Source of the DNA: a virus | Taxonomy: Duplodnaviria; Heunggongvirae; Uroviricota; Caudoviricetes | Reading direction: 5' to 3' (one strand) | Length of the DNA stretch: 10,205 bases | IMG/VR virus record: IMGVR_UViG_2917886563_000001 | Shown: one piece after another, positions 1 to 10,205 of the stretch | Layout: every line of letters starts with the position of its first letter | Numbering within the stretch: position 1 is the stretch's first letter | Notes under the pieces: model-generated | Told to the model about the DNA's origin: nothing | Database searches by the model: none | What the model saw: only the letters and a program-made list of their open reading frames with translations | Translations under genes and position numbers: made by a program

Positions 1-126
<126 letters not shown>

Positions 127-149
<23 letters not shown>

Positions 150-627
150 TTTAGTCCTTGCGGCATTACGTAAGCTCGGTGTGGCATCAAATGCCACGTT
201 AACTGATGTCGAACCGCAGTCTATGGAAGACGGCGTCAACGACCTTGAAATGATGATGGCTGAATGGCTTGGCGGTGATGCGTCACCTGGGACCAACGTT
301 GGCTACATTTTTGCTGATGCAGATGTCGCTCCGGATCCGGGCGATGAGCACGGTTTATCAAATAACGCTATCAATGCCGTCATTTTCAACCTTGCCTGCC
401 GCATTGCTCCGGATTATGCGCTGGAAGCGTCAGCAAAACTTATAACCACTGCCAGATACGGGAAAGAGCGACTCGTCAAACTGTCTGCAATGGACAGAGC
501 AAAAGCCGCTAAATGTAAGTCAGGTTATCCAAACCGTATGCCTGTTGGCAGTGGTAACCAGTTAGCGACGTGGAACGGTTGGAATTACTTCCACCGGAAG
601 GAACCTTGCGATAACGGGAGCGAATAA
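127..627 (+). CDS. Tail accessory factor, P22 gp4-like (head completion / portal-proximal adaptor)
   Basis: The 166-aa ORF has the same length as P22 gp4. Its N-terminus [47 protein letters not shown] closely matches my recollection of P22 gp4. The position, immediately upstream of a gp10-sized ORF, fits. The ATG overlaps the end of the upstream frame-3 ORF, and the stop TAA abuts the next ATG. Confidence 0.85.
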
Positions 628-2046
628 ATGCCGATTCAGCAACTTCCGCTTATGAAAGGTGTCGGCAAAGACTTTCGAAACGCTGACTATATCGACTATT
701 TGCCAGTGAATATGCTGGCTACACCCAAAGAAATCCTCAACAGCAGCGGATATCTTCGCTCATTCCCTGGCATTGCCAAACGCTCTGATGTGAACGGTGT
801 ATCTCGCGGCGTCGAGTACAACATGGCGCAGAATGCTGTTTATCGCGTGTGTGGTGGCAAGTTGTATAAGGGCGAAAGTGAAGTCGGCGATGTTGTCGGA
901 AGTGGTCGTGTATCAATGGCGCATGGTCGAACATCTCAGGCTGTAGGCGTTAATGGTCAACTGGTCGAGTCTCGCTATGATGGCACGGTTAAAACCGTCT
1001 CAAACTGGCCTACAGACAGCGGATTCACGCAGTATGAGTTAGGCTCAGTCCGCGACATTACACGCTTACGTGGGCGTTATGCGTGGTCAAAAGACGGCAC
1101 TGATTCATGGTTTATCACTGACCTTGAAGACGAATCACATCCTGACCGATACAGCGCACAATATCGTGCCGAGTCGCAGCCTGACGGCATCATCGGCATC
1201 GGAACATGGCGAGACTTCATCGTCTGCTTTGGCTCATCGACGATTGAATATTTCTCCCTGACGGGCGCAACCACTGTTGGTGCCGCTTTGTATGTCGCCC
1301 AGCCATCGTTGATGGTGCAGAAAGGAATCGCCGGAACCTACTGCAAAACGCCGTTTGCTGATTCGTATGCGTTCATCAGCAATCCGGCAACAGGTGCGCC
1401 GTCTGTTTACATCATCGGATCCGGTCAGGTGTCACCAATCGCCAGCGCGAGCATTGAGAAAATCCTCCGCTCCTACACTGCTGATGAACTGGCTGATGGC
1501 GTGATGGAATCGTTGCGCTTTGATGCTCATGAGTTGCTGATTATCCACCTTCCGCGCCATGTTCTCGTGTACGACGCATCTTCAAGCGCCAATGGTCCGC
1601 AATGGTGTGTGTTGAAAACTGGCTTGTATGACGATGTGTACCGCGCTATCGACTTCATTTACGAAGGTAATCAGATAACGTGCGGCGATAAGCTGGAATC
1701 TGTTACCGGAAAATTGCAATTCGACATCAGCAGCCAGTATGGGCTTCAACAGGAACACCTGCTGTTTACTCCACTCTTCAAAGCGGATAACGCCAGAGTG
1801 TTCGACCTTGAGGTTGAATCGTCAACTGGCGTTGCGCAGTACGCTGACCGCCTGTTCCTCTCTGCTACAACTGACGGCATCAATTACGGGCGTGAGCAGA
1901 TGATTGAGCAGAATGAACCGTTCGTTTACGACAAACGCGTTTTGTGGAAACGAGTAGGGCGCGTCAGGAAAAATATTGGCTTCAAACTGCGAGTTATCAC
2001 TAAGTCACCTGTCACTTTGTCTGGTTGCCAGGTAAGGATTGAGTAA
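628..2046 (+). CDS. Tail hub protein, P22 gp10-like
   Basis: The 472-aa ORF has the length and position of P22 gp10, between the gp4-like and gp26-like genes. An SD-like GGGAG lies 7 nt upstream of the ATG, which directly follows the TAA of the preceding gene. The assignment rests on synteny and length, not sequence recall. Confidence 0.75.
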
Positions 2047-2747
2047 TGGCTGATTCAAATCTCAACACCCCTGTTATTGTGCAGGCGACGCGGCTCGACA
2101 CGTCAATTCTTCCGCGCGACATCTTCTCTCAGTCATACCTGCTGTATGTTATCGCACAGGGTACAGACGTTGGTAACGTAGCAAACAAAGCTAACGAAGC
2201 AGGTCATGGAGCTTATGAAGCGCAGGTCAGGAATGAACAGCAGGACGATGAACTTGCAGACCATGAACTACGAATTAAACAACTGCGCATTGAAGTTGAT
2301 GGTCATGAAGTAAGAATTACCGGAAATACAGCGGCAATTGCTGATTTAGGAGTGAGAATAACCACAGTTGAAGGTGAAGTTCTCAACATTCAATCTGAAA
2401 TTTCATCTCTTGATGGAAGAGTGACATCTGTTGAAAACGATGTTGGTAATCTCAGTTTGGACTACGTTTCCAAGACTGAAGTAAGTCAACAATCACTATC
2501 ATCGCCTCTCAATGTGACAACATCATACTCAGTTGGAGGGGTAAAGGTGGTCGGTGCAAGGCAAAACGGTTGGACTGCCGGCACAGGAACCCCGCTAACA
2601 AGCGCGTTTACTGCAAATCAACCGTATCCTCTTTCAACAACCTACGTTCGGGCAGAAGTAGATGATATAGCCACTGGTTTGATTCAGGCTAGACAACGAA
2701 TACTTGCCCTTGAAAAAGCACTGCGAACACATGGTTTAATAAACTAA
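2046..2747 (+). CDS. Tail needle (cell-envelope-penetrating trimeric coiled-coil plug), P22 gp26-like
   Basis: The 233-aa ORF has the same length as P22 gp26. The N-terminus [43 protein letters not shown] and the C-terminus [13 protein letters not shown] closely match recalled P22 gp26 ([43 protein letters not shown] ... EDALRAHGLID). Heptad-like periodicity is visible in the central region. The start overlaps the upstream stop as TAATG, preceded by AAGGA. Confidence 0.9.
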
Positions 2748-3223
2748 TGGAAATAAAGCTCATCGATAATCCGGTGAAGCTTGCAGAATTCCTCAACAAT
2801 CCAGAAAACACGGGAAATATCGTAGACAGTGGAGATAAATACTACATCAAGCCTGATGCTGTATATCTCGGTATCTACGAAGGATTAGTGCTGGCTGGTG
2901 TTCATGAAGTGCGTAACTTCTGGCATAGCGTTGTGGAATGCCATGCGGTGTACGACCCCGGATTCCGTGGAGAATATGCACTACAAGGGCACCGATTATT
3001 CTGCAAATGGCTTCTCGAAAACTCACCATTCCTCAACAGCATCACCATGGTTCCTGATACCACAAAATACGGGCGGGCAATCATCCGTTTGCTCGGTGCT
3101 ACCCGTGTTGGTCACCTTGATGATGCATACACCAGTAATGGAAATCCTGTAGGCATCACGATTTATCAGTTACCGCGCTCAAAATATGAGGAACTAACGG
3201 ATGTTAATTTTTCAGATTGCTAA
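2747..3223 (+). CDS. P22 gp14-position protein (ejection-protein assembly / injection-associated); identity by synteny only
   Basis: The 158-aa ORF is translationally coupled to the needle gene through a TAATG overlap at 2745-2749. It occupies the slot of P22 gene 14, between gene 26 and gene 7. I do not recall the gp14 sequence well enough to confirm homology. Confidence 0.55.
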   Translation: MEIKLIDNPVKLAEFLNNPENTGNIVDSGDKYYIKPDAVYLGIYEGLVLAGVHEVRNFWHSVVECHAVYDPGFRGEYALQGHRLFCKWLLENSPFLNSITMVPDTTKYGRAIIRLLGATRVGHLDDAYTSNGNPVGITIYQLPRSKYEELTDVNFSDC

Positions 3224-3854
3224 TAAGTACCTCACCAAAGCTGTTTACTGCAAAGGTGGCAGTGATAGTGGAGCAAAAGCGAGTGCACGCGCAACGGAAA
3301 AAGGTATCGATCTACAGCGCGAAATGTGGCAAACGAACATGCAAAACCTTGCACCGTTCACGCCACTCGCTCAGCAGTATGTATCACAGTTGCAGAATCT
3401 TTCCTCACTTCAGGGGCAAGGGCAGGCACTTAACCAGTATTACAACTCCCAGCAGTACAAAGACCTGGCAGGTCAGGCGCGTTACCAGAGCCTGGCAGCA
3501 GCAGAGGCAACGGGTGGATTAGGCTCTACGGCAACCGGAAACCAGTTGGCAGCAATCGCACCTACACTCGGTCAAAACTGGCTGTCAGGTCAGATGAACA
3601 ACTACAACAATCTGGCAAACATTGGCCTTGGTGCTCTTACAGGTCAGGCAAACGCCGGACAGAACTATGCCAACAACGTCAGTCAATTGTATCAACAGCA
3701 GGCGGCAGCATCTGCGGCTAATGCAAATAAACCATCAGGATTTCAGAGCGCCCTTGGTGGAGCGGCGGCAGGTGCAGCTGCAGGTACTGCAATCATGCCT
3801 GGTTGGGGGACAGCAATTGGTGCTGGCGTAGGACTTCTTGGTTCACTGTTTTAA
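3201..3854 (+). CDS. Ejection (E) protein, P22 gp7-like
   Basis: The 217-aa ORF has an SD-like GAGGAA 7 nt upstream of ATG 3201 and overlaps the preceding gene by 23 nt. Its composition is Gln/Asn/Gly/Ala-rich low complexity with a C-terminal hydrophobic Gly/Ala-rich segment (GGAAAGAAAGTAIMPGWGTAIGAGVGLLGSLF). This, together with synteny, is typical of P22-family ejection protein gp7. Confidence 0.7.
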   Translation: MLIFQIANKYLTKAVYCKGGSDSGAKASARATEKGIDLQREMWQTNMQNLAPFTPLAQQYVSQLQNLSSLQGQGQALNQYYNSQQYKDLAGQARYQSLAAAEATGGLGSTATGNQLAAIAPTLGQNWLSGQMNNYNNLANIGLGALTGQANAGQNYANNVSQLYQQQAAASAANANKPSGFQSALGGAAAGAAAGTAIMPGWGTAIGAGVGLLGSLF

Positions 3855-3866
3855 TGGAGGTGTCTC

Positions 3867-5261
3867 TTGGCTACATGGCAACAGGTTGGTAATTCAGGCG
3901 CTCTTCTTGCCGGGTTGGGCGGCATGAACTCCAACGCTCCAGGAGCAAGTGATGCAGACGCCACGCTTGCATACATTCGACAGAATAACGAGATGGAGCG
4001 TTCAGGACGTAATAACGTTGGCTTGCGGGCTTTGCAGGGCATTTCATCTGTCATGGATATGTATAAGCAGATGGATCAGCAGAAGCGACAGCAAGAGTTT
4101 CAGCAGGCTTATGCTGATGCATATACATCTGGTGACCGCGATGCCATGCGAAAACTGGCATCACAGTATCCTGAGCAGTTCGACGTTGTAAGAAACGGCA
4201 TGAAATTTGTCGATGAAGACCAGCGTACTACTGTCGGTACACTGGCAGCAAGTGCCAGACTCGCAGGTTCATCTCCAGAAGCCATGATGTCATGGCTGCA
4301 GAACAACGCATCTGAGCTTTCTCGCGCCGGAGTAGACCCTCTGGATGTGGCGAAAATGTATCAGCAAAATCCACAAGGTTTCACAGAGTTTGTTGATCAC
4401 CTTGGAATGGCTGCACTTGGACCAGAACAATATTTTCAGGCACAAGACAGAATCGTTGGTCGTGAGATTGACCGTGGAAAACTTGCAGAGGCAATCCGCA
4501 GCAATCAGGCTGGCGAAGCACTAACTGCTCGTGGTCAGAACATCACTATGCGCGGTCAGGACTTATCTGCGTCTACTGCGCGACGCGGTCAGGATTTGGC
4601 AATGCAGCGAGCGTCAACAAGAGGAACCGCTGGGAATGATGAGCGTACAGTTCAGTTATCAGATGGCAGAACTGTAACGGTAGGCGGGAAGCTTCACGGC
4701 GCAGGGGCTAATGCGTTCTACGAAGGCATCGACAACGAGGGGAATATGGTTCGCGTTCCTGCCAGTTCAATCGCAGCGCCTGCAACATCGTCTGCATCAG
4801 CACAAAACTATGCCATGAAGAAGGATATCGACGCGATCGCAAATGCAGACGCTTCTGCTCTCGATTTTATGACAGGAATGACCGGCGGTGCAGGTAACCC
4901 GGCAATTGGTGCTGATGTTCGCAGCCGATTAACAGGAAAAGAGCAGCGTCAGTTATATAACTCAGCACAACGTATTCAGGGAAGAATGCAGAATCAGGGC
5001 GTGGCGGCAGCAAGGGACATGGGCGCCAGTGGTATTAACACCGTTGCAGAAGCGAAGATGTATTTTCAGGGGATGCCGCAGGTTGACTACTCAAGCCCGG
5101 AGGCTATGCAGCAGTCGATTCGTGAGATTCAGGAATACACCAACAATTACAACCAACAATATAACGTTAATGTTGGTAAATCTCAGCGGCAGCAATCTCA
5201 ACCTGCACAGGTATCACAGCCTGCAGCCAGCAGTAACTTTTCTTCACTATGGGGTGATTAA
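3867..5261 (+). CDS. Ejection (E) protein, P22 gp20-like; apparent TTG start
   Basis: The 464-aa ORF has no in-frame ATG near its 5' end. The first codon is TTG at 3867-3869, with GGAGG at 3856-3860 six nt upstream. Length and position match P22 gp20 (about 470 aa). Confidence 0.7.
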
Positions 5262-7564
5262 TGGCTAAAGCATGGAAAGATGTTATCGCCTCTCCACAGT
5301 ATCAGGCGTTAGCACCAGAACAAAAAGCGCAGGCTCAGGAGCAATACTTCAATGAAGTCGTGGCCCCGCAAGCCGGAGAAAATGCAGAGCAGGCTAAGCA
5401 AGCTTTCTATGCTGCCTATCCATTGCCATCTGTGCAGACAGAACAGCAGGAAGTAAGGCAATCTCCTGATGCCATTCAGCAAGACAAATCACTTATGCAG
5501 CGTGCAGGAGAATGGCTAACTGGTGGGCAAAGCGTAGGACAAATTGCCGAGCAGGCGGTAAGAGGATTTGTAAATATTCCTTTTGACGTTCTTCAGGGGG
5601 GGGCGAGTCTCATTAATGCTGCATCTCAGAGTTTTGATGGACCAAAGATTCTTGATGAAGTATATAGACCAGTTAACCGGCCAACGGATCCGTATGCGCA
5701 AGCTGGAGAGTCAATAGGCGGTTATCTTGTTCCTGGAGCAGGTGTAGCTGGAAACATGGTCATTGGTTCTCTCGCTGACGCGGCGAATCAACAGGGGGAT
5801 TTTGCCAAAAATACCGCTATTAATGCCGGACTTAACATTGCTACGCATGGCCTGATAAATGGCGTTACCCGTGGTGTTCGTGGCGCATCAAATATAATTA
5901 GTGGTAATAAAACATCTACACAGAGAGCGACCCCTGCGCCAACAGAAACATCACCATTCTCCGGTGATGCCACTGCAGCAACAAATCCTGCGGTTCATGC
6001 CGCAGAGGCAAGAGTAGCACAAGGTGTACCAATGACGCCTGCGACGAGCAACCCAGAGGAAGTCGTTCGCACAGTTGCTGCACAAAAAAGGCCAAATCTC
6101 GCTTCATCGCTTGATGAATTAGATATCAATCCTCAGGCTGAAGTTCTGGAGTCTGCTGAAAAGCTTAATGTTGATTCATTACTCCCTTCACACTTTTCCG
6201 GGAACGAGCAATACAAGGCTGTTGAGCAAGCAATCAAGTCCCGTGCGGGTTCTGCTCTACAGGTGCAGGAAAATGAAGCAATCAGGCAGCTAGCACAGAG
6301 CGCGGGGAAGATAATTGATCGCGCTTCCGGTGCAAAAGATGCTCTTGGTATGAGCGACAAGTTTATTGATACGGTCAATGGAAGAATGTCTGCCCTGATG
6401 AAACGAAGCGACCAGCTTTATCGCAATGTTGAAAAGGCGATGCCTGCAGGTGCAAAAATTGATGCGCCATCAACAAGGTCAATGCTCAAACAGGTGGCAG
6501 AAGATCTTGGCGGGATGAAAAACCTTGACCCTATTGAAAAGAGAGTCTTTCAGGCAGTTAATCCAGGCAAGAACGGCGCATTAACTTATGCAAATCTCAA
6601 TAAGCAACGACGACTTGTTGGTGATGCACTTCATAAGAATTCTGGACCATATAAAGATGCTGATCGCGCTGCCTTATCGAGGCTTTACGGTTCGCTCGCC
6701 GATGATCAAAAGACGGCGCTGTCAGGGACAATTGCATTACGTGATTTTGAAGTTGCTCAGAGGCTTGTTCAGATGCGAAAAAGTATGGAAGAGCAAATGA
6801 TTAATCTTACTGGCAGAACGCTGAACGGTGATGTTTCTCGCAAAGCAACGACAGCACTACAGGCAATGTCGAAAGGCGATGCCAAAGGATTCCGTGAATT
6901 GATGCAAAACACGCCGTCCAGGAAGCTAAGAACCGAGCTACTGGGAACAGGTCTTCGGGATATGCTTTCGAACGGAAAACGTGGTGCTGATTTTAATCCT
7001 GCAGGGTTTGCTGACTGGTATCAAAACATGTTAGCAAACGGACAAATGCGAAATCTTGCCCGACATTTACCAAAAGAGACTATGTCAGGTCTGAACGATG
7101 TATATAAGGTCGCAAAGGCTATCAAAGACGCAAAATCTTACGAGATAACCACAGGAAGACTAAACGAGTTCGTCAAACGGTTTAATCGTGTCACTGTGGC
7201 AAATGAATTTGTTGCTAACCATGCCCAACGCATTGGCACTGCGGTTGGTTCAACGGTGTCAGGACCGTTCAGTGCAGTAGGTGCTGTTGCTGGGTCAGAA
7301 ATTGGGGCAAAAGTCGCCAGCAAAATCAGGGCGATGGGCGGCGCTGCATCAATGGAATCTGCAGAAAAGCTAATTAGCTCACCAGAATTCCAGAAAGCAG
7401 CAAGGCTGGCAGTAAAACAAGCACCAGAAAGCATCGTTGATACAACTGTAAGACGCTCTTCTGCTTGGCGCTCGTTTTACAACTCACTTCCAGAATCAGA
7501 TAAGAAAACCATATCAAGGCTAGGCATCATGTACTGGATGAACAGTGATGACAACCAGAAGTAA
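5261..7564 (+). CDS. Ejection (E) protein, P22 gp16-like (larger than the P22 prototype)
   Basis: The 767-aa ORF is coupled to the preceding gene by a TAATG overlap at 5259-5263. It is largely Ala/Gln/Lys-rich and apparently helical, and it is the last gene of the ejection-protein block before the mnt/tailspike region, as in P22. Confidence 0.7.
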
Positions 7565-7581
7565 CGGAAAGCCACGGATGG

Positions 7582-7845
7582 TTAGTTGCAGTCTTTTTTA
7601 TATAAATCTCTGAGCGTATCAAAGACAATTTTCTTTACCATATCGGATTGTTGGTCTGCAATACGCTCAGCATCGTCATTGTAAAAAGATGCAGTGCTTT
7701 GTTTAGCCAGTGATTCTTCAATCGCTGCAATTATCTCTGAGTTCAGTGACCTGTTATTCATCTTCGCACGCTGCTTAATTTTGGTGTGGAGTTCATGCGC
7801 AAGTCTCAAATGAAACTGCGCTTCGTCGTATTTGCTGTACATCAT
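7582..7845 (-). CDS. mnt: Mnt-like ribbon-helix-helix (Arc/MetJ family) repressor
   Basis: The translation MMYSKYDEAQFHLRLAHELHTKIKQRAKMNNRSLNSEIIAAIEESLAKQSTASFYNDDAERIADQQSDMVKKIVFDTLRDLYKK aligns along its full length with recalled P22 Mnt (FNFRMPMEVREKLKFRAEANGRSMNSELLQIVQDALSK...NDAERLADEQSELVKKMVFDTLKDLYKK). I favour the start at the Met pair at 7845/7842 because GGTGAGG lies 5 nt upstream on the minus strand. The ORF track's longer form, starting at 7875, has no SD and adds 10 residues absent from P22 Mnt. Confidence 0.85.
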   Translation of the reverse strand: MMYSKYDEAQFHLRLAHELHTKIKQRAKMNNRSLNSEIIAAIEESLAKQSTASFYNDDAERIADQQSDMVKKIVFDTLRDLYKKDCN

Positions 7846-7963
7846 TGATGCCTCACCAGTTGGGTGGAACGGCATCGTAACCTACTGGATAAATACTCAA
7901 TAGTACCATTTAGGTATTCAATAATATCAAAATTGAATCATATCCTTCCTCTGGAGTTACAAA
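7846..7963. promoter_or_regulatory. Divergent intergenic control region between mnt (-) and tailspike (+); candidate Pmnt and operator
   Basis: This 118-bp AT-rich spacer separates divergent start codons. It contains short dyads: AATAC...GTATT (7892-7918) and TTCAAT-9nt-ATTGAA (7917-7937). The tailspike SD, GGAG, is at 7953-7956. No strong sigma70 consensus could be pinned down by eye. In P22 the Mnt operator overlaps Pant, but the operator sequence here is not the P22 one. Confidence 0.35.
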
Positions 7964-9889
7964 ATGTCAGATATCGCCGCAAATGTTGTGGTAAGCATGC
8001 CTAGCCAATTGTTCACTATGGCTCGTTCTTTTAAAACTGTATCAAATGGCAAAATCTTTATTGGTAAAATAGATGAAGACCCAGTAAATCCTGAAAACCA
8101 GATTCAGGTTTATATTGAGAATGAAGACGGATCTTACGTTCCTGTTGCGCAGCCTATCGTGATAAATACCGCTGGATATCCGGTATACAACGGACAAATT
8201 GCGAAGTTCGTAACTGTGCAAGGCCATTCTATGGCTGTGTACGATGCGTATGGGGTACAACAGTTTTATTTTCCGAATGTGCTTAAATACGACCCGGACC
8301 AATTTAAAGGTCAATTGCTAAGCGATAATCACTCTCTTGGTGATTCATTAGTTATGCACAATCCACAATTCACCGGGTCAACATCACTCCCTTTAGCCAA
8401 TAAATTGACTGTTGATGTGCGAACATTATCAGATTATGGATTTAAGGCTGATAACAGCGGAGCACAAAACAAGGCTGCATTCCAGAAAGCCATTGATGAT
8501 GCTACGTTGCCAACGGAGATTGTTATCCCTGAAGGGACGTTCATTATTGACCCTGGTATAACGATTAAAAATATTGTCACCATGATACGAGGTGCTGGCG
8601 CATATCAGTCCAGAATCTTCTCTACTGGAACAAACGAACCAATCATAACCCAGCAAAGCGACCCAATTACTTTCTGTGAGCTTAGAGACTTTGGCTTAGA
8701 TGGTAATAATTACTCAGCTAATGGGATAAATTTTCCTAACGCCAACCATATCAAAATTGAAAATGTAGATGTAACCGGCACTACAAGTAACGCTATCTTA
8801 ATTAATGGTTACTCAATAGATATAATTGGCTGCCGTTTGCTAACAAACACAGGAAATGCGCTTAACATTGGTGGGGTATGTAATAATCTTAACATCATCA
8901 ATAACCGTATTTATGGTAATGGTGCTGGAGGCATCTTGCTTACTCCGGCGTATGCCGAGGGCGGTATGAGCGTCCGTGTAAACGGAAATGATATTGAGCA
9001 AAATAAGTTATACGGGTTTATGTCATTCGGGGTTAAGGGACTTAATTTGGATGATAACTATTGGGAGCGTAACGGCGAAAGTGGATATCCATATGGTACT
9101 CCGGAATTTATAAACATTAAAGCCGATATTCATCTCATTGCTAATGAGTTTACATTAATACCTGACGTAACAAAGATTAATGATACAGTTTCGATTCGAG
9201 GAAACCAGCAAACTGCAATCGGTTACGCCAGTTCCCTCCCTAATCAGGATGGTTTTATATTCACAAACTATGCTAAAAACCTGACAATCGAAAATAATCA
9301 ATTATTGGATGCATCTAAAGTAAACAATTTATTGGTAATGTACCGTAATAATCTTTCGTCTAAAGTTACAGATAGATTGTATCTGGCTAACAATACGGTC
9401 AATTCGATAGGGTATGTTGGAAGTTATGATCCAGCGACACAAAACCCTGATACTGCTCATTTAATAGATATTGCGAACAGAGAGTTAACTGCTAACTATC
9501 TTGATCGAAATATGTTGCTTTGGAACGCGGCATCTGGAACGACAGGAGCATTGATAAAAACTCAAAACATTTATGCTGGTAATTATTCATTCTTAGTTAC
9601 GGCAGGAGATAGAGTTTGGGGACGAACGATAGACCTCAACAAATCACCAGAACTAAAAGGGAAATTTGTATGGTTTGGTGCGTGGGTAAATGACCAGGGA
9701 GCAGCGTCAAAACTTATGTTTATAGTTAATGGTGCAGGACAAACAGACTCTACAGCACCTTTAGCTGGGAATGGGAAATGGCGCTATGTTAGTTGTGGTG
9801 TGTATATAGACGCAACGGCTACAGCTATAAATGTTGGCATAAGAAATTATGGTTCAGGAAATGTACTCATAAACTCACCGTTGATGTAG
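7964..9889 (+). CDS. Tailspike protein: P22-family head-binding N-terminal domain plus divergent right-handed beta-helix receptor-binding domain (probable O-antigen or capsule depolymerase)
   Basis: Residues 1-114 ([57 protein letters not shown]...[15 protein letters not shown]...[10 protein letters not shown]) match the recalled P22 gp9 N-terminus and resemble Sf6/HK620-type N-termini. The rest is rich in Asn/Gly/Ile beta-helix rungs (e.g. [29 protein letters not shown]) and does not resemble the P22 endorhamnosidase body. Confidence 0.9.
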
Positions 9890-10205
9890 CCCCCAGAAAC
9901 ACCGGACAGTAGCTGTATCTCCAGATAAGAGATAGGCTTGAATATATGTCTAACACTAACGCCAATTTTGAGATGACCGGGATCCTGTTAGGGCAAGAAG
10001 TCCGTAAACGTAAAACTCCTCAGGAGAAAATCGCCATTATCCAGCAGACGATGGAGCCGGGTATGAATGTCTCCCATGTCGCCCGCCTGCATGGTATCCA
10101 GCCCAGCCTGCTGTTTAAATGGAAGAAGCATATCAGGAAGGCAGCCTCACCGCCGTTGCGGCCGGAGAGGAATGTCGTTCCTGCTTCTGAGCTTACAGCT
10201 GCTCT
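9886..10205 (+). mobile_element. Left end of an IS3-family (IS2-group) insertion sequence, truncated by the window edge
   Basis: The orfA-like ORF begins at 9946. The sequence just after the tailspike stop (TAGCCCCCAGAAACACC...ATCTCCAGA) resembles the recalled IS2 left terminus (..GGCCCCCTGAATCTCCAGACAACC..). The exact boundary is uncertain to within about 10 bp. Confidence 0.55.
9946..10205 (+). CDS. IS3-family (IS2-like) transposase OrfA, HTH DNA-binding subunit; 3' end outside window
   Basis: The translation MSNTNANFEMTGILLGQEVRKRKTPQEKIAIIQQTMEPGMNVSHVARLHGIQPSLLFKWKK...VVPASELTAA resembles recalled IS2 InsC (..[69 protein letters not shown]..). The ORF is absent from the supplied ORF track only because it has no stop inside the window. 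Confidence 0.75.
   Translation, partial: MSNTNANFEMTGILLGQEVRKRKTPQEKIAIIQQTMEPGMNVSHVARLHGIQPSLLFKWKKHIRKAASPPLRPERNVVPASELTAA

Follow-up and report, generated by a model that had tools for sequence, protein, structure and literature searches.

In phage P22 the immI region consists of mnt, the promoters Pmnt and Pant with the operators Oarc and Omnt, arc, sar and ant, in this order. Knight and Sauer reportedly found in 1989 that residues His6, Asn8 and Arg10 of P22 Mnt contact DNA. Mnt is also said to exert a positive effect on P22 Pmnt, which Vershon et al. reportedly explained in 1987 as relief of competition from Pant. The region has been named the 'ant moron' by Villafane et al. (2008), who distinguished 10 region types in 16 genomes (PMC2629481). 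Simpler forms have been published: the phages ST64T, ST104 and Para1 hold only mnt and one unknown gene in the region (PMC2629481), and a mnt-only form has been described for phage L (bioRxiv 10.1101/2020.10.05.325894).

We analyzed a 10,205-nucleotide stretch of viral DNA (the window), which comes from the late operon of a P22-like (Lederbergvirus) phage and covers its distal end. Homologues of P22 gp7, gp20 and gp16 are encoded in it, and downstream of these lies the gene for a tailspike that has the P22 head-binding domain. Like P22 immI, the locus studied here is placed between gene 16 and the tailspike gene, and the two share a CAAT box, which in P22 is the -35 of Pmnt, and the columns of an operator-like dyad. 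Unlike P22 immI, it lacks arc, ant, Oarc, sieA and orf59a, no sar remnant was found in it, the strong Pant is not conserved, and mnt faces the tailspike gene directly.

Layout of the locus and its distribution

The gene 16 homologue (5261-7564, plus strand, stop codon 7562-7564) encodes the DNA-ejection protein and is the last late gene before the cassette; residues 77-209 of its product are 74% identical to residues 53-189 of P22 gp16 (E 7e-63). The tailspike gene (7964-9889, plus strand) begins with the ATG at 7964, preceded by the ribosome-binding site GGAG at 7953-7956, and encodes a P22-type head-binding domain (Pfam match with E 4e-64) and a beta-helix. The only gene between the gene 16 stop and the tailspike ATG is mnt (7582-7842, minus strand, 86 aa, stop codon 7582-7584), which is divergent from the tailspike gene. 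The convergent stop codons of gene 16 and mnt are separated by 17 nt (7565-7581), as the preliminary description had stated. This gap contains neither a terminator nor a small ORF, and the minus-strand fold at this position has a z-score of -0.79.

Two consecutive start codons, ATGATG, are available to mnt. The first lies at 7845; the second, at 7842 (MYSKY..., 86 aa), is the start kept in Sf101, VSe13 and the RefSeq annotations. The divergent spacer of 118 bp given in the preliminary description holds from the ATG at 7845 and becomes 121 bp from the conserved start. The ribosome-binding site GGTGAGG (7851-7857, minus strand) falls in a block conserved in an alignment of eight sequences (A4: the window, Sf101, JEP4, VSe13, ST160, Gally, P22 and epsilon34), and it appears to overlap the 3' arm of a small leader hairpin, CACC...GGTG. 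A mechanical extension of the ORF up to an ATG at 7875 is not credible: the equivalent ATG is out of frame in phage Gally, and the one at 7875 falls within the candidate -10 of the mnt promoter, which also argues against the extension.

The product matches the Pfam families Repressor_Mnt (PF11423; E 7e-15, 54.8 bits against a cut-off of 20.9 bits) and Arc-type ribbon-helix-helix (PF03869; E 8e-13, 48.4 bits against a cut-off of 20.4 bits), as well as the P22 Mnt structure 1MNT (E 3e-19, residues 6-79) and the Mnt tetramerisation domain 1QEY (E 2e-9) in the PDB. It qualifies as a member of the Mnt family and is predicted to consist of an N-terminal ribbon-helix-helix and a C-terminal tetramerisation helix. 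The protein is 50% identical to P22 Mnt, with which it shares both domains. Its residues Gln9, His11 and Arg13 align with His6, Asn8 and Arg10 of P22 Mnt, and two of these three recognition residues differ between the proteins.

The preliminary description had read the locus as mnt without arc, ant or sieA, and our searches for remnants bear this out. A permissive tblastn search of the window (E up to 50, word size 2), with the P22 proteins Arc, Ant, SieA and orf59a as queries, recovered nothing above chance level other than mnt itself, the single Arc match, and no Ant match is better than E 0.1 anywhere in the window. P22 immI DNA gives only chance-level matches of at most 14 nt with blastn-short, and a search of Rfam (E up to 1) for known RNAs gives no match in the window, where there is also no ant start with which sar could overlap. 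The mere 46 bp between the putative operator and the tailspike ATG leave no space for arc. Three features of a P22-type immI (arc downstream of the operator, ant, and a strong Pant overlapped by the operator) were thus looked for in the window and not found. In the Sf101 genome, too, no ant is annotated.

The same layout, gene 16 - mnt - tailspike gene, is present in Shigella phage Sf101, coliphage IME10 and a prophage of E. coli W. These share with the window the Mnt class (86% identity), the operator and the 121-bp spacer, and differ from it at the level of alleles (~90% DNA identity). Sf101 also shares the 17-nt gap to gene 16 and is 90% identical to the window over 1 kb, whereas loci of the E. 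coli W type carry a 25-aa ORF after mnt that the window lacks. In RefSeq the mnt gene of Sf101 is mislabelled as 'partition protein ATPase', and we found no mention of mnt, immunity, antirepressor or orf14 in the Sf101 paper. The region is matched by 284 of 5426 complete E. coli genomes; most of the E. coli matches listed extend over mnt, the spacer and the beginning of the tailspike gene, and the window-type end of gene 16 is included in 19 of them. Among the 80 closest loci in IMG/VR, gene 16 is directly convergent on mnt in 79, a head-binding tailspike gene is divergent from mnt in 78, and the spacer is exactly 121 bp in 61, with Arc, Ant and SieA found in none of the 80. A mnt gene divergent from the tailspike gene without arc or ant also occurs in JEP4, VSe13, Gally, vB_EcoP-720R6, ST160 and SE1.

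The Salmonella phages ST64T, ST104, L, SE1 and ST160 resemble the window: their mnt is not accompanied by arc or ant, a spacer of ~135 bp separates it from the divergent tailspike gene, the spacer backbone is the same, with a TAnGAT -10, Pant is absent, and the corresponding position holds a perfect dyad. They differ in the specificity class of Mnt (QFNLRL with AAGACCAC-N-GTGGTCTT) and in retaining one or two additional genes (orf64/orf62, orf59a) in the interval from gene 16 to mnt, which contains no gene in the window. The window is therefore a more reduced form than the mnt-only moron of the ST64T/L type. The mnt-only layout is common, conserved and already described in P22-related phages, and the form in the window is an ordinary one. 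This does not sit with the picture of a peculiar, stripped-down immI drawn in the preliminary description, given that the layout is widespread and under selection, and that mnt-only forms have been published (PMC2629481; bioRxiv 10.1101/2020.10.05.325894).

Putative operator and promoters in the spacer

In alignment A4, all eight sequences share an invariant CAAT box, which forms the -35 (TTGAGA) of the annotated Pmnt in P22, and, following it, a dyad whose CC and GG occupy identical columns. The preliminary description had suggested searching the spacer for the dyad that Mnt recognises; in the alignment, the putative operator of the window is GTACC-ATTTA-GGTAT at 7903-7917. This dyad, with its centre at 7910, takes up exactly the alignment columns of the annotated P22 mnt operator; a single base separates it from the Pmnt -35, and the tailspike ATG follows 47 bp downstream. 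The window and the 38.7-kb genome of Sf101 each contain one RTACC-N5-GGTAY motif, against an expectation of ~0.04 per 10 kb; no further site with up to two mismatches was found in the window, and no second site in the Sf101 genome. The half-sites are constant across loci, and variation is seen in the central five nucleotides (ATTTA, ATTTC, GTTTC or GTCTC).

Comparison of the dyads with the recognition strands of the corresponding Mnt proteins separates three classes. In the P22 class, the recognition strand HFNFRM goes with the dyad AGGTCCAC-G-GTGGACCT. In the class of ST160, SE1 and Gally, QFNLRL goes with AGACCAC-N-GTGGTCT. In the class of the window, QFHLRL goes with RTACC-N5-GGTAY. As judged from these sequences, the dyad appears to change in step with the recognition strand of Mnt, which points to at least three matched specificity classes occupying the same position. 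The window and P22 accordingly differ in operator sequence (RTACC-N5-GGTAY against GGTCCAC-G-GTGGACC).

The candidate Pmnt of the window (7874-7900, minus strand) has the -35 TTGAGT at 7900-7895 and the -10 TACGAT at 7879-7874. It is the positional counterpart of the annotated P22 Pmnt (TTGAGA-17-TATCAT), and the same position is taken by TTGTTG-17-TACGAT in JEP4 and VSe13, TTGAGG-17-TAAGAT in Gally and TTGTGG-17-TATGAT in ST160. The candidate is weak: with 8/12 matches to the consensus and a 15-nt spacer it stays under the 9/12 threshold of our promoter scan. The consensus scan of positions 6600-8100 found no site in the mnt-tailspike spacer reaching this threshold, and no terminator-like site was found on either strand of the same interval. 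A relaxed scan returned only weak candidates, the candidate Pmnt and a rightward ACGGCA-17-AATACT.

The P22 Pant (TTGACA-17-TATATT) matches the consensus at 11/12 positions, while the aligned hexamers in the window read ACGGCA...TAAATA and lack the -7 T. The Pant hexamers are degenerate in every mnt-only phage, with the -7 T missing in all, and no rightward promoter is conserved in position across the spacer types of Sf101, JEP4, ST160 and Gally. The conclusion of the preliminary description that this Mnt has lost its canonical target is thus upheld: there is no ant, and P22 Pant has no counterpart in the window. A spacer backbone, GATGCCTCAC...GGCATC, is common to all mnt-only phages and distinct from that of P22. 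Sharing this non-P22 backbone, the mnt-only phages therefore form an old lineage and are not recent deletion derivatives. We had considered GATGCC-N18-GGCATC as a leader RNA hairpin and dropped it, one of its arms being the -10 of Pmnt, upstream of the transcription start.

Directly upstream of the tailspike ribosome-binding site, the inverted repeat ATTCAAT-N9-ATTGAAT (7916-7938, plus strand) forms a hairpin with a computed folding energy of -4.7 kcal/mol in the window. Sf101-type loci have ATGCAAT...ATTGCAT at this hairpin, a compensatory G-C for U-A. Leaders of the P22 type have a different hairpin at the same place.

Taken as a whole, the locus is probably a minimal mnt-only 'ant moron' of a P22-like Escherichia prophage, in which Mnt would regulate itself through the dyad and the tailspike gene would be expressed by read-through. 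Mnt would be made in the lysogen from Pmnt, and its tetramer would bind the putative operator GTACC-N5-GGTAT, the centre of which would lie at about -46, just upstream of the Pmnt -35, with no competing rightward promoter. Because of this position and the lack of a rightward promoter, the local effect of binding would be regulation of mnt's own leftward unit and not an antirepressor switch. The direction of the effect on Pmnt could be activation, repression or nothing. The relief of Pant competition invoked for P22 cannot apply in the window, because there is no Pant-like promoter there. The tailspike gene would most likely be expressed by read-through of the late operon across the antisense mnt, a route favoured because no terminator or credible promoter intervenes. 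Occupancy of the site 47 bp upstream of the tailspike start by Mnt would then be incidental.

Selection on mnt and on the spacer

The mnt ORF is intact in all 138 window-class loci that we retrieved. Some contigs were retrieved twice, which makes counts of distinct sequences the safer figures: over 59 distinct alleles of equal length the pooled pN/pS of mnt is 0.17, and in the 17 comparisons with the window listed it ranges from 0.11 to 0.36. The DNA-contacting N-terminus of Mnt is essentially unchanged across the window-class loci. In a set of 68 distinct sequences of identical layout, nucleotide diversity is 0.054 at third codon positions of mnt and 0.017 at first and second positions, and in the 75 bp of spacer nearest mnt, which hold the promoter and the operator, it is 0.014; close relatedness among the sampled loci restricts the power of these conservation statistics. 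The regulatory half of the spacer is constrained as much as the replacement sites of the gene. The mnt gene is under purifying selection and is maintained as an intact repressor gene.

These data bear on the view that mnt is a decaying, functionless remnant caught between two essential genes. The window has neither a target nor cargo for it, and the authors of the phage L study raise the same possibility for the mnt-like gene of L (bioRxiv 10.1101/2020.10.05.325894). The uniformly intact ORF, the low pN/pS, the nearly invariant N-terminus, and operator half-sites and a promoter-side spacer more conserved than synonymous sites all speak against decay, and we consider it highly improbable. Autoregulation, which the preliminary description had proposed as possibly the only activity of Mnt, is plausible as such, since an operator counterpart stands at the P22 position. 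As a sole role it does not hold up: mnt is clearly constrained and self-regulation alone is without obvious value, so a further function must exist.

One candidate for such a function, also put forward in the preliminary description, is that Mnt gates transcription into the tailspike gene. It could do so from an operator lying over the start of a remnant Pant promoter or as a roadblock, with the tailspike gene either repressed in the lysogen or tuned in lytic growth. A possible influence of Mnt and Arc on read-through transcription of the tailspike gene has been suggested by Villafane et al. (PMC2629481). The putative operator sits where the P22 mnt operator covers the start of Pant, the weak candidate ACGGCA-17-AATACT (7/12, and 8/12 in Sf101) occupies the Pant-equivalent place, and a tailspike gene always follows directly on the mnt-operator unit, regardless of the other contents of the region. 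The spacer, however, contains no promoter that passes the scan, and the degenerate Pant hexamers of the mnt-only phages leave no positionally conserved rightward candidate. The 46 bp of spacer nearest the tailspike gene have a diversity of 0.034 and evolve ~2.4 times faster than the 75 bp nearest mnt. In JEP4-type loci, moreover, only a truncated form of the original tailspike start remains, and the real gene is found at a distance of more than 300 bp. With the proposal finding no support in the conservation of a rightward promoter, gating of the tailspike gene seems quite unlikely, and we retain self-regulation of mnt with read-through into the tailspike gene as the preferred reading.

Antirepressor modules, small ORFs and the role of Mnt

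Several loci carry a separate, complete module beside a window-class mnt (L141, L130, L188, L206 and L217, L015 of Citrobacter and L016 of Serratia). The module contains another ribbon-helix-helix repressor gene (mnt'), an Arc-like gene and one or two antirepressor genes; downstream of it come the window-class mnt with its operator and the tailspike gene. One of the module antirepressors shares 85% identity with P22 Ant. Every module is equipped with a strong promoter and a palindrome of its own, GTATG-N7-CATAC, GGTTCTAGAACC or ATGACATCA-N3-TGATGTCAT. No window-class dyad was found in the promoters of the co-resident ant operons, and window-class Mnt therefore does not control the antirepressors of the same region. 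A near-match, GTACCTAAATACTAT, overlapping the -10 of the L141 ant promoter was set aside as chance, being absent in L188, L217 and L130. The preliminary description had raised deletion of arc and ant from this locus, to be judged by comparison with related prophages. The co-occurrence with a complete mnt'-arc-ant module makes 'P22 immI minus arc and ant' too simple, as does the distinct backbone that the mnt-only phages share.

The separate modules also bear on a possible role of Mnt outside its own locus, in which the Mnt of the prophage would repress antirepressor promoters with the same operator in superinfecting or co-resident phages and so protect the lysogen from induction. P22 Mnt does so for the resident prophage (PMC11016777). 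The three or more matched Mnt/operator classes found here, together with further Mnt'-like classes elsewhere, amount to the diversification expected of an immunity determinant, and purifying selection acts on a cassette without a local target. Against such immunity in trans, RTACC-N5-GGTAY, a motif of only 10 specified bases, precedes arc or ant in 0 of the ~140 window-class loci retrieved, to which, with Sf101, the search for ant operators extended. Antirepressor operons of the same region use other repressors and other palindromes, and the genome of Sf101 offers no second site. A scan of viral contigs with CAATNGTACCNNNNNGGTAT gave many chance matches, true P22-like loci numbering 56 of 120. 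The Arc alignment intended as a seed had no block conserved enough, and ant-linked operator classes were therefore sampled narrowly. We regard immunity in trans as the main role of Mnt as unlikely.

A further reading turns the history of the region around. The Mnt-operator unit beside the tailspike gene may be an old, ant-independent module with diversifying specificity classes instead of a remainder of immI, and its role in the lysogen would be to gate tailspike transcription or to give immunity in trans. The mnt-arc-ant arrangement of P22 would then be derived, produced by insertion of arc and ant in the interval from the operator to the tailspike leader. We hold this only tentatively and think it on the whole unlikely. 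Our preferred reading remains the mnt-only moron in which Mnt regulates its own leftward unit.

A small ORF was observed beside gene 16 in many relatives. In 91 of the 138 window-class loci, a hydrophobic ORF of 25 aa (MQRDMLNIAFYIFGFCTFLVFAKLF) follows mnt and abuts the gene 16 stop, the gap between the two genes being longer. Its ATG is preceded at 4 nt by the ribosome-binding site GGAGG, its pooled pN/pS is 0.23 (32 DNA variants), and it carries no annotation in E. coli W. An HMM built from the variants of the ORF finds matches beside gene 16 in Gally (E 1e-17) and VSe13 (E 3e-9), and none in the window, P22 or Sf101. It also matches a 23-aa ORF of phage BTP1, likewise beside gene 16 (MERDLLNFVFLIFGLVVGKLLFA; NC_042346, 14011-14082, minus strand) with E 2e-4 among 7584 six-frame segments. 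The BTP1 ORF falls inside STnc6030. Owen et al. attributed superinfection exclusion to this RNA and described it as long, antisense and non-coding (PMC7067206). SNPs that allow escape from STnc6030 alter residues close to the C-terminus of the gene 16 product (PMC7067206), and SieA escape mutants map to the C-terminal regions of gp16 and gp20. The small peptide and not the RNA may be the exclusion factor of BTP1.

BTP1 is like the window in that a leftward unit, which in BTP1 is expressed in the lysogen, occupies the interval from the tailspike start to the 3' end of gene 16. It is unlike the window in lacking mnt and the operator and in having the small hydrophobic ORF. The likeness allows a reading in which the leftward transcript is itself the product, running antisense into the 3' end of gene 16 and excluding related superinfecting phages, as has been proposed for STnc6030. 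No intrinsic terminator follows mnt, and the leftward RNA of the BTP1 lysogen, at the same genome position, confers exclusion (PMC7067206). The BTP1 RNA, however, holds the conserved small ORF, which is possibly the exclusion factor and is absent from the window. Escape through single amino-acid changes in gp16 would also be hard to square with a long perfect duplex, and purifying selection on the Mnt protein would be left unexplained. We downgraded the antisense-RNA idea for the mnt transcript once a coding ORF was found in the BTP1 precedent, and we now see little chance that it applies.

For the self-regulating mnt-only moron, the relatives of the window offer a context. In most of them the leftward unit or its flank carries cargo: the 25-aa membrane peptide, a protein of 161 aa in O26 strains, or orf59a in SE1. 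Such cargo would be expressed from the prophage and would give the regulator a purpose there. The window, like Sf101, holds the regulator only. For a mnt gene without cargo, the likeliest candidate for its payoff would be action in trans on matching operators of other phages.

The window itself shows an ordinary variant of a region whose rapid variation among P22-like phages has been known since 2008. The peptide within STnc6030 of BTP1, which lies outside the window, may matter more than the finding in the window. The comparison brings out three points: Mnt homologues adjacent to the tailspike gene fall into at least three matched protein/operator specificity classes, they are kept by selection without an antirepressor to control, and they can adjoin a separate, complete antirepressor module. 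Together, these points raise the testable question of what purpose an orphan Mnt serves.

Tailspike leader and start codon

The tailspike leader of the window contains a hairpin, ATTCAAT-N9-ATTGAAT (7916-7938), directly upstream of the tailspike ribosome-binding site. Its counterpart in Sf101-type loci reads ATGCAAT...ATTGCAT, which constitutes a compensatory pair, whereas P22-type leaders carry another hairpin in its place (CCGTAGC-CAT-GCTGCGG). A second leftward promoter-like site on the minus strand overlaps the tailspike start codon (window 7942-7970; CTGACA-17-AAGGAT, 8/12); the version found in Sf101 and E. coli W is CTGACA-17-AATGAT (9/12), and P22-type leaders, in contrast, lack the site. 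A transcript from this candidate promoter would traverse the putative Mnt operator at approximately +17 to +32.

Two IMG/VR loci carry, just past the first ∼5 codons of the tailspike gene, an inserted gene for a 166-179-aa HNH-type endonuclease that is read from the opposite strand (L021, 2869-3369; L033, 2830-3369). The tailspike frame picks up again downstream of the insertion, at or near its own start, and the tailspike N-terminus in the insertion-bearing loci looks split or duplicated. A gap of 654 or 727/728 bp was found in 12 of the 80 closest IMG/VR loci.

Mosaic joints, antirepressor modules and Mnt labels

The Escherichia sp. E1V33 locus is 98.6% identical to the window in mnt and the tailspike gene and 97.8% identical in the gene 7/gene 20 region. 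Flanked by these near-identical regions, its gene 16 is a different allele from that of the window (window 5441-7574). Since the match extends to both sides of a differing gene 16 allele, we place mosaic joints at the stop of mnt and within gene 16.

In some relatives, the tailspike-adjacent mnt shares its region with a second, complete antirepressor module consisting of a repressor, an Arc-like gene and Ant: L141 (7309-10000), L130 (6053-8172), L188, L217, Citrobacter L015 and Serratia L016. These modules have their own palindromic operators, GTATG-N7-CATAC, GGTTCTAGAACC and ATGACATCA-N3-TGATGTCAT. L141 also carries a two-gene pair of toxin-antitoxin-like appearance at 6419-7296.

RefSeq phage records name Mnt homologues, P22 Mnt itself among them, 'partition protein ATPase' (NC_027398, Sf101; NC_002371, P22; NC_011976, epsilon34; NC_014900, ST160; NC_011802, SE1). 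This label is a propagated misannotation.

A small hydrophobic reading frame beside gene 16

A conserved, unannotated ORF encoding a hydrophobic peptide of 23-25 aa abuts the gene 16 stop on the opposite strand. Preceded by a strong ribosome-binding site (GGAGG), it was seen in 91 of the 138 related loci, with pN/pS of 0.23, and is missing from the window gap at 7565-7581. Copies lie at ∼3409-3486 (minus strand) in E. coli W (L011), 4800-4895 in L007, 4644-4739 in L006 and 14011-14082 (minus strand) in BTP1 (L222, NC_042346). The BTP1 copy is located within STnc6030, published as an 'antisense ncRNA' that gives superinfection exclusion, from which mutations in gp16 allow escape (PMC7067206). 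The true exclusion factor in BTP1 may be the peptide encoded by this small ORF rather than the STnc6030 RNA.

What the first reader, a model, noticed from the sequence alone, without database searches (positions are those of the whole stretch)
7964..9889. Mosaic tailspike: conserved head-binding domain fused at about nt 8305 to an unrelated beta-helix receptor-binding module
Conservation with P22 gp9 ends after YDPDQF (residue 114, nt about 8305). Downstream is a different Asn/Gly-rich beta-helix with an apparent C-terminal beta-sandwich. The 641-aa length is unlike P22 (667) and, as I recall them, unlike Sf6 and HK620. This module sets host surface-polysaccharide specificity, so it defines the host serotype, and the enzymatic specificity is not assignable from sequence alone.
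Basis: partly seen in the sequence, partly recalled or inferred. Interest (0 to 1): 0.55.

Follow-up and report, generated by a model that had tools for sequence, protein, structure and literature searches.

The report
IS-truncated P22-type mosaic tailspike gene
This is an ordinary modular phage tailspike gene in a P22-like prophage, carrying an already published O26-type receptor-binding module, and its odd 641-residue length arises because an insertion sequence has cut off the last 68 codons.

Summary

1. The module is not an orphan. It is 86% identical, colinear from residue 1, to the 707-aa Lederbergvirus prophage tailspike of E. coli O26. That protein represents a published "O26 RBP subtype", and its C-terminal part conferred an O26-specific reporter signal on an engineered CBA120 phage. 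The same module also sits behind other N-terminal anchors.

2. 641 aa is not the native length. Identity to the intact 707-aa gene of Escherichia sp. E1V33 ends at nt 9879-9881. From 9882 the sequence is the left end of a 1336-bp IS3-family element, which supplies codons 640-641 and the stop. The lost 68 residues are a conserved terminal element, so the gene is probably inactive.

Verdict: textbook tailspike mosaicism in a known subtype, interrupted by an IS. Low novelty and low interest.

The parts
7964..8305 (+). Head-binding (particle-anchor) domain of the tailspike, residues 1-114
   Evidence: Pfam PF09008 covers residues 1-113, E 3.8e-64. P22 gp9 and Sf6 gp14 chains align over 1-115, E 1e-44 to 1e-63. 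DNA similarity to Sf101, Sf6, IME10 and epsilon34 ends at 8295-8309.
8306..8413 (+). Linker or neck, residues 115-150: the module-exchange zone and the most divergent stretch against the O26 allele
   Evidence: Only 62-74% nt identity to the O26 gene in this stretch. Low pLDDT in the model. Proteins with other anchors become alignable from about here (sequences).
8414..9523 (+). Right-handed parallel beta-helix body, residues about 151-520: the presumed O-antigen binding and cleaving part
9551..9881 (+). C-terminal beta-sandwich, residues about 530-639, cut within its last strand (native strand 634-643)
   Evidence: Strands at 530-537, 540-545, 551-557, 567-576, 582-588, 606-615, 621-630 and 634-643 in the model. 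Foldseek match to CBM22 modules, TMt about 0.5. 90-99% nt identity to the O26 gene. Identity to the intact E1V33 gene ends at 9879, or at 9881 allowing one mismatch at 9880.
9867..9881 (.). Predicted target-site duplication of the IS insertion (left copy); inferred, because the right junction is outside the window
   Evidence: Four complete copies of the same IS are each flanked by 15-16 bp direct repeats that abut TGATG... on the left.
9882..10205 (+). Left end of a 1336-bp IS3-family insertion sequence. It contains the terminal inverted repeat TGATGTAGCCCCCAGAAACACCGGACAG and the 5' part of orfA (9946 to beyond 10205). It supplies the last two bases of codon 640, codon 641 and the stop of the tailspike ORF.
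   Evidence: 96-98% identity to 'IS3 family transposase' elements in 178 E. coli genomes. Aligned to a complete copy in L003. TG...CA ends defined on L003, L006, L007 and L008. The orfA fragment hits HTH_Tnp_1 PF01527, E 4.7e-13.
9887..9889 (+). TAG stop codon of the 641-aa ORF, lying inside the IS terminal repeat
   Evidence: Sequence read. The intact genes read through here for 68 more codons.
7582..7875 (-). Mnt/Arc-type repressor gene immediately upstream (context: P22-like immI region)
   Evidence: Pfam Repressor_Mnt E 7e-15 and Arc E 8e-13.

Best explanation
The gene is the tailspike (gp9 equivalent) of a P22-like (Lederbergvirus-type) prophage of an unclassified Escherichia strain. The exact product is RefSeq WP_240731156.1 from Escherichia sp. 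E4736.

Native architecture (707 aa):
- an N-terminal head-binding domain that docks the trimer onto the tail;
- a short neck;
- a right-handed beta-helix that binds, and most likely cleaves, the host O-antigen;
- a beta-sandwich;
- a small conserved C-terminal element.

The receptor-binding part is an allele of the published E. coli O26 receptor-binding-protein subtype. This module moves by recombination between P22-like, epsilon15-like (Uetakevirus) and T7-fibre-type anchors.

In this copy a 1336-bp IS3-family element inserted after nt 9881. It replaces native residues 640-707 with Leu-Met-stop. It cuts the last sandwich strand and removes the terminal element. The product therefore most likely cannot form a stable trimer, and the prophage cannot make infectious particles.

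Shown: domain boundaries, homologies, the IS junction and the fold prediction. Inferred: O-antigen (probably O26-like) specificity, hydrolase chemistry and loss of function.
For: - ORF and domains. The P22 and Sf6 alignments stop at residue 115. DNA mosaic boundary at 8295-8309.
- P22-like neighbourhood (gp4, gp10, needle, gp14, gp7, gp20, gp16-position gene, mnt).
- Full-length colinear homologues: O26:H11 11368 tailspike WP_001280420.1, 707 aa, 86% identity over 1-641 with no gaps. P0001, 707 aa, 100% identity over the module. Escherichia sp. E1V33, 98.7% nt identity.
- IS junction: identity to E1V33 ends at 9879. From 9882 the sequence is 96-98% identical to E. coli IS3-family copies. Element ends and length come from four complete copies. 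An independent draft contig carries the same junction (L004, 100% identical over 5417-9901).
- Module shuffling: the same module sits behind PF18668 (873 aa in E. coli O26; 724 aa in Citrobacter) and PF03906 anchors.
- O26 link: all 105 complete E. coli genomes carrying the module have it at 80-90% identity. Three of the listed records are named O26 (O26:H11 11368, RM10386, RM8426). Serotypes of the others were not checked here.
- Literature: the RM10386 prophage RBP is the O26 subtype representative (PMC10408124). Its C-terminal region gave an O26-specific luciferase signal when fused to CBA120 TSP3 (PMC12737597).
- O-antigen-modification genes follow the intact gene: gtrA, gtrB and a 506-aa ORF in E1V33, and an acyltransferase in O26.
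- Importance of the lost tail: near-invariant P664, G667, W669, E673, G683, P685, W688 and G694. The lost 68 aa are recognisable in tail-fibre genes of phage N7 and of Bacillus SPO1-like, Dickeya and Enterobacter phages.
Against: - No experiment shows that the 639+2-residue product is inactive. The beta-helix and most of the sandwich are retained, so a partly folded or weakly active protein is not excluded.
- The right-hand IS junction is outside the window. A simple insertion cannot be told from an IS-associated deletion or rearrangement.
- O26 specificity is an extrapolation. The helix body (residues about 91-420) is only 62-80% identical in DNA to the O26 allele, apart from one 90% stretch at residues 181-210.
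- The O-type of the host strain is unknown, and no complete E. coli genome carries this allele at more than 90% identity.
- The chimeric CBA120 phage with the O26 module gave a reporter signal but no plaques.
- The catalytic residues are only guessed from conservation.
Confidence: 0.85

Rival explanations
1. The 641-aa protein is a naturally shorter, functional tailspike variant, and its stop codon is part of the phage gene.
For: The ORF is uninterrupted for 641 codons. RefSeq names the product 'phage tailspike protein' without a pseudogene flag. The differences from E1V33 are mostly synonymous, 25 nt against 4 aa.
Against: The stop codon and the two preceding codons lie in sequence 96-98% identical to IS3-family elements found at unrelated E. 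coli loci. All full-length relatives read on for 68 more conserved residues. Identity to the intact E1V33 gene breaks exactly at the IS end.
Confidence: 0.05
2. The tailspike-IS junction is an assembly artefact: a chimeric join at a repeated IS, with the gene intact in the real genome.
For: IS copies are classic sites of misassembly. The draft contig L004 ends only 20 nt into the IS.
Against: L004 itself reads from unique tailspike sequence into the first 20 nt of the IS, so reads span the junction. The look-up lists this contig for two samples. The flank is consistent with the way this IS inserts, directly abutting TGATG.
Confidence: 0.05
3. The module is an O26-subtype relative by descent but has shifted specificity to a different O-antigen of cryptic-clade Escherichia. 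The IS then hit a spike with a receptor not yet described.
For: The helix body, where tailspikes bind sugar, is the divergent part: 62-80% nt identity and about 62 of the 88 aa differences within residues 101-400. The C-terminal 160 residues are 90-99% identical. This allele is absent from 5,426 complete E. coli genomes at more than 90% identity and is found in unclassified Escherichia. The downstream O-antigen-modification module differs: gtr-type in E1V33 against an acyltransferase in O26.
Against: 84-86% amino-acid identity is far above the 30% threshold used for a subtype. The invariant acidic residues are kept. No data on the host O-type.
Confidence: 0.25

Closest known systems
Lederbergvirus prophage tailspike of E. 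coli O26 (RM10386_Prophage_RBP, NZ_CP028126.1; identical-type WP_001280420.1 in O26:H11 11368): the 'O26 RBP subtype' of PMC10408124
   Same: Same architecture from residue 1. 86% aa identity over 641 residues with no gaps and about 81% nt identity. Same position in a P22-like prophage after mnt/arc.
   Different: The window copy lacks residues 640-707 because of an IS. The helix body is markedly more divergent than the C-terminal part. The host is an unclassified Escherichia, not E. coli O26.
P22 gp9, Sf6 gp14 and HK620 tailspikes (solved structures)
   Same: Head-binding domain is about 80-90% identical to Sf6 and about 70-75% identical to P22 by eye from the alignments. Same overall plan: anchor, right-handed beta-helix, C-terminal domain.
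Escherichia phage N7 tail protein AYR02211 (709 aa)
   Same: The only sequenced phage in the collection with the same module: 55% aa identity over the whole module. Same head-binding anchor. The terminal 68 aa are 71% identical.
   Different: Much more divergent, about 67% nt identity over 7962-9319. Its receptor was not looked up here.
873-aa PF18668-anchored prophage spikes of E. coli O26. These are probably the form the paper calls the Uetakevirus E2865 prophage RBP, but that identity was not tested here.
   Same: Receptor-binding module 83-84% identical to the window module.
   Different: An unrelated N-terminal anchor of about 290 residues, so a different virion platform.
IS3-family insertion sequences (IS2-like two-ORF elements with programmed frameshift)
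   Same: TG...CA ends, 1336 bp, an orfA with HTH_Tnp_1, and PGAP annotation 'IS3 family transposase, programmed frameshift'.
   Different: The complete copies examined carry 15-16 bp target duplications rather than the 3-5 bp I recall for this family (the expectation is from memory).

Membership tests
P22-like (Lederbergvirus) tailspike, gp9 type | N-terminal head-binding domain (Pfam PF09008) | tested here: met
   Residues 1-113 match the full profile, E 3.8e-64, 214 bits. Aligns to P22 and Sf6 chains over 1-115.
P22-like (Lederbergvirus) tailspike, gp9 type | Located at the end of the P22-type late operon, after the ejection-protein genes and the mnt/arc region | tested here: met
   P22_Tail-4, Phage_stabilise, DUF2824, P22_gp7, Inj_translocase and Mnt/Arc lie upstream in order. 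84-94% nt matches to Sf101, APC_JM3.2, Sf6 and IME10.
P22-like (Lederbergvirus) tailspike, gp9 type | Right-handed parallel beta-helix receptor-binding body | tested here: met
P22-like (Lederbergvirus) tailspike, gp9 type | Complete C-terminal region, which in P22 is needed for trimer assembly (established knowledge, not tested here for this family) | tested here: not met
   Native residues 640-707 are absent, replaced by two IS-encoded residues and a stop.
P22 gp9 endorhamnosidase receptor-binding module | Sequence homology to P22 gp9 residues beyond about 115 | tested here: not met
   All P22 chain alignments end at residue 114-115. There is no further stretch at E <= 1.
E. coli O26 RBP subtype (PMC10408124) | At least 30% aa identity and at least 60% coverage of the receptor-binding domain against the subtype representative (criterion quoted) | tested here: met
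   86% identity over 1-641 to the O26:H11 11368 allele. 83-86% over the module to P0002-P0043. The representative RM10386 is my hit H20.
E. coli O26 RBP subtype (PMC10408124) | Binding or cleavage specific for O26 O-antigen | not testable with these tools
   Only indirect evidence. The O26 allele's C-terminal region gave an O26-specific reporter signal on CBA120. The window allele is divergent in the helix body and is truncated.
IS3 family insertion sequence | Terminal inverted repeats ending 5'-TG...CA-3', and two overlapping ORFs joined by a programmed frameshift | tested here: met
   Ends TGATG...GATCA in four complete copies. PGAP lists 'IS3 family transposase, programmed frameshift'. The window holds only the left repeat and the orfA 5' part (HTH_Tnp_1).
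IS3 family insertion sequence | Short (3-5 bp) target-site duplication (from memory of ISfinder descriptions) | tested here: not met
   15-16 bp direct repeats flank all four complete copies examined. The right junction of the window copy is not available.

The most novel reading that the evidence does not exclude
The divergent helix body of this allele (62-80% nt identity to the O26 allele, next to a 90-99% identical C-terminal part) reflects a recent switch to an O-antigen of cryptic-clade Escherichia that is not O26. In that case the intact 707-aa relatives (E1V33, E4694, P0001) would define a new receptor specificity within the O26 subtype. Separately, the interrupting element would be an IS3-family member that makes unusually long 15-16 bp target duplications.
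Probability: 0.2. Interest if true: 0.3.

Novelty: new member of a known kind. Interest (0 to 1): 0.15.

Why it matters
It matters little beyond annotation.
- The exact 641-aa product is in RefSeq as an ordinary 'phage tailspike protein'. It should be flagged as IS-disrupted. Taken at face value, its length and its apparent C-terminus would mislead domain or host-range predictions.
- The intact alleles from cryptic-clade Escherichia add a divergent member to the O26 receptor-binding subtype. That subtype is being used to engineer STEC-detecting phages, so they could help map which helix residues set O26 specificity.
- The modular exchange at the YDPDQF junction is textbook.

Tried and rejected
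- Sequence search of the whole protein and of the last 197 residues of the intact form against PDB chains. Only the head-binding domain matched. A weak Sf6 extension reached residue 256, and the C-terminal part found nothing credible.
- Profile search of PDB with the 16-sequence alignment. It hit only PF18668-type N-terminal anchors, because most aligned members carry that anchor. It gave no information on the module.
- Promoter and terminator consensus scan of 7500-10205. Counts were at or below shuffle expectation, with no terminator after the ORF, as expected if the stop is not native.
- The genome-contig scan returned a single locus, E1V33. That was enough for the junction but not for a survey of hosts or O-types.
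- I first considered that the IS began at 9868-9880, because some BLAST hits extended that far. I rejected this after aligning four complete copies. The extensions are target flanks, and the element starts at TGATG, 9882.
- Supplement search for WP_001280420 and for the phage N7 accession in PMC10408124 found neither. One paper search term was too short and errored.

Full report
**What is at the coordinates.** The window carries an uninterrupted ORF at 7964-9889 on the + strand, 641 codons. Pfam places a complete Head_binding domain (PF09008) on residues 1-113 (E 3.8e-64) and a Beta_helix match (PF13229) on residues 253-374. Against solved structures, every P22 gp9 chain aligns only to residues 1-115 and ends at ...[10 protein letters not shown]|K. 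Sf6 gp14 aligns strongly to the same part and only weakly on to residue 256.

At the DNA level, similarity to Sf101, IME10, Sf6 and epsilon34 stops between window 8295 and 8309. The remaining 527 residues are enriched in Asn (11.8%) and Gly (10.1%) compared with the other proteins of the window.

**Context.** The upstream genes are the P22-type late genes: tail accessory factor gp4, gp10, a needle gene, DUF2824/gp14, gp7, gp20, a 767-aa gene in the gp16 position, and a divergently transcribed Mnt/Arc repressor. They show 84-94% DNA matches to Sf101, APC_JM3.2, Sf6 and IME10. GC content falls from about 50% to 35-43% across 7350-9750. This is a Lederbergvirus-type prophage.

**The module is not an orphan.**
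- A search of complete E. coli genomes found 105 genomes with a colinear, full-length match at about 81% nt identity. It is annotated 'phage tailspike protein', and three listed records are named O26.
- The O26:H11 11368 protein (WP_001280420.1, 707 aa) is 86% identical to the window protein over residues 1-641 without a gap.
- The large protein database returned a 707-aa protein (P0001) that is 100% identical over the module. It also returned many 873-aa E. coli O26 proteins and 719-724-aa proteins (one from Citrobacter sedlakii) with the same module (79-84%) behind a PF18668 anchor, and an 805-aa protein with a T7-fibre-type anchor (PF03906).
- Among sequenced phages only Escherichia phage N7 carries it, at 55% aa identity.
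- P0001 differs from the window protein at ten positions, all within residues 5-98, and at none in 99-639. This is direct evidence that the domain junction is an exchange point.

**Literature.** The Lederbergvirus prophage RBP of E. coli O26 RM10386 (NZ_CP028126.1, my hit H20) and a Uetakevirus prophage RBP (E2865) are the representatives of an 'O26 RBP subtype' defined by horizontal transfer (PMC10408124). The C-terminal region of the RM10386 spike, fused to CBA120 TSP3, gave an O26-specific luciferase signal, although no plaques (PMC12737597).

**The 641-aa length is an artefact of an insertion sequence.**
- The relatives are 707-709 aa, and the DNA match to them ends ten bases before the stop codon.
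- The window is identical to the intact gene of Escherichia sp. E1V33 (L005:9656-11779) up to nt 9879, or 9881 allowing one mismatch at 9880, and then diverges completely. The same is true against the O26 and N7 genes.
- From 9882 onward the window is 96-98% identical to elements annotated 'IS3 family transposase' at unrelated sites in 178 E. coli genomes.
- Four complete copies (L003, L006, L007, L008) define a 1336-bp element with ends TGATGTAGCCCCC...GGGTCAAGATCA.
- Native residues therefore run from 1 to 639. Codons 640-641 (ttg atg) and the TAG at 9887-9889 come from the IS terminal repeat.
- The window ends inside orfA of the IS (HTH_Tnp_1), so the right junction and any 3' remnant of the gene cannot be seen.
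- An independent draft contig (GCA_005781225.1, L004) is 100% identical to window 5417-9901 and reads 20 nt into the IS. This argues against a chimeric join.
- The product is RefSeq WP_240731156.1 from Escherichia sp. E4736. Intact 707-aa forms occur in Escherichia sp. E1V33 and E4694 and in E. coli.

**Fold and what was lost.** An AlphaFold2 model of the intact P0001, built with 16 homologues, is confident over residues 151-707 (pLDDT mostly 80-95). It is poor over 1-150, because the alignment mixed different anchors.
- It shows a long run of short strands typical of a beta-helix (about 180-520), an eight-stranded sandwich (about 530-643) and a small terminal element (644-707).
- Foldseek lists tailspikes and depolymerases, plus a CBM22-like match for the sandwich.
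- The IS cut falls inside the last sandwich strand (634-643) and removes the terminal element.
- That element has near-invariant residues (P664, G667, W669, E673, G683, P685, W688, G694). A stretch of about 60 nt within it is identical in DNA between phage N7 and the O26 prophage, whose genes are otherwise far more divergent. It is also recognisable in tail-fibre genes of Bacillus SPO1-like, Dickeya and Enterobacter phages.
- From established work on P22 gp9, the C-terminal region is needed for trimer assembly. By analogy I infer that the truncated product does not assemble. This is an inference, not a result.

**Mechanism.** Intact, the protein would dock by its head-binding domain on the P22-type tail and use its beta-helix to bind and probably cleave O-antigen, as other tailspikes do. 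Candidate catalytic carboxylates, from invariance only, are E345, E368, E372 and D388, in the DIEQNK and NYWERNGE motifs. O-antigen as receptor is supported by the O-antigen-modification genes that follow the intact gene: gtrA, gtrB and a 506-aa ORF in E1V33, and an acyltransferase in O26. Specificity is probably O26 or something close.

The helix body (aa 91-420) is only 62-80% identical in DNA to the O26 allele, apart from one 90% stretch at residues 181-210. Residues 481-638 are 90-99% identical. A shifted specificity therefore cannot be excluded. The 25 nt differences from E1V33 give only 4 aa changes, and the other late genes are open. This fits a recent inactivation.

**Comparison and novelty.** The gene meets the tests for a P22-type tailspike, except that its C-terminus is incomplete. 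It meets the published sequence criterion for the O26 subtype. It is not related in its receptor-binding part to P22 gp9. Modular exchange at this junction is textbook, the subtype is published, and the exact protein is already in RefSeq. What this analysis adds is that the copy is IS-disrupted and that its length and C-terminus are not native. Interest is low.

Noticed in passing
window 9882-10205; L003, L006, L007, L008: The interrupting IS3-family element (1336 bp, TG...CA ends) is flanked in all four complete E. coli copies examined by 15-16 bp direct target repeats (for example CATAGCAAACGTACAT and TTTGCCGAACCAACGC). That is much longer than the 3-5 bp I recall for IS3-family elements. 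Three of five left flanks start with CATA.
   Followed up: partly
window about 10142 and about 10188 (orfA of the IS): Compared with the E. coli H1 copy, the window's orfA has a 1-bp deletion (AGC-ATATC) and a 1-bp insertion (GGAATGTC) 47 nt apart. About 15 codons are therefore read out of frame and the frame is then restored (KHIRKAASPPLRPERN against QYQEGSLTAVAAGEE). This could be a degenerate IS copy or sequencing errors.
   Followed up: no
window 5261-7564 (+), 767 aa: The gene in the gp16 (ejection protein) position has no Pfam hit. It is the one late gene that is not conserved with the otherwise 97-99% identical E1V33 prophage, which has a 665-aa ORF there. Identity breaks at 5441 and resumes at 7574, so this is a second mosaic segment in the window.
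   Followed up: partly
L001:10797-11124 and L002:7440-7788 (3' ends of the intact tailspike genes): A stretch of about 60 nt encoding GERVINSAPASGQPKAWTCNI is identical in DNA between phage N7 and the O26 prophage, although the N7 and O26 protein modules are only about 55% and 86% identical to the window's. It is a possible recombination hotspot at the 3' end of the module.
   Followed up: no
P0001 residues 640-707 (absent from the window): The terminal 68-residue element is detectable (29-50% identity, E 1e-4 to 3e-11) at the ends of tail-fibre or 'pectate lyase' genes of Bacillus SPO1-like, Dickeya and Enterobacter phages. It appears to be a widely shared C-terminal cap with no Pfam family and no solved structure found here.
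   Followed up: partly
L005:11817-15962 against L001:11195-13739: Downstream of the intact tailspike, the E1V33 prophage carries gtrA, gtrB and a 506-aa ORF (a glucosylation-type O-antigen modification module). The O26 prophage carries an Acyl_transf_3 acyltransferase at the same place. Both are followed by an integrase, which in the O26 genome lies next to a tRNA-Arg gene and yfdC.
   Followed up: partly
window 7350-9750: GC content drops to 35-43% across the mnt-tailspike region, against about 47-55% in the upstream late genes. This is consistent with a module of different origin.
   Followed up: no
window 7964-9889: RefSeq lists the IS-truncated 641-aa product (WP_240731156.1, Escherichia sp. 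E4736) as a normal 'phage tailspike protein' rather than as a disrupted gene.
   Followed up: yes
window 2046-2747 (+), 233 aa: The ORF in the tail-needle position has no Pfam hit at E <= 0.001. Related phages annotate this position as a tail needle or needle knob protein.
   Followed up: no

Follow-up and report, generated by a model that had tools for sequence, protein, structure and literature searches.

The tailspike gene of a P22-like prophage of the environmental strain Escherichia sp. E4736 is interrupted in its 3' part by an ISEcl1-like insertion sequence (IS), which we are highly confident has transposed between positions 9881 and 9882 of the DNA stretch analysed here (10,205 nt, referred to as the window). 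The alignments with IS-free alleles place the element within the coding sequence, with the native stop codon 68 codons (about 10% of the protein) further downstream. The window corresponds to the entire contig PDHX01000034.1 of assembly GCA_004745245.1, and the contig end falls inside the IS. We thus infer a simple insertion from the left junction; the right end of the element, its target duplication and the distal fragment of the gene would lie past the contig end.

The prophage region and its tailspike gene

Judging by its gene content, the window is the late-operon end of a P22-like prophage. Pfam domains occur in the order gp4 tail accessory factor, gp10 stabilisation protein, DUF2824, and the gp7 and gp20 ejection proteins, and an Mnt/Arc-type repressor is encoded on the minus strand after the gp20 gene. 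The gp20 gene and the repressor are separated by a gp16-like ORF. This ORF gave no match in the Pfam scan that we ran, and the precomputed annotation of its 602-aa call is PF26808. For the 767-aa ORF at 5261-7564, other pipelines place the start at 5756, and an exact protein look-up found no record. The gene order gp16-like, Mnt-like repressor, tailspike is shared with P22-like phages.

The tailspike-like ORF extends from 7964 to 9889 on the plus strand, with its TAG stop codon at 9887-9889, and the 641-aa product is found in the protein records as WP_240731156.1 of Escherichia sp. E4736. According to the ORF list, the Pfam matches and the allele of the sister strain Escherichia sp. E4694 described below, the native part of the gene covers 7964-9881, which is codons 1-639 and the first base of codon 640. 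This part encodes an N-terminal head-binding domain, a right-handed beta-helix and a beta-sandwich. Pfam detects the first two of these as PF09008 (Head_binding, E = 3.8e-64) and PF13229 (Beta_helix). In a sequence search the protein matched the solved Sf6 and P22 tailspike structures, and a fold search with the AlphaFold model of a 707-aa homologue returned the tailspikes of Sf6, P22 and CBA120; the fold searches confirmed the general tailspike architecture and nothing beyond it. The protein thus combines the head-binding domain and the right-handed beta-helix receptor-binding domain that characterise P22-like tailspikes (gp9/gp14 type), and it lacks 68 residues of the complete C-terminus that is typical of this family. 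The alignment with P22 gp9 is restricted to residues 1-115, with no sequence kinship in the receptor-binding part, and that with Sf6 gp14 to residues 1-256.

When the window is compared with the Logan contig L009, which carries an IS-free allele of the gene, 48 of the 49 differences in the tailspike are located at 7976-8266, which is the head-binding domain. By its position, this cluster is the usual mosaic joint between the adaptor and the receptor-binding parts. A scan of 7500-10205 for promoters and terminators yielded none above the shuffled expectation.

The left terminus of the IS and the hybrid end of the reading frame

Two independent lines of evidence agree that the first base of the IS is 9882 (TGATGTAGCCCCC...). 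The first comes from other copies of the element. We aligned 17 full copies that occupy 16 independent sites (among them the ydjK region, csgB, dsdA, plasmid backbones and ISEcp1) with no relation between their flanks, and the sequence common to them begins only at TGATGTAGCCCCC / TGATGTAG..., the equivalent of position 9882 in the window. The second line comes from two alleles that do not carry the IS. Contig L009 is the same as the window from 8267 to 9881 except for one base and diverges at 9882, reading CTCTTTGTG... past position 9881 where the window reads TGATGTAG... The IS-free prophage of strain E4694 is colinear with the window over 16-9881 (98.1% identity), and its alignment stops exactly at 9881.

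The left end starts with the family-typical TG at 9882-9883. When aligned to the reverse-complemented right end of a full copy, the left terminal inverted repeat matches best over 9882-9909 on the plus strand (TGATGTAGCCCCCAGAAACACCGGACAG), and the imperfect match reaches about 45 nt. The full copies end in ...GATCA and their two ends align as imperfect inverted repeats, so the element has the TG...CA termini of the IS3 family, the right end being read from the full copies.

The IS is inserted in the same orientation as the tailspike gene, and the last codons of the ORF are a phage-IS hybrid (9881-9889, plus strand). As judged from the IS-free alleles, which read TCT CTT TGT (Ser-Leu-Cys...) at this place, codon 640 is a Leu codon (T|TG, the first base from the phage and two from the IS) instead of the native Ser (TCT), and it is followed by Met (ATG) and the TAG stop. 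With the IS starting at 9882, everything after the first base of the Leu codon, including the Met codon and the TAG, is derived from the IS. Bases 3-8 of the element make up the Met codon and the stop, the TAG being bases 6-8 in every copy. The tailspike of the window consequently finishes ...NSP, L (hybrid), M, stop, with its last two residues encoded by the IS.

The junction is reproducible, since it is present in two assemblies: a contig of GCA_005781225.1 is identical to window positions 5417-9901 and ends 20 nt into the IS. Both assemblies break within the IS, as is typical of short-read assemblies at repeats. Exact-pattern scans of genome and viral contigs for this left junction, with a pattern extending 22 nt into the IS and so 2 nt beyond the end of the second contig, gave no match, and neither did a scan of genome contigs for the empty site.

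Identity of the element

The 324 nt at 9882-10205 (plus strand) are the left part of an ISEcl1-like IS of the IS3 family, IS2 group. Matches to IS3-family elements, at 97.8-97.9% identity, were obtained from 152 records of E. coli and from 1,641 of plasmids (E = 4e-157 in the plasmid search), the plasmid matches being mostly from Klebsiella, Enterobacter, Escherichia, Citrobacter and Salmonella. No copy with at least 99% identity over the 324-nt fragment was found in the searches of E. coli and plasmid records. Compared with the full copies aligned, the window sequence has four substitutions and two compensating indels. By the ISfinder convention, copies that are at least 95% identical to a named element in nucleotide sequence count as its isoforms. 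The fragment falls within this range when compared with the 1336-bp copies, to which it is 97.8% identical over the 324 comparable nucleotides. The depositor of one such copy labelled it ISEcl1 and named the matching genes “ISEcl1tnpA” and “ISEcl1like”. The window copy has the same TG terminus, inverted repeat and orfA as ISEcl1, of which only the left quarter is present in the window. The full copies carry orfA and orfB with a programmed frameshift annotated by NCBI, and their length of 1336 bp agrees with that of ISEcl1 (PMC8805313). In PMC10425158, ISEcl1 is listed as a member of the IS3 family, IS2 group, and accession AF342826 is cited for it; the element was originally described from Enterobacter cloacae.

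The 5' part of orfA is located at 9946-10205 on the plus strand and encodes a helix-turn-helix DNA-binding protein that forms the N-terminal portion of the OrfAB transposase. Translated from the ATG at 9946, its 86 codons match PF01527 (HTH_Tnp_1, E = 4.7e-13, 9946-10203), which is the helix-turn-helix DNA-binding domain expected of an IS3-family OrfA. One depositor starts orfA at this ATG, and the NCBI annotation of related copies uses the next in-frame ATG, equivalent to window position 9973. The later start appears more likely to us. The orfA fragment of the window aligned with the NCBIfam model “IS2 repressor TnpA” from residue 14 (72 bits, under the cut-off).

In the full copies, OrfB has rve and rve_3 domains and passes the cut-off of NCBIfam transpos_IS3 (199 versus 160 bits). 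Their best NCBIfam matches are “IS2 repressor TnpA” and “IS2 transposase TnpB”, and yet the scores of a full copy miss the cut-offs of these IS2-specific models (201 versus 229 bits for TnpA, 416 versus 597 for TnpB). The ISEcl1-like orfA has about 72% nucleotide identity to a sequence annotated as IS2 InsA. With this identity and with scores under the curated TnpA and TnpB cut-offs, the element is not IS2 itself. A DNA search of the phage collection with the IS end gave weak IS2-type matches only, and the IS2 match in phage BP9 is a fragment. The ISEcl1-like IS shares with IS2 of E. coli the group and the two-ORF layout, and the same copy-out/paste-in chemistry would be expected of it.

A preliminary description of this DNA had proposed an IS3-family, IS2-like element after the tailspike, which was right at the level of the group, as the identity to ISEcl1-like copies and the HTH_Tnp_1 domain demonstrate. 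It had placed orfA 57 nt after the tailspike stop, and the in-frame ATG at 9946 does lie 57 nt beyond the final base of that stop. Its suggestion that the IS terminus would lie within 9882-9886, overlap the end of the tailspike ORF and supply the last codons and the stop is borne out by the 17 full copies and the IS-free alleles, with base 9882 as the terminus and with the hybrid Leu, the Met and the TAG coming from the IS.

The two indels are both located in orfA and delimit an out-of-frame patch of 15 codons at 10129-10173 (plus strand), in which HIRKAASPPLRPERN replaces 15 residues. According to pairwise alignments with two full copies and the translations, the window copy lacks one nucleotide between 10129 and 10130 and has an additional T at 10173; together these indels shift 15 codons and then restore the frame. 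Both are no more than 77 nt away from the contig end and may therefore stem from an assembly error; if they are real, they would alter the region just after the helix-turn-helix.

The lost C-terminal tail

The extent of the truncation was determined by comparison with IS-free homologues. The E4694 tailspike (WP_135490994.1) is identical to that of the window over all 639 native residues and continues for 68 more, to a total of 707 aa; at the nucleotide level, the two genes differ in 2 of 1918 nt. Tailspikes of E. coli O26-type prophages (86% identical) have 707 aa as well, and the tailspike of phage N7 (61% identical) has 709 aa. The full-length relatives returned by the protein search are either 707 aa long or 719-873 aa with other N-terminal adaptors, and the shorter relatives returned are partial, contig-truncated entries. 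Among the full-length relatives returned, only the E4736 tailspike ends near residue 641. By comparison with the E4694 allele and the homologues, the IS removes 68 residues from the reading frame.

The preliminary description had seen the IS as lying flush against the tailspike stop codon and had considered that, with the last codon or two supplied by the IS, the original C-terminus might have been clipped. The clipping did take place, although its extent was underestimated, 68 residues being lost by comparison with the E4694 allele; and the position has to be corrected, since the native stop is absent from this place and the element lies inside the gene. In the alignment of the 3' end with IS-free homologues, which had been put forward as a check, no homologue ends in ...NSPLM, and all full-length ones run on as ...NSPSLC... 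for 68 residues and keep the tail.

The mean identity of the lost tail is 63% over residues 640-707 and 71% over 665-707, which equals the level of the beta-helix, and the tail is kept in homologues that are as little as 44-56% identical overall and have different N-terminal adaptors. Conservation as high as that of the catalytic beta-helix across divergent homologues argues that the tail is needed. In the monomer AlphaFold model of a 707-aa homologue, the insertion point is near the end of the last beta-sandwich strand (residues 634-643), and residues 646-707 are modelled with low confidence (pLDDT below 50). In P22, C-terminal parts of the gp9 tailspike are needed for trimer formation, and particles without tailspikes (gene 9) are non-infectious. 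From the conservation of the tail and from what is known of P22 gp9, we conclude with moderate confidence that the 641-aa product, which lacks the conserved C-terminal module, probably cannot form a working tailspike. If the tailspike is non-functional, particles of the E4736 prophage would be non-infectious, like those of P22 without tailspikes.

Target duplications and the far side of the IS

Elements of the IS3 family produce OrfAB by -1 frameshifting, are copied out as a circle and are pasted in at staggered cuts. By the same route, the OrfAB transposase of the ISEcl1-like element would have been made by -1 frameshifting, and the IS would have been copied out as a circle and integrated into the tailspike gene at staggered cuts.

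The direct repeats abutting the termini were determined at the 16 independent insertion sites of ISEcl1-like copies. They have a length of 15 bp at seven sites, 16 bp at seven and 5 bp at one, and one site has none. IS2 makes 5-bp target duplications. The IS2 group as a whole is listed with this length (PMC10425158, table 8), a feature that is typical of the group and not strictly defining. The ISEcl1-like copies differ from IS2 in this respect, with 15-16 bp at 14 of the 16 sites. The two classes of duplication (15-16 versus 5 bp) differ by about one helical turn. In the searchable literature, we found no mention of ISEcl1 or the IS2 group duplicating 15-16 bp of target. Even so, it is rather doubtful that this stagger is both a real property of ISEcl1-type elements and one that is missing from existing records such as ISfinder. 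Should it be undocumented, it would indicate that target capture can differ in geometry between members of the IS3 family. ISEcl1 occurs very commonly on resistance plasmids of Klebsiella and Enterobacter, and tracing insertions by 5-bp repeats would miss such duplications.

On the basis of the 15-16 bp repeats of the other copies, integration in the window most likely duplicated 15-16 bp of target sequence (9866/9867-9881), and the predicted target is (C)TCATAAACTCACCGT at 9866-9881. If the window copy behaves like most others, tailspike codons 635-639 are predicted to be repeated past the IS. The distal part of the gene, some 68 codons in addition to the duplicated bases, would then be found beyond the approximately 1.3-kb IS, probably followed by gtr-type genes and an integrase. 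A simple insertion predicts a right junction of the form ...GGGTCAAGATCA + (C)TCATAAACTCACCGT + CTCTTTGTGTATATGG..., or ...GGAGGGTCAAGATCA, then (C)TCATAAACTCACCGT, then CTCTTTGTGTATATGGAATGCC. Read-through that starts in the late operon of the phage would run on into the IS.

The expected content of the far side can be read from IS-free relatives. In both cryptic-Escherichia relatives (L009 and the E4694 prophage), the tailspike gene is followed by a gtrC-like gene of 506 aa on the opposite strand, gtrB, gtrA and an integrase gene, which agrees with the earlier expectation of gtr-type genes after the tailspike. Beyond the integrase, both continue with the chromosomal genes for a formate/nitrite-transporter-family protein, mlaA and a fadL-like gene. 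In E. coli homologues, an acyltransferase gene, intS and tRNA-Arg follow the tailspike instead. A protein search with the 72 C-terminal residues returned one cluster of E. coli contig-end partials only, and a search with the gtrC-like protein of an IS-free relative led to a 98%-identical representative on an unrelated assembly (GCA_902828135.1).

Alternative explanations

Three other explanations of the junction were weighed against a simple insertion. The ORF is unbroken from 7964 to 9889, and RefSeq lists its product (WP_240731156.1) as an ordinary “phage tailspike protein”, as would be the case if the protein were naturally 641 aa long and the IS had landed just after the native stop or overlapped it by a base or two. 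This is refuted by the two IS-free alleles (L009 and E4694), which diverge from the window exactly at the IS terminus; the allele that is identical over 639 aa has 68 more residues, the tail is conserved in all full-length homologues, and the TAG belongs to the IS in every copy. The probability that we leave to a natural 641-aa protein is close to nil. A hybrid end would also arise if the assembly had wrongly joined a phage contig to a repeated IS, and both the location of the IS part at the very end of a short-read contig and the two indels that are absent from the full copies aligned are of the kind that an assembly artefact could leave. However, phage DNA gives way to the IS precisely at the element's first base, where a random misjoin would not land. 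The phage sequence also breaks off at the very position from which the IS-free alleles differ, and the second assembly has the same junction. We thus consider an artefact very improbable.

The main surviving rival is that the insertion was followed by an IS-mediated deletion or inversion, by which the 3' end of the tailspike gene, and perhaps the gtr genes and the integrase, would be gone or moved. Pattern scans of genome contigs and protein searches with the C-terminal fragment and the gtrC-like protein did not find the right junction, and the one ISEcl1-like site without a target duplication (out of 16) indicates that rearrangements occur at such copies. Against this, the other 15 sites are simple insertions with intact duplications, and the missing junction is accounted for by the fact that the E4736 genome is outside the scanned collection. 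A later rearrangement is unlikely on this evidence, though clearly less so than an artefact, and simple insertion into the tailspike gene is the explanation that we prefer.

Significance and comparison with known systems

The RefSeq entry WP_240731156.1 represents a 707-aa protein cut short by an IS that supplies the stop, and it is not to be taken for a naturally short form of the tailspike. The E4736 prophage probably cannot make adsorbing particles, and we regard it as a routine case of prophage erosion by an IS. The long target duplication of ISEcl1-like copies is the one feature that is mildly out of the ordinary, and it lies outside the tailspike finding. The insertion itself is an ordinary gene disruption, which is known biology and not a new kind of system. 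It resembles other IS insertions that inactivate prophage genes in that an IS disrupts a structural gene of a resident prophage, and it is distinguished from the usual insertions of prophage decay only by the fact that an annotation pipeline took the IS-terminated ORF to encode an intact protein.

Prophage genes and assembly context

From end to end, the window corresponds to a single contig of a short-read assembly (PDHX01000034.1, assembly GCA_004745245.1), which terminates within the ISEcl1-like element at 9882-10205; a second assembly, GCA_005781225.1, divides the same region between two contigs. The tailspike ORF that the IS terminates (WP_240731156.1) is listed in RefSeq as a normal protein and not as a pseudogene.

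The tailspike was compared with the IS-free allele of L009, a Logan contig from a cryptic Escherichia relative. Of the 49 nucleotide differences, 48 lie in the head-binding domain (7976-8266), and only one is found across the remaining 1615 nt (8267-9881). This distribution marks a recombination joint where the conserved adaptor meets the receptor-binding part of the tailspike.

The gp16-like ORF (5261-7564) encodes 767 aa if read from the ATG at 5261, while other pipelines place the start at 5756 (602 aa). Its counterpart in L009 has 911 aa with an extra SLT lytic-transglycosylase domain, so the ejection-protein gene varies among these prophages. The gp16-like gene is separated from the tailspike by just one gene, which encodes a Mnt/Arc-type repressor (7582-7875, minus strand). 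This region contains no antirepressor gene, whereas one is present in both phage N7 and P22.

The IS copy in the window

The left end of standard ISEcl1-like copies, TGATGTAGCCCCCTGA, contains stops in all three incoming frames within 16 nt, so that an interrupted gene in the same orientation gains at most 5 codons. In the window copy (left end 9882-9897, CCCCCAGAA), A replaces T at position 9895, and the third-frame TGA is therefore lost.

The orfA of this copy lacks one base between 10129 and 10130 and has an additional T at 10173. These two indels compensate each other and leave 15 codons out of frame (10129-10173), a patch that reads HIRKAASPPLRPERN in place of 15 residues of the usual frame. 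Base-by-base alignment with two full copies, L001 and L004, found both to be without these indels, and every database copy stayed below 99% identity to the window IS sequence. Lying close to the contig end, the indels could be either real mutations or assembly errors.

Target duplications

Target duplications were counted at the full ISEcl1-like copies (loci L001-L004, L012-L015, L020 and L022-L029). They measured 15 bp at seven sites and 16 bp at another seven; one site, inside ISEcp1, had a 5-bp duplication, and one site had none. For the window copy, a duplication of 9866/9867-9881 is accordingly predicted. We found no mention of 15-16-bp repeats of ISEcl1-like elements in the literature searched. 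The duplication listed for the IS2 group is 5 bp, in contrast to the mostly 15-16 bp of ISEcl1-like copies, and the two size classes are separated by approximately one helical turn.

Follow-up and report, generated by a model that had tools for sequence, protein, structure and literature searches.

Two mutually compensating indels in orfA of an ISEcl1-like element at a probable prophage contig end are most likely not a biological feature

The window, i.e. the whole stretch of 10,205 nucleotides that was analysed, ends inside the orfA gene of an insertion sequence (IS), and close to this end two opposite indels first shift the reading frame and then restore it. This double frameshift is most likely not a biological feature, and we regard it as probable that the two compensating indels are base-calling errors at the low-coverage end of a draft contig. 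The original prediction had offered three causes, namely a decayed copy, a variant OrfA, or a sequencing error. Sequencing error is clearly favoured, because the matching strain had been sequenced with Ion Torrent technology, the indels are situated at the contig end, and two indels are accompanied by no substitution.

Results

Positions 9882-10205 (plus strand) are occupied by 324 nt from the left end of an ISEcl1-like element, which belongs to the IS2 group of the IS3 family and has a total length of 1336 bp. A BLAST search with positions 9890-10205 retrieved hundreds of IS3-family copies with 97.8% identity from enterobacterial plasmids and E. coli genomes. The label ISEcl1 was given to the matched element by one depositor, and the NCBI name for a cluster member is 'IS3-like element ISEcl1 family transposase'. 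The start of the IS, TGATGTAG at 9882, is common to all aligned copies; the left flanks differ between copies. An imperfect left terminal inverted repeat of about 40 nt occupies positions 9882-9921 (plus strand), its approximate extent being derived from an IRL/IRR alignment on a full-length sister copy (L013). The inverted repeats start with TG and end with CA, the right end (...GATCA) being located beyond the window and taken from full-length sister copies only.

The first 86 codons of orfA are present at 9946-10205 (plus strand), where the window end cuts the gene. Translation and Pfam analysis revealed the HTH_Tnp_1 domain that is common to OrfA and the OrfAB transposase. The match to PF01527 (HTH_Tnp_1) in the window OrfA had an E value of 4.7e-13 (residues 20-72), and those in the two canonical OrfA proteins scanned had E values of 6e-20 and 6.5e-19. 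In the IS2 group of the IS3 family, orfB is located in the -1 frame and encodes an rve (DDE) domain, and OrfAB is produced via programmed frameshifting. A programmed frameshift is found in the RefSeq annotation of one related copy (L001), and orfB of sister copies matched PF00665 (rve), the corresponding region of the window element lying beyond 10205. The window contains the start of an ordinary ISEcl1-like element of the IS2 group within the IS3 family, and the membership features visible in the window were all found. An IS2-like ancestor had been proposed; the appropriate reference is the ISEcl1-like element (97.8% identical, with a sister sublineage that is identical apart from the indels), and not IS2 itself.

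Nucleotide alignment to ISEcl1-like copies located both indels. One A of an AA dinucleotide is lost at 10130 (GCAATATC is changed to GCATATC), and an extra T is inserted at 10173 (GGAAGTCG is changed to GGAATGTCG); a one-nucleotide deletion had been predicted near 10128-10131, and a one-nucleotide insertion near 10167-10173, and both indels lie within these intervals. The 43 nt between the indels are identical to those of the relatives, but are read out of frame (10130-10173, plus strand), as verified by pairwise and multiple alignments and by the canonical translation of sister copies. Frame 1 from 9946 reads MSNTN...LFKWKKHIRKAASPPLRPERNVVPASELTAA, and the full reading to 10205 is MSNTNANFEMTGILLGQEVRKRKTPQEKIAIIQQTMEPGMNVSHVARLHGIQPSLLFKWKKHIRKAASPPLRPERNVVPASELTAA. 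As a result, the 15 OrfA codons 62-76 are rewritten, and HIRKAASPPLRPERN replaces the canonical 15 residues. The third forward frame yields a 16-residue reading for 10125-10172, and translation of both frames reproduced exactly the two readings on which the prediction had been built. Relative to the closest relatives, two opposite indels are indeed present, as would be expected for a genuine compensated frameshift. Counted from the IS start, they are situated at 249 nt and 292 nt, and the distances to the window end are 75 nt and 32 nt, respectively, such that both fall within the last 76 of the 10,205 nt. Neither of them is located in a long homopolymer.

Rare clusters of cut-short OrfA products of 85-87 aa, with 1-5 members each, are numerous in public assemblies (examples are P0001, P0002, P0005, P0009, and P0012); they result from single frameshifts in the AAGAAGCAATATCAGGAAGG stretch. 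Indel calls in this stretch, be they real or artefactual, seem to be frequent.

Next to the two indels, the alignment of the window copy to ISEcl1-like copies contained five substitutions (at 9895, 10029, 10119, 10163, and 10197), adding up to seven differences. These five substitutions in the first 324 nt are private to the window sublineage in comparison to ISEcl1. A9895 lies inside the left inverted repeat and is also present in a contig of Escherichia sp. E4736 (L003) and in the sister copies. The four substitutions within the coding region each affect a third codon position and are synonymous in the canonical frame, for which we calculated a chance probability of about (1/3)^4 = 0.012 under random change. 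The five substitutions of the window copy are real. A scan of IMG/VR with the sublineage markers led to L006, a lambdoid prophage with a full-length copy of 1336 bp. Exact protein look-ups assigned this prophage to Escherichia sp. E1130, and look-ups with the OrfA and OrfB proteins of this copy led to three contigs from other sequencing runs (L008, L009, and L013). L006, L008, and L009 represent one insertion site, while L013 represents a second, independent site with an intact copy. Compared to 9882-10205, all four contigs exhibited 0 mismatches and exactly 2 gaps, had all five substitutions in common with the window, and encoded the canonical 15-residue segment. Therefore, the indels are not an effect of the choice of reference.

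The full-length sister copies have a length of 1336 bp, are 95.6% identical to ISEcl1, and contain orfA (HTH_Tnp_1) as well as orfB (rve). Over the whole element, 37 synonymous, 17 non-synonymous, and 5 non-coding changes separate the sublineage from ISEcl1; the excess of synonymous over non-synonymous changes implies that the divergence of the sublineage took place under purifying selection. The marker A10119 had no match in species-representative genomes, and, within the collections searched, the sublineage was encountered only in cryptic-clade Escherichia and in a few sequencing-run assemblies.

Two additional observations concern the sister copies. At each of the two independent sites of the sublineage, the full-length copy is bordered by direct repeats of 16 bp (TAACTCCCATGGTAGG and CCCTGCACTGCCTGTT), which are located at 255-270 and 1607-1622 of L006 and at 14-29 and 1366-1381 of L013, i.e. 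at two sites only. In contrast, a canonical ISEcl1 copy (L002) has a 5-bp duplication, TCAGA. For the IS2 group a target duplication of 5 bp is expected, and one of 16 bp would be unusual for the IS3 family. Furthermore, the sister at the E1130 site contains a C-to-T nonsense mutation at orfA codon 117 (R117*, TGA; positions 683-685 of L006, and the same in L008 and L009). It directly precedes the AAAA slippery run of orfA and should stop the ribosome short of the -1 frameshift site; codon 117 of L013 is an intact CGA. This nonsense mutation looks real, and thus decay does occur within the IS sublineage of the window.

The region 5417-9901 of the window, which includes the junction between the tailspike gene and the IS, is 100% identical to VATT01000060.1 (contig L003) of Escherichia sp. 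E4736, with 0 differences in 4,485 nt. In addition, the exact 641-aa tailspike product (WP_240731156.1) is on record only for E4736. This strain, E1130, and 14 other strains of cryptic clade II were sequenced with Ion Torrent technology, yielding single-end reads of 35-400 nt (Shen et al. 2019, PMC6639607). The E4736 assembly was generated with MIRA 4.0.2 and SPAdes 3.6.0, and gaps were closed manually by means of repeats identified at the ends of contigs (PMC6639607). Contig VATT01000060.1, the other assembly of this region from E4736, stops 20 nt past the IS start, as would be expected if the element is present in multiple copies in the E4736 genome.

The window starts 2 nt before a perfect (CCAGAG)x12.8 microsatellite (3-79, detected with Tandem Repeats Finder), and it ends 324 nt into the IS, a distance shorter than the read length. 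With a microsatellite at one end and an IS at the other, the window can be taken as a whole contig of 10,205 nt that is bounded by repeats. We infer that it is the whole contig of an Ion Torrent assembly of E4736 or of a near-identical strain, whereby the link of the window to Ion Torrent data rests on the identity to another assembly of E4736. In related phages, the hexanucleotide array lies within a small ORF that is located between the coat gene and gp4, and there it encodes repeated dipeptides; an internal position in such a small ORF was also found upon alignment to phage APC_JM3.2.

The unique phage DNA of the window contains 0 gaps in 4,018 nt when compared to strain RHJI01, and all nine phage ORFs are intact, most of them with full-length Pfam matches. 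The unique regions of the window are error-free, and therefore an artefact must be specific to the repeat or to the contig end. Exactly 32 nt separate the inserted T from the window end, as would be expected for a k=33 de Bruijn edge with a copy-specific variant. This distance is compatible with a well-supported real variant and with a recurrent error alike, and it does not separate the two.

Neither of the indels, singly or paired, was detected in about 1,800 other copies of the element, whereby both single forms were sought in plasmids only. In 72,556 plasmids, which contained about 1,645 copies, neither the pair nor either indel was present, as revealed by searches with 10090-10205 and with short queries centred on the indels. 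Nor did 5,426 complete E. coli genomes contain the paired indels; in these genomes, as in the plasmids, 10090-10205 was matched with 96.6% identity at best. Scans with a 65-mer and a degenerate 59-mer did not detect the pair in species-representative genomes, in IMG/VR, or in JGI metagenomes, and the exact pattern of the deletion alone was absent from the JGI metagenomes. At the protein level, HIRKAASPPLRPERN did not occur in any of about 15 billion proteins, including a homology search of a collection of 5.8 billion clusters, and exact look-ups of four modelled full-length variant OrfA proteins showed that none of them is on record. The original prediction had named reference elements with the same HIRKAASPPLRPERN segment as the observation that would speak against it; such elements were sought in DNA and protein collections, and none was found. 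The variant was not encountered in a second independent sequence or assembly, with no DNA or protein match in the collections searched.

Insertion of the IS interrupted a P22-like tailspike gene (7964-9889, plus strand), which was identified by the Pfam domains Head_binding and Beta_helix and by its relatives. The interrupted gene comprises 639 native codons followed by Leu-Met-stop across the junction, which are mostly supplied by the IS, whereas the intact relatives have a length of 707 aa. Relatives that are 99% identical at the protein level are intact. The disruption of the tailspike by the ISEcl1-like element is real, and it suggests that the prophage is probably defective and does not form functional virions.

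Two neighbouring genes deserve a comment. The ORF of a gp16-like ejection protein (5261-7564) encodes 767 aa, in comparison to 665 aa in a close relative (L014), and no alignment to this relative was obtained for its central part (about 5442-7573). The 767-aa ORF had no Pfam match at E<=0.001; PF26808 was matched by the shorter products of gp16 homologues in the E4736 contig L003 (same DNA, later start) and in L014. These observations suggest that the ORF encodes a mosaic or extended ejection protein. Between the gp16-like gene and the tailspike gene, a gene for an Arc/Mnt-type ribbon-helix-helix repressor is present on the minus strand (7582-7875), as in the immI region of P22.

Discussion

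Base-calling errors would have arisen as follows. The last approximately 300 nt of the contig would reach into the repeated IS only via a few single-end reads of at most 400 nt, and these few reads would be anchored in the unique flank. At such a thinly covered end, indel errors of the raw reads would survive in the consensus, and the in-frame cancelling of the two indels would be a coincidence. The known error profile of the platform can be compared with this proposal. Ion Torrent reads have a total error of 1.7-4.8% per base, in which indels dominate and substitutions are lower by a factor of ten (Bragg et al. 2013, PMC3623719). Error rates climb along the read, deletions prevail in homopolymers of at least two nucleotides, and spurious single-base insertions, mostly A or T, prevail at a true homopolymer length of zero (PMC3623719). 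The indels of the window resemble such errors in that a deletion in a 2-mer and an A/T insertion at a non-homopolymer site occur far from the read anchor and without substitutions. An AA dinucleotide shortened by one A, an additional T without a template, and 0 substitutions, all in the last 76 of 10,205 nt and with no indels elsewhere, fit the profile of the platform. From the published rates (PMC3623719), we estimate that a depth of one or two reads would commonly leave one to three raw errors within 76 nt. A long-read or hybrid assembly with unpolished repeats had also been considered as the source of the errors, and was replaced by the Ion Torrent origin of E4736.

To evaluate the readings in which the indels are real, the predicted effect on the proteins has to be considered. 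The rewritten segment is located upstream of the programmed frameshift, and hence it would be carried by both OrfA and OrfAB. In an AlphaFold model of canonical OrfA (mean pLDDT 72), residues 53-65 form the third helix of the DNA-binding domain, which is followed by a short helix (67-72) and two long helices (80-97 and 102-117). For IS2 OrfA, an N-terminal three-helix DNA-binding domain (residues 13-58) and a coiled coil (residues 73-100) have been described; S57G lowers DNA binding as well as transposition, and L58I abolishes both (PMC3219604). Residues V45, A46, R47, H49, G50, S54, L56, W59, S67, and L68 of the ISEcl1-like OrfA match IS2 InsC at an offset of +10. The two elements have the same OrfA architecture, and a canonical 14-residue segment is conserved, whereas the N-termini are unlike and the frameshift window is A4 in the ISEcl1-like element, but A6G in IS2. 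The window reading replaces the equivalents of IS2 residues 52-66, and OrfA S67 and L68, which correspond to S57 and L58 of IS2, are changed to A and S. Across 25 homologues, Q62, Y63, E65, G66, L68, A72, G74, and E75 hardly vary. Given these replacements and the introduction of three prolines, a real variant would most probably fail to bind the IS ends.

The best-surviving alternative, which we nevertheless consider unlikely, is that the indels are real and private to a defective copy, and that a second nearby frameshift cancelled the first one by chance or that both arose in one clustered mutational event. OrfA and OrfAB would have lost the end of the DNA-binding domain, and the copy would be non-autonomous. 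IS pseudogenes are common, and the sister at the E1130 site has a nonsense mutation at orfA codon 117. Many truncated 86-aa OrfA products that result from single frameshifts in the same stretch are present in databases, and the window assembly is accurate in unique DNA. In addition, inactivity is predicted from the replacement of the equivalents of IS2 S57 and L58 and of nearly invariant positions. However, in neutral decay substitutions outnumber indels, and thus 2 indels and 0 substitutions relative to the sisters over 324 nt are a poor fit; neutral decay in situ is disfavoured for this reason. Decay also gives no reason why both indels should be found in the last 76 nt, neither of them in a long homopolymer. 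A single-indel intermediate was found neither in the plasmids, which were searched for both forms, nor in the JGI metagenomes, which were searched for the deletion only, and the platform used for the matching strain yields exactly such errors.

It is very improbable that the indels are both real and selected, such that a compensated frameshift restored translation and gave rise to an OrfA/OrfAB variant with 15 new residues that works or has gained a function. With the frame restored exactly, synthesis of the coiled-coil and catalytic parts would remain possible, and the insertion site is new, the 99%-identical relatives containing an intact tailspike. The variant protein might then act as a regulator with changed properties or, with its dimerisation zipper retained, as a dominant-negative inhibitor. 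The case resembles known compensated frameshifts in that a pair of 1-nt indels of opposite sign, separated by 43 nt, brings back the frame and alters a short peptide. It differs from them in that a second carrier or a sign of selection is lacking and that the change affects a conserved, functionally sensitive segment. Nearly invariant residues are replaced, and three prolines are introduced where the model predicts the last part of helix 3 and the short helix formed by residues 67-72. Moreover, single changes at the homologous positions of IS2 already reduce (S57G) or abolish (L58I) binding and transposition, and the variant was found nowhere else, contrary to the prediction for a transposing lineage. 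If a variant of this kind were real, the restoration of the frame would have no obvious selective cause.

An assembly chimera, in which the contig end was threaded through reads of different IS copies, one with the deletion and one with the insertion, hardly comes into consideration: the break of the other E4736 assembly 20 nt into the IS would indeed be expected for a multi-copy element, but two single-indel copies would be needed, none was present in the plasmids, where both single forms were sought, or in the JGI metagenomes, where the deletion alone was sought, and read errors are more parsimonious. A templated or gene-conversion origin from elsewhere in the IS was set aside, as only trivial 7-mers match.

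There is a slight chance that the window encodes a DNA-binding-deficient OrfA/OrfAB, in which the end of the recognition helix and the linker are rewritten, whereas the coiled coil and the catalytic core are kept, and that such a protein could poison or re-tune the transposition of sister copies, or could be a rare working transposase remodelled by frameshifting. Base-calling error, the favoured reading, carries a more general caution: a frame-restoring pair of indels looks biological, and here it is explained by its context. A look-alike of this kind is accounted for by a platform prone to indels, by a contig that stops within a repeat, and by sister copies that match in everything but the indels. 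If, on the other hand, the indels were real, the element would be one more routine defective IS copy, relevant only to annotators of the strain.
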